Shown here: piece by piece, positions 1-64,000 of the stretch | How the letters are laid out: the number at the start of each line of letters is the position of its first letter | How positions within the stretch are numbered: position 1 is the first letter of the stretch | NCBI RefSeq assembly: GCF_002854065.1 | Contig: NZ_CP024147.1 | Length of the DNA: 64,000 bases | Direction: 5' to 3' (one strand) | From: Escherichia coli | GTDB taxonomy: Bacteria; Pseudomonadota; Gammaproteobacteria; Enterobacterales; Enterobacteriaceae | Translations under genes and position numbers: made by a program | Notes under the pieces: model-generated | What the model saw: only the letters and a program-made list of their open reading frames with translations | Told to the model about the DNA's origin: nothing | The model's database searches: none

Positions 1-1313
1 CAGAGCAGGTCGATGCTGCTGTGCGCGCGGCAGATGCAGCATTTGCCGAATGGGGGCAAACCACGCCGAAAGTGCGTGCGGAATGTCTGCTGAAACTGGC
101 TGATGTTATCGAAGAAAATGGTCAGGTTTTTGCCGAACTGGAGTCCCGTAATTGTGGCAAACCGCTGCATAGTGCGTTCAATGATGAAATCCCGGCGATT
201 GTCGATGTTTTTCGCTTTTTCGCGGGTGCGGCGCGCTGTCTGAATGGTCTGGCGGCAGGTGAATATCTTGAAGGTCATACTTCGATGATCCGTCGCGATC
301 CGTTGGGGGTCGTGGCTTCTATCGCACCGTGGAATTATCCGCTGATGATGGCAGCGTGGAAACTGGCTCCGGCGCTGGCGGCAGGGAACTGCGTAGTGCT
401 TAAACCATCAGAAATTACCCCGCTGACCGCGTTGAAGTTGGCAGAGCTGGCGAAAGATATCTTCCCGGCAGGCGTGATTAACGTACTGTTTGGCAGAGGC
501 AAAACGGTGGGCGATCCGCTGACCGGACATCCTAAAGTGCGGATGGTGTCGCTGACGGGCTCTATCGCCACCGGCGAGCACATCATCAGCCATACCGCGC
601 CGTCCATTAAGCGTACTCATATGGAACTTGGTGGCAAAGCGCCAGTGATTGTTTTTGATGATGCGGATATTGAAGCAGTGGTCGAAGGTGTACGTACATT
701 TGGCTATTACAATGCTGGACAGGATTGTACTGCGGCTTGTCGGATCTACGCGCAAAAAGGCATTTACGATACGCTGGTGGAAAAACTGGGTGCTGCGGTG
801 GCAACGTTAAAATCTGGTGCGCCGGATGACGAGTCTACGGAGCTTGGACCTTTAAGCTCGCTGGCGCATCTCGAACGCGTCAGCAAGGCAGTAGAAGAGG
901 CGAAAGCGACAGGGCACATCAAAGTGATCACTGGCGGTGAAAAGCGCAAGGGTAATGGCTATTACTATGCGCCGACGCTGCTGGCTGGCGCATTACAGGA
1001 CGATGCCATCGTGCAAAAAGAGGTATTTGGTCCAGTAGTGAGTGTTACGCTCTTCGACAACGAAGAACAGGTGGTGAACTGGGCGAATGACAGCCAGTAC
1101 GGACTTGCATCTTCGGTATGGACGAAAGATGTGGGCAGGGCGCATCGCGTCAGTGCACGGCTGCAATATGGTTGTACCTGGGTCAATACCCATTTCATGC
1201 TGGTAAGTGAAATGCCGCACGGTGGGCAGAAACTTTCTGGTTACGGCAAGGATATGTCACTTTATGGGCTGGAGGATTACACCGTCGTCCGCCACGTCAT
1301 GGTTAAACATTAA
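1..1313 (+). CDS. patD: gamma-aminobutyraldehyde dehydrogenase, 5-prime truncated by window edge
   Basis: ORF 21..1313 (430 aa) with aldehyde dehydrogenase motifs (ELGGKAP, catalytic Cys context GQDCTAA); reading frame is open to the window start, so the N-terminus lies upstream. Confidence 0.9.
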
Positions 1314-1323
1314 GTTAGATGTT

Positions 1324-1356
1324 AGTGGCTGTTATAGGACGGCCACTATCGTTTTA
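1324..1356 (+). terminator. rho-independent terminator-like hairpin after patD
   Basis: Inverted repeat AGTGGC...GCCACT followed by a T-run (cgtttt) just after the patD stop. Confidence 0.5.
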
Positions 1357-1522
1357 GGTTCTGAGTTTAATGGCGGTTAAGTATTAGAATGATTACATTA
1401 ATAACTAGCGTAAAAATTAGGCTAAATGTTTGATGGCGATTTTTCATCCTGTCACAGTTGATTAGCATAAGGCTTTAGAGTATCGTTATTAAACTAATAA
1501 TTTATAAGTAGAAGTATTAACA

Positions 1523-2332
1523 ATGAAAGTTCAATTGTACAAATTCACGGAAGATAAAAATAAAACCCTTACCTTCAGATGGACGAAAAAACACTTTGAG
1601 TTTTGTATGGATAATAAAATCTTTTTAAATCATAAGGGGAAGAAGTCGTATAAAGAAAGGAATTTATTTCTTTTCTCAAAAGGTGACAAGATAACAATTG
1701 AAGATAATGTTATTGCTGAAGAATATTCAACAATGCCTGTAAAAAATTTCTCCAGTGTCGGCGCTTTTTCATTTCCGACCTGTCATTTTTCAGGGAATAT
1801 ACGTATAGGTCGATTTTGTAGTATTGCATCAAATGTAAAAATAATGGGTGGAAATCATCCTTTGAATCGTTTTACTACTCACATGATGACTTATAACGGT
1901 GAATTTGATAAGTTTGCTATGAGTGAGTTTGAACGTAGCTGGACATTGAAACCATTCATTACCAAACCTGAAAATCCGATTATAGGAAATGATGTCTGGA
2001 TAGGAAATGATGTTGTATTGAAAGGTGGCATCGCAATAGGTGATGGTGCTGTTATTGCTGCCAATTCCGTTGTTACCAAAGATGTGCCCCCATATGCCAT
2101 AGTTGCAGGAGTTCCTGCAAAAATAATCAGATTTAGGTTTGATTCAAATGTTATTGATGAACTGTTGAGAATAAAATGGTGGAATTATAACTACTCAGAT
2201 CTTCCGGATAATAACAAGTGTGATGATATAAATTATTTTGTTGAAGAGATGAATCGATTGATATCAAATGGAAATATTCAAGAGAGGGACTATAAAAAAT
2301 TCAATCTTTCTGAGGTATTCAGAGGCCTATAA
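1523..2332 (+). CDS. Vat/XAT-family hexapeptide-repeat acetyltransferase (streptogramin A / chloramphenicol acetyltransferase-like)
   Basis: 269 aa ORF; left-handed beta-helix hexapeptide repeats (IGNDVWIGNDVVLKGGIAIGDGAVIAANSVVTKDVPPYAIVAGVPAKIIRFRF), GGNH putative catalytic His segment and C-terminal IKWWNY motif, all typical of Vat(D)/CatB-type xenobiotic acetyltransferases; gene lies in a visibly AT-rich stretch. Confidence 0.75.
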   Translation: MKVQLYKFTEDKNKTLTFRWTKKHFEFCMDNKIFLNHKGKKSYKERNLFLFSKGDKITIEDNVIAEEYSTMPVKNFSSVGAFSFPTCHFSGNIRIGRFCSIASNVKIMGGNHPLNRFTTHMMTYNGEFDKFAMSEFERSWTLKPFITKPENPIIGNDVWIGNDVVLKGGIAIGDGAVIAANSVVTKDVPPYAIVAGVPAKIIRFRFDSNVIDELLRIKWWNYNYSDLPDNNKCDDINYFVEEMNRLISNGNIQERDYKKFNLSEVFRGL

Positions 2333-2678
2333 TTATCTGTTTTGCATGATAAATGGGCAAGATAACCAGGGCGGGGTTTGCAATTTCAATGGGGCAGCGT
2401 CATCAAGGAGGTTGCAAACATCCTGCCATGCATATACTTTACGCCATCTTTTTATATTTGCGTTATTCCTTGAAAGTATAAAGCATTTATAGACTCCCGC
2501 GCGTATAAAGTATTCATGATAGAAAAATGTGAAAACAAGATTCCCTTTGAGTCAGTAAGCTGTTTGTATAGACGACAGTAGGGGGATGTTTTCTACTCAT
2601 TTCAATGTAGATGCCAGCAAAAAGAAGTAAATATTAAGGATAATGTTGTAAACCTGGAGAGTATGAGAAGATCTTGCG

Positions 2679-2709
2679 TACTGTCAGAGAGTTGATTTCT
2701 CTGACAGTA
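2679..2709 (-). terminator. hairpin downstream of yncL
   Basis: Perfect inverted repeat TACTGTCAGAGAG-ttgattt-CTCTGACAGTA immediately 3-prime of the yncL stop; no clear U-tract. Confidence 0.4.
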
Positions 2710-2733
2710 CGTGCTGCGTGCAAAATCACTACA

Positions 2734-2829
2734 TCAAATAAACCAGCCAAATCTCATAGAGATAAGAGTAAACAAACCAACAGCAGCAAAGACATTTATC
2801 AGTACTACAGTTCTACTGGAAACATTCAT
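2734..2829 (-). CDS. yncL: small membrane protein YncL (31 aa)
   Basis: Minus-strand ATG at 2829 to TGA at 2734 encodes MNVSSRTVVLINVFAAVGLFTLISMRFGWFI, a single-TM small protein matching recalled YncL; absent from the ORF track because it is under 60 aa. Confidence 0.7.
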   Translation of the reverse strand: MNVSSRTVVLINVFAAVGLFTLISMRFGWFI

Positions 2830-3023
2830 TTTTGCCACCTTTTATCATTGCCCCTATGTGTATAGTACGGGTTAAGAAAATCCGCAATAATACTCATTCT
2901 GAAGATGGATAAGGGCAAGTTGCTGTTTGATGTTTTTTTCTCAAACCGGTTAAAAAACTTGATGCACGTCAAAAAATGACGCATATTTGCGCGCGTTTTA
3001 TTCATCTGGCTGGACGCCCGTAC

Positions 3024-3197
3024 ATGTCTCTCTATCAACATATGCTTGTTTTTTATGCGGTTATGGCAGCAATCTCATTTCTTATCACCTGGTTTCTTTC
3101 TCACGATAAGAAACGCATCCGTTTCTTAAGCGCCTTTCTGGTGGGGGCAACATGGCCGATGAGTTTCCCGGTGGCGCTGTTGTTTTCACTGTTTTAA
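3024..3197 (+). CDS. ortT: orphan toxin OrtT (YdcX), small membrane protein
   Basis: Internal Met of ORF 2976..3197 gives the 57 aa MSLYQHMLVFYAVMAAISFLITWFLSHDKKRIRFLSAFLVGATWPMSFPVALLFSLF. Confidence 0.8.
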   Translation: MSLYQHMLVFYAVMAAISFLITWFLSHDKKRIRFLSAFLVGATWPMSFPVALLFSLF

Positions 3198-3282
3198 ATC
3201 TTACTCACTGGCTTGACGGCACCACGCAGACTTATATCATTTGGATGAATCGATAAATTTCACAAGTGGCTAAGGAGAAAGT

Positions 3283-3516
3283 ATGTCGCATCTGGATGAA
3301 GTCATCGCGCGCGTGGATGCCGCGATTGAAGAGAGCGTCATTGCCCATATGAACGAATTATTAATCGCCCTGAGCGATGACGCGGAGTTAAGTCGGGAAG
3401 ATCGCTACACCCAGCAGCAACGTCTGCGCACAGCGATCGCCCATCACGGTCGCAAGCATAAAGAAGATATGGAAGCTCGCCACGAACAGTTAACCAAAGG
3501 CGGCACCATCCTGTGA
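3283..3516 (+). CDS. ydcY: uncharacterized protein YdcY
   Basis: 77 aa ORF preceded by AAGGAGAAAG ribosome-binding site; position and size as in K-12. Confidence 0.8.
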   Translation: MSHLDEVIARVDAAIEESVIAHMNELLIALSDDAELSREDRYTQQQRLRTAIAHHGRKHKEDMEARHEQLTKGGTIL

Positions 3517-3966
3517 TTAAAATGAGCGTCTGGCCACCAGCCAGGCGCCAACCACAAGTAAAATTGCGCCACAAATTGGGCCGATCAACGCCCGTAGTGG
3601 TACGCCATGGCTGCGGAAGATATCCAGCACCAGACCGCCAATCAGCTGGCTGGCGACCAATACCGCAATAGTTGTCGCCGCTCCCACATTCTGATATCCG
3701 CTGATACTGGCGAAGACAAAAAACGATCCCAGCAAGCCAGGTATAAGTGTCCACCAGCGCACGCTGGACACCAGTTCGCCAAACCCCGCCATACCTTGTT
3801 TAAACCATAAAATAGAAACAAAGAGCACAATCCCCACCAGTGAGTTCAGCAACATGGCGATGAGAATGGTAGAGGAGGTCTGGGTGATGCGCACCATCAG
3901 CGTGTTCTGGACTACCAGACCAATTCCGGCGGCAATCAAAAAGGCAAGGGTGAGCGACTGATTCAT
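3517..3966 (-). CDS. ydcZ: inner membrane protein YdcZ (DMT-like)
   Basis: 149 aa polytopic hydrophobic ORF; 4-bp overlap with mnaT. Confidence 0.85.
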   Translation of the reverse strand: MNQSLTLAFLIAAGIGLVVQNTLMVRITQTSSTILIAMLLNSLVGIVLFVSILWFKQGMAGFGELVSSVRWWTLIPGLLGSFFVFASISGYQNVGAATTIAVLVASQLIGGLVLDIFRSHGVPLRALIGPICGAILLVVGAWLVARRSF

Positions 3967-4481
3967 CCAATCACGTCCGGTTCAGTGCGTTCGTCGAGTT
4001 GCAACTGCATAAATGTCAGATCCAGCCAGCGCCCAAATTTAGTGCCCACCTGCGGCATTTGTGCGGTGACGACAAATCCCAGCGACTGGTGCAGATGCAG
4101 CGAGGCCTGATTTTGCGATTCGATCCCGGCGACCATGACATGCTTCCCGCAATCCCGCGCTTCATCAATCAATCGGCTTAACAATTTACGCCCCAGACCT
4201 TTGCCCTGATGATCGGGATGGACATAAACCGAATGTTCCACGGTATGGCGAAAACCATCGAAACTACGCCAGTCGCCAAATGAGGCATATCCCGTCACTA
4301 CGCCATCTTCTTCACTTACCAGCACCGGATAACCTGCTATGGTCCGCGCTTCAAACCAGGCAATGCGGTTATCTGCATCCACCGTTTGGTCATTCCAGAT
4401 AGCCGCCGTATACAACACGGCGTGGTTATAAATTTCCGCAATGGCAGCACAGTCGGCTTTGCGGGCAAAACGGATGGACAT
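3963..4481 (-). CDS. mnaT: GNAT N-acetyltransferase MnaT (YncA)
   Basis: Internal start MSIRFARKADCAAIAEIYNH; GNAT motifs (HPDHQGKGLGRKLL); the ORF track's 250 aa form is an N-terminal over-extension. Confidence 0.85.
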   Translation of the reverse strand: MSIRFARKADCAAIAEIYNHAVLYTAAIWNDQTVDADNRIAWFEARTIAGYPVLVSEEDGVVTGYASFGDWRSFDGFRHTVEHSVYVHPDHQGKGLGRKLLSRLIDEARDCGKHVMVAGIESQNQASLHLHQSLGFVVTAQMPQVGTKFGRWLDLTFMQLQLDERTEPDVIG

Positions 4482-4661
4482 GTCTGGCCTCAATAAAATA
4501 ATGATGATGATGTTATCAATACTATCGAAAACAGCCCGAAGCAACGGATTCCTCGATGAAATTATTGCGTGTTGCAGAGGGGATGTGACGGCTGCAAACA
4601 AAACCAATCCCGTGAGCCTGCTACTATTGATGGATTCATGCCAAAAGCACAGGAGAGCATT

Positions 4662-5699
4662 ATGGGGCAACAAAAGCAGCGTAATCGACGTTGGGTTCTG
4701 GCCTCGCGTCCACATGGCGCACCAGTTCCGGAGAATTTCCGTCTTGAAGAAGATGATGTCGCCACACCGGGTGAAGGACAGGTGTTACTGCGCACAGTTT
4801 ATTTGTCCCTGGACCCGTATATGCGTGGACGTATGAGCGATGAGCCATCTTATTCACCGCCGGTTGATATTGGCGGCGTGATGGCCGGCGGTACGGTGAG
4901 CCGTGTCGTGGAGTCGAATCATCCTGATTATCAGCCTGGCGATTGGGTGCTGGGCTACAGTGGATGGCAGGACTATGACATATCCAGTGGTGATGATCTG
5001 GTGAAACTTGGCGATCATCCGCAAAATCCATCGTGGTCGCTGGGTATGCTGGGGATGCCAGGCTTTACCGCTTATATGGGGCTGCTGGATATCGGTCAGC
5101 CTAAAGAGGGCGAAACGTTGGTGGTAGCTGCGGCGACAGGACCAGTGGGGGCGACGGTGGGGCAAATCGGCAAACTTAAAGGTTGCAGAGTGGTGGGGGT
5201 AGCCGGTGGCGCGGATAAATGCCGCCATGCTACCGAGGTGTTAGGCTTCGATGTTTGCCTTGATCACCACGCGGACGATTTTGCCGAACAACTGGCGAAA
5301 GCGTGCCCAAAAGGTATTGATATCTATTATGAAAACGTGGGCGGTAAGGTATTTGATGCAGTGCTACCATTACTTAATACATCTGCGCGCATTCCCGTTT
5401 GTGGCTTAGTGAGCAGCTATAACGCTACAGAGCTACCACCCGGTCCGGATCGTTTACCCCTGTTGATGGCAACGGTGCTGAAAAAACGTATTCGCTTGCA
5501 AGGGTTTATTATCGCCCAGGATTATGGTCATCGCATCCATGAGTTTCAGAAGGAGATGGGGCAATGGGTGAAAGAGGATAAAATCCACTACCGCGAAGAA
5601 ATTACTGACGGTTTAGAGAATGCGCCACAGACGTTTATCGGCCTGCTGAAGGGTAAAAACTTCGGCAAAGTGGTGATCCGCGTGGCGGGTGATGATTAA
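4662..5699 (+). CDS. curA: NADPH-dependent curcumin/dihydrocurcumin reductase (MDR superfamily)
   Basis: Start MGQQKQRNRRWVLASRPHG after AGGAGAG ribosome-binding site; 345 aa; medium-chain dehydrogenase Rossmann motif AAATGPVGATVGQIGK. Confidence 0.85.
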   Translation: MGQQKQRNRRWVLASRPHGAPVPENFRLEEDDVATPGEGQVLLRTVYLSLDPYMRGRMSDEPSYSPPVDIGGVMAGGTVSRVVESNHPDYQPGDWVLGYSGWQDYDISSGDDLVKLGDHPQNPSWSLGMLGMPGFTAYMGLLDIGQPKEGETLVVAAATGPVGATVGQIGKLKGCRVVGVAGGADKCRHATEVLGFDVCLDHHADDFAEQLAKACPKGIDIYYENVGGKVFDAVLPLLNTSARIPVCGLVSSYNATELPPGPDRLPLLMATVLKKRIRLQGFIIAQDYGHRIHEFQKEMGQWVKEDKIHYREEITDGLENAPQTFIGLLKGKNFGKVVIRVAGDD

Positions 5700-5896
5700 A
5701 GTTTCAACGGCGGCGTAAGCCGCCATAAAAATCCAGGCAAAAAGCTTAATTTCAGCTTTAATTAACTAACCACGTTATTGTTATGCTGCTAATAACAACA
5801 AAGGTAAGTGGTTTATGATTATTCACTTTAATACACCAGGTGAACTCCTTCTGCCATGCAGGCAGGGTTGGACAGAAAACACGCGAAGGAATTAAA

Positions 5897-6562
5897 ATGC
5901 CTGGAACGGGAAAAATGAAACATGTCAGTTTGACTCTGCAGGTTGAGAACGACCTGAAACATCAGCTTAGTATTGGCGCACTAAAACCTGGCGCACGCCT
6001 GATTACTAAAAATCTGGCGGAGCAATTAGGTATGAGTATTACACCTGTGCGTGAAGCATTATTACGTCTGGTTTCGGTGAATGCGCTTTCTGTCGCACCA
6101 GCGCAAGCATTTACAGTTCCGGAAGTGGGGAAACGTCAATTAGACGAAATCAATCGGATCCGCTACGAACTGGAATTAATGGCAGTTGCTCTGGCTGTTG
6201 AAAACCTCACCCCGCAAGACCTGGCGGAACTCCAGGAATTGCTCGAGAAATTACAGCAGGCGCAAGAAAAGGGCGACATGGAACAAATCATTAATGTAAA
6301 CAGGCTATTTCGCTTAGCGATTTTTCATCGCTCAAATATGCCCATCCTGTGTGAGATGATTGAGCAAATGTGGGTCAGGATGGGGCCTGGTTTACATTAT
6401 CTCTATGAAGCGATTAATCCAGCGGAATTACGGGAGCATATAGAAAACTATCATCTATTACTCGCCGCGTTAAAAGCAAAAGACAAAGAGGGATGCAGAC
6501 ATTGTCTTGCTGAAATTATGCAACAAAATATTGCTATTTTATACCAGCAATACAATCGTTAA
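5897..6562 (+). CDS. mcbR: GntR-family transcriptional regulator McbR (YncC)
   Basis: 221 aa from MPGTGKMKH; N-terminal winged HTH and FCD-type C-terminal domain. Confidence 0.85.
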   Translation: MPGTGKMKHVSLTLQVENDLKHQLSIGALKPGARLITKNLAEQLGMSITPVREALLRLVSVNALSVAPAQAFTVPEVGKRQLDEINRIRYELELMAVALAVENLTPQDLAELQELLEKLQQAQEKGDMEQIINVNRLFRLAIFHRSNMPILCEMIEQMWVRMGPGLHYLYEAINPAELREHIENYHLLLAALKAKDKEGCRHCLAEIMQQNIAILYQQYNR

Positions 6563-6567
6563 AGTAA

Positions 6568-6589
6568 ATGCCCGGCAAATACCGGGCAT
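6568..6589. terminator. bidirectional hairpin between convergent mcbR and yncD
   Basis: ATGCCCGG-caaat-ACCGGGCAT palindrome between the two stop codons. Confidence 0.5.
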
Positions 6590-6597
6590 CAAGGTAA

Positions 6598-8700
6598 TTA
6601 CTCAAATCGCCATGCGATATTCACGCCGACACCATAATTTCGCCCGGGCGCAGGTTCGTAATATCGCCCGTTTGACTCATTGACAATGACAGAACCAACG
6701 TATTCTTTATCGAATAAATTATCGACACGACCAAATAAGTCCACAGTTAAATTGTGGTAATTGTATTTATACCCGGTGAATAAGCCGACGAGAGTATAAG
6801 ACGGCGCTTTGGCCGTATTTTCATCATCTGCCATAATATCGCCCATATAACGCGCTTCCGTGCCTGCATACCAACCATCTTCCGGTACATAACCTATCGA
6901 CGCAAAGCCCATATTACGGGCGATCCCTGGCATCCGATTACCGTTACAATCCTGTTCGTTGCAAACATTGCTGCGATAGGTCGCATCAAGCCAGGTCCAG
7001 GACGCGTTTACGCGAAAATCTCCCGCGAAACGTTGATCCCATGCCAGTTCAGCGCCTTGACGACGGGTCTTTCCGGCATTTTTGTAAGTCGTACGCCCAC
7101 CGCTACTGCTATCGACAACAATTTCATCATCGGTGTCGGTCTGGAACAATGCGAGACTAAGCAGCCCATCACCAATACGCGTTTTACTGCCGATCTCAAT
7201 TGTATCGTTGGTGGATGGTTTTAAACCAAAGTTCATACCGCTTTGCCCATCAGCGCGATAAGACAGCTCATTAATCGTCGGCGTTTCAAAACCTCGACCA
7301 GCTGCCAGATAGATATTCCAGGCATCAGTCATTGCATATTTTAACGATCCGGCAGGTAGCCATTTGTGATAACTGGCATCACCACTGTCATCGCCGTTAC
7401 CCGGAGTAACGTAATGGTCGTTGGAATCAAACCACACGGAGCTGTAGCGCACGCCAGCATCCAGCGACAGTTTTTCGCTCAGCTGCCACTGCGTTTGTAA
7501 ATAGGGATCGACGTTCCACATCAGATTGCGTTCGTCGCGACGCAACTCACCTTTTTGCCCGTATTCCGGCACGCCGCTATTCAGGCGGAAATTATTGTAG
7601 CCCTTGCGGTTTTCACTCATGTTTTCGTAGTTCAGACCGGTGGTGAACGTGACTGGAACGCCCAGTTCACCTCGGTGTGTCCAGCGACTGTCTATCCCCT
7701 GGTAATGGCGTTGTAGAGTAATCACGCCACCCGCGTGTGACGGGTTAAGTTGTGGTGCCATCGGGATGGACTGGTATTGGGTCGTTTCACGTTCACCTGC
7801 GTACATCATTACACTCATATCATCGCTTGCGCTAAGACTACGCTCATAACGCAACCCAGCCTGAGTTTGCTTGATGGTTTTTCGCGTGTCGTACTGTTCA
7901 GCGCGTGGCGCTTGTTGTGGATTCGCCTTCCATTCTGCTTCGGTTAATCCACCAGGATCATCTGCTTTTATATCCACACTATTGAAAATCAGGCTTAATT
8001 TGCTGACTTCATCAATGCGTACGCCCAGTTTGGCATTGGCTAAATTTTTCTGTGCGCCACTATGGTCACGGTAGCCGTGGGTCGTAAAGCGCGTGGTTGA
8101 GACGGTGTAATCGACATCGCCAGGCTGTGTACCGTCGCCCATTGCGCCCGTTGCTTTCAGCCCATAGCGCCAGCTGCCAAAACTGCCGTAGTAACTGCTG
8201 GCTTCAATGGTTGGTGGCTGTTGCCCGGTCTGGGTGGTGACATTCATTACCCCGCCAGACGCGTTGCCATACAGGGCAGAGAAGGGGCCACGCAGCACTT
8301 CTACATTTTGCACACTGCTTAAATCGATGTTGGATGTTTGCCCTTGTCCGTCGGGCATGGTGGCGGGAATACCGTCTACATACAGGCGAATACCGCGAAT
8401 TCCGTAAGTGGAGCGGGAGCCAAATCCGCGAATCGACAGCTGTAAATCTTGCGCATAGTTCTGCCGGTTTTGTACCTGCAAACCAGGCACGCTGGTCAGA
8501 GATTCAGACAAGTTGATGCGCGGTGTTGCCAGGCGCATCTCCTCGCCATCCACCACGCTTACTGCTGCTGGCGTATCCAGCTCGGAAACCACCTGCGGCG
8601 CGGCACTGACAATCATGGTTTGTTCATCAGCGGCAAAAACGGCGGGGGAAAGGACAAGCAGCGCGGACAAAACGGTCTGTCGGGCGGAAAAAATCTTCAT
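6598..8700 (-). CDS. yncD: TonB-dependent outer membrane receptor YncD
   Basis: 700 aa; signal peptide, plug and beta-barrel; C-terminal aromatic residue (NIAWRFE). Confidence 0.9.
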   Translation of the reverse strand: MKIFSARQTVLSALLVLSPAVFAADEQTMIVSAAPQVVSELDTPAAVSVVDGEEMRLATPRINLSESLTSVPGLQVQNRQNYAQDLQLSIRGFGSRSTYGIRGIRLYVDGIPATMPDGQGQTSNIDLSSVQNVEVLRGPFSALYGNASGGVMNVTTQTGQQPPTIEASSYYGSFGSWRYGLKATGAMGDGTQPGDVDYTVSTTRFTTHGYRDHSGAQKNLANAKLGVRIDEVSKLSLIFNSVDIKADDPGGLTEAEWKANPQQAPRAEQYDTRKTIKQTQAGLRYERSLSASDDMSVMMYAGERETTQYQSIPMAPQLNPSHAGGVITLQRHYQGIDSRWTHRGELGVPVTFTTGLNYENMSENRKGYNNFRLNSGVPEYGQKGELRRDERNLMWNVDPYLQTQWQLSEKLSLDAGVRYSSVWFDSNDHYVTPGNGDDSGDASYHKWLPAGSLKYAMTDAWNIYLAAGRGFETPTINELSYRADGQSGMNFGLKPSTNDTIEIGSKTRIGDGLLSLALFQTDTDDEIVVDSSSGGRTTYKNAGKTRRQGAELAWDQRFAGDFRVNASWTWLDATYRSNVCNEQDCNGNRMPGIARNMGFASIGYVPEDGWYAGTEARYMGDIMADDENTAKAPSYTLVGLFTGYKYNYHNLTVDLFGRVDNLFDKEYVGSVIVNESNGRYYEPAPGRNYGVGVNIAWRFE

Positions 8701-8835
8701 GAAAAAAGCCAGGTTAAGAATGGGAAAACGCTGTCATGGTAATAAAATTGTAAATTTATGGAAAACGAAACGGCACAATACGTTAAGTGTTTGAGAAAAT
8801 TGTAGTCGTAACGGCAAGAAATGCTCCACATTTGA

Positions 8836-8855
8836 GAAAATAATGATTACCATTC
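8836..8855. promoter_or_regulatory. Fur-box-like site in the yncD/yncE divergent promoter region
   Basis: GAAAATAATGATTACCATTC resembles the Fur consensus GATAATGATAATCATTATC; lies roughly 90-105 bp upstream of the yncE ATG. Confidence 0.35.
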
Positions 8856-8941
8856 CCATTTATAACAAGAGCGTAACGAAGATTACGCTCAGCGAAGCAC
8901 TGTGAAGCAGCAAAAATATCGGTTCATTAAAGGGAGTCGTC

Positions 8942-10003
8942 ATGCATTTACGTCATCTGTTTTCATCGCGCCTACATGGTTCATTACTGTTAGGTTCATT
9001 GCTCGTTGCTTCATCATTTAGTACGCAGGCCGCAGAAGAAATGCTGCGTAAAGCGGTAGGTAAAGGTGCCTACGAAATGGCTTATAGCCAGCAGGAGAAC
9101 GCGCTGTGGCTTGCTACTTCGCAAAGCCGCAAACTGGATAAAGGTGGCGTAGTTTATCGTCTCGATCCAGTCACTCTGGAAGTGACTCAGGCGATCCATA
9201 ACGATCTCAAGCCGTTTGGCGCTACCATTAACAACGCTACTCAAACATTGTGGTTTGGTAACACGGTAAATAGCGCGGTTACGGCGATTGATGCCAAAAC
9301 GGGAGCGGTGAAAGGGCGCCTGGTGCTGGATGATCGTAAGCGTACGGAAGAGGTGCGCCCGCTGCAACCGCGTGAGCTGGTCGCAGACGATGCCACAAAC
9401 ACCGTTTACATCAGTGGTATTGGTAAAGAGAGCGTGATTTGGGTCGTTGATGGCGAAAATATCAAACTGAAAACCGCCATCCAGAACACCGGTAAAATGA
9501 GTACCGGTCTGGCGCTGGATAGCAAAGGCAAACGTCTTTACACCACTAACGCTGACGGCGAATTGATTACCATCGACACCGCCGACAATAAAATCCTCAG
9601 CCGTAAAAAGCTGCTGGATGACGGCAAAGAGCACTTCTTTATCAACATCAGCCTTGATACCGCCAGGCAGCGTGCATTTATCACCGATTCTAAAGCGGCA
9701 GAAGTGTTAGTGGTCGATACCCGTAATGGCAATATTCTGGCGAAGGTTGCGGCACCGGAATCACTGGCTGTGCTGTTTAACCCCGCGCGTAATGAAGCCT
9801 ACGTGACGCATCGTCAGGCAGGTAAAGTCAGTGTGATTGACGCGAAAAGCTATAAAGTGGTGAAAACGTTCGATACGCCGACTCATCCGAACAGTCTGGC
9901 TCTTTCTGCCGATGGTAAAACGCTGTATGTCAGTGTGAAACAAAAATCCACTAAACAGCAGGAAGCTACCCAGCCAGACGATGTGATTCGTATAGCGCTG
10001 TAA
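8942..10003 (+). CDS. yncE: secreted beta-propeller protein YncE
   Basis: 353 aa with signal peptide (MHLRHLFSSRLHGSLLLGSLLVASSFSTQA). Confidence 0.9.
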   Translation: MHLRHLFSSRLHGSLLLGSLLVASSFSTQAAEEMLRKAVGKGAYEMAYSQQENALWLATSQSRKLDKGGVVYRLDPVTLEVTQAIHNDLKPFGATINNATQTLWFGNTVNSAVTAIDAKTGAVKGRLVLDDRKRTEEVRPLQPRELVADDATNTVYISGIGKESVIWVVDGENIKLKTAIQNTGKMSTGLALDSKGKRLYTTNADGELITIDTADNKILSRKKLLDDGKEHFFINISLDTARQRAFITDSKAAEVLVVDTRNGNILAKVAAPESLAVLFNPARNEAYVTHRQAGKVSVIDAKSYKVVKTFDTPTHPNSLALSADGKTLYVSVKQKSTKQQEATQPDDVIRIAL

Positions 10004-10031
10004 TAGACATGGGGGAGTTTGTCTTTCGTAG

Positions 10032-10061
10032 GCCAGATAAGGCGCTTGCGCCGCATCCGGC
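10032..10061. repeat. REP (repetitive extragenic palindrome) element
   Basis: GCCAGATAAGGCGCTTGCGCCGCATCCGGC matches the REP-type palindrome class. Confidence 0.5.
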
Positions 10062-10125
10062 ACGAACAAAGAGCACCTCGTCAGCAATATGAATTTGCCC
10101 GGCTCGTAGCCGGGCAATTTTGCAA

Positions 10126-11625
10126 TTAACTCGCCGTTTCAGGCTTAAATGCAATATCCTGTTTTTCTTTATCTACTTCGACTACGGGCGCAGTGCTGTG
10201 AATTTCAGCAACGCGTTTGCGCACACCAAACCAGCCTATAACCAGCAGAATACCGATAATCGGCAGCGCCGCGATAGTATAAGTCCCGTTCGGGTAATCG
10301 AACGCCATCAGCACAAGGACACTCAGTAAAAACAGTAATGTCAGCCAGGAAGTGAAGGGCGCGCCAGGCAGTTTAAAACTGACATCCGCTGCTTTGCCTT
10401 CTTTAATCGCTTTACGCAGGCGCATCTGGCACACGATGATAAACGCCCATGAAGCGATGATTCCCAGCGACGCGAAGTTCAACACAATCTCAAATACGCG
10501 CGACGGCACCAGATAGTTGAGGAATACGCCGACGACATACACAACCAGTGTCGCCAGAATCCCGGCATACGGCACATGCTGACGACTCATTTTCGCCATA
10601 AAACTCGGTGCGGAACCGCCCATCGCCATTGAGCGCAGAATACGTCCGGTGCAGTACAGACCTGAATTCAGGCTGGAGAGGGCAGCGGTCAGCACCACAA
10701 TGTTCATAATGCTGCCGATATATGGCACACCCAGTTTAGAGAAAAACGTCACGAACGGACTTTGCCCCGCCTGATACGCGCTCCACGGCAATAACATAAC
10801 CAGCAACACCACGGAGCCGACGTAAAACAGGCCAATACGCCAAATCACACTGTTAATCGCTTTAGGCACCATGGTCTGCGGATCTTTACATTCTCCGGCA
10901 GCTGTACCCACCATTTCAATGGAGGCAAAAGCAAACACTACGCCCTGAATCAACACCAGCGCAGGCAGCAAACCGTGGGGGAAGAAGCCGCCATTATCGG
11001 TGATTAAATGAAAGCCAGTGGTGTTGCCATCCAGCGGCTGACCACTACCGAGGAACACCGTACCCACGACCAAAAAGGTCACAATGGCGAGCACTTTAAT
11101 AAGCGCAAACCAGAACTCCATCTCGGCGAACCATTTCACGCCGATCATATTCATGGTGCCAACGATGGTAAGTGCAGCGAGCGCAAAGACCCACTGCGGC
11201 ACGCCGCCAAACGCACCCCAGTAATGCATATACAGAGCGACGGCGGTAATATCAACAATCCCGGTCATCGCCCAGTTGATGAAGTACATCCAACCGGCAA
11301 CATAAGCGGCTTTCTCACCCAGAAACTCACGGGCATAGGAGACAAAGCTGCCACTGGAAGGGCGATGCAATACCAGCTCACCCAACGCGCGCAGAATAAA
11401 AAACGAAAACAGGCCGCAGATTAAATAGACCAGTGCCAGCGCCGGCCCCGCCATTTGCAGTCGGGCTCCCGCGCCTAAAAACAAACCAGTACCAATCGCA
11501 CCGCCAATGGCGATCATCTGCACCTGACGATTGCCCATTGCTTTGTGATATCCCTCTTCGTGGGCATTAAGCCAGCGGCGTTTCGCAGCGTGTTGCTCTG
11601 AAGTGTCGGTGTTGTGTTTACTCAT
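10126..11625 (-). CDS. ansP: L-asparagine permease (APC family)
   Basis: Start MSKHNTDTSEQHAAKRRWLN; 499 aa; 12-TM amino acid permease. Confidence 0.9.
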   Translation of the reverse strand: MSKHNTDTSEQHAAKRRWLNAHEEGYHKAMGNRQVQMIAIGGAIGTGLFLGAGARLQMAGPALALVYLICGLFSFFILRALGELVLHRPSSGSFVSYAREFLGEKAAYVAGWMYFINWAMTGIVDITAVALYMHYWGAFGGVPQWVFALAALTIVGTMNMIGVKWFAEMEFWFALIKVLAIVTFLVVGTVFLGSGQPLDGNTTGFHLITDNGGFFPHGLLPALVLIQGVVFAFASIEMVGTAAGECKDPQTMVPKAINSVIWRIGLFYVGSVVLLVMLLPWSAYQAGQSPFVTFFSKLGVPYIGSIMNIVVLTAALSSLNSGLYCTGRILRSMAMGGSAPSFMAKMSRQHVPYAGILATLVVYVVGVFLNYLVPSRVFEIVLNFASLGIIASWAFIIVCQMRLRKAIKEGKAADVSFKLPGAPFTSWLTLLFLLSVLVLMAFDYPNGTYTIAALPIIGILLVIGWFGVRKRVAEIHSTAPVVEVDKEKQDIAFKPETAS

Positions 11626-12599
11626 TGCGCTCCCTGATTGCTTTAATGAAAAAAGTCTTTTATGTCGCCATGAACAATGTTTATTCATCCTGGCGATGAC
11701 AAGATTCACCATTATTCTTTATGGGTATAACTGTCGGCGCAGAATCCTACCTTTTATCGTGTAACGATGCAAAATAATCCCACTATAAATGTGAGGGGAT
11801 AAAGGCAGCTGGCGACAAAATAGCAACCTGATGAAATTATGACGGAAACAACCACTATTGGTTCGATGATACTCGACTGTCGCCGACTCTTTAGCCAATC
11901 GTTTGTCGCTCTGAGCGCAAGTGGTTGCAGTGGACACTGGTGTGGTTGGTTTTCGCTGATTATCATTGAATAGTGAGGGACCAGCGCATGAGTGGTTTCA
12001 GGGGTAATACGCCAAATACCAATACAATTGCTGATTAGAAATGCCAGTTGTCGAGGTCACAGAAAGTGCAAAAAATGTAAGAGTGATATCGGGTGACAAT
12101 TGTGCTATTGCCCAGCAGAAATTTTTTAAATTAGTACTGTTCCAGGGGCATTACAAACCTTAAAACATTACTTCAATATAATTAATGTGTATATCATTCT
12201 TGATATTAATTTATGAAGTGAATTTGATATATTCCGAATTCTTAATTTACATTACTAATGTATGGGACATAACGTTAAGATGGCTATGTGCAGATTAAGA
12301 TATCAGGGTGGGGCGGTAGCGTTTACAGATATTAATTAATTGATGAGAGCTATGTTATCCGCACAATCATTTACATCAGCTATTGATATTGAAGATAGAT
12401 AAATAAATATGCTGAGAATTAATGTTAAGGAATCGTAATGGGAAACTTTGATAACTTGCTTTGATTTCATTCTCTATGAAGATGATGTCATCAACACTGC
12501 ATAAAGTGGAAATATTGAACATCAAAGAGAACCATATTTAATAAATAATAACAGAGCGTTTGTGTTTATCTGAAAAATATCATTTCCAGGAGGTAGGAT

Positions 12600-13130
12600 A
12601 TGTCATTAAGGAGAATGACATCTGGTGAATTAGCATTGGCCAGATCGATTTTTGAAAATACAATTGATTATAGTAAGGTATGGATCCACAATGAAAAATA
12701 TTTGCCGGGTCAAGGGGAAAGAACAGCGATGACCCCAAACGGGGAAATGTATTATCCTGATGCTGTTTATAGTTCAGATTATTCATCGCAAACAATGCCT
12801 GGTGATCGTGAAACAGTAGCAGGTGCTTCTCACTTGTTTATTCATGAAATGATGCATGTTTGGCAATATCAGAAAGGGTATGCAGTTAAGTTGCGTGGTT
12901 TATTTTCCTGGGCGGCAAATTATCATTACGATCTTAATTTACAGTCAATTTCTTCTTATTCCATGGAACAACAAGCATCTATAGTTGCTGATTATTGGCT
13001 ATTGATTAACTATGGACTGGTGGCTGATTTGGCAAATGTTAACTATGTAGGTGATACAACTGAATCCGTTAACACTCTATCGGAAAAATACAAAAAGGTG
13101 CTTAATTTATTTCCTGCGGGTGTCATATGA
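12600..13130 (+). CDS. HExxH zincin-like protein, DUF4157-like (putative effector/toxin)
   Basis: 176 aa; strong AGGAGGTAGG ribosome-binding site; no signal peptide; motif string IDYSKVWIHNE...ERTAMTPNGEMYYP...HLFIHEMMHVWQYQ resembles my recollection of the DUF4157 consensus (DLSxVRVH...AFTxG...LLAHELxHVxQQ); AT-rich context. Confidence 0.55.
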   Translation: MSLRRMTSGELALARSIFENTIDYSKVWIHNEKYLPGQGERTAMTPNGEMYYPDAVYSSDYSSQTMPGDRETVAGASHLFIHEMMHVWQYQKGYAVKLRGLFSWAANYHYDLNLQSISSYSMEQQASIVADYWLLINYGLVADLANVNYVGDTTESVNTLSEKYKKVLNLFPAGVI

Positions 13131-13483
13131 AGAGATTCTTTTTGTTTTTCTTTTTGTCGGGATGCACTGTTGGTGATTATGTTCGCCCATTGTTACCCGG
13201 TAATGTATATTTACAAGATGGACGGGTTTGTTCAAAACCAGACGATGGAGGTATTATTTCAAATTATATTTTATATGAAGGTAAATATGGCAATGCAATA
13301 AAGCTGAAAAGAGTAACAGGTCAGTTCGACCCCGTATGTATTGACATAAGTGAGCTATCTTCAGATGTTATTTATATCGGGCAATATATGCTCTCTTCCG
13401 GAAGTAAAAAAGAATACTATGGTTTTAGAATAATTAGATCCGGAGTACGTATTTTAAGACTTGATGATAACCATATCAAATAA
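13127..13483 (+). CDS. small lipoprotein, translationally coupled partner (putative immunity/inhibitor)
   Basis: 118 aa; ATGA start/stop overlap with the upstream gene; lipobox FLSGC (signal MKRFFLFFFLSGC). Confidence 0.55.
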   Translation: MKRFFLFFFLSGCTVGDYVRPLLPGNVYLQDGRVCSKPDDGGIISNYILYEGKYGNAIKLKRVTGQFDPVCIDISELSSDVIYIGQYMLSSGSKKEYYGFRIIRSGVRILRLDDNHIK

Positions 13484-13703
13484 CAGATTAAAAATTTTAT
13501 TAGTTTCATTAATGTGCTTTAGGTGAATGTTTTCACCAGGTTAACATGACGGTGCATTCTTCAAGGCATATATGGTTGATAGTATCTTCAGTAGCTCGCA
13601 TAAGTATTGAGATGTTTTACGCCAGTTACGAATATATTGCATATTTTATTCTCTGTAAGATTTCTTATTAGCACTTAGCCATTTCTAGTTAAAAGGATTA
13701 ATT

Positions 13704-15191
13704 ATGAGTTTTGCAGCTACAGATTATCCATCCGGCGCACTAACTGGATCGGGTACACATAACGTGACTTTGAGCGGCAGCGCAGTTCCTGATGGAATGT
13801 TACTGTTTGCAAGCTTAGGGGGTACAGAAACAGTAGGGGAACTATTTACTTATTCTATTAAATTAAAAACTCCTGACATCCTGAACCTGGGCTATGTTTC
13901 CCCCGCCGCAAACCTGCAGCTCAAACCGATGGTGGGCAAAGATCTGTGCGTCCATATCGAACTGGATGGCGGCGGAAAACGTTATATCAGCGGGCTGGTG
14001 ACGGCGGCACGCGTGGCTGGTCATCAAGGACGTTCGGTGGTGTATGAACTGCGGCTCGAACCGTGGTTAAAAATACTGACCCACACTAGTGACTACAAAG
14101 CGTTTCAGAATAAAAACGTGGTGGACATCCTGGATGAGGTACTGGATGAGTATCCCTGGCCAGTGGAAAAACGGCTGGTGGAAAATTATCCGACTCGCGC
14201 CTGGCAGATGCAGTACGGTGAAACAGATTTCGCTTTTATTCAGCGCCTGATGCAGGAGTGGGGTATCTACTGGTGGTTTGAGCACAGCGAGAACAGTCAC
14301 ACGTTAGTGCTGGCTGATGCCATTAATGTCCACAAGGCATGCGCAGATTCGCCGCTGGTGTGTTATTACCAGAAAGGGCTGAAACTGGACAAGGAGTTTA
14401 TCCATACCATCACAGCAAATGAAAGTCTGCGCAGCGGACAGTGGGTGCTGAATGATTTCGACTTTATGAAGCCGCGTTCACTGCTGAAGAGCACCGTGGC
14501 TAATCCGCGTGAAACCGGCCTTGCTGAATATGAGCACTACGAATGGCCGGGAGATTACTTCACAAAGAGTGAAGGTGAAATGCTGACACGCATTCGCATG
14601 GAAGAACAGCGTAGCCCCGGTAGTCGGGTACAGGGCAGCGGCAATATTCGTACCCTGATGACAGGTTTTACCTTCACCCTGGAAAACTATCCGACAGCCG
14701 AAGTGAACCGGGAATATCTGCTGGTACAGACCACGCTATTTATACAGGACAATGCGCAACACAGCGGCCAGGAGCAGCATTTCTCTTACTCAACCAGCTT
14801 TGAACTGCATCCCACCAGCGAAGTTTACCGCCCACAACGAACCCTGAGCAAACCCCACACTAAAGGCCCGCAGAGTGCCATCGTCACCGGCCCGGCAGGG
14901 CAGGAAATCTGGACAGATAAATATGGCCGGGTGAAAGTTCAGTTTGGCTGGGATCGTTACGGTAAGAATGACGAAAACAGCTCCTGCTGGGTCCGTGTCA
15001 GTTATCCGTGGGCTGGTAAAGGATTCGGTGGCATTCAGATCCCGCGTATTGGTCAAGAAGTACTGGTGGATTTCAAAAACGGTGATCCGGATTTACCGAT
15101 AATCGTTGGGCGTACCTACAACCAGGACACCATGCCACCGTGGGGACTACCTGAACGGCGTGTACGACAGCACGGGGCACCTGCTGCGTGA
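13704..15191 (+). pseudogene. vgrG: vgrG, N-terminal portion only (T6SS spike protein), truncated
   Basis: 495 aa ORF containing the VgrG gp27/gp5 signature ([39 protein letters not shown]); the frame ends shortly after this motif, well short of a full-length VgrG. Confidence 0.75.
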
Positions 15192-15298
15192 GTTTGCTTA
15201 CGACGAAAACCACTGCATGACGCTGCACCGCCAGCCGGGCGGCGAAGGGTATTATTACCAGTGGGGCTGGTATGACGGTCCGGATGATGCGGCGTGGC
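15145..15298 (+). other. Rhs/YD-repeat-like remnant fused out of frame to the vgrG end
   Basis: Alternative frame reads [44 protein letters not shown], a YD-repeat-like pattern; short and without a proper start. Confidence 0.35.
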
Positions 15299-15513
15299 GG
15301 GCACCCCTCCGAAATCTTCACCGTGACACCCCGCCCGGTATCAAATCCGGCCTCTTTCAGCCAGTCGCCCTTAAGGTTCAGGCTGGGGTGTCGTGAGTAG
15401 TACGTGGTCATGTAGGTTTTGCTGTTTATGTGGCGGGCTCTGACATAGCCGACTTTATAGCGTCGCTGTGTTTTGGAAATGGTGACTTCTGGCGTAATAT
15501 CGTGTTCAGCCAT
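15286..15513 (-). pseudogene. SymE-like (AbrB-fold) type I toxin, N-terminal ~76 aa, 3-prime end replaced
   Basis: AGGAG ribosome-binding site plus ATG at 15513; [34 protein letters not shown] aligns with SymE (...[38 protein letters not shown]); after EGC the frame runs antisense into the Rhs/vgrG remnant. Confidence 0.5.
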
Positions 15514-15826
15514 GATTAACTACTCCTGTTAGTTGCTTGTGGTGAGCGGCTGTTACAGGCGGCCACCTGTAGCAGTCGCGTTAAATATCAACGCATTACC
15601 TTCATTACCTGCTTCATCTTCTCCTGCGTGATCGCCATATCCAGAATACGGCAGATCACTTCCTGATCGTCTGCTTTAAGCTCAGGGAAAGATCATCAGA
15701 AGTTCACTTTTTGTACTAAATAATTCGCATTTTATGTTTAAAAATTGAGATATTCCTCATTACCTGAAGCTGTTTTTTATTGCTTATACATGATCAAATA
15801 CTCCTTACATAATTAAGGAGAACAAA

Positions 15827-16963
15827 ATGGAACTTAAAAAATTGATGGAACATATTTCTATTACCCCCGATTACAGACAAGTCTGGAAAGTGGAACATAA
15901 ATTATCAGATATTCTACTGTTGACTATTTGTGCCGTTATTTCGGGTGCAGAAGGTTGGGAAGATATAGAGGATTTTGGGGAAACACATCTCGATTTTTTG
16001 AAGCAATATGGTGATTTTGAAAATGGTATTCCTGTTCACGATACCATTGCCAGAGTTGTATCCTGTATCAGCCCTACAAAATTTCATGAGTGCTTTATTA
16101 ACTGGATGCGTGATTGTCATTCTTCAGATGATAAAGACGTCATTGCAATTGATGGAAAAACGCTCCGGCATTCTTATGATAAGAGTCGCCGCAGGGGAGC
16201 GATTCATGTCATTAGTGCGTTCTCAACAATGCACAGTCTGTTCATCGGACAGATCAAGACGGATGAGAAATCTAATGAGATTACAGCTATCCCTGAACTT
16301 CTTAACATGCTGGATATTAAAGGGAAAATTATCACAACTGATACGATGGGTTGCCAGAAAGATATCGCAGAGAAGATACAAAAACAGGGCGGTGATTATT
16401 TATTCGCGGTAAAAGGTAACCAGGGGCGGCTTAATAAAGCCTTTGAGGAAAAATTTCCGCTGAAAGAATTAAATAATCCAGAGCATGACAGTTACGCAAT
16501 GAGTGAAAAGAGTCACGGCAGAGAAGAAATCCGTCTTCATATTGTTTGCGATGTCCCTGATGAACTTATTGATTTCACGTTTGAATGGAAATGGCTGAAG
16601 AAATTATGCGTGGCAGTCTCCTTTCGGTCCATAATAGCAGAACAAAAGAAAGAGCCAGAAATGACGGTCAGATATTATATCAGTTCTGATGATTTAACCC
16701 CAGAGAAGTTCGCCAGAGCAATCCGAAACCACTGGCACGTGGAGAATAAGCTGCACTGGCGTCTGGACGTGGTAATGAATGAAGACGACTGCAAAATAAG
16801 AAGAGGAAATGCAGCAGAATTATTTTCAGGGATACGGCACATTGCTATTAATATTTTGACGAATGATAAGGTATTCAAGGCAGGGTTAAGACGTAAGATG
16901 CGAAAAGCAGCCATGGACAGAAACTATCTGGCGTCAGTCCTTGCGGGGAGCGGGCTTTCGTAA
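15827..16963 (+). mobile_element. ISAs1-family transposase (Rhs-associated H-repeat protein, YdcC/YhhI-like), intact ORF
   Basis: 378 aa ORF with AAGGAGAACAAA ribosome-binding site; H-repeat protein hallmarks ([12 protein letters not shown]..., ...[32 protein letters not shown]...); inverted-repeat ends not delimited. Confidence 0.85.
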
Positions 16964-17273
16964 TCTTGCCCTGGTTCGTTGAGTTTTACTGCATTGTCGG
17001 TAATTTAGGCATCTCCTTTGTCCGTAGCTTGTTTCAGCGTCTATAATGGGCGTTAATAAATTGGCAAGTCGGGAACTAGATGTTTTCTTAATGGTATGTT
17101 GGCAGAAGAATATGTTCTGCAAGTTGAAGATTTGTTGGTGCTTTATTTAAAAGGGTGTAGTGCAAATATCTACAATTTCAAGCAGGCATTATTGTCGTAA
17201 AAACGCTTTACCGGACACACGACATTCACAATGTGTGTTAATTTTACTGACATCTTTCAAAAGGAGCGTAATC

Positions 17274-17501
17274 ATGCCGCACATCGACATTAAATGTTTT
17301 CCGCGTGAACTGGACGAACAACAAAAAGCAGCACTTGCTGCAGATATTACCGACGTTATTATTCGCCATTTGAACAGTAAAGACAGTTCGATAAGCATTG
17401 CTCTACAGCAGATTCAACCAGAATCTTGGCAAGCTATCTGGGATGCCGAAATCGCGCCCCAAATGGAGGCTTTGATAAAGAAACCCGGTTACAGCATGTA
17501 A
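17274..17501 (+). CDS. pptA: tautomerase PptA (4-oxalocrotonate tautomerase family)
   Basis: AAGGAG ribosome-binding site then [30 protein letters not shown]-terminal Pro after Met; 75 aa. Confidence 0.8.
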
Positions 17502-17504
17502 TGC

Positions 17505-18074
17505 TTAACCTGCCGTAACTCGCTTGCCGCTGGTAACAAACGTGCCAGCACCTAAATGATGCAACGTATTGAGCTTATCATCATCAAACTGCCAGCGGCC
17601 TTCGACAAATACCTGTGCGTCTGCCGCTGCTGATACTACCTCGCCAAACAGTGTGTCGTATTTTTCTTGCGCGGAAGTCGCAGGTAGCAAGCGGCACTCC
17701 ATCCACGCCAGACATTTTGCCTCGACCAGAGGCAAACCAAGTACCGGACCTTTCACAACCGGAATGCCATAGCAATTAAATTTATCTTCATCACGCCCCG
17801 ACACACTTCCCACCGCCCACGTCCAGTTAGTTGCTGCAACGCCCGGGATAACGATGCCAAATTTACCGTTATGTTCAATCAACTCCCTGGTCCATGTCGA
17901 TTTATCTACCACAATCGCCACGCGTGGAGGTTCAAACTCCACCGGCATTGACCAGGCTGCAGCCATAATGTTACGCCGCTGGGATTGCTCATCGAAACTG
18001 GTGATCAAGACCGTTGGGCCATGATTTAACAGACGGCTGGCATGGTGTAATTCTATGGGGATGAATCGGCTCAT
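17505..18074 (-). CDS. yddH: flavin reductase-like protein YddH
   Basis: Start MSRFIPIELHHASRLLNHGPTVLITS; 189 aa. Confidence 0.8.
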   Translation of the reverse strand: MSRFIPIELHHASRLLNHGPTVLITSFDEQSQRRNIMAAAWSMPVEFEPPRVAIVVDKSTWTRELIEHNGKFGIVIPGVAATNWTWAVGSVSGRDEDKFNCYGIPVVKGPVLGLPLVEAKCLAWMECRLLPATSAQEKYDTLFGEVVSAAADAQVFVEGRWQFDDDKLNTLHHLGAGTFVTSGKRVTAG

Positions 18075-18246
18075 GGTATCGCCTCGCGAAGAAGGTTTTT
18101 TTAAGCGTAGTCCGTAACGCAATAAGTAACGAAATTAACGGGATTGGCGATTTGCGAACGTGATGCATGTCCGCGATCGCACAAAATAGCCGGTGCGGCG
18201 TCTATTCCAGGTTATAAGTTGAGAAAACCACTAAGGGAAACGCCTG

Positions 18247-19092
18247 ATGACGCCCATTCTGAATCACTATTTTGCCCGTATTATCTGGTCGGGAGCTGCT
18301 GCGGTCAATATTGATACGCTTCGTGCATTGCACCTGAAACACAATTGCACCATTCCGTTTGAAAACCTCGACGTTTTGCTGCCGAGGGAAATACAGCTTG
18401 ATGATCAATCTCTGGAAGAGAAATTGGTGTTCGCCCGGCGTGGCGGTTACTGCTTTGAACAGAATGGTGTGTTTGAGCGGGTATTACGCGAGCTGGGTTT
18501 TCAAGTACGCAGTCTGTTAGGTCGCGTAGTGTTATCTAATCCGCCAGCATTACCGCCGCGTACACATCGTTTGCTGTTGGTGGAGCTGGAAGGAGAAAAA
18601 TGGATTGCTGATGTCGGTTTCGGTGGTCAGACATTGACTGCGCCGATTCGTTTAGTGGCGGATATCGCACAAATAACGCCACATGGCGAATATCGGCTTT
18701 TACAGGAAGGGGATGACTGGATTTTGCAGTTTAATCATCATCAGCACTGGCAGTCGATGTACCTTTTTGATCTCTGCGAGCAACAACAAAGCGATTATGT
18801 GATGGGTAATTTCTGGTCGGCACACTGGCCGCAATCGCATTTTCGCCATCATTTGCTGATGTGCCGCCATTTGCCGGACGGTGGCAAGCTAACGCTGACC
18901 AATTTTCATTTCACCCATTATGAAAATGGGCACGCGGTGGAGCAGCGAAATCTACCTGATGTGGCGTCGTTATATGCTGTGATGCAGGAACAGTTTGGTC
19001 TGGGCGTAGATGACGCAAAGCATGGCTTTACCGTGGATGAACTGGCGTTGGTGATGGCGGCGTTTGATACGCACCCGGAGGCGGGAAAATAA
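18247..19092 (+). CDS. nhoA: arylamine N-acetyltransferase / N-hydroxyarylamine O-acetyltransferase
   Basis: 281 aa; NAT catalytic Cys context (RGGYCFEQN). Confidence 0.9.
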   Translation: MTPILNHYFARIIWSGAAAVNIDTLRALHLKHNCTIPFENLDVLLPREIQLDDQSLEEKLVFARRGGYCFEQNGVFERVLRELGFQVRSLLGRVVLSNPPALPPRTHRLLLVELEGEKWIADVGFGGQTLTAPIRLVADIAQITPHGEYRLLQEGDDWILQFNHHQHWQSMYLFDLCEQQQSDYVMGNFWSAHWPQSHFRHHLLMCRHLPDGGKLTLTNFHFTHYENGHAVEQRNLPDVASLYAVMQEQFGLGVDDAKHGFTVDELALVMAAFDTHPEAGK

Positions 19093-19096
19093 TTTA

Positions 19097-19180
19097 TGTC
19101 AGGTTGCCGGATGCGGCGTAAACGCCTTATCCGGCATACATTAGCCCGGTTGTAGACCTGATAAGCGAAGCGCATCAGGC
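19097..19180. repeat. REP/BIME cluster
   Basis: Two inverted REP units (GCCGGATGCGGCGTAAACGCCTTATCCGGC ... GACCTGATAAGCGAAGCGCATCAGGCA). Confidence 0.6.
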
Positions 19181-19187
19181 AACGGTT

Positions 19188-20081
19188 TCAGAGTTTAATT
19201 GCCCATTCGGCATGAAACAAAATCACCGCCGCGCCAGAAATGGTGACTTTTTCCGGTTGGTTATCACGAATTGTCACCGTCACTTCAATCACGCCGTCAC
19301 GCCCCAATGCGCGCCCCTGATGGCCTTTAACACGCAGCACCTTGCCATCGTGGGGCAATACGTTGTGATGTACCAACCATGCACCCATCGGGCCATTGGC
19401 ATTGCCAGTTACCGGATCTTCCACAATACCAATCGCAGGCGAGAACATGCGACCATCGGTTTCGTTTTTGCCTGGGCGGATCTGGAACGGGAAGAAACCA
19501 TTGCAGCCAATCTGTTTGCTGATAGCGCTCAGCGCAGCAAGATCAGGCGAAAGGGCGTCGATATCCACTTCTGATTTCAACGGGATCATCACTTTTGAGT
19601 GTCCTGTTGTTGCCACCTGAATTGGCAAGCCTGGCAGAATATCGTCCTCAGTGAGATGAAGCGCGTTGATAATCGCCGCACGTGTTTCACCTTCCAGCGG
19701 TGGCTCAAAGCCCGGCGTACCTTGTTCCAGCGAAATACGATAACCATCGTGGTGCTTTTCGATAGTCACGCGATGTTTTCCTGCCAGCGATGTTTGCCAG
19801 ACCGTGCAATTTCCTAAACCTAACACCTTCGCACGTACATAGTGCGCAGCTACTGTCGCGTGACCGCAAATAGGCACTTCAACTGTTGGCGTAAAGTAGC
19901 GGATGCGCACATCGCTGTCGTCGCTGTGCAGCAGAAAAGCGGTTTCCGAATGACCTAATTCGCGGGCGATAAGCTGCATTTGCGCTTCGCTAAGATTATC
20001 GGCGGGGAAAACAACACCGGCAGAATTGCCGCGAAATGGTTGAGAGGTAAAAGCATCGACGTGGTAAACCTGCGGTTTCAT
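19188..20081 (-). CDS. yddE: PhzF-family isomerase YddE
   Basis: 297 aa; PhzF-like fold motifs. Confidence 0.85.
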   Translation of the reverse strand: MKPQVYHVDAFTSQPFRGNSAGVVFPADNLSEAQMQLIARELGHSETAFLLHSDDSDVRIRYFTPTVEVPICGHATVAAHYVRAKVLGLGNCTVWQTSLAGKHRVTIEKHHDGYRISLEQGTPGFEPPLEGETRAAIINALHLTEDDILPGLPIQVATTGHSKVMIPLKSEVDIDALSPDLAALSAISKQIGCNGFFPFQIRPGKNETDGRMFSPAIGIVEDPVTGNANGPMGAWLVHHNVLPHDGKVLRVKGHQGRALGRDGVIEVTVTIRDNQPEKVTISGAAVILFHAEWAIKL

Positions 20082-20159
20082 TAACGTTCTCCTGTGACTG
20101 GAGAACTATCATAGCCTGCAAGTGGCCGGAGAGCGAAGGGCTATCCGGCCAGGGTGAAA

Positions 20160-31350: not shown

Positions 31351-32451
31351 TTAGAACTGATAGGTAATGCCCGTAGCGACGATGTTATCGGTGCGAATAT
31401 CTACGGCACGGGTAAAGTCGCTTTCATCAATCAGGTTGATTTTATAATCAACATAGGTCGACATATTTTTGTTGAAGAAATACGTCGCACCAACGTCGAT
31501 ATACTCAATCATGTCCTGGTCGCCGTAGCGGCCCAGATCTTTGCCTTTCGATTTCAGGTAAGCGAGTGAGGGGCGCAAGCCGAAGTCGAATTGATATTGC
31601 GCCACCACTTCAAAACTTTGTGCTTTGTTAGAAATATAACCATCGCCATAGGTGGTCATGTTTAATGTTTCAGCGTAATTAGCTGCAAAGTAGATGTTGT
31701 TGGCATCATATTTTATACCTGTAGCCCACAGTTCTGCATTCTTACCGGAGGCATTGAGAGGATTAGCAGCGGCTCTTTCCTGCGCATTTGTCCGATCGGA
31801 TTTGGTATATACCGCACCGATACCAAAGCCATCATAAACATAAGTTGAGGAGATACCGAAACCGTCACCGTTGGCACGCGTGTAGTCAGCACCATAAAGA
31901 TGACTGTTGTCAGTACGTTCATTTTTGCCTTGATATTGCGCGGCAAAGTTCAGCCCTTCAATTAAGCCAAAGAAATCGTAGTTGCGATAGGTTGCCACAC
32001 CGGTGGTACGGTATGTCATGAAGACATCTTTCTGACTCCAGGTATCGCCACCAAATTCTGGCAACATATCAGTCCATGAACCAATGTCATAGCCGACACC
32101 GTAGTTACGGCCATAGTCCAGAGAGCCAAATTCACTAATTTTTAAACCAGCATAGGCCAGACGGGTCTTGTTGCCGCGCGAGCCGTTGGCTTCATCGTTA
32201 TAGCCTTTAAAATCATATTCCCAGTGACCAAAACCAATCATTTGATCATTGATTTGCGTTTCTCCTTTAAAGCCGAGACGGGCATAAGTTTTATCACCAT
32301 CGTCACGCTTATCATCAGTAAAATAACGTAGAGCGGTAACCTTGCCATAAAGGTCGAGTTTATTACCATCCTTGTTATAGACTTCGGCAGCGTGTGCTAC
32401 GTTCGCAGCTAACAAACCAGTTACAACCACCGCAACTATTTTTAATTTCAT
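31351..32451 (-). CDS. OmpC/OmpF-family general porin, intact (corresponds to the yddL position)
   Basis: 366 aa; signal peptide [38 protein letters not shown]-terminal ...GITYQF; classical 16-strand porin pattern. Confidence 0.85.
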
Positions 32452-32680
32452 TTAACAGAATCCTTTTAATTATCGTTAAACGTATTTTCTAAACGAATTT
32501 TAAACGGCGTCATTTATAAACGACATACTGTTTTTAAATTAGAATGGTGATTAAAAACAATGAGAAAAATAGATGAAATAATATTATTTATCGATATGTG
32601 ATCGAAGTCTAAATGAGATATAAGGTGAATTACTGGTATTTGAAATTTATTTTTTAATATTGTCGGAGTTTATCTGATTA

Positions 32681-32705
32681 ATTGCCGGGCCGTAGACCCG
32701 GCAAT
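32681..32705. terminator. hairpin immediately downstream of yddG
   Basis: ATTGCCGGGC-cgtaga-CCCGGCAAT perfect palindrome abutting the yddG stop. Confidence 0.45.
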
Positions 32706-32709
32706 TATT

Positions 32710-33591
32710 TTAGCCACGACGTGTCGCCAGCCAGCAGAGCAGGGAACCGCCGCAGACCATCAGCGCGCCTTGCCAGAACGAGAACGACAGCGGGGCGCTG
32801 AGCAGCACGGCTGCAAGCGCTGAGGAAAGTACGGGCGTAAAATACGAACCTACCGCCATAATGGTGACGTTGCCATGCAATATACCGACATTCCATGCAG
32901 CATAAGCAAATCCTAAGGTAAATGCCGCAGAGATGAGTTTAATTATGACGGGCATGCTAAATACCATTTCTGGTTGTGGCGTGAGAAAATAGTAAACCCA
33001 CAGACTTGCTCCCGTTAGCAGGACAAAAACGGTAATTCCGTTAAATCCGCGTGCGTATTTATTCGTTACTGTGCAGTAGGCTGCCCAGATAAACGCACCA
33101 ATGAACGCCAGGAAATAACTCAATGGGCTGGTGGTGATATTATTGATGATTTCATCATAATGTAACCCATTGTCACCGCCTAACACCCAGCAGACGCCGA
33201 CGAGGGCTAATAATAATCCTGGTACAATCAGCCAGTTGGTTTTCTGACCATTAAACAGAATGGCAAAGAGAATTGTCAGGCTGGGCCACAGATAGTTCAC
33301 CATACCCACTTCAATCGCCTGATGACGGGTCGCCGCATACCCTAAGGAAAGCGCCAGACAGATTTCATAGCTGACGAATAACAGACTCCCGGCGAGTAAA
33401 TAGCCTTTCGGGATTTGCCGAATACGCGGAAATCCAACCGTGAAGATTAACAGCAGCCCGCTTAATGAATAGATAGCAGCTGCGCCACCGACCGGGCCGA
33501 GCCCCTCACTGACACCGCGAATCAATCCTACCATCGTGCTCCACAGGACGATCGCTATTAGCCCTATGAGCGTTGCTTTTTGTCGTGTCAT
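32710..33591 (-). CDS. yddG: aromatic amino acid exporter (DMT/EamA family)
   Basis: 293 aa, 10-TM EamA-type membrane protein. Confidence 0.85.
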   Translation of the reverse strand: MTRQKATLIGLIAIVLWSTMVGLIRGVSEGLGPVGGAAAIYSLSGLLLIFTVGFPRIRQIPKGYLLAGSLLFVSYEICLALSLGYAATRHQAIEVGMVNYLWPSLTILFAILFNGQKTNWLIVPGLLLALVGVCWVLGGDNGLHYDEIINNITTSPLSYFLAFIGAFIWAAYCTVTNKYARGFNGITVFVLLTGASLWVYYFLTPQPEMVFSMPVIIKLISAAFTLGFAYAAWNVGILHGNVTIMAVGSYFTPVLSSALAAVLLSAPLSFSFWQGALMVCGGSLLCWLATRRG

Positions 33592-33744
33592 GCTCGCTGT
33601 TTTGTCTCTCTTGCCGTTAAAAATTAAGCTGAATTTTATAGCATTTTTTTAACTGGCCTGTCAGGCAGTGGTGCGTTTTTCTACCGCTATTGAGGTAGGT
33701 CAATTTGCGCAGGCGGATTATTTTGTGGCAAACACGTGTTCTTT

Positions 33745-33758
33745 TTGATTTCGCGCAA
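33745..33758 (+). promoter_or_regulatory. FNR-like site in the fdnG promoter
   Basis: TTGATttcgCGCAA (FNR consensus TTGAT-N4-ATCAA), centred about 70 bp upstream of the fdnG ATG. Confidence 0.4.
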
Positions 33759-33822
33759 AAAGATTCAGAATTTTACTGTTAGTTTCCTCGCGCAGTAATA
33801 CCCCTGAAAAAAGAGGAAAGCA

Positions 33823-36800
33823 ATGGACGTCAGTCGCAGACAATTTTTTAAAATCTGCGCGGGCGGTATGGCTGGAACAACAGTAGCGGCATTGGGCTTT
33901 GCCCCGAAGCAAGCACTGGCTCAGGCGCGAAACTACAAATTATTACGCGCTAAAGAGATCCGTAACACCTGCACATACTGTTCCGTAGGTTGCGGGCTAT
34001 TGATGTATAGCCTGGGTGATGGCGCGAAAAACGCCAGAGAAGCGATTTATCACATTGAAGGTGACCCGGATCATCCGGTAAGCCGTGGTGCGCTGTGCCC
34101 GAAAGGGGCCGGTTTGCTGGATTACGTCAACAGCGAAAACCGTCTGCGCTACCCGGAATATCGTGCGCCAGGTTCTGACAAATGGCAGCGCATTAGCTGG
34201 GAAGAAGCATTCTCCCGTATTGCGAAGCTGATGAAAGCTGACCGTGACGCTAACTTTATTGAAAAGAACGAGCAGGGTGTAACGGTAAACCGTTGGCTTT
34301 CTACCGGTATGCTGTGTGCCTCCGGTGCCAGCAACGAAACCGGGATGCTGACCCAGAAATTTGCCCGCTCCCTCGGGATGCTGGCGGTAGACAACCAGGC
34401 GCGCGTCTGACACGGACCAACGGTAGCAAGTCTTGCTCCAACATTTGGTCGCGGTGCGATGACCAACCACTGGGTGGATATCAAAAACGCTAACGTCGTG
34501 ATGGTGATGGGCGGTAACGCTGCTGAAGCGCATCCCGTCGGTTTCCGCTGGGCGATGGAAGCGAAAAACAACAACGATGCAACCTTGATCGTTGTCGATC
34601 CCCGTTTTACGCGTACCGCATCTGTGGCGGATATCTACGCGCCTATTCGTTCCGGTACGGACATTACGTTCCTGTCTGGCGTTTTGCGCTACCTGATCGA
34701 AAACAACAAAATCAACGCCGAATACGTTAAGCATTACACCAACGCCAGCCTGCTGGTGCGTGATGATTTTGCTTTCGAAGACGGTCTGTTCAGCGGCTAC
34801 GACGCTGAAAAACGCCAGTACGATAAGTCGTCCTGGAACTATCAGTTCGATGAAAACGGCTATGCAAAACGCGATGAAACACTGACTCATCCGCGCTGTG
34901 TGTGGAACCTGCTGAAAGAGCACGTTTCCCGCTACACGCCGGACGTCGTTGAAAACATCTGCGGTACGCCAAAAGCCGACTTCCTGAAAGTGTGTGAAGT
35001 GCTGGCCTCCACCAGCGCACCGGATCGCACAACCACCTTCCTGTACGCGCTGGGCTGGACGCAGCACACCGTGGGAGCGCAGAACATCCGTACTATGGCG
35101 ATGATCCAGTTGCTGCTCGGTAACATGGGTATGGCCGGTGGCGGCGTGAACGCATTGCGTGGTCACTCCAACATTCAGGGGCTGACTGACTTAGGCCTGC
35201 TCTCTACCAGCCTGCCAGGTTATCTGACGCTGCCGTCAGAAAAACAGGTTGATTTGCAGTCGTATCTGGAAGCGAACACGCCGAAAGCGACGCTGGCTGA
35301 TCAGGTGAACTACTGGAGCAACTATCCGAAGTTCTTCGTTAGCCTGATGAAATCTTTCTATGGCGATGCCGCGCAGAAAGAGAACAACTGGGGCTATGAC
35401 TGGCTGCCGAAGTGGGACCAGACCTACGACGTCATCAAGTATTTCAACATGATGGATGAAGGCAAAGTCACCGGTTATTTCTGCCAGGGCTTTAACCCGG
35501 TTGCGTCCTTCCCGGACAAAAACAAAGTGGTGAGCTGCCTGAGCAAGCTGAAGTACATGGTGGTTATCGATCCGCTGGTGACTGAAACCTCTACCTTCTG
35601 GCAGAACCACGGCGAGTCGAACGATGTCGATCCGGCGTCTATTCAGACTGAAGTATTCCGTCTGCCTTCGACCTGCTTTGCTGAAGAGGATGGTTCTATC
35701 GCTAACTCCGGTCGCTGGTTGCAGTGGCACTGGAAAGGTCAGGACGCGCCGGGCGAAGCGCGTAACGACGGCGAAATTCTGGCGGGTATCTACCATCATC
35801 TGCGCGAGTTGTACCAGGCCGAAGGTGGTAAAGGCGTAGAACCGCTGATGAAGATGAGCTGGAACTACAAGCAGCCGCACGAACCGCAATCTGACGAAGT
35901 AGCTAAAGAGAACAACGGCTATGCGCTGGAAGATCTCTATGATGCTAATGGCGTGCTGATTGCGAAGAAAGGTCAGTTGCTGAGTAGCTTTGCGCATCTG
36001 CGTGATGACGGTACAACCGCATCTTCTTGCTGGATCTACACCGGTAGCTGGACAGAGCAGGGCAACCAGATGGCTAACCGCGATAACTCCGACCCGTCTG
36101 GTCTGGGGAATACGCTGGGATGGGCCTGGGCGTGGCCGCTCAACCGTCGCGTGCTGTACAACCGTGCTTCGGCGGATATCAACGGTAAACCGTGGGATCC
36201 GAAACGGATGCTGATCCAGTGGAACGGCAGCAAGTGGACGGGTAACGATATTCCTGACTTCGGCAATGCCGCACCGGGTACGCCAACCGGGCCGTTTATC
36301 ATGCAGCCGGAAGGGATGGGACGCCTGTTTGCCATCAACAAAATGGCGGAAGGTCCGTTCCCGGAACACTACGAGCCGATTGAAACGCCGCTGGGCACTA
36401 ACCCGCTGCATCCGAACGTGGTGTCTAACCCGGTTGTTCGTCTGTATGAACAAGACGCACTGCGGATGGGTAAAAAAGAGCAGTTCCCGTATGTGGGTAC
36501 GACCTATCGTCTGACCGAGCACTTCCACACCTGGACCAAGCACGCCTTGCTCAACGCAATTGCTCAGCCGGAACAGTTTGTGGAAATCAGCGAAACGCTG
36601 GCGGCGGCGAAAGGCATTAATAATGGCGATCGTGTCACTGTCTCCAGCAAGCGTGGATTTATCCGCGCGGTGGCTGTGGTAACGCGCCGTCTGAAGCCGC
36701 TGAATGTAAACGGTCAGCAGGTTGAAACGGTGGGTATTCCAATCCACTGGGGCTTTGAGGGTGTCGCGCGTAAAGGTTATATCGCTAACACTCTGACGCC

Positions 36801-36870
36801 GAATGTCGGTGATGCAAACTCGCAAACGCCGGAATATAAAGCGTTCTTAGTCAACATCGAGAAGGCGTAA
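33823..36870 (+). CDS. fdnG: formate dehydrogenase-N alpha subunit (selenoprotein; UGA at 34408..34410 decoded as Sec)
   Basis: Tat signal MDVSRRQFFKICAGG; ORFs 33823..34410 and 34459..36870 are in the same frame, separated only by the in-frame TGA in ...DNQARV-U-HGPTVASL; total 1015 codons. Confidence 0.95.
34411..34450 (+). promoter_or_regulatory. SECIS element region (mRNA hairpin for SelB-directed Sec insertion)
   Basis: Sequence immediately 3-prime of the fdnG UGA (CACGGACCAACGGTAGCAAGTCTTGCTCC...) contains a GCAAG-TCTTGC stem-loop in the expected position. Confidence 0.5.
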
Positions 36871-36882
36871 GGGGGCGAACAG

Positions 36883-37767
36883 ATGGCTATGGAAACGCAG
36901 GACATTATCAAAAGGTCCGCAACTAACTCCATCACGCCGCCTTCTCAGGTGCGTGATTACAAAGCAGAAGTCGCAAAACTTATCGACGTTTCCACCTGTA
37001 TCGGCTGTAAAGCCTGTCAGGTGGCGTGTTCGGAGTGGAACGACATCCGTGATGAAGTGGGGCACTGCGTCGGGGTTTACGATAACCCCGCCGATCTGAG
37101 CGCCAAGTCCTGGACGGTGATGCGCTTTAGCGAAACCGAACAGAACGGCAAGCTGGAGTGGCTGATCCGTAAAGACGGCTGTATGCACTGTGAAGATCCA
37201 GGCTGCCTGAAGGCGTGCCCGTCTGCTGGTGCAATCATTCAGTACGCTAACGGGATTGTCGATTTCCAGTCGGAAAACTGCATCGGCTGTGGTTACTGCA
37301 TTGCCGGGTGTCCGTTTAATATTCCGCGCCTCAACAAAGAGGATAACCGGGTATATAAATGCACGCTCTGCGTCGATCGCGTCAGCGTCGGCCAGGAACC
37401 GGCTTGTGTGAAAACCTGTCCGACCGGGGCTATCCACTTCGGCACCAAGAAGGAGATGCTGGAGCTGGCGGAACAGCGCGTGGCGAAACTGAAAGCGCGT
37501 GGTTACGAACATGCTGGCGTCTACAACCCGGAAGGGGTCGGTGGTACGCACGTTATGTACGTGCTGCATCACGCCGATCAGCCGGAGCTGTATCACGGTC
37601 TGCCGAAAGATCCGAAGATCGACACCTCGGTAAGCCTGTGGAAAGGCGCGTTGAAACCGCTGGCAGCGGCTGGCTTTATTGCCACTTTTGCAGGGTTGAT
37701 TTTCCATTACATCGGTATTGGCCCGAATAAGGAAGTGGACGATGACGAGGAGGATCATCATGAGTAA
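36883..37767 (+). CDS. fdnH: formate dehydrogenase-N beta subunit (4x[4Fe-4S])
   Basis: 294 aa; four ferredoxin-type Cys clusters; C-terminal TM helix. Confidence 0.95.
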
Positions 37768-38413
37768 GTCGAAAATGATTGTGCGCACCAAATTTATTGA
37801 TCGCGCCTGTCACTGGACCGTGGTGATTTGCTTCTTCCTGGTGGCGCTGTCCGGGATTTCGTTCTTCTTCCCGACGCTGCAATGGCTGACGCAAACCTTC
37901 GGTACGCCGCAGATGGGACGTATTTTGCACCCATTCTTCGGCATTGCGATTTTCGTCGCACTGATGTTTATGTTTGTGCGTTTTGTGCATCACAACATCC
38001 CGGATAAGAAAGATATTCCGTGGCTGTTGAACATTGTCGAAGTATTAAAAGGCAATGAGCACAAAGTGGCGGATGTCGGTAAGTACAACGCCGGGCAAAA
38101 GATGATGTTCTGGTCGATCATGAGCATGATTTTCGTGCTGTTGGTGACCGGGGTGATTATCTGGCGTCCGTACTTTGCGCAGTACTTCCCGATGCAGGTT
38201 GTCCGTTATAGCCTGCTGATCCACGCGGCTGCCGGTATCATCCTGATCCACGCCATCCTGATCCATATGTATATGGCATTCTGGGTGAAAGGATCGATTA
38301 AAGGGATGATCGAAGGGAATGTGAGCCGTCTCTGGGCGAAGAAACACCATCCGCGCTGGTATCGTGAAATCGAGAAGGCAGAAGCGAAAAAAGAGAGTGA
38401 AGAAGGGATATAA
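37760..38413 (+). CDS. fdnI: formate dehydrogenase-N gamma subunit (cytochrome b556)
   Basis: Start [19 protein letters not shown] overlapping the fdnH stop by 8 bp; 217 aa. Confidence 0.9.
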
Positions 38414-38434
38414 TCTCTATTGAACTTTAAGCTG

Positions 38435-38464
38435 AAAATGGCGCTGTAAGAAGCGCCATTTTCA
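38435..38464 (+). terminator. rho-independent terminator of fdnGHI
   Basis: AAAATGGCGCT-gtaaga-AGCGCCATTTT followed by a T-run. Confidence 0.6.
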
Positions 38465-38480
38465 TATTGTAGACAACGTA

Positions 38481-38600
38481 GGCTTTGTTCATGCCGGATG
38501 CGGCGTGAACGCCTTATCCGGCCTACAAACCGTTCAAATCCAATAGATTGCAGTGAACATGTAGGCCTGATAAGCGTAGAGCATCAGGCAATGTTGCATT
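38481..38600. repeat. REP/BIME cluster
   Basis: GCCGGATGCGGCGTGAACGCCTTATCCGGCCTAC ... GTAGGCCTGATAAGCGTAGAGCATCAGGCA. Confidence 0.6.
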
Positions 38601-38640
38601 TGTCATCAGTTTCAAATGGCGCTTTATAAGGTGCCATTTT

Positions 38641-38925
38641 TTATTGCGTAACCAGACGGCGTAATCGCGACACATCCACCGTTTTTTCAGCCTCTGCCAG
38701 ACTCCAGGCGTTTTGCAGATTCAGCCACATTTGCGGCGAACTGCCGATCACCACGGAAAGTTTAATTGCCATTTCTGGCGTCAAAGCTGCTTTTCCGGTC
38801 AGCAATCGGCTTGCCGTTGAGGGCGCAATTTCCATTGCTCTGGCAAACTCGCGCAGGCTGACATTAAGTTCGTCCAGTGATTCCTGAATAATGTCCCCCG
38901 GGCGGGGATGATTGGCCATTTTCAT
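38641..38925 (-). CDS. yddM: HigA-type HTH antitoxin (YddM)
   Basis: 94 aa; XRE-type HTH ([33 protein letters not shown]); start overlaps the higB-like stop. Confidence 0.8.
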
Positions 38926-39203
38926 CAGTGATAGTCCTCGTAATCCAGTATGTATGCATCGCCATTGACGAATTCAAATGTGATTCGCCAGTTGCCCGAG
39001 ACAGATATCGCCCAAATTCCATCGCGATCGCCGCTTAACGGGTGTAGTCGGTAACCGGGCATATCGATATCAGCAAGACAGCTTGCTGCATCAATCACAG
39101 CGAGTCGGTGGCGTAATCGTTTGACTTGCGTCGGTATAACGCCGGAGGTTTTGCCGAGAAGAAACAAGTCACGCAATCCCTTGTGTCTGAAATTCATTAT
39201 CAT
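38925..39203 (-). CDS. HigB-like toxin (RelE/ParE superfamily, killer-protein family)
   Basis: 92 aa [14 protein letters not shown]...[39 protein letters not shown]; toxin-then-antitoxin order typical of hig loci. Confidence 0.75.
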
Positions 39204-39388
39204 CTCTTCATCCTTGTTCCCTCGAAAGGAACACTATCACTATTGTTCCGTGCAGCGCAACAAATTTCGCTACGTTTTCGCGAATTGTGAGGGGAAAGAT
39301 GGCGGAGGAAAAGAAGAAGAATGAAATTGCGGAAAGCGTCTCGCAAAACAGGCTGCGACCCGAACATGGGAGTCGCAGCAAAGGCCTC

Positions 39389-40399
39389 TTAGCGACGGAA
39401 ATCAATCACCATACGGGCACGGATTTTGCCTTCTTCCATCTCGGTAAAGATGGTGTTGATGTCCGCTAACGGACGCAGGGCGACTTTCGGCACCACTTTG
39501 CCTTCGGCCGCAAACTGGAAGGCTTCGGTTAGATCCTGGCGCGTGCCGACCAGCGAACCGACCACTTCAATACCATCCAGCACAAGGCGTGGGATGTCCA
39601 GGCTCATAGATTCCAGCGGTAGACCGACAGCCACAACACGACCGCCTGCACGGACAGCATCAACTGCCGAGTTAAACGCCGCTTTAGCTACCGCTGTCAC
39701 CACCGCGGCGTGAGCGCCACCGGTTTTATCCTGCACAATTTTGGCGGCGTCTTCGGTGCGTGAGTTAATCGCTAAATCTGCGCCCATTTCGGTTGCCAGT
39801 TTTAACTGCTCATCATTGACATCAATGGCGATCACTTTCGCGTTAAAGACATTCTTCGCGTATTGCAGGGCGAGGTTACCCAGACCGCCAAGACCGTAGA
39901 TAGCAATCCACTGACCGGGACGAATTTTTGACAGTTTAACGGCTTTGTAGGTGGTGACCCCCGCACAGGTAATGCTGCTGGCCGCCGCCGAGTCCAGACC
40001 ATCTGGCACTTTTACCGCGTAATCGGCGACCACGATGCACTCTTCCGCCATCCCGCCATCAACGCTGTATCCGGCATTTTTAACTGAACGGCAGAGCGTT
40101 TCGTTACCACTGTTACAGTATTCGCAATGACCGCATCCTTCGTAAAACCACGCCACGCTGGCACGATCGCCTGGTTTTAATGAAGTAACACCAGGGCCAA
40201 CTTCTGCCACCACACCGATGCCTTCATGGCCCAGAATTACGCCAGTTTTGTCACCAAAATCGCCATTCTTAACATGAAGATCGGTATGACATACACCACA
40301 ACACTCCATTTTCAGCAGGGCTTCGCCATGTTTCAGTGAGCGCAGTGTTTTATCCGTAACGTCAACATGATGATCCTTCGTAACAACTGCAGCCTTCAT
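39389..40399 (-). CDS. adhP: alcohol dehydrogenase, propanol-preferring (Zn-dependent)
   Basis: AGGAGGAAC ribosome-binding site then [13 protein letters not shown]; 336 aa; Zn-ADH motifs ([17 protein letters not shown]). Confidence 0.9.
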
Positions 40400-40532
40400 A
40401 GTTCCTCCTTTTCGGATGATGTTCTGCATAGCAGGTGAGGCAAATGAGATTTATTCGCCACTACCCAGTATGGATGAGATCTGAAAAAGGGAGAGGGAAA
40501 TAGCCCGGTAGCCTTCACTACCGGGCGCAGGC

Positions 40533-42230
40533 TTAGATGGAGGTACGGCGGTAGTCGCGGTATTCGGCTTGCCAGAAATTATCGTCAATGGCTTGTTGCA
40601 AAGCTTCGGCAGACGTTTTCACCGCCACGCCTTGCTGCTGCGCCATTTTGCCAACCGCAAACGCAATTGCGCGGGAGACTTTCTGAATATCTTTTAGTTC
40701 CGGTAGTACCAGACCTTCGCCGTTCAGCACCAATGGTGAATACTGCGCCAGCGTCTCACTTGCCGACATCAGCATCTCATCGGTGATACGTGACGCGCCG
40801 GAAGCAATAACACCCAGCCCGATGCCTGGGAAAATAAAGGCGTTGTTACACTGGGCGATAGGGTAGATTTTATCTTTCCATACCACTGGATTAAACGGGC
40901 TGCCCGTGGCGACCAGCGCGTTACCTTCGGTCCAGGCGATAATGTCCTGCGGTGTGGCTTCCACGCGTGACGTCGGGTTAGACAGTGGCATCACGATCGG
41001 ACGCGGACAGTGTTTATGCATCTCACGGATGATCTCTTCCGTAAACAGCCCGGTCTGTCCTGAGACGCCAATCAGAATATCTGGTTTTACATTGCGCACC
41101 ACATCCAGCAGTGACAACACATCGCTGTCGGTATCCCAGTCACTGAGGTTTTCGCGCTTCTGCACCAGTTTGGTCTGGAAAGGCAGCAGGTTCGGCATCT
41201 TGTCGGTCAGCAAGCCAAAGCGATCGACCATAAAGACTTTCTGCCGCGCCGCTTCCTCGCTTAATCCTTCGCGCTGGGTCTGGGCGATGATCATTTCGGC
41301 AATGCCGCATCCCGCTGAACCTGCGCCAAGGAAGACGATTTTTTTCTCGCTTAACTGACCACCTGCCGCGCGGCTTGCTGCGATCAGGGTGCCGACTGTT
41401 ACCGCCGCAGTGCCCTGAATGTCATCGTTAAAGGAACAAATTTCATTGCGATAGCGGTTAAGTAACGGCATCGCATTTTTTTGTGCGAAGTCTTCAAACT
41501 GCAACAGCACGTCCGGCCAGCGTTGTTTCACAGCCTGGATAAATTCATCAACGAATTCATAGTATTCGTCGTCAGTGATACGCGGATTACGCCAGCCCAT
41601 ATACAGCGGATCGTTAAGCAGCTGTTGGTTGTTGGTGCCGACATCCAGCACCACCGGAAGGGTATACGCCGGGCTGATGCCGCCACAGGCGGTATAGAGC
41701 GACAGTTTACCGATCGGAATGCCCATCCCGCCGATGCCCTGGTCACCAAGCCCCAGAATACGTTCACCGTCAGTCACCACAATCACTTTAATATTATGGT
41801 TCGGCACGTTTTGCAGAATATCGTCCATATTGTGGCGGTTCTGGTAAGAGATAAACACGCCGCGTGAACGGCGGTAGATCTCAGAAAAACGCTCACAGGC
41901 TGCGCCGACGGTTGGGGTATAAATAACAGGCATCATCTCATCAAGATGATTGTTTACCAGACGGTAGAAGAGGGTTTCGTTGGTGTCCTGGATGTTACGC
42001 AGGTAGATGTGTTTGTCGATTTCGGTTTTGAATCCCTGATACTGGATCCATGCTCGTTCCGCTTGTTCTTCGATGGTTTCGACCACTTCCGGCAGTAACC
42101 CCAGCAGGTTGAAGTTACGGCGTTCTTCCATGCTGAAGGCACTGCCTTTATTCAACAACGGAAATTCCAGCAGTACAGGGCCAGCGTAAGGGATATAAAG
42201 CGAACGCTGTTTTTTTGTTTTTGGTTCCAT
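40533..42230 (-). CDS. maeA: NAD-dependent malic enzyme
   Basis: Start [23 protein letters not shown]; 565 aa. Confidence 0.9.
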
Positions 42231-42385
42231 GTCACTCACTCTTTTTTGAATATCCATCCCTGGGGGCTTTTATCGTCTTTGCTTTACCGCCAGGGCGTCG
42301 GCCCCAAGTATAAAGCAGATAAAAACAAAAACACCATTGCGCAGGCAATGGTGTTTAATCGTCATTGAGGACTGATGGTTATGAA

Positions 42386-42523
42386 TTACTTTTCAGCGGG
42401 GCGTTTTCTGCCGGTTGGGTTATTTACCACGCTAGATTTGTCACCTTCGGTAACTATTTTGCGCTGGTTAGATATTTTATGGTCCAGTCCAAGAATATGA
42501 CGTGCCTGACGGTTCGATTTCAT
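42386..42523 (-). CDS. sra: stationary-phase-induced ribosome-associated protein (45 aa)
   Basis: Minus-strand ORF encoding [45 protein letters not shown]; under 60 aa so absent from the ORF track. Confidence 0.85.
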
Positions 42524-42624
42524 TTTAACTCCTCAATCCTGTTGCTAGTTTTAAGGACAACATCGCCGTAGCGAAGAAACACGTGCTAAACCCCTAAATT
42601 AGGTTGCCGATCAAGCATAGCACC

Positions 42625-42840
42625 TTAAAGCGTAGGGTGCTGGCCACTGACCACATAATTGATCGTTTGCTGGTAGATATCACTGAGGATGTCGTTATCA
42701 GAAGCTTCCACCCATTTGGTCAGCTCCATGAGAATGTCATCTTCAGTGACAACACCGTGCTCTGCCAGAAGGCCTTGCTCAATGGCATTAACCAGAGCGG
42801 GTTCTGCTGTTGAATTTTCTGCCTGATAATAAGTAAACAT
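42625..42840 (-). CDS. bdm: biofilm-dependent modulation protein
   Basis: GGAGA ribosome-binding site then MFTYYQAENSTAEPALVNAIEQG; 71 aa. Confidence 0.8.
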   Translation of the reverse strand: MFTYYQAENSTAEPALVNAIEQGLLAEHGVVTEDDILMELTKWVEASDNDILSDIYQQTINYVVSGQHPTL

Positions 42841-43185
42841 AGTGATTCTCCGTGTCTGTGTATTTATGGTGTCTGCTACGGATCGCAGATTTATAAAGCA
42901 CATTCAGCATGGCAAATATTTGCCGCTTCGTTGTTGAGATTAGTCCTGGTTGATGATTTTTATATTTTAACCCTATGATATTGATAGGTATTATTATTGT
43001 GGTGAGTTGATTGATATTGATGCAATATCTCTTGAGATATATATTCCCGGTTATCTATTGTGGGAATTTAATTTAAGTGCAGAAGTAATATTTTCTGCCG
43101 GATTTTATTCGGAATATCCTGCTTATCCTCGTGCTGTTTCTCACGTAGTCTATAATTTCCTTTTTAAGCCCACAGGAGAGCAACA

Positions 43186-43617
43186 ATGACAATCCATAAG
43201 AAAGGTCAGGCACACTGGGAAGGCGATATCAAACGCGGGAAGGGAACAGTATCCACCGAGAGTGGCGTGCTGAACCAACAGCCGTATGGATTTAACACGC
43301 GTTTTGAAGGCGAAAAAGGAACCAACCCTGAAGAACTGATTGGCGCAGCGCATGCCGCATGTTTCTCAATGGCGCTTTCATTAATGCTGGGGGAAGCGGG
43401 ATTCACGCCAACATCGATTGATACCATCGCCGATGTGTCGCTGGATAAAGTGGATGCCGGTTTTGCGATTACGAAAATCGCACTGAAGAGTGAAGTTGCG
43501 GTGCCGGGTATTGATGCCTCTACCTTTGACGGCATCATCCAGAAAGCAAAAGCAGGATGCCCGGTCTCTCAGGTACTGAAAGCGGAAATTACGCTGGATT
43601 ACCAGTTGAAATCGTAA
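43186..43617 (+). CDS. osmC: osmotically inducible peroxiredoxin OsmC
   Basis: 143 aa; OsmC/Ohr fold with the two conserved Cys (AACFSMAL, GCPVSQ). Confidence 0.9.
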   Translation: MTIHKKGQAHWEGDIKRGKGTVSTESGVLNQQPYGFNTRFEGEKGTNPEELIGAAHAACFSMALSLMLGEAGFTPTSIDTIADVSLDKVDAGFAITKIALKSEVAVPGIDASTFDGIIQKAKAGCPVSQVLKAEITLDYQLKS

Positions 43618-43632
43618 AGCGTTGCAGGATGA

Positions 43633-43660
43633 CGCGTCAGGCGCGTGAATGCCTGATGCG
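43633..43660. repeat. REP-like palindrome / terminator between osmC and ddpF
   Basis: CGCGTCAGGC-gcgtgaat-GCCTGATGCG. Confidence 0.4.
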
Positions 43661-43672
43661 TTGTTAGCATCT

Positions 43673-44599
43673 CTACAGCGCCCGCCAGCACCGGAGCTCA
43701 CGTCCGTCCTCCCTTATTGCTAATGATTGCCGGACTTCGCATCCGCTGGTTGCAAGGGGGCAACGTTCGCGGAAAAAACAGCCTTGCGGCAACGTGCGGT
43801 TTCCCGGCAGTTCCGTTTTACGTAATGCCCATTCTTCCTCCAGCGGTTTATCAATGGCGGGGAGGGAGTCCAGCAATAATCGGGTGTACGGATGTGCCGG
43901 AGCCGTCAGTACCTGTTGCGCGTCGCCCAGTTCTACAATCTGCCCGAGATACATCACCGCTACCCGATCGCTCATATGACGAATCACCGAGACATTGTGT
44001 GAGATCAGCACATAGGTCAGCCTGCGATTTACCTGTAGCGTTATCAGTAAATTGAGGATCTGCGCCTGCACGGAGATATCCAGCGCCGAGGTTGGCTCAT
44101 CAAGCACAATCACGTCAGGCTGCGAAGAGAGTGCTCTGGCAATGGCGATGCGTTGCCGCTGCCCGCCGGAGAACGCATGAGGCAGGCGGTCGAGATACTC
44201 CGGACGAATACCCACCTGCACAGCCAGCTCCTCTGCCAACGCTCGCCGCTGTTGTTCACTACTACGCTTAGCTATCCAGAGCGGTTCTGTGATGATGCGC
44301 CACACCGGTAAGCGCGGATTGAGCGAAGAGAGCGGGTCCTGAAACACCATCTGCATAATGCGTTGTGAGCCAGAACGGATGTACTGCCCGTGGCTCGGTT
44401 GCAGCATACCCATTAAAAGCTGTGCGAGGGTGCTTTTGCCGCAGCCTGACTCGCCGACGATCCCTAAGGTTTCACCACGGCGGATCTGTAAATCAATACC
44501 ATTAATGGCATGAACATGTTCCGTAGTTTTACCAAGCCAGTTTTTACGGGCCGGGAAATTGATATGGACGTCGCGTAACGTTAATAACGTGTCAGACAC
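43673..44599 (-). CDS. ddpF: D,D-dipeptide ABC transporter ATPase
   Basis: 308 aa; Walker A GESGCGKST. Confidence 0.9.
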   Translation of the reverse strand: MSDTLLTLRDVHINFPARKNWLGKTTEHVHAINGIDLQIRRGETLGIVGESGCGKSTLAQLLMGMLQPSHGQYIRSGSQRIMQMVFQDPLSSLNPRLPVWRIITEPLWIAKRSSEQQRRALAEELAVQVGIRPEYLDRLPHAFSGGQRQRIAIARALSSQPDVIVLDEPTSALDISVQAQILNLLITLQVNRRLTYVLISHNVSVIRHMSDRVAVMYLGQIVELGDAQQVLTAPAHPYTRLLLDSLPAIDKPLEEEWALRKTELPGNRTLPQGCFFRERCPLATSGCEVRQSLAIREDGRELRCWRAL

Positions 44600-45578
44600 T
44601 TATGACCTCCTGCTGCGGATACCAACAGGCGCAGCGCTGGTTGTTGTCACCACACGCTGTCAGCGCCGGGACGTTTTCACACTGTGCACCTGCCGCATAG
44701 CAACGATCGCGAAAAGCGCAGCCGTCAGGCAAATGGGTGAGGTTTGGTACCGTCCCTGGAATGGCGGGTAATGGCTGGCGTGGTACTCCATGTTCTGGTG
44801 CGCATTGCAGCAAACCAATGGTATACGGATGCCGGGGATGATGGATAACGTCTGCCGTCACGCCGCTTTCAATTACGCTTCCGGCATACATCACGTAAAC
44901 GCTATCGCACAGTTGCGACACCACGGCCATATCATGGCTGATGAACAGTACCGCAGTTCCACTAGCGCGGGCTTTATGTTTAAGCAAACGCAGTACCTGC
45001 AACTGTACCGTGACGTCCAGCGCCGTAGTCGGTTCGTCGGCAATAATCAATTGCGGCTCGCAGGAGAATGCCAGCGCAATCATTACCCGCTGGCGCATAC
45101 CACCTGAAAGCTCAAACGGATAGCGCGACATAACTTCCACGGCATCCGGGATTTGCATCTCTTCCAGCAGGGCAATCGCTTTAGCTCTGGCTTCCCGACG
45201 ACTTATTGGTTGATGATGGCGGATCACGTCCATCATCTGAAGACCTATTCGACGTGTCGGATTGAGGGCGGTCATCGGTTCCTGAAAGATCATCGCCACT
45301 CGTGCGCCGCGCCACTGACGAAGCTGTTTTTCCCGAGCGTTAAGAACATCGTCTCCCAGCAGTGAAATCTGCCCCCGATGTACGCAATAACTGCCCGTCG
45401 GTAGCAGACGCATAATCAGCATTGCGGTGACTGATTTACCTGAGCCGGATTCTCCCACCAGACCGACAATTTCACCGCGGTTAATCTGCAAGGACACATT
45501 GTTGAGCGCGTGTACATCACCGTTAAAACCGGGGAAACTCAAATGCAGTTGTTGAATGTCCAGAACGGGTTGGGTCAT
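44592..45578 (-). CDS. ddpD: D,D-dipeptide ABC transporter ATPase
   Basis: 328 aa; Walker A GESGSGKS; overlaps ddpF and ddpC. Confidence 0.9.
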   Translation of the reverse strand: MTQPVLDIQQLHLSFPGFNGDVHALNNVSLQINRGEIVGLVGESGSGKSVTAMLIMRLLPTGSYCVHRGQISLLGDDVLNAREKQLRQWRGARVAMIFQEPMTALNPTRRIGLQMMDVIRHHQPISRREARAKAIALLEEMQIPDAVEVMSRYPFELSGGMRQRVMIALAFSCEPQLIIADEPTTALDVTVQLQVLRLLKHKARASGTAVLFISHDMAVVSQLCDSVYVMYAGSVIESGVTADVIHHPRHPYTIGLLQCAPEHGVPRQPLPAIPGTVPNLTHLPDGCAFRDRCYAAGAQCENVPALTACGDNNQRCACWYPQQEVISV

Positions 45579-46471
45579 GACTGCTTTCCTCCTGCTTTCG
45601 GGTCAAGCAGATCGCGAATACCATCACCAAAGAGATTAAACCCGACGGCGGTAAGCAAAATCGCTGTCCCCGGAAATGCGCAATACCACCACTGATCGAG
45701 TACATAGTTGCGACCATTCGCTACCATCGCGCCCCATTCAGCACTCGGTTGTTGAGCACCCAGGCCAATAAATCCCAACGTGGCGGCCATTAAAATCGCG
45801 CTACCGATATCCAGCGATGCCTGCACGATCAGCGACGGCAGGGAGTTACGTAAAATATGCCAGTTGATCAGATGCCAACGCGACGCGCCAAAGGTTTTCG
45901 CCGCCTGAACATAGGTATACTGGCGTACAACTAATGCTTGCCCCCGCGCCAGGCGCACATAAAAGGGAATTCGCACAATAGCAATCGCCAGCATGGCGTT
46001 AAATAAACTCGGCCCGAGAGCGGCAGCCAGTGCCATTGTCAGTACCAACGAAGGAATCGACAGCATAATGTCCATGATGCGCATGATGATGGCGTCTGCG
46101 CGTCCGCCAAGCACACCGGATAGACATCCGAGTAGCGAACCAATCATACCCGCAATGGCGACCACCACTAATCCGGCGAGAATTGATTGCTGACTGCCGA
46201 CCAGTACGCGGCTGAACAGATCGCGTCCCACTTCATCGGTGCCAAACCAGTGCGCCGCAGAAGGCGGCAAAAGGCGGGCGGTTAAATCAATGGCGTTGGG
46301 ATCATGCGTCGCAAGCCACGGTGAAAAAATCATCATCAATAGCATTAATACAATGATGACTGCGCCGGTCACGGTGAGCGGACTGCCTTTCAGCATCCAT
46401 ACCAGTTTTGCACCGTTAAATCGCGTTTGTTTTTGTGGGCGTACGGCGGACGTTTCCTCGCTTAGCATCAT
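45575..46471 (-). CDS. ddpC: D,D-dipeptide ABC transporter permease
   Basis: 298 aa membrane permease. Confidence 0.9.
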   Translation of the reverse strand: MMLSEETSAVRPQKQTRFNGAKLVWMLKGSPLTVTGAVIIVLMLLMMIFSPWLATHDPNAIDLTARLLPPSAAHWFGTDEVGRDLFSRVLVGSQQSILAGLVVVAIAGMIGSLLGCLSGVLGGRADAIIMRIMDIMLSIPSLVLTMALAAALGPSLFNAMLAIAIVRIPFYVRLARGQALVVRQYTYVQAAKTFGASRWHLINWHILRNSLPSLIVQASLDIGSAILMAATLGFIGLGAQQPSAEWGAMVANGRNYVLDQWWYCAFPGTAILLTAVGFNLFGDGIRDLLDPKAGGKQS

Positions 46472-47490
46472 TCACCACCTCCACGTCCGATACGCGGATC
46501 AATCCACAAATAGAGCAAATCCACCACCAGGTTGACCAGCACATAAGCAAATGAAACCACGACGGCAAAGCCCATCACTGCCGGGAAGTCGAGCGCCTGT
46601 ATTGATGTTACTACCCATGCCCCCATTCCGGGCCAGGCAAAAACGGTTTCGGTGAGCACTGCGCCATACAACAAATCGCCCAGCGCCAGACCCAATACGG
46701 TAATCGATGGGATCAACGCATTGGGTAGCGCATAACATAAAACGATATACCAGCCGGGCAAGCCGCTGGCCCGGGCGGTACGAATGTAGTCTTCACTCAA
46801 TTGTTCCAGCATCGCTGAGCGGATCTGGCGAGCGACAATTCCCAGGTGAACGAACGCCAGCGTTAATGCCGGTAAGATGAGATGTTGCAACGCATTGAAG
46901 AAGACTTCACTGTTGCCTTCAAGCAACGCATCGAGCAGATAAAAGCCGGTAACGTGCGTTGGTGGATCCAGCCAGTCATCAAGCCTTCCGCCGCCGGGAA
47001 GTATTTGCAGATGACCATAAAACAGCACAATGACGCCCAGCCCAAGCCAGAACGCAGGTGTGGAGATTCCGGTAATGGCCATTATTCGCACCAGATGATC
47101 CAGCCAGCGATTTCGCCAGACTGCAGAGAGTATGCCCAGCGGGATGCCAATCAAGAGTGCCAGCAGCAGGACACAAAAAGCCAGCTCCAGCGTCGCCGGG
47201 AAAAATATACGCAACTCTTCCAGCACCGGACGCCCGGTACGAATGGATGTCCCCAGGTCACCATGAAACAGATCGCTGACGTAGCGGTAAAACTGTACGT
47301 ACAGTGGCTGGTCCAGCCCCAGTTGCTGGCGAATATTTTCCACGATAGCATCGCTGGCGCGGTCACCTGCCAATAACCGCGCCGGATCGCCGGGGATCAG
47401 ATGCGAGATAATAAACGTAATCACACAGACCCCCGCCATCACGAGCACCAGCCCCCAACAGCGTTGGCGTAAAATACTCCAGAAGGTCAC
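46468..47490 (-). CDS. ddpB: D,D-dipeptide ABC transporter permease
   Basis: 340 aa membrane permease. Confidence 0.9.
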   Translation of the reverse strand: MTFWSILRQRCWGLVLVMAGVCVITFIISHLIPGDPARLLAGDRASDAIVENIRQQLGLDQPLYVQFYRYVSDLFHGDLGTSIRTGRPVLEELRIFFPATLELAFCVLLLALLIGIPLGILSAVWRNRWLDHLVRIMAITGISTPAFWLGLGVIVLFYGHLQILPGGGRLDDWLDPPTHVTGFYLLDALLEGNSEVFFNALQHLILPALTLAFVHLGIVARQIRSAMLEQLSEDYIRTARASGLPGWYIVLCYALPNALIPSITVLGLALGDLLYGAVLTETVFAWPGMGAWVVTSIQALDFPAVMGFAVVVSFAYVLVNLVVDLLYLWIDPRIGRGGGE

Positions 47491-47491
47491 G

Positions 47492-49042
47492 TTATTTACT
47501 CATGGTATTGATATTGAAGACCTGTTCCAGCATGGGATTGAACACAAAGCCTTTCACCTCTTTGTTCATCGCCAGTTGGTAGTTTTTCTGGAACAGGTAC
47601 ACATAAGCAGCGTCATCAATGACGATTTTCTGTGCCTGCTGGTAGTTCCGGGTACGCTGCGTCTGGTCGGTGGTCGCGAGCGCATTGCGCAGTAACTTAT
47701 CAACCTCACTGTTTTCATAGAACGAGCGGTTACCCGGCAGACCTTTTTTGTCGGACTCAAACCAGTAATTCATAAACATATACGGGTCGGCAAAATCCGG
47801 ACTCCAGTTGCCAATCGCAATGTCGTAATCACCTTTACCCACTCTGTCGCGCATGGTGGCGTTCGCCAGCTTTTCCAGCTTCACATTGATGCCCAGCTTG
47901 TTGAGACTGGATTGTGTCGCTAGAGCAATAGGCTCCCAGTTCGGATCATTATCAGAATAGAGAAACGTCAGGCTGGTGGGTTTGCTCTTCACTTTATCCC
48001 ATTCGGCTTTGGCTTTCGTTTCGTCATGGTTGTATTGCATTGCCGTCGCATCGTAGCCCCACATGCCTTCCGGAATCGGGCCGCGCATTTGTTTTCCGTT
48101 ACCACTCAGAATGCCGTTAACCATGCCCTGATAATCGGTAGACCAGGAAATGGCCCGCCGCAGCTCCGCCTGATTAAGTGGCGCTTTGCTGTTATTCAGA
48201 TACAGATAGGTGACGCGCAGTGACGGATACTCTGCCACATTGACTTTATTTTCCTACTTCAGGGCGTTGAGTTGATCCACCGGCAGCGCATCGGCAATGT
48301 CAATGTCGCCACGGGAGAGCTGCAGGCGACGGGAGGCACTTTCACCGATAATTTTTACCGATACTCGCTTAAAGTTCGGTTTATTGCCGGGGTAATGCGG
48401 ATTTGGCACCAGAACTAATTGCTGACCTTTTTGCCAGCTTTTCAGCATAAATGGTCCGGAACCGGCGGTATTTTGCGCGAGGAAGCCGCGGGCATCATCC
48501 GCCGCATGTTCCTTTAACACCGCCGGATTGATAATGGATGCACCGTCATTCGCCAGCGTGTAGAGGAACGGTGCGAATGGTTGGCTAAGGGTAAACTTCA
48601 CCGTATGTTCGTCGGGAGCATCAATCTTTAAATCTTTGGGAAATGCTTCTGCTGGCCCCTGGCCGATTTTTAGTAGCCGCTCAAAAGAAAGTTTTACTGC
48701 TTCGGCAGTGACAGGTGTGCCATCGGCAAATTTAGCATTATCTTTCAGGGTGAACGTCCACTCTTTTTGATCGTCAGACGCTTTCCAGCTACTTGCCAGA
48801 TCGCCTTCAACGTCGGTTGAGCCTTTATCACCGTCCGTTTTGTACTGAACCAGTCGCTGATAAGACGGGTAGGTCACCGTCCAGTCGTTATTATCTATTG
48901 TTACCGCCGGGTCGAGGGTTTGTGGATCGGCGGCCTTACCAATCACCAGCATATCTTTCGGTACGGCGGCGTGCGCAACCGGGAAAGTTGTGGCAAGGAC
49001 GAGCGCGAGCAATGTGGGACGAAACGATATCGATCTCTTCAT
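47492..49042 (-). pseudogene. ddpA: D,D-dipeptide periplasmic binding protein gene with an in-frame amber (TAG) codon at 48254..48256
   Basis: ORFs 48254..49180 (signal peptide MKRSISFRPTLLALVLATTFPVAHA) and 47492..48238 are in the same frame: ...PVDQLNALK-TAG-ENKVNVAEYPSLRV...; 517 codons in total. Confidence 0.8.
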
Positions 49043-49055
49043 GACAGTTTCCTGA

Positions 49056-49637
49056 TTAACTGACGTGCTGTGTGCCAGGGGATATAAAACAAGAGAATTG
49101 ATCAGCGAGCAGTGGGTAACTCGCTGCCTGGGGTAATTCGAAGTGCCACCATTCGCTGGAGATACCGACAAAACCGCCACCAGTCATAATCGCATTCAGC
49201 AACAGCCGATTGCGCTGAGCGGCGGGCGGGACGGAAGGATGGTAAGCATGGGAGCGCTCGTGCATTTCATCGAACCCTGCGCCCATATCGAGGATGTTCC
49301 CGTGCTCATCACGAAGCGTCAGGTCGATCGCCGTGCCACGGCTGTGATTAGAACCGACCGTCACATCAACAACATATTGCGGGTCTGGGCAGGCTTGCCA
49401 CAACATCGCCTGCGCTTGTTGTGGGCGATACGCATCGTAAATCACCAGTTGTAAGCCTGAGAGCTGGGCGATACTGATACTTTTCGCCAGCGCGGTAATC
49501 GCATCCTTGTGTAACAGACAACGCGCTTGCTGATAAATAGCTTTACCTGTGATGTTATCAGCGCAGGCGTATTTCAATTCGATCTCCAGATCAGGGAAGA
49601 TTACGGCTAAATCAACCAGTTCGGTGGTATCCGACAT
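49056..49637 (-). CDS. ddpX: D-Ala-D-Ala dipeptidase (VanX homolog)
   Basis: 193 aa; VanX-type Zn motifs (SNHSRGTAIDLT; WWHFE). Confidence 0.9.
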   Translation of the reverse strand: MSDTTELVDLAVIFPDLEIELKYACADNITGKAIYQQARCLLHKDAITALAKSISIAQLSGLQLVIYDAYRPQQAQAMLWQACPDPQYVVDVTVGSNHSRGTAIDLTLRDEHGNILDMGAGFDEMHERSHAYHPSVPPAAQRNRLLLNAIMTGGGFVGISSEWWHFELPQAASYPLLADQFSCFISPGTQHVS

Positions 49638-49861
49638 AAACGGTTCCTGTATAAGACAAAAATTGCTGCGCTTTCCGCTTATGCAGATCTCATGCCATGC
49701 CGGGATAAGCGCCAGAATGCTGGCTTAAAGTTATATTTTTTAACTTTTGATCAACATTTGTGCAGCGTAGTGCAGTTTTGGTGCAAGAGGGGAAGTTAAG
49801 GAAGGAATCTCCCGGAATCGTAGCTGAAATCACAGTATTTAAGTGACAGTGTCACGTTAAA

Positions 49862-49881
49862 TGAAAACCCGCGAGTGCGGG
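49862..49881 (-). terminator. rho-independent terminator of dosCP
   Basis: CCCGCACTCGCGGG stem followed by TTTTCATTT on the minus strand, just after the dosP stop. Confidence 0.5.
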
Positions 49882-49894
49882 CGAGAGGAATTTG

Positions 49895-52294
49895 TCAGAT
49901 TTTCAGCGGTAACACGCTGCTCATCCAGCCTGGAATTTCTTCGGCGGGCAGGGGGCGGGAAAAGAAATATCCCTGAATAACGCGACAGTGGATCTTGCGT
50001 AGCATCTCAAATTGCTCTTTGGTTTCGACGCCTTCCGCCACGACGGTTAAATTGAGGCTTTGCCCAATGCTGGTAATGGCTTCAAGTAAGGCAAGGATGC
50101 GTTTTTCCGTCAGACAACGATCGACAAAACTTTTGTCAATTTTGATTTCCGTTACCGGAAGACTGACTAAGCGGGATAATCCGGAAAAGCCCGTGCCAAA
50201 ATCATCTACCGATAAACCCACGCCCATATCACGCAGGATCTGAATGCGCTTAAAGATTTCGGTATCGTGTTCCATCATCATGCTTTCCGTGATTTCCACC
50301 GTCAGCTGGTGGCCGTCAATACCCCAGGCTTGCATTGCATCAGACACCTGATTAGGCAGTTGATTACTGCGAAAGTGCAGCGCCGACAAGTTCACGGATA
50401 ACGCCGGGATATGAATATTCTGGCTACGCCATTCTGCTAACTGACGGCAAGCTTCCGCGATGACCCTGCGCCCAATATTTTCGATTTCACCAATCTCTTC
50501 TGCGAGAGGAATAAACCGTGAAGGGGGCACATGACCATGCTGGGGATCGTGCCAGCGAGCAAGGGCTTCGATGCCGTACAGTTCACCCGTTTCTGCGAAG
50601 ATTTGCGGCTGGTAAACCAGTTTCAGTTGGTTATTGCTAATCGCTTCTTTCAGCGCTGCGCCTAAAACCAAACGCTCTTTTACCATTTCGTTCATCGCCG
50701 GGCTGAAGAACTGCCAGCCGTTACCGCCATTCTTGCGAATATAATCCATTGCATTGTGAGCAGTGGAGAGCAGGTAATCGCGGTTTTTACCCACGTCGTA
50801 GCTGATGCCAATACTCAAGGTAAGCGGGAAGGGTTTATCGTCAATCATTATCGGCTTGCTGACCACATTCCGTAGCTCATCGGCGATTTGGGTAATGTTA
50901 CTGACGTCGTTTTCCAGGCTCACGAGGACAAACTGCGTACCTTCGATACGACAGAGATACTGATCCGGTTTGAGTTTTTCACGAAAGCGATTGACCACTT
51001 CCAGCAATGCCTGATCGGCCCACGCATAGCCAAGGCTATCAATCACATCCTGAATATGGTCAACACCGATGAGATACACCACCGGAGAGACGGCTTTGTC
51101 GACCAGGTCATCGAGGTAATTGTGCAGGTTATTGCGATTTGGCAGACCGGTCATCGGATCAAATTGGATGAGTTGTTCAATATGCTGACGGCTTTTTTCC
51201 TGTTCCAGCGCCAGCGCGGCCATATGCTGGCTGATATCTGCCACGCGTTCGATAAAGGCGCTGGTTTCTGCTCCTGACGAGGTTTTAATTTGCAGGATCC
51301 CCGCAGGCGCACCATCACGCTGACGAATGGTCGCTGACCAGCTTTGCGCATTTTGAACTTCTGCACCGTGCGAAGATGACGCCCAGTGTATCGGCATCCC
51401 GTTGCGCAGTGCGAACAGCGAAACATGCGATTCGTTGAGAACAGATTCGATATTACGACAAATGATTTCCCCCATTTCATGAAATGGCGGGCTGCTGCAC
51501 ATGGCGGCGAGAATATTGCCTTCAAGCTGGCGGATCTGCCGTTCTTCGGTGATATCCGAGAAAGTCATTACCAGGTTCTGCAGATGCGCGAGCACGTCAT
51601 AAACCGGGCTGATAGAGGCTTTAATCCAGATTTTTTCACCGGTGCGCGTCAACAGCAGAAATTCGTCCTGATCGCGGGCGGTTTTCCATAGCAACTGTTG
51701 TAAACGAATGCGGTTATCGGCAGGGAATTCAGGAATGTTCAGGAGTGTATCGGGCTGCATACCGCTGGCTTCGCTAATGCAGTAACCAAACATTTCGGTA
51801 AATGCGCGATTGCACTGCACAATATGGCGTTCCGGATCGAGGACAATCACCGGTCGGTCGAGATGGTCAACGGCAATAATCAATTGTCTGGTCTGTTCTT
51901 TTTGCGCCATTTCTACGCTGGCATCCCGTACCAGCGCCAGGTAATAAACTTTCCCCTCGGCGCTCACTTTCGATAGCGCAAAACGGGTCCAGATTTTACT
52001 GCCGTCTTTTTTCTCCAGCTGCAGCTCCCGACTCATCCCCTCAACACGCGCTTTACCGCCTTCACGGTTATGACGAATGTATTCAGGATGCGCAGGACGC
52101 AAATCCCGCGGAATCAGCATATCAATGTTATTGCCAATGACTTCTTCACGTTTGTATCCCCAGAGCTTCTCTGCGGCGGGGTTGAAAAACATCACTTCAT
52201 CATTTTCGTTAATTAACACCGCACCCATCATATTTTGCTCAAGGGCGGGGAAAAAAATGCCATCGGCGGCATTATCCGCATCGGTTAGCTTCAT
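49895..52294 (-). CDS. dosP: oxygen-sensing c-di-GMP phosphodiesterase (PAS-GGDEF-EAL)
   Basis: Start MKLTDADNAADGIFFPA; 799 aa; EAL motif region. Confidence 0.9.
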   Translation of the reverse strand: MKLTDADNAADGIFFPALEQNMMGAVLINENDEVMFFNPAAEKLWGYKREEVIGNNIDMLIPRDLRPAHPEYIRHNREGGKARVEGMSRELQLEKKDGSKIWTRFALSKVSAEGKVYYLALVRDASVEMAQKEQTRQLIIAVDHLDRPVIVLDPERHIVQCNRAFTEMFGYCISEASGMQPDTLLNIPEFPADNRIRLQQLLWKTARDQDEFLLLTRTGEKIWIKASISPVYDVLAHLQNLVMTFSDITEERQIRQLEGNILAAMCSSPPFHEMGEIICRNIESVLNESHVSLFALRNGMPIHWASSSHGAEVQNAQSWSATIRQRDGAPAGILQIKTSSGAETSAFIERVADISQHMAALALEQEKSRQHIEQLIQFDPMTGLPNRNNLHNYLDDLVDKAVSPVVYLIGVDHIQDVIDSLGYAWADQALLEVVNRFREKLKPDQYLCRIEGTQFVLVSLENDVSNITQIADELRNVVSKPIMIDDKPFPLTLSIGISYDVGKNRDYLLSTAHNAMDYIRKNGGNGWQFFSPAMNEMVKERLVLGAALKEAISNNQLKLVYQPQIFAETGELYGIEALARWHDPQHGHVPPSRFIPLAEEIGEIENIGRRVIAEACRQLAEWRSQNIHIPALSVNLSALHFRSNQLPNQVSDAMQAWGIDGHQLTVEITESMMMEHDTEIFKRIQILRDMGVGLSVDDFGTGFSGLSRLVSLPVTEIKIDKSFVDRCLTEKRILALLEAITSIGQSLNLTVVAEGVETKEQFEMLRKIHCRVIQGYFFSRPLPAEEIPGWMSSVLPLKI

Positions 52295-52318
52295 GATTAC
52301 CTCTGCATCCTGGCGCAT

Positions 52319-53701
52319 CTAAAGACTGGCTTTCCAGAGTTCAACACGGTTTCTACCTCGTCTTTTGGCGATATACAGAGCTTCATCGGCTATTTGAATG
52401 AGGCGCTCATAGTCAGGATGACCATTAAACATGGCGGCACCGATGGAAAGTGAGAGGGCAATATCTTCGCCGTTTGCGGCTTTCAGTTTGGTTTTCTCCA
52501 CCCGACTGCGAATACGTTCTGCGGTACGTAACGTTTCGTTTTCAGAAGCTTCAGTCAAAACAATGATAAATTCATCGCCCCCGTAGCGGAAAACATAATC
52601 ACTACTGCGGACGTTGTCATAAAAGGCCTGAGAGACTTTACGCAGAATTTCATCGCCAGTGTTATGGCCCCACGTATCGTTGATCTCTTTGAATTTATCA
52701 ACGTCAATAATCAGCACTGACAGCGGTGTACCGGTCCGGTTGGCATGGGCAATTTCGCGTTTGAAGATAGTCGGCAGGAAACGGCGGTTAAGTAATTTCG
52801 TCAGTACATCCATACCGACTTCGTGGCGCGATACTTCTTCAAACAATTCACGCAGCAAGGTAATAATTTGCGATACGGTATTTCTTATCTGTAATAAAAA
52901 TTTCACCCGCAGACTTCTGTTATTCAAATTCCTGGTGTTACGCATGGTTTGATTGAAAATACCGTCGAAATCCTGAATCAGACGGGAGATATGGCCTACT
53001 TCGGCAATGCCACTAAAATAATGTCGACCTTTATGGTTAAACCACAGGCCAAAATCAGCCTGGCTTAAAGGCAAACTACTGCCTAAATCAGAATCCAGCA
53101 GGATTTTATAGATGATATCTATTTCCCATGAAAGTATTGAGGCTATTTGCCGTTCTTTTTCTTCTTCGGCGTTTTCCAGTAACGAGAAGATACGATAGTT
53201 TTCATCTTCTTTTGAGGCACTACTGTCACTAAAGGTAAACGCGCGGGTCATCACTTCCATAGCGATATCAATACTGTTAATCGAGAAATGGTAGACCTGA
53301 AGTTTTTCTGCGGCAGAATAATCCGAAGAGAAGATTACCGGATAGAGGATCTTTTTCAGCACCCGAAACCCCATCTCGACAATTTCTACCGGAATTCCTA
53401 TGCGGGCATGCACTTCCGCGACGGTATGCTGGATTTGTATTAGCCTTTCGGCATCGTCAACCTGGGCAGAAAGCACGTTAATAATCCAGCGTTCCATCGC
53501 ACTTTTCAACTGCCGCTCAACTTGTTCATTACCCAAGAATTCTTCGGCATGCGGGTCGATGCGGACAATTCGATAAAACTCGATACTCAGATAATGAGCA
53601 TGCGCAACGGCAATTTCCGCGGCTTTAGCACGAATGGGCGGATCTGCCTGCTCGACAAGTCCGGTCCACTCATCTTTCATTCTTTTAAAATACATCTCCA
53701 T
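52319..53701 (-). CDS. dosC: oxygen-sensing diguanylate cyclase (globin-GGDEF)
   Basis: 460 aa; GGDEF active site (RYGGDEF). Confidence 0.9.
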   Translation of the reverse strand: MEMYFKRMKDEWTGLVEQADPPIRAKAAEIAVAHAHYLSIEFYRIVRIDPHAEEFLGNEQVERQLKSAMERWIINVLSAQVDDAERLIQIQHTVAEVHARIGIPVEIVEMGFRVLKKILYPVIFSSDYSAAEKLQVYHFSINSIDIAMEVMTRAFTFSDSSASKEDENYRIFSLLENAEEEKERQIASILSWEIDIIYKILLDSDLGSSLPLSQADFGLWFNHKGRHYFSGIAEVGHISRLIQDFDGIFNQTMRNTRNLNNRSLRVKFLLQIRNTVSQIITLLRELFEEVSRHEVGMDVLTKLLNRRFLPTIFKREIAHANRTGTPLSVLIIDVDKFKEINDTWGHNTGDEILRKVSQAFYDNVRSSDYVFRYGGDEFIIVLTEASENETLRTAERIRSRVEKTKLKAANGEDIALSLSIGAAMFNGHPDYERLIQIADEALYIAKRRGRNRVELWKASL

Positions 53702-54027
53702 AATTCACACCCTTATAAGGCTGGGAAATCAGACGGAATCAAAATGAAACGCAACGTGCGAGATCGACTAACTGCACCATATTCTCCTGAAATATGAAGA
53801 TATACTGAAAAGAAATAAGCGACTTAGGACAGTTTCAATCTACGCTACTGTTCTTCAGAAGAGTATAGCCCATCGTAATTATTTTTCGGTGACTGCGAAT
53901 ATCGTATGGTTTTTCATATTCATACATTTTTATTAGGGGGATTATGGCTGTTTAACTAAGTGTGGTTAATTGTGTGGTTAATTTGACTTATGTAAGCATG
54001 ATTACTAGTGGGATATTTCAAGAGGGT

Positions 54028-54062
54028 AACAAGCCAGTGGGTAAAGCACTGGCTTGTTACAA
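54028..54062 (-). terminator. hairpin downstream of yddW
   Basis: GTAACAAGCCAGTG-ggtaaag-CACTGGCTTGTTAC perfect palindrome 16 bp after the yddW stop; no strong U-tract. Confidence 0.4.
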
Positions 54063-54077
54063 AGTAAAAATGGGAGT

Positions 54078-64000: not shown

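Follow-up and report, generated by a model that had tools for sequence, protein, structure and literature searches.

A full-length porin gene beside yddG in Escherichia coli, probably the ortholog of Salmonella ompD

The window analysed here, a 64,000-nucleotide stretch of Escherichia coli DNA taken as a whole, contains on its minus strand an open reading frame of 366 codons plus stop, which begins with ATG and has no internal stop codons according to the ORF listing (Table 1). A Shine-Dalgarno sequence (AAGGA) lies 8 nt 5' of the ATG, and a terminator-like hairpin follows the stop codon. The encoded protein has an A-H-A cleavage motif near its N-terminus, with solved porin chains aligning from residue 22 on, and ends in ...GITYQF, i.e., with a terminal Phe. 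The sequence-only reading of this region described a complete 366-aa porin with signal peptide and C-terminal Phe, located between genes for leucine-rich-repeat (LRR) proteins and yddG, and both the description and the position hold; neither an internal stop nor a frameshift appears on re-translation.

The porin gene is situated directly downstream of yddG, in the same orientation, between fdnGHI and narU-narZ, with the LRR block lying between it and narU. No phage genes are found among these neighbours (yddG, fdnGHI, the LRR genes, narU, and narZ). An inverted repeat with a 10-bp stem (AATTGCCGGG...CCCGGCAATT) occupies positions 32680-32706, directly past the yddG stop codon. Farther along, fdnG is split on the plus strand by an in-frame TGA at 34408-34410 into ORFs 33823..34410 and 34459..36870, with the same frame continuing across; this agrees with the selenocysteine codon known from formate dehydrogenase-N, and PGAP annotates a single 1,015-aa FdnG.

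Table 1. Positions of the porin gene, its sequence elements, and its neighbours in the window
Feature	Position	Strand	Details
Porin CDS	31351..32451	(-)	366 codons + stop; probable Salmonella ompD ortholog; EDL933 z2239; PGAP label 'ompC'
Sec signal peptide, codons 1-21, predicted cleavage after AHA	32389..32451	(-)	alignment to mature PDB chains begins at residue 22
Constriction-loop (L3) segment, codons 128-137, with acidic equivalents of OmpF D113, E117, D121	32041..32070	(-)	from alignment; invariant columns
Terminator-like hairpin, 9-bp stem with 6 G-C pairs, then T run	31316..31339	(-)	12 nt past porin stop codon
yddG (EamA/DMT exporter)	32710..33591	(-)	neighbour conserved 5' of ompD in Salmonella, Citrobacter, E. 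albertii, Enterobacter
5' leader region, including AAGGA ribosome-binding site	32459..32539	(-)	aligns with Salmonella and C. koseri ompD leaders
Segment missing from K-12 MG1655 (porin codons ~95-366, spacer, first LRR ORF)	30631..32167		TTGCCG microhomology at junction
RybB seed target equivalent, mRNA +18..+27	32425..32434	(-)	pairing kept with two G-U wobbles, in silico
MicC target position, codons 23-26	32373..32386	(-)	two synonymous changes weaken the duplex
Three LRR ORFs (425, 222, 169 aa), GC 34%	28604..31187	(-)	porin neighbour, not part of porin; EspR1-type in O157 annotation; absent from E. albertii

According to Pfam, the protein matches Porin_1 (PF00267) with 450.2 bits (cutoff 23.7, E-value 7e-135), residues 27-366 aligning to profile positions 1-337 of 337. 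In phmmer searches residues 22-366 align to the mature chains of OmpK36, OmpC, OmpF, and PhoE with E-values from 1e-127 to 1e-112. The AlphaFold2 model (pLDDT 73, pTM 0.73) has strands throughout, with low confidence in the L3 region and some loops, and appears to form a 16-stranded beta-barrel; Foldseek aligns it to OmpC 2J1N with an E-value of 3e-44 and TM scores of 0.86/0.90. As for the pore-lining residues known from OmpF (K16, R42, K80, R82, D113, E117, D121, and R132), all those checked are kept, the conserved positions being K37, R58, R97, D128, E132, D136, and R148 in precursor numbering. The L3 loop contains PEFGGD, and its acidic residues face the basic cluster K16/R42/R82/R132 (OmpF numbering). 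Both the signal peptide and the C-terminal aromatic residue (...TYQF, the BAM signal) are recognised by sequence. The precursor would be exported by Sec, cleaved after Ala21, and inserted by BAM via its C-terminal ...YQF. By analogy with OmpF and OmpD, it would make water-filled channels for small hydrophilic solutes, with a cation preference that is probably mild, and substrates pumped out by the neighbouring YddG may cross the outer membrane through it, as in Salmonella.

Regarding the class of the porin, sequence identity is highest to OmpD proteins of Salmonella, Citrobacter, and Enterobacter (72-78%), which are nearer to the window porin than any other porin class compared. Porins of the NmpC/Lc type follow with 66-71% (67-70% for NmpC, Lc, and phage porins), the best porin from a phage record having 69.8%. 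In the alignment with OmpC, OmpF, OmpN, and PhoE that the sequence-only reading had proposed, identity to the K-12 versions amounts to 59-62% (OmpC 62%, OmpN 62%, OmpF 61%, and PhoE 59%). That reading called the protein OmpC-family, which is right in the broad superfamily sense and fails in the narrow one: the protein is best seen as an OmpD ortholog, only 62% identical to K-12 OmpC.

RefSeq, however, labels the gene 'ompC: porin OmpC', and a second copy (paralog) of OmpC should be considered. The window porin does share the fold of K-12 OmpC (b2215; TM 0.86-0.90 to 2J1N), and its best PDB matches by both sequence and fold are OmpK36 and OmpC. It also passes the NCBIfam OmpC subfamily model NF007841, marginally (497.6 bits against a cutoff of 484), while staying under the cutoffs of both the OmpF and the PhoE equivalog models. 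The PGAP label arises because the NF007841 score just clears its cutoff, and this model evidently catches OmpD-like proteins too; the PDB ranking is unable to split OmpD from OmpC because no OmpD structure is among the PDB matches. In contrast, identity to K-12 OmpC is below that to every OmpD or NmpC protein compared. At the position of OmpF K80 the window porin has Lys, as do OmpD, OmpF, and PhoE; Trp occupies it in OmpC and OmpN, and OmpC has a long L4 insertion of its own. Finally, the true ompC is located elsewhere, beside micF and rcsD, while the window gene stands beside yddG at a locus syntenic with Salmonella ompD. An OmpC paralog is therefore disfavoured already, and we consider it very improbable.

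Another candidate is NmpC, the prophage porin that is commonly named as the 'OmpD homolog' of E. coli (PMC3333887). NmpC and the phage Lc porins (DLP12, lambdoid prophages) belong to the same porin supergroup and have similar L3 and barrel residues; however, they are prophage-borne at other loci, while the gene studied here is chromosomal, keeps synteny with ompD, and is nearer to OmpD proteins than to NmpC. Salmonella OmpD (STM1572), the yddG-linked major porin, has the same type of signal peptide, the same pore-lining residues, and Lys at the OmpF-K80 position; 'porin OmpD' is also the name used in Citrobacter and Enterobacter. An insertion in the L4 region of the window porin is common to C. 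koseri and absent in Salmonella OmpD. The UniRef name for the exact window sequence, which occurs on at least 1,000 public contigs, is 'Outer membrane porin protein ompD'. In neighbor-joining trees (100 and 500 replicates) the window porin is grouped with the OmpD set in 31-40% of bootstraps, and the OmpD/NmpC supergroup has a support of 59%. Across replicates its sister is OmpD-only in 50%, NmpC-only in 9%, and mixed in 41%. With such support the protein tree does not fix the placement, and we base the orthology on gene order and on the homologous leader.

The gene order in Salmonella is fdnI-fdnH-fdnG / yddG (EamA, 293 aa) > ompD > GFA, smvA, smvR > narU > narZ, and C. koseri has the same order. 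In E. albertii a porin stands between yddG and narU, with the LRR genes absent, and E. hormaechei has yddG next to ompD (PMC11874173). The difference from Salmonella and Citrobacter lies 3' of ompD, where those genera have GFA-smvA-smvR and E. coli has the LRR genes; remnants of Salmonella GFA, smvA, and smvR were looked for in the window, and none were found. Immediately 5' of the ATG an 81-nt leader segment matches the Salmonella and C. koseri ompD leaders colinearly (73% identity, E-value 6e-8), and global alignments of the leaders score 8.7-9.5 standard deviations (z) above shuffled sequences. The spacer between yddG and the porin (32452-32709) is 258 bp long in E. coli, 252 bp in E. albertii, and 524-568 bp in Salmonella and C. 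koseri, with only the proximal ~80-170 nt alignable across genera. Between the window and Salmonella the flanking proteins are 85-93% identical, and the porin 72%. Faster divergence of a surface-exposed porin than of its neighbours is unsurprising, the comparison being uncalibrated here against other porin orthologs. Judging by sequence and gene order, with synteny being decisive, the window gene is most aptly called a positional ortholog of Salmonella, Citrobacter, and Enterobacter OmpD, not OmpC.

An ortholog at this position could still be challenged by the published view of the locus. Okeke et al. identified it in 2011 as EHEC O-island 62 (z2239-z2242), pointed out the resemblance of yddL to the 5' end of z2239, and described the whole insert between yddG and narU as an island of 33-36% GC that was probably acquired recently (PMC3079680). 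The porin could accordingly have come horizontally, either with this low-GC island or on a prophage, as a conversion porin like NmpC/Lc; its patchy presence across E. coli and the existence of phage porins labelled OmpD agree with such an origin. However, the low GC is confined to the LRR block (34%), while the porin has 44%, which is similar to phoE (45%) and ompN (47%). In E. albertii the porin occupies the same site without the LRR genes and has 83% DNA identity, compared with ~85% for the flanking genes. The gene order and the alignable leader are common to Salmonella and C. koseri, and the absence of phage genes nearby and the low identity of the best phage porin speak against a prophage source. 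The patchiness, in turn, is explained by mapped deletions with identifiable junctions, as given below. Horizontal transfer is thus disfavoured for the porin, where it seems quite improbable, and is plausible for the LRR block, the longest gene of which is named 'espR1' (a T3SS effector LRR protein) by PGAP in O157:H7 PA20. Base composition and synteny suggest an island in two parts, with the porin ancestral at the site and the LRR block a likely insertion. Taken together, the gene is very probably a classical trimeric 16-stranded general-diffusion porin of the OmpC/OmpF/PhoE superfamily, orthologous to Salmonella OmpD and passed on vertically in E. coli at the conserved position beside yddG.

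As for K-12, the sequence-only reading stated that only a yddL fragment is present here, and that is correct: at the porin position MG1655 has yddL (b1472) of 96 codons, abutting yddK, so K-12 has no intact gene at the locus. According to BLAST of the window against the K-12 locus, two segments are missing from K-12, 29670-30304 and 30631-32167. The former was deleted between 12-bp direct repeats (GATAAATCAATG) inside the LRR genes; the latter is the 1.5-kb deletion that takes the rest of the porin. The promoter region and the start of the gene are the same in both, with 98.5% DNA identity over window positions 32168-34000. The comparison with yddL that had been proposed shows YddL to be identical to the window protein through residue 93 and divergent after it; unlike the window porin, this stump cannot form a barrel. 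On its sequence, yddL is a truncation remnant of the ompD ortholog with codons 1-93 retained, and K-12-type strains lost the distal three quarters by a microhomology-mediated deletion. Origin of the K-12 state by insertion of yddK, as suggested in PMC3079680, was considered and rejected: yddK aligns to 30305-30630 joined to the region at or below 29669 and is therefore a deletion-fusion of two of the LRR ORFs. A 2023 paper still regards yddL as possibly encoding a 4-strand outer-membrane protein with a link to osmotic stress (PMC9976479); functional data are absent from the papers found to mention yddL.

Of the complete E. coli genomes, 5,426 in number, 5,388 match at least a portion of the region. 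The portion that K-12 lacks is present in 1,118 of them and is essentially complete in 1,101. As estimated from an evenly spaced sample of the matches, approximately 20% have the full-length state and 55% the K-12-type stump, and in 23% the whole porin and LRR region is gone. The whole region is lost in B2 strains, with such loss seen in EC958, CFT073, and IHE3034; the junction in EC958 lacks window positions 28467-32625. Carriers include O157:H7 and O145:H28, and phylogroup D/F lineages are reported by Okeke et al. in 2011 (PMC3079680). A search with a 55-mer centred on the SNP detects the nonsense change E78* (GAA>TAA at porin codon 78, window 32218-32220) in 68 of the 5,426 genomes, including DA33137. 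Feature names reading 'ompC: porin OmpC' hide pseudogene flags, and DA33137 bears this name despite its internal stop. Among other carriers, SCU-482 has a frameshifted copy and THO-008 an independent 3' deletion, while eight of eight further carriers sampled are annotated as intact. We estimate that the gene is intact in ~1,000 genomes, or ~19% of complete E. coli.

Losses also occur outside E. coli. In E. albertii CP034213 (6137-9053) the ompD ortholog is split by IS1 at the equivalent of window position ~32205, so that the gene was inactivated independently here too; narU has a further copy of IS1 immediately upstream. OmpD is absent from S. Typhi, i.e., it was lost also within Salmonella (PMC4215857). 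Regarding database clusters, the 90% identity cluster of the window porin comprises 9,017 members with a 603-aa representative and includes Roseburia LepA/EF4 proteins. This mixture looks like a clustering artefact of the database, and because of it the homolog search has no full-length representative at 100%.

Selection was assessed on 12 alleles, the window allele being compared with the 11 others. The most divergent of these, AST85, differs from the window by 38 synonymous and 5 non-synonymous changes (dS 0.18, dN/dS 0.03). For most allele pairs dN/dS is 0.02-0.04; the near-identical O157 allele has 0.14, a value resting on only 6 differences. Ten of the 12 translated alleles have no internal stop, and the 12 sequences vary at 8 amino-acid positions, one of which is the E78* stop. 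These values indicate strong purifying selection on the intact alleles and a gene that appears to be maintained where it is kept. A dN/dS of ~0.03 up to a dS of 0.18 therefore argues that the protein is made and useful where retained, and does not address timing. Major porins, OmpC among them, tend to have surface loops that vary far more, so the low diversity may hint at low or conditional surface exposure.

It should be considered, however, that the gene is intact and yet transcriptionally quiescent in ordinary conditions, like ompN and nmpC of laboratory strains, and has little role in permeability. Expression, proteomic, or phenotype data for the E. coli gene (z2239) were not found in the searchable literature, and searches for z2239, ECs2076, ECs2074, and EC042_1601 yielded nothing relevant beyond Okeke et al. 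2011. The -10 region aligned with Salmonella has T>C at its last position: E. coli has C, while Salmonella and C. koseri have the final T, the Salmonella start site being inferred from a 69-nt UTR (PMC4911921). The small number of variable positions among the alleles hints at little surface-driven diversifying selection, and repeated loss suggests a dispensable gene. In contrast, the low dN/dS across the alleles, the intact annotation of all sampled further carriers, the stop-free state of most alleles, and the preservation of the ribosome-binding site, leader, and terminator all speak for a gene in use, and an alternative promoter-like site, TAGACT-17-AATAAT, is available at 32611..32583. On balance quiescence is unlikely, though it deserves to be taken seriously. 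As for activation, a CRP site at the conserved upstream GATCACA block is not claimed, since only one half-site matches well.

[quoted passage not shown] Comparison was limited to the experimentally defined Salmonella sites, with the MicC site taken from PMC3333887; RNAduplex on long sRNA and mRNA windows gave over-extended, uninformative duplexes and was dropped in favour of these site-limited tests. The RybB seed site is retained, with a duplex energy of -13.7 kcal/mol in E. coli against -18.3 kcal/mol in Salmonella. The other two sites, in contrast, are eroded: the 12-bp MicC site carries GAG>GAA and GUA>GUC (-6.8 against -15.8 kcal/mol), and the SdsR site is degraded as well (-15.0 against -26.7 kcal/mol). 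Salmonella-type control through all three sites together is thus not kept by the window gene; it is a regulatory trait of Salmonella and does not define the protein. As predicted from these duplexes, RybB, and with it sigma-E stress, could still repress the E. coli gene, and control by MicC and SdsR would not be conserved. Regulation therefore cannot simply be copied from Salmonella.

The finding itself is real but ordinary, and RefSeq already annotates the gene, UniRef names it, and the 2011 paper describes it (O-island 62, z2239). What is added here is the identity as ompD ortholog rather than ompC or nmpC, the deletion junctions, the counts of locus states including E78*, and the purifying selection. 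The loss events listed are the K-12-type, B2-type, and THO-008-type deletions, E78*, the frameshifted copy, and the IS1 insertion in E. albertii. A wider reading, which we offer as tentative, is that the K-12-based porin set (OmpC, OmpF, PhoE, and prophage NmpC as 'OmpD homolog') is possibly incomplete for about 1 in 5 strains. The true ompD ortholog would then be at yddL/z2239, a selected, working porin in O157:H7, O145:H28, and phylogroup D/F lineages that has been independently destroyed at least five times and is uncoupled from MicC and SdsR.

The practical value lies mostly in annotation clarity, namely in the ompC label, in nmpC as the OmpD equivalent, and in yddL as a small outer-membrane protein; because of the PGAP label, carrier genomes appear to hold two ompC genes. 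We infer porin function in E. coli from homology, and on that analogy the effects on permeability and on phage or colicin susceptibility anticipated by the sequence-only reading seem reasonable. Salmonella OmpD is reported to exceed all other porins in abundance, to be a target of protective antibodies, and to contribute to the efflux of toxic compounds (PMC4215857). Of the E. hormaechei porins, ompD and ompC are the two for which loss has been linked to carbapenem resistance and to reduced virulence (PMC11874173). If the reading is true and the gene is expressed, antibiotic permeability, the repertoire of phage and colicin receptors, and antibody targets would be altered in those pathogens, and the porin could partner YddG in efflux as in Salmonella. 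By the same analogy OmpD, if expressed in E. coli, could have consequences for drug entry, phage therapy, and vaccines in the carrier lineages, major EHEC included.

Follow-up and report, generated by a model that had tools for sequence, protein, structure and literature searches.

The in-frame TGA at positions 34408-34410 is almost certainly the selenocysteine (Sec) codon, Sec196, of Escherichia coli fdnG, with 34405-34463 as its SECIS element. The feature is one already known, a textbook bacterial Sec-recoding site with nothing new in it, and RefSeq has the gene as a single CDS. All positions are counted from the first letter of the window, that is, the whole stretch of 64,000 nucleotides (64 kb) analysed here. 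The features concerned are given below.

33823..36870, + strand: fdnG CDS, catalytic alpha subunit of formate dehydrogenase-N (Fdh-N), 1015 codons including Sec196, plus TAA.
34408..34410, + strand: UGA codon 196, read as selenocysteine, the presumed Mo-ligand residue (sequence, alignment to 1KQF_A, paralogs, literature).
34405..34463, + strand: bacterial SECIS, Rfam RF01989 SECIS_3 (score 84.3 bits, gathering score 63, E 1.3e-19; the match spans the complete model, 1-59).
34411..34453, + strand: whole hairpin with lower helix, 5' arm 34411-34420 and 3' arm 34445-34453, the lower helix being weaker.
34422..34439, + strand: apical stem-loop GGUAGCAAGUCUUGCUCC, the predicted SelB-binding part (covariation, invariant U17/G23/U24, synonymous sites).
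36883..37767, + strand: fdnH, Fe-S beta subunit (TIGR01582, 482.1 bits against a cutoff of 334.7).
37760..38413, + strand: fdnI, cytochrome b gamma subunit (NF007558, the Fdh-N gamma model, 481.2 bits).

Read directly from the sequence, the TGA lies in frame at 34408-34410 on the + strand, within the codons GCG CGC GTC TGA CAC GGA CCA ACG GTA GCA AGT CTT GCT CCA. A mechanical list of open reading frames splits the gene into 33823-34410 (195 codons) and 34459-36870 (803 codons), which share a common frame. Translation of 33823-36870 in that one frame meets a single internal stop, at codon 196, before the terminal TAA at 36868-36870, and the 820 codons 3' of the TGA are without further stops or frameshifts. 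The initial annotation had located an in-frame TGA at 34408..34410; the codon coordinates are exact and the frame is open to 36870. At the N-terminus, the translation reads a twin-arginine motif, SRRQFFK, at FdnG residues 4-10, a motif that functions in Tat export.

The identity of the gene is supported by several independent comparisons. The window is E. coli chromosome. Over 33700-37000 it shows 100% identity to strain CUWW06, and 5425 of the 5426 complete E. coli genomes have matches of at least 80% query coverage to this stretch. In the identical CUWW06 stretch, RefSeq has fdnG as one CDS with equal coordinates and no pseudogene flag. The gene order runs from yddG, upstream and on the other strand, through fdnG-fdnH-fdnI to yddM, a RelE/ParE-family toxin gene, adhP and maeA. 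FdnG scores 1622.9 bits on NCBIfam TIGR01553 (Fdh-N alpha; cutoff 814.2), its residues 2-1014 covering profile positions 1-1009. A search of solved structures, with the TGA residue entered as X, matched PDB 1KQF chain A over the full length (residues 1-1015; 2401.6 bits), a chain whose title is "formate dehydrogenase, nitrate-inducible, major subunit" (structure of Jormakka et al. 2002, PMID 11884747, as cited in PMC3160892). The TGA aligns to the non-standard residue X196 of this chain, and only two substitutions separate the proteins in the approximately 990 alignment residues displayed (F342 for L and A666 for S).

Three E. coli genes, fdhF, fdoG and fdnG, have an internal Sec-encoding TGA (PMC11903333), and the operon can be told apart from that of Fdh-O. 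FdnI scores 267.5 bits on NF007924, the Fdh-O gamma model, under its cutoff of 341; since it fits the Fdh-N gamma model and fails the Fdh-O gamma cutoff, the operon is that of Fdh-N and not of Fdh-O. The paralog fdoG, which encodes formate dehydrogenase-O alpha, also has its TGA at codon 196 and an element of the same Rfam family, SECIS_3, but resides at another locus (fdoGHI-fdhE), has its gamma subunit in a different NCBIfam equivalog and is only 75% identical overall at the nucleotide level, the K-12 FdoG protein being 76.9% identical to FdnG. Near-identity to 1KQF_A, the NCBIfam scores, the neighbouring genes and this distance to FdoG thus indicate that the gene is fdnG, not fdoG. The earlier assignment to fdnG of formate dehydrogenase-N is therefore upheld, with TIGR01553, the FdnI model, synteny and 1KQF_A in agreement. 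In K-12, fdnG with its Sec196 is the same locus: the synteny of yddG, fdnGHI, yddM and adhP is identical, TGA is codon 196 in both, and the differences amount to strain-level polymorphism only.

Compared with CUWW06, the window is without a 1331-bp IS2 (at approximately 4690-4694) and a 768-bp IS1 (at approximately 12096-12104), both upstream of fdnG; the empty sites appear as BLAST segment overlaps of 5 bp and 9 bp, matching the CUWW06 target-site duplications, and the rest of the window is approximately 99.97% identical, so the stretch derives from a close relative of CUWW06 and not from CUWW06 itself. Between leucine-rich-repeat protein genes and yddG lies an intact porin gene of 366 amino acids (31351-32451, - strand), named "OmpC" in a related RefSeq record. 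At this position K-12 presumably has the porin pseudogene yddL.

The initial annotation had also described a stem-loop downstream of the TGA as the SECIS of formate dehydrogenase-N. In an Rfam scan of the 64 kb, SECIS_3 is the sole cis-regulatory family above threshold, and one of two families of any kind above threshold in the whole window; the SECIS_2 model gives the fdnG element only 28.8 bits against a gathering score of 70. The hairpin begins at 34411, immediately 3' of the UGA. In its apical helix, 34422-34429 pairs with 34433-34439 around a GUC loop (34430-34432). The U at 34424 is bulged and becomes U17 in a numbering that starts from the U of UGA; in that numbering, loop residues G34430 and U34431 are G23 and U24, the former being the 20th nucleotide after the UGA. 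Bacterial SECIS elements lie inside the coding region just 3' of the UGA, with a conserved loop G approximately 20 nt after the codon (PMC4605307, where recognition by SelB is also summarised). The range first proposed for the site, 34408-34450, contains a real hairpin and encloses the apical part at 34422-34439, but it leaves out the last three pairs of the lower helix, which ends at 34453.

The same layout is found in fdhF. The SECIS of this gene, the archetype among bacterial elements of its kind, has been dissected by experiment; used as a query, its sequence matched fdhF in E. coli genomes with 100% identity. Its hairpin likewise starts right after the codon, with a U17 bulge and a G23-U24 loop at a distance from the UGA equal to that in fdnG, and fdnG, fdoG and fdhF have the common context ARV-UGA-HGP. 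However, fdhF has a UGCA/UGCA stem and a GGUC loop, whereas in fdnG the stem is AGCAA/UUGCU and an A-U pair closes a GUC triloop; the lower helices differ too. The enzymes differ as well: fdhF encodes formate dehydrogenase-H, a cytoplasmic enzyme of 715 residues with Sec at codon 140 rather than 196. The Rfam score, the covariation described below and the U17/G23/U24 layout of fdhF all bear out the description of the downstream hairpin as the SECIS.

The same Rfam scan gave other matches. The model isrA (RF01385) matches 15314-15442 (+ strand) with 119.3 bits against a gathering score of 51. On the - strand, 15304-15513 is a truncated pseudogene for a type I toxin of the SymE family, to which the match is antisense, and the site adjoins a truncated Vgr gene and Rhs-family genes (12600-15152). 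This site looks like a remnant of a SymE/SymR-type toxin with its antisense RNA. In the intergenic region between fdnI and yddM, 38487-38568 gives two matches below the gathering score, naRNA4 with 38.2 of the 59.5 bits required and ES036 with 33.2 of 37.6 bits; we read both as candidate REP-type palindromes.

Comparison with the paralog, an alignment that had been proposed as a check on the site, revealed a block of 71 nt identical between fdnG (34405-34475, + strand) and K-12 fdoG (approximately 7166-7236 of the fdoG locus, - strand), starting 3 nt 5' of the UGA and including every synonymous site. This is the longest identical run of the two genes, the next being 36 nt, and all 19 of its degenerate codons are identical, compared with 58% gene-wide. 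All but one of the complete E. coli genomes (5425 of 5426) carry the 71-mer at 99% identity or more, the median copy number being two.

RNA folding, the other check proposed for the site, gave a divided outcome. The minimum-energy fold of the single sequence reproduces the SECIS hairpin. Its energy, on the other hand, is no better than that of dinucleotide shuffles (z of -1.11 for 34408-34450, -0.77 for 34405-34463 and -0.02 for 34390-34490) and is not discriminating by itself; extra stability for a given composition is not a curated defining feature of the SECIS_3 family. Because the energy is indistinguishable from that of shuffles, the evidence for the SECIS comes from comparison and not from thermodynamics.

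To compare the element across species, homologs were collected from one genome per species with a pattern that specified the coding context DNQARV-UGA-HG only, the hairpin being left free apart from CAYGG. At least 120 loci have a TGA in that coding context, in a set that was chosen to contain TGA and is silent on how often the codon has been replaced. The TGA-context loci listed belong to Gamma-, Beta- and Alphaproteobacteria, with single ones elsewhere, for example in Geomesophilobacter and a Terriglobia MAG. Among the matches listed, 69 distinct 62-mers could be aligned without gaps. In these 69 sequences, 92.5% of the cells of the Rfam structure are paired, as against 26-50% when the partners are slid by 1-3 columns, and 41 cells are changed on both sides, a number reached by none of 500 shuffles. 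The seven pairs of the apical helix are paired in 100% of cells, and three of them have changed on both sides, switching among A-U, G-C, C-G and U-G, while U17, G23 and U24 are invariant, again in the 69 distinct sequences among the matches listed.

The third codon positions follow the same pattern. Among the matches listed (113 sequences), Thr+4 is always ACG and Ser/Gly+7 always (A/G)GU, with zero third-position entropy, and the third positions that covary are those of Val+5 with Ala+9 and of Ala+6 with Leu+8. At four-fold degenerate sites beyond the stem-loop, the entropy ranges from 1.2 to 1.9 bits. The third positions are thus frozen or covarying exactly where the helix and loop need them, which argues for a constraint on the RNA and not on the protein. 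Selection on the apical stem-loop at the RNA level is in this way re-derived from sequence alone. As a control, we searched for the same coding context with a Cys codon (TGY) and found three metagenome loci: in the first the hairpin is preserved, in the second U24 is lost, the codon being AGC instead of AGU, and in the third only three of the seven apical pairs are left. These loci suggest a relaxed constraint once the UGA is gone, although with three loci the case is anecdotal.

The lower helix behaves differently. It is paired in 86.6% of cells with zero double changes (69 sequences among the matches listed). In the Rfam register, E. coli has two non-standard pairs (A-C and A-G); in the E. 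coli minimum-energy fold, part of the helix is shifted by one, all pairs being Watson-Crick with one bulge. Neither register displays compensatory changes across species in the 69 sequences among the matches listed, and the pairing register is ambiguous. An extended lower helix that includes the UGA, as drawn in the minimum-energy fold, was considered and rejected: its added pairs are either invariant or often broken, with columns 3-54 unpaired in 24, columns 6-51 in 37 and columns 12-45 in 52 of the 69 sequences among the matches listed.

Within Enterobacterales, the fixation of synonymous sites spans the whole element. In 30 loci comprising both paralogs, third positions are almost wholly fixed over the 59 nt of the element, with flanks that are 70-86% identical, a result that is partly circular given that the subset was picked by similarity in codons -1 to +19; that criterion dropped only one enterobacterial sequence among the matches listed. 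The fixed stretch covers codons -1 to approximately +18 (34405 to approximately 34465), whereas in the wider Proteobacteria only the apical part is fixed. It is possible, though rather unlikely, that the lower helix and the 3' flank carry a lineage-specific extra function in Enterobacterales, which, if true, could for instance be the tuning of UGA accessibility, competition with RF2 or unwinding by the ribosome. Alternatively, function may be confined to the minimal hairpin that binds SelB. We also considered whether the frozen block extends beyond the Rfam model, past 34463 to 34473-34475. The extension adds two degenerate codons only, AAC and CAC, both two-fold, and is not significant because two-fold codons of zero entropy occur in the flanks too.

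Two other explanations of the internal stop have to be weighed against Sec recoding. The UGA could be read by near-cognate read-through (by a Trp or Cys tRNA) with no Sec pathway, the conservation around it reflecting protein constraint on the active-site segment HGPTVASLAPTFGRGAMTN. Protein constraint does account for part of the nucleotide conservation, given the highly conserved peptide that follows the UGA, and the hairpin energy is not significant. However, synonymous sites that are frozen or covarying at the helix and loop go beyond what protein constraint can produce; of the three TGY loci, admittedly few, one is without U24 and one without the upper helix (3/7 pairs); and the Fdh-N/Fdh-O activity band is absent from extracts of a selC mutant (PMC3160892). 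We consider read-through of this kind very improbable.

Alternatively, fdnG might be a pseudogene created by a nonsense mutation, the 803-codon frame being a decaying remnant. The mechanical ORF call does break the gene at 34410, and the window holds a genuine internal-stop pseudogene: ddpA (47492-49042, - strand) has an in-frame TAG at 48254-48256, codon 263 of 516, and carries a pseudogene flag ("internal stop") in a near-identical RefSeq record. Selenocysteine recoding is not applicable to ddpA, whose stop is TAG; unlike fdnG with its recoded TGA, ddpA has truly been turned into a pseudogene by a nonsense codon. Against decay of fdnG stand the conservation, at 99% identity or more, of the TGA with its 71-nt surroundings in 5425 of 5426 E. 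coli genomes; at least 120 proteobacterial loci with this TGA and its coding context; 820 downstream codons with no later stops or frameshifts; a near-identical crystallised enzyme with a non-standard residue at that very place; a SECIS match with an E value of 1e-19; and a RefSeq record without a pseudogene flag. The conservation data refute this reading, whose probability we regard as vanishingly small. The statement of the initial annotation that the split frame should not be taken for a pseudogene is accordingly borne out by the TGA block in 5425 of 5426 genomes, by the intact frame downstream and by RefSeq.

The Sec reading of fdnG can be placed within the SelB/Sec-tRNA(Sec) mechanism, which is well established for E. 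coli. The apical stem-loop, 11 nt 3' of the UGA, would be bound through its bulged U and loop G-U by the C-terminal winged-helix domains of SelB, and SelB with GTP and Sec-tRNA(Sec) would thereby be tethered at the mRNA entrance of the ribosome. The Sec-tRNA(Sec), the product of selC charged through SerRS, SelA and SelD, would then be brought by SelB to the A site on arrival of the UGA, competing with release factor 2. In the finished protein, the catalytic subunit of formate dehydrogenase-N, presumably exported by Tat to the periplasm, the selenol would ligate the Mo of the bis-MGD cofactor. SelB binding, Sec insertion and Mo ligation are steps that we infer from the literature, which includes the absent activity band of the selC mutant noted above and the Fdh-N structure, in which the selenium of Sec coordinates the Mo atom (PMC3160892); the primary report on Sec in fdnG is Berg et al. 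1991 (PMID 1834669), as cited in PMC3160892. The 64-kb window has no tRNA gene, and selA, selB, selC and selD lie outside it. Both selA and selB occur in K-12, and all but one of the complete E. coli genomes (5425 of 5426) have selB. With the Sec machinery outside the window, its presence in this strain is taken from the species.

For annotation, the consequence is that the TGA must be read as selenocysteine, which yields one gene of 1015 residues and not two fragments of 195 and 803 codons or a pseudogene.

Follow-up and report, generated by a model that had tools for sequence, protein, structure and literature searches.

Whether the solitary yddM gene of Escherichia coli K-12 is the remnant of a complete toxin-antitoxin operon, or whether a toxin gene was added next to it in some strains, is the question raised by the interval between fdnI and adhP. 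In the 64,000-nucleotide stretch of E. coli DNA that was analysed here (hereafter, the window), this interval has the order fdnI, yddM/higA, higB, adhP. Our analysis indicated that the locus is, with high probability, a chromosomal type II toxin-antitoxin operon that is intact, belongs to the Rts1 (Proteus vulgaris) HigB/HigA family and is expressed from a minus-strand promoter between adhP and higB. The locus itself is already known; it is annotated in RefSeq, and the difference between K-12 and pathogenic strains was published in 2020 (PMC7232551). What the present analysis adds is the assignment of the toxin to the Rts1 HigB family instead of ParE, outgroup evidence for an ancestral pair, and a natural series of alleles.

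The gene pair and its two products

In the list of open reading frames (ORFs) for the region of 36.5-41.5 kb, two adjacent frames were found on the minus strand, one of 92 aa (39203..38925) and one of 94 aa (38925..38641). The toxin frame comes first, and the two frames overlap by 1 bp, a single A being common to the TGA stop of the toxin and the ATG of the antitoxin; the minus-strand sequence across the junction is ...GAC TAT CAC TGATGAAAATGGCC (also given as ...TAT CAC TGATGAAAATGG). The toxin gene, higB (38925..39203, minus strand), encodes WP_000605676.1, named 'type II toxin-antitoxin system RelE/ParE family toxin' by RefSeq, and the antitoxin gene, higA/yddM (38641..38925, minus strand), encodes WP_000781370.1, an HTH-XRE DNA-binding protein. 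On one side, the end of fdnI (plus strand) is at 38413, and on the other side adhP (39389..40429) and maeA lie upstream of higB, both likewise on the minus strand. RefSeq annotates both genes of the pair in strain 100416, in which they are 100% identical to those of the window. The original prediction had placed a toxin gene of 92 aa ahead of yddM with a 1-bp stop/start overlap, and the coordinates, sizes and order of the two frames all agreed with it. Elsewhere in the region, fdnG (33823-36870, plus strand) was split in the ORF list by an in-frame TGA at codon 196 (about 34408-34410, between NQARV and HGPT in the translation), which we read as the selenocysteine codon known from formate dehydrogenase-N alpha and not as the sign of a pseudogene.

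The toxin matched the Pfam family PF05015 (HigB-like_toxin) with an E value of 1.5e-17 over model positions 2-91 of 91, and this was the sole Pfam domain at E<=10; a profile search of the toxin against NCBIfam returned no family match. When all PDB sequences were searched, the top matches were the P. vulgaris Rts1 entries 'Killer protein / Endoribonuclease HigB' 4MCT, 4MCX, 4PX8 and 4YPB, with E values of about 1e-31 across residues 1-92 (phmmer E=8e-32 for 4MCT, chain B). The end-to-end match to PF05015, together with the phmmer match to P. vulgaris HigB, illustrated that the toxin ORF is not a chance one. The BLASTP alignment with Rts1 HigB showed 57% identity and 74% positives with zero gaps, and thus the residue positions of the two proteins are directly comparable. 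It has been demonstrated by mutagenesis that His54, Asp90, Tyr91 and His92 of Rts1 HigB are needed for ribosome-dependent mRNA cleavage (Schureck et al., PMC5027501); in the same protein, Arg73 touches the scissile phosphate and Asn71 neighbours His92 (PMC5027501). The toxin of the window possesses H54, N71, R73, D90, Y91 and H92, with the C-terminal end ...YEDYH, and the critical residues are also kept in all of the intact orthologs compared. The module had been predicted to be of the toxin-first HigB/HigA type, with a killer-protein toxin of the RelE/ParE superfamily, and both the order of the frames and the match to the HigB-like killer family PF05015 bore this out; none of the RelE-fold catalytic residues of Rts1 HigB is missing.

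The name of the toxin nevertheless points to another reading, namely that it is a gyrase poison of the ParE type and not an mRNA endonuclease of the HigB type. It has been placed in the ParE_toxin superfamily cl21503 under the name ParE-2 (PMC7232551), and its RefSeq product name is the generic 'RelE/ParE family toxin'. However, a ParE_toxin domain was not reported at the Pfam threshold at which PF05015 was the only match, the 57% identity extends over the full length of a HigB with solved ribosome-bound structures, and H54 is conserved together with the catalytic D-Y-H triad at the C-terminus. The ParE reading is thus extremely improbable, and the toxin, as judged from its sequence, is a HigB of the Rts1 type with a complete active site.

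Over all of its 94 aa, the antitoxin was 100% identical to PDB 2ICP/2ICT, which bear the name 'antitoxin higa', and its fold is shown by its own crystal structure. A review assigns 2ICP/2ICT to YddM of E. coli CFT073, and this assignment rests on the PDB match and that review. Against the NCBIfam equivalog TIGR02607 (antidote_HigA), the protein scored 93.7 bits with a cut-off of 47.7, which confirmed its predicted identity as HigA. In addition, it contains an HTH_3 domain (E=5e-9) and aligns with Rts1 HigA across residues 7-87. A survey of K-12 transcription factors by ChIP-exo and knockout includes YddM as an uncharacterised candidate of the Xre family (PMC6237786).

By homology with the Rts1 proteins, HigB (92 aa) would be an endonuclease with the RelE fold whose substrate is mRNA bound in the A site of the ribosome and which, by analogy with Rts1 HigB, would prefer A-rich codons. 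The same analogy would make His54 the general base, with Arg73 steadying the transition state and Tyr91 placed at the leaving group, backed by Asp90 and His92. HigA/YddM (94 aa) would be translated from the start codon that overlaps the toxin stop, and its dimer would bind and neutralise two HigB monomers in a HigB2-HigA2 complex. We infer the toxicity of HigB, the cleavage of mRNA in the A site, the neutralisation by HigA and the binding of the operators from a homolog with 57% identity in the toxin and about 45% in the antitoxin; a search of the literature found no functional test of this E. coli HigB.

Putative operators, promoter and terminators

Upstream of higB, the sequence contains a Shine-Dalgarno-like AAGGA (39211..39215, minus strand), 7 nt upstream of the higB ATG, and AAGGA or AGGA is kept in most of the Escherichia and Citrobacter orthologs in the alignment of upstream regions. 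Next to it, a search for inverted repeats revealed a putative operator of 17 bp, O2 (39216..39232), with the form GTTCC-N7-GGAAC, and a second putative 17-bp operator, O1 (39245..39261), is a direct repeat of it with the form GTTCC-N7-GCAAC (GTTGC-N7-GGAAC on the minus strand). The two are spaced by 29 bp from centre to centre. In 17 upstream sequences from 5 genera, the arms of O2 and the GTTGCG and G.AAC of O1 were invariant, whereas the adjoining sequence varied, and the arms of O1 and O2 were also present in the toxin-less K-12 and O157. In Enterobacteriaceae bacterium 89, Pluralibacter and Enterobacter sp. CC120223-11, O1 is a perfect GTTGCG-N5-CGCAAC palindrome. This conservation suggests that HigA would repress the operon through two 17-bp repeats, GTTSC-N7-GSAAC, 29 bp apart across the promoter.

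Between O1 and O2 lie the tandem hexamers AATAGT GATAGT (39233..39244, minus strand), a candidate -10 region read from the sequence, and by eye a weak promoter candidate, TTGCGC-16-GATAGT, can be made out. A consensus scan of 38400-39450 returned no sigma-70 promoter at the threshold of the tool. A genomic SELEX study in K-12 located an RpoD-holoenzyme site in the yddM-adhP spacer. No Rfam match was found in the hig operon at a permissive threshold.

A terminator scan detected an intrinsic terminator of adhP (39342..39379, minus strand), with the stem GCTGCGAC...GTCGCAGC followed by CTGTTTTGCG, which separates adhP from the hig promoter. At the other end of the operon, a hairpin right after the yddM stop (38614..38640) is likely to be a bidirectional terminator. 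This hairpin has a second copy at 38436-38462; the two copies, of 27 nt each, are 81% identical and terminator-like (AAATGGCGC...GCGCCATTTT), and they flank a segment of 151 nt with REP-type palindromes (38513-38574). The Rfam matches in the fdnI-yddM spacer were REP-related and all below threshold (naRNA4 and ES036). The arrangement looks like the insertion of a REP/BIME element into the convergent fdnI/yddM terminator, or a duplication of that terminator. The fdnI-yddM spacer is about 180 nt longer in K-12.

Distribution of the toxin gene and origin of the toxin-less state

The toxin gene of 279 bp was present in 1330 of the 5426 complete E. coli genomes, always in a single copy adjoining yddM and under the same RefSeq label as in the window, and about three quarters of these genomes are therefore without higB. 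Among the carriers are UTI89, NRG857c, the type strain ATCC 11775, ATCC 25922, clone D i14 and an APEC O2:K1:H7 strain. Not all of the toxin genes are intact. In an O25b:H4 genome (NZ_CP015085.1, locus L004, 801-1078), the gene measures 278 bp and is flagged 'frameshifted' by RefSeq; the loss of a G at nt 98 leads to a stop at codon 36, and YddM is intact. The span of 278 bp was found in 24 of 60 evenly spaced rows of the toxin-positive ranking, which suggests that roughly 40% of the toxin-positive genomes, or about 530, carry this broken allele, the 'frameshifted' flag having been checked in one genome. In strain JA0265, the toxin gene has an in-frame deletion of 9 bp.

A mosaic allele was observed in O157:H7 TR01 (NZ_CP033605.1, locus L048, 656-880), which sets the strain apart from other O157 strains. 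Of higB, the allele holds no more than the final 47 nt (100% identity with the window), and operator O2 is lost; at the join, a K-12-like O1 is followed by a segment of the toxin haplotype with the T-tract of the adhP terminator, and its YddM is the common allele and not the O157 variant. The allele reflects an independent deletion or recombination event, or possibly an assembly artefact. Together, the intact gene, the 1-bp frameshift, the deletion of the whole ORF and the mosaic deletion constitute a natural allelic series of four states, which could offer a means to study why orphan antitoxins persist.

The interval of 38300-39700 in the window showed at least 99% identity in 13 of 5476 matching E. 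coli records. The best match was strain 100416, from human stool in the Gambia (100%), and UTI89 and similar strains were about 97% identical over this interval, yet 99.3% in the toxin gene. So few close matches over 1.4 kb indicate that the strain of the window carries an uncommon spacer haplotype.

K-12 MG1655 has the gene order fdnI, yddM, adhP, with a yddM-adhP spacer of 145 nt and no toxin ORF, and O157:H7 has the same arrangement. Four further toxin-less strains, drawn from different coverage classes of the genome search, showed the same spacer haplotype (145-147 nt). The statement in the original prediction that K-12 keeps only a solitary yddM here thus proved correct for K-12, for O157 and for these four strains, and the comparison of the K-12 yddM-adhP region with the window found no such upstream ORF in K-12. 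Because a common spacer haplotype was present in all 6 of the toxin-less E. coli sampled, a single shared deletion is indicated. In the alignment of the K-12 interval with the window (A1), the whole toxin ORF is missing and the inverted-repeat block is retained, and the segment between this block and adhP is replaced, with a 51-nt indel and the loss of the terminator T-tract; the spacer is about 70% identical between the haplotypes, whereas the flanking genes are about 96-97% identical. In the toxin-less haplotype (locus L001, 2380-2433, against 39280-39351 of the window), the stem of the adhP terminator is kept, and the T-tract with about 90 nt after it is swapped for about 40 unrelated nt. 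Since the T-tract is replaced, transcription of adhP might read through into yddM in strains of the K-12 type.

The extent of the deletion was placed differently by two MAFFT alignments: A1 pairs the start region of the toxin with the start of yddM, whereas A3 pairs the 18 nt before yddM with the 3' end of the toxin. Because the flanks are too diverged, the endpoints can be given no more finely than about +/-20 nt. In the toxin-less strains GF50 and PapRG-06-3, however, CACTGATGA precedes the ATG of yddM and corresponds to the His92 codon and stop of the toxin (CAC TGA). This remnant favours the placement in A3 and is direct evidence for a deletion and not an insertion. As a side observation, the 17-bp O1 of PapRG-06-3 (locus L052, 549-696) is the exact reverse complement of that of K-12 (locus L001, 2305-2451), GTTGCGTAGGAAGGAAC vs GTTCCTTCCTACGCAAC, and the O2 spacer and the loop of the adhP terminator also differ between the two strains; the change in O1 looks like a small inversion inside a quasi-palindrome.

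To reveal which state is ancestral, species-representative genomes were scanned with HigA, which yielded 41 loci, and these were searched by tblastn with HigB, HigA, FdnI and AdhP. A full-length HigB directly upstream of HigA, with FdnI at the opposite end of the pair, was found in E. albertii, in Escherichia sp. MOD1-EC7003 and in two 'E. coli' representatives, and in all four of these genomes AdhP lies beyond the toxin. The pair also adjoins fdnI in 10 of 12 Citrobacter loci and in Enterobacteriaceae bacterium 89, Pluralibacter and Enterobacter sp. CC120223-11, while in Cedecea, Buttiauxella, Chimaeribacter and Erwinia the pair is present and fdnI is not nearby. In Citrobacter sp. FP75 (locus L008, 2723-3000) and C. 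portucalensis A60 (locus L014, 2723-3000), the toxin is decayed next to an intact HigA by fdnI, and the two decays are independent, with an internal deletion in one and the loss of the N-terminal part in the other. In C. youngae (locus L011), ACG stands in place of the first ATG of the toxin, and an ATG at codon 3 is left.

Selective constraints were evaluated with Nei-Gojobori estimates, each against the gene of the window. In comparison with Citrobacter species, omega was 0.04-0.12 for higB, with dS of about 0.7-1.6, and 0.03-0.08 for higA. Against E. albertii, we found 8 synonymous and 0 non-synonymous differences in higB and 10 synonymous and 0 non-synonymous differences in higA, with dS of 0.14-0.17 across the two genes and both proteins 100% identical. 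This identity is thus a result of purifying selection; a recent transfer from E. albertii, which the identical proteins might suggest, is rejected by the 18 synonymous differences over the two genes. The synteny with fdnI in the outgroups and the purifying selection indicate that the intact pair is ancestral and the K-12 state derived. On this comparative evidence, the pair at the fdnI-adhP site predates the separation of Escherichia and Citrobacter. The view that the strain of the window retains the ancestral intact pair, put forward in the original prediction, is therefore upheld by the outgroup synteny, by divergence that is dominated by synonymous changes and by the CAC TGA remnant in some toxin-less strains.

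The opposite scenario, in which K-12 is ancestral and higB was inserted before a solitary yddM or the pair was imported by recombination, draws on the promoter-proximal flanks, which are about 70% identical with a 51-nt indel against about 96-97% for the neighbouring genes, and on the identity of both proteins with those of E. albertii. It would have to account for the synteny of the pair with fdnI, seen in all of the Escherichia outgroups that were recovered and in 12 Citrobacter loci, for an E. albertii identity that is confined to the protein level (8 + 10 synonymous differences, dS 0.14-0.17), and for the last toxin codon and stop retained before yddM in GF50 and PapRG. In addition, the exact insertion of an ORF between the operator and the start codon is mechanistically implausible. 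We regard this scenario as very unlikely. According to the comparison, one shared deletion removed nearly all of the toxin ORF from the majority of E. coli, K-12 and O157 among them, and in other lineages the toxin was inactivated independently; the antitoxin was retained each time.

An intact ORF might still encode a toxin that is attenuated or re-purposed, as SehA is, in which case the locus would not be a working toxin-antitoxin module. SehA illustrates that a HigB-like protein can lose its nuclease activity, and the repeated loss of the toxin in E. coli and Citrobacter, while the antitoxin stayed, fits such a reading. However, SehA is missing the active site of HigB and carries an additional helix, whereas the toxin of the window has all of the active-site residues, and the strong purifying selection on intact higB (omega 0.04-0.12; 0 non-synonymous differences from E. 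albertii) argues for maintained activity. We consider a loss or change of function improbable and a working module the better explanation.

The loci examined show at least four or five independent inactivations of the toxin and not one loss of the antitoxin. The repeated loss or breakage of the toxin (the K-12-type deletion, the frameshift in an O25b:H4 genome, TR01 and two Citrobacter) indicates that it is dispensable and possibly costly. The YddM protein WP_000781370.1 is common to K-12, UTI89, NRG857c, an O25b:H4 genome and 4 of the 5 other toxin-less strains examined, and it occurs in 7 of the 8 toxin-less or toxin-broken E. coli genomes examined; the exception is the O157 strain ECP19-598, with the variant WP_001302113.1. 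Between K-12 and the window, the yddM genes show 5 synonymous and 0 non-synonymous differences, and both operator repeats are kept in the toxin-less and toxin-broken genomes examined, except O2 in TR01. Since YddM and the operators are nearly invariant despite the repeated loss of the toxin, YddM may act without it. It is conceivable, although we hold it to be the less probable case, that YddM has a toxin-independent function, either as a domesticated, autoregulated transcription factor or as an 'anti-addiction' immunity factor that would shield toxin-less strains from higB when it arrives by recombination or on plasmids. Orphan antitoxins were reported to be abundant across E. coli lineages in a study of 950 genomes. 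Because K-12 hosts encode an identical YddM, assays of HigB toxicity need a delta-yddM background.

Comparison with known toxin-antitoxin systems

The locus corresponds to a module that has been described before. Bustamante & Vidal (2020, PMC7232551) listed TA20 of the AIEC strain NRG857c, consisting of 'ParE-2' (c1,526,513-1,526,791) and 'HigA-2' (c1,526,229-1,526,513), and reported that it is also present in UPEC CFT073, while K-12 and HS retain the antitoxin only. In the RefSeq record of NRG857c, these coordinates are those of the toxin and yddM between fdnI and adhP. TA20 is thus the same locus as in the window, with an identical antitoxin and a toxin one residue apart (S41C), and it differs in allele and name only, the label ParE-2 standing against the Rts1 HigB family.

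The HigB/HigA pair of K-12 (YgjN/YgjM) is also a toxin-first type II system with an mRNA interferase of the RelE superfamily and an HTH antitoxin, but it is a distinct pair at a different locus (the fadH-rlmG interval), with a reciprocal presence and absence among strains. YgjN presumably belongs to a different Pfam family from the toxin of the window, and YgjM is a protein of 138 aa. The YgjN/YgjM module is complete in K-12 and HS, and NRG857c and CFT073 keep only its higA (PMC7232551).

Salmonella SehA/SehB shares the toxin-first order, a HigB-like fold and an autorepressing HTH antitoxin. However, SehA is without the active site of HigB and carries an additional C-terminal helix, whereas the toxin of the window keeps the active site; SehA, which is 25% identical to Rts1 HigB, has been reported to inhibit RNase III and not to cleave mRNA.

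A further close counterpart is HigB/HigA of Rts1 (Proteus vulgaris; PDB 4MCT, 4MCX, 4YPB), with the same toxin-first operon, the same toxin length of 92 aa, the same catalytic set (H54/R73/D90/Y91/H92 with N71) and an HTH-XRE antitoxin, and with two operator sites in the promoter, which are putative in the window. In Rts1, the two operators overlap the -35 and -10 elements, a HigA dimer, either free or together with HigB, occupies each of them, and the main repressor is HigA alone. The two systems differ in three respects. First, the Rts1 pair is plasmid-borne, while that of the window is chromosomal and vertically inherited at a fixed site. Second, the antitoxin has 94 aa in the window and 104 aa in Rts1, and it has diverged more than the toxin. 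Third, the putative operators of the window are 17-bp GTTSC-N7-GSAAC repeats 29 bp apart, whereas those of Rts1 are 21-bp sites about 22 bp apart.

Follow-up and report, generated by a model that had tools for sequence, protein, structure and literature searches.

The ddpA gene in the window, a stretch of 64,000 nucleotides from Escherichia coli (contig NZ_CP024147.1), is interrupted at codon 263 by a premature amber codon, and we conclude that this lesion is very probably a nonsense mutation of single origin that has been inherited vertically, with a predicted loss of ddpA function. It is an ordinary lineage-specific nonsense pseudogene, and the same allele is already annotated in the public RefSeq record of a second strain, E. 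coli CUWW06. The gene belongs to the ddpXABCDF operon, encodes a family-5 periplasmic substrate-binding protein and occupies window positions 47492..49042 on the minus strand (1551 nt, 516 codons plus a TAA terminator, with an ATG start at 49042). The plus-strand bases at 48254-48256 are 'cta' and thus read as TAG on the minus strand, as the initial annotation of this DNA had claimed in placing an in-frame amber codon within ddpA at these positions. Translation of the minus strand over 49180..47492 yields a single unbroken DdpA-like sequence with one internal stop, which is located between ...PVDQLNALK and ENKVNVAEYPSL....

Comparison with the intact ddpA of E. coli XJ34 (DdpA WP_088376251.1), an orthologue in the same operon, revealed the nature of the lesion. 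The two genes are colinear over their full length, without indels, and differ at one of 1551 nucleotides, gene nucleotide 787 (plus-strand position 48256), where the window carries T instead of C (A instead of G on the plus strand); this transition converts CAG (Gln263) of XJ34 into TAG, so that the window copy stops at codon 263 of 516. Because the alignment is ungapped, the homology keeps to one reading frame across the TAG, as had been proposed from the sequence, and the suggestion that a frameshift artefact was unlikely proved sound: a frameshift or indel as the cause of the ddpA lesion was ruled out. The surroundings of the gene are more divergent than the gene itself, the XJ34 locus (L002) differing from window positions 39492-57042 at 71 positions and by two gaps over 17.5 kb (99.58% identity). 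To judge from these sequences, the presence of a ddpA allele that is identical except for the TAG base within this divergent region suggests mosaic, recombinant XJ34 and window haplotypes around ddp.

The frequency of the two codons was determined by megablast searches of 5426 complete E. coli genomes. With the whole gene as query, ddpA was found in 4280 genomes, the three best matches (XJ34, XJ6-3 and 100416) having scores equivalent to one mismatch, and no ddpA match was returned for the other 1146. Alleles were then scored with 55-mers that carry the variable base at position 28, such that every 28-nt megablast seed spans it. The TAG 55-mer matched a single complete genome, that of CUWW06, and the CAG 55-mer matched 3677 of the 5426; since about 600 ddpA-bearing genomes match neither 55-mer, presumably owing to SNPs on both flanks, both counts are lower bounds (at least 1 and at least 3677). 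CAG is the ancestral and majority codon at position 263, and TAG is a rare derived allele. The initial annotation had offered a CAG to TAG change as a guess and had recommended alignment with ddpA of other strains as a check; this alignment gives CAG (Gln) as the normal codon and bears out the guess.

The TAG allele is shared by several close relatives of the window. The complete genome of CUWW06 (NZ_CP182139.1), a wastewater isolate from Thailand, carries the same gene with the identical TAG at codon 263, likewise within a ddp operon flanked by dosP and osmC, and PGAP calls its ddpA (ACNHKQ_RS11390) a pseudogene with an 'internal stop'. The two regions are colinear over about 62 kb with 99.97% identity and 17 SNPs. 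The exact 262-residue product that precedes the stop is also encoded in two NCBI assemblies, GCA_900449015.1 (on a 4.74-Mb contig) and GCA_005041505.1, in the Logan assembly of SRR8838601 and on an ENA metagenome scaffold from ERZ28619825, and in all four sources it is followed by a 248-residue C-terminal ORF and then by intact ddpB and ddpC. By exact-sequence look-up, the N-terminal fragment was found on 55 public contigs (e.g. STH35767.1) and the C-terminal fragment on 77 (STH35766.1). In GCA_900449015.1, these two proteins, whose amino acid sequences are identical to those of the window fragments, were deposited as a pair of separate genes, each labelled 'ABC transporter substrate-binding protein', instead of a single pseudogene, and the dosP and ddpD genes of this assembly contain indels that are absent from the window. 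None of the five compared loci is identical to the window (99.91-99.96% identity over 6.8 kb), nor is any of the complete RefSeq E. coli genomes searched, and the variation among TAG carriers consists mostly of singletons, a pattern compatible with clonal expansion from a single mutation.

Within this group, CUWW06 is set apart by two further derived substitutions in ddpA, the synonymous Q66Q and the missense R122W (L001 positions 8617 and 8451, window positions 48845 and 48679, respectively), at which XJ34 and all other TAG carriers have the same bases as the window. CUWW06 also has IS2 and IS1 insertions in this region that are absent from the window. The insertion sites correspond to window positions 4690-4694 and 12096-12104, both of which are empty, and the 5-bp and 9-bp alignment overlaps at these sites match the expected target-site duplications. 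Since it lacks both elements, the window represents a distinct member of the lineage that is IS-free at these two sites.

The position of the stop has clear consequences for the encoded protein. The N-terminal fragment (262 aa; 48257..49042, minus strand) retains a signal-peptide-like N terminus together with the first half of the SBP_bac_5 domain; with normal initiation it is expected to be the sole product. The C-terminal remnant (248 aa; 47492..48238, minus strand) begins at a GTG five codons 3' of the TAG and comprises the second half of SBP_bac_5 without a signal peptide. Gene callers report it as a separate gene, but it probably does not give rise to a functional product, and since it has no signal peptide it would remain in the cytoplasm even if it were translated. 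Intact DdpA matches positions 2-366 of the 368-position Pfam profile SBP_bac_5 (PF00496) in one piece (E 8.6e-102); SBP_bac_5 is its only domain, and the TAG splits it into two halves, the N fragment covering profile positions 2-185 and the C fragment positions 189-366. DppA, OppA and other family-5 (cluster C) binding proteins consist of two lobes, with the ligand bound between them. The PDB holds no DdpA structure, the best matches being other peptide-binding proteins (5u4o, and E. coli DppA in 1dpp and 1dpe). The solved homologues, including DppA, align with DdpA residues 36-509, which indicates that the fold needs the missing half.

Of the competing interpretations, the one that fares best holds that the allele is leaky rather than null, the UAG being read through by a suppressor tRNA or by near-cognate tRNA-Gln(CUG) to give useful full-length DdpA. 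We consider it improbable. In its favor, the ancestral codon is CAG, so that insertion of glutamine at the UAG would restore wild-type DdpA exactly; every transporter gene downstream is intact in both the window and CUWW06; and supE alleles, sought with a 55-mer containing the CUA anticodon, are present in 158 of the 5426 complete genomes. However, the supE carriers among the matches listed (60 of the 158) are all K-12 laboratory derivatives, and CUWW06, in which the suppressor check was conducted for the supE type, has wild-type anticodons throughout its glnX-glnV-metU-glnW-glnU-leuW-metT cluster (CUG, CUG, CAU, UUG, UUG, UAG and CAU, respectively). The CUG anticodons of glnV and glnX rule out a supE-type amber suppressor in this strain, and no tRNA gene is present in the 64-kb window. 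The radical change R122W in CUWW06 ddpA in turn weakly suggests relaxed constraint; it and Q66Q, both in CUWW06, are the only derived ddpA substitutions in addition to the stop and are too few for a test of selection. Basal read-through of UAG in wild-type E. coli is generally on the order of a percent or less. The more specific proposal that the TAG allele is a hypomorph, in which low-level glutamine insertion by near-cognate tRNA-Gln or another suppressor restores wild-type DdpA, is slightly less probable again; if true, it would explain why ddpBCDF have been kept intact and would constitute a natural down-tuning of D-Ala-D-Ala scavenging.

Considerably less probable is a sequencing or assembly error, in which the true base would be C (CAG) and the T a base-calling artefact. 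The initial annotation had left the choice between an error and a genuine nonsense pseudogene undecided, and a single-base substitution is indeed the type of error that an uncorrected assembly could hold. However, the identical T occurs in at least five other independently made assemblies of close relatives from different projects and sources (CUWW06, GCA_900449015.1, GCA_005041505.1, SRR8838601 and ERZ28619825), and it is not credible that the same random error underlies the split products on 55 and 77 contigs. Because independently sequenced relatives share the TAG, the error reading can be rejected without recourse to raw reads, and of the two readings it is the genuine pseudogene that stands.

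Programmed recoding, with the TAG as a conserved functional stop of the selenocysteine or pyrrolysine type or as a regulated read-through site, has nothing in its favor beyond the in-frame stop itself and a negligible probability, being refuted by the population data, in which the stop is not conserved (TAG in 1 complete genome versus CAG in at least 3677), and by an Rfam scan that detected no cis element at ddpA although it did detect the SECIS of fdnG. E. coli is not known to possess pyrrolysine machinery. The fdnG gene (window 33823-36870, plus strand) offers an instructive comparison, since it too has an in-frame stop with homology on both sides, a TGA at codon 196 (34408-34410), the selenocysteine codon of formate dehydrogenase-N. 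Directly after this TGA lies an Rfam SECIS_3 match (34405-34463) that scores 84 bits, above the gathering score of 63. Unlike the fdnG TGA, which is recoded as selenocysteine, the ddpA TAG is a rare derived allele without such an element.

At the Rfam gathering score, the scan of the window returned only the fdnG SECIS and isrA, an Hfq-binding sRNA that was matched over its full length at 15314-15442 on the plus strand (119 bits). According to the CUWW06 annotation, isrA is antisense to a truncated SymE-family toxin remnant (about 15304-15513, minus strand), and the site adjoins remnants of Vgr/Rhs type VI secretion genes and an ISAs1 transposase.

The nonsense mutation in ddpA is located in an otherwise intact operon. 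The order dosP-ddpX-ddpA-ddpB-ddpC-ddpD-ddpF-osmC matches that annotated in CUWW06 and XJ34, and the assertion of the initial annotation that ddpX and the permease genes are intact holds for all five remaining ddp genes, which are full-length ORFs on the minus strand, have no internal stops and show 0-2 amino acid changes relative to XJ34: ddpX, encoding the D-Ala-D-Ala dipeptidase (193 aa; 49056..49637; no difference from XJ34), the permease genes ddpB (340 aa; 46468..47490) and ddpC (298 aa; 45575..46471), and ddpD (328 aa; 44592..45578) and ddpF (308 aa; 43673..44599), encoding the ATP-binding proteins. ddpBCDF are likewise full-length in CUWW06. In the window, the neighboring dosP forms one unbroken ORF (49895-52318, minus strand), whereas the XJ34 annotation gives it a frameshift and in GCA_900449015.1 and GCA_005041505.1 it has been called as two pieces (L002, L007 and L008).

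The stop in ddpA may affect the expression of the downstream ddpBCDF genes. The GTG start of ddpB is located 1 nt past the ddpA TAA and no strong Shine-Dalgarno sequence is visible, an arrangement that suggests translational coupling of ddpB to ddpA. A scan for rut-like tracts 3' of the TAG returned one modest window (gene nucleotides ~1063-1140, C/G 1.8) and none that is clearly C-rich and G-poor. Judged from sequence features of this kind, polarity on ddpBCDF is plausible, with about 760 nt of mRNA left untranslated and the coupling lost. ddpX is the first gene of the operon and lies upstream of the lesion, out of reach of any polarity. In K-12, ddpXABCDF encodes a D-Ala-D-Ala dipeptidase and a transporter for the same dipeptide, and NtrC and RpoN (sigma-54) activate it under nitrogen depletion, a condition under which ddpF mRNA in the wild type rises 2.2-fold versus 104.5-fold for ddpX mRNA (PMC8743547). 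The transport function of DdpABCDF has itself been termed putative (PMC3173086).

Based on these observations, we propose the following course of events, in which the lesion, its ancestral codon, its spread across the lineage and the integrity of the neighboring genes are established by the sequences, and the losses of DdpA function and of D-Ala-D-Ala transport, as well as the polarity, are inferred. A C to T transition in a common ancestor turned ddpA codon 263 from CAG into TAG and was passed on within a small clonal lineage of E. coli, and release factor 1 would terminate translation at this UAG. The resulting 262-residue product would lack the second half of the family-5 solute-binding fold and could not form the two-lobed binding cleft, leaving the DdpBCDF permease without its cognate binding protein. 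ABC importers of this class depend on their binding protein, and the Ddp route is therefore expected to be non-functional, which would mean the loss of a putative route of D-Ala-D-Ala import. Expression of ddpBCDF may drop as well, through lost translational coupling or through Rho-dependent polarity over the untranslated segment; ddpX, upstream of the lesion, is unaffected. Given that NtrC and sigma-54 switch the operon on when nitrogen is depleted, the physiological cost is probably restricted to scavenging in starved cells. The intact state of the downstream ddpBCDF genes could mean that the loss is recent or that these genes are still useful.

Loss of ddpA is not confined to this lineage. 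Via two other fragment proteins from the same sequence clusters, we identified at least five further independent ddpA lesions in other E. coli assemblies (L011-L015), some of them from short-read or metagenome assemblies that may include errors, and the contig of L011 was seen in four samples. Three are nonsense lesions, at codons 318 (TAA), 305 (TAG) and 274 (TGA), and two are frameshifts, one caused by a 1-nt deletion at nucleotide 637 and the other by a 1-nt insertion at nucleotide 347 together with a 13-nt deletion at nucleotides 680-692. As in the window, ddpA is inactivated in an otherwise intact ddp operon, with ddpX intact in each case and ddpB-D mostly full-length (ddpB is shorter, 291 aa, in L012); in contrast to the window, the lesions are of other types and at other positions, and the ddpA alleles are more divergent, with 18-24 mismatches to XJ34. 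Together with the 1146 of 5426 complete genomes without a ddpA match, these lesions indicate that loss of ddpA is commonplace in E. coli, and the gene appears to be dispensable and recurrently lost. A search of the literature for a ddpA pseudogene returned nothing relevant; in the top hit, the name 'DDPA' denotes DAHP synthase.

The significance of the allele lies mainly in annotation. It is already public, flagged as a pseudogene in the RefSeq record of CUWW06 and deposited as split proteins in an NCBI assembly. The choice between an error and a real mutation can be resolved without reads by asking whether independently assembled genomes of close relatives carry the allele. For this lineage, a single ddpA pseudogene (Q263*) should be annotated at the locus, in place of the two substrate-binding-protein genes that some deposits show, and metabolic reconstructions of these strains should not assume Ddp-mediated uptake of D-Ala-D-Ala.
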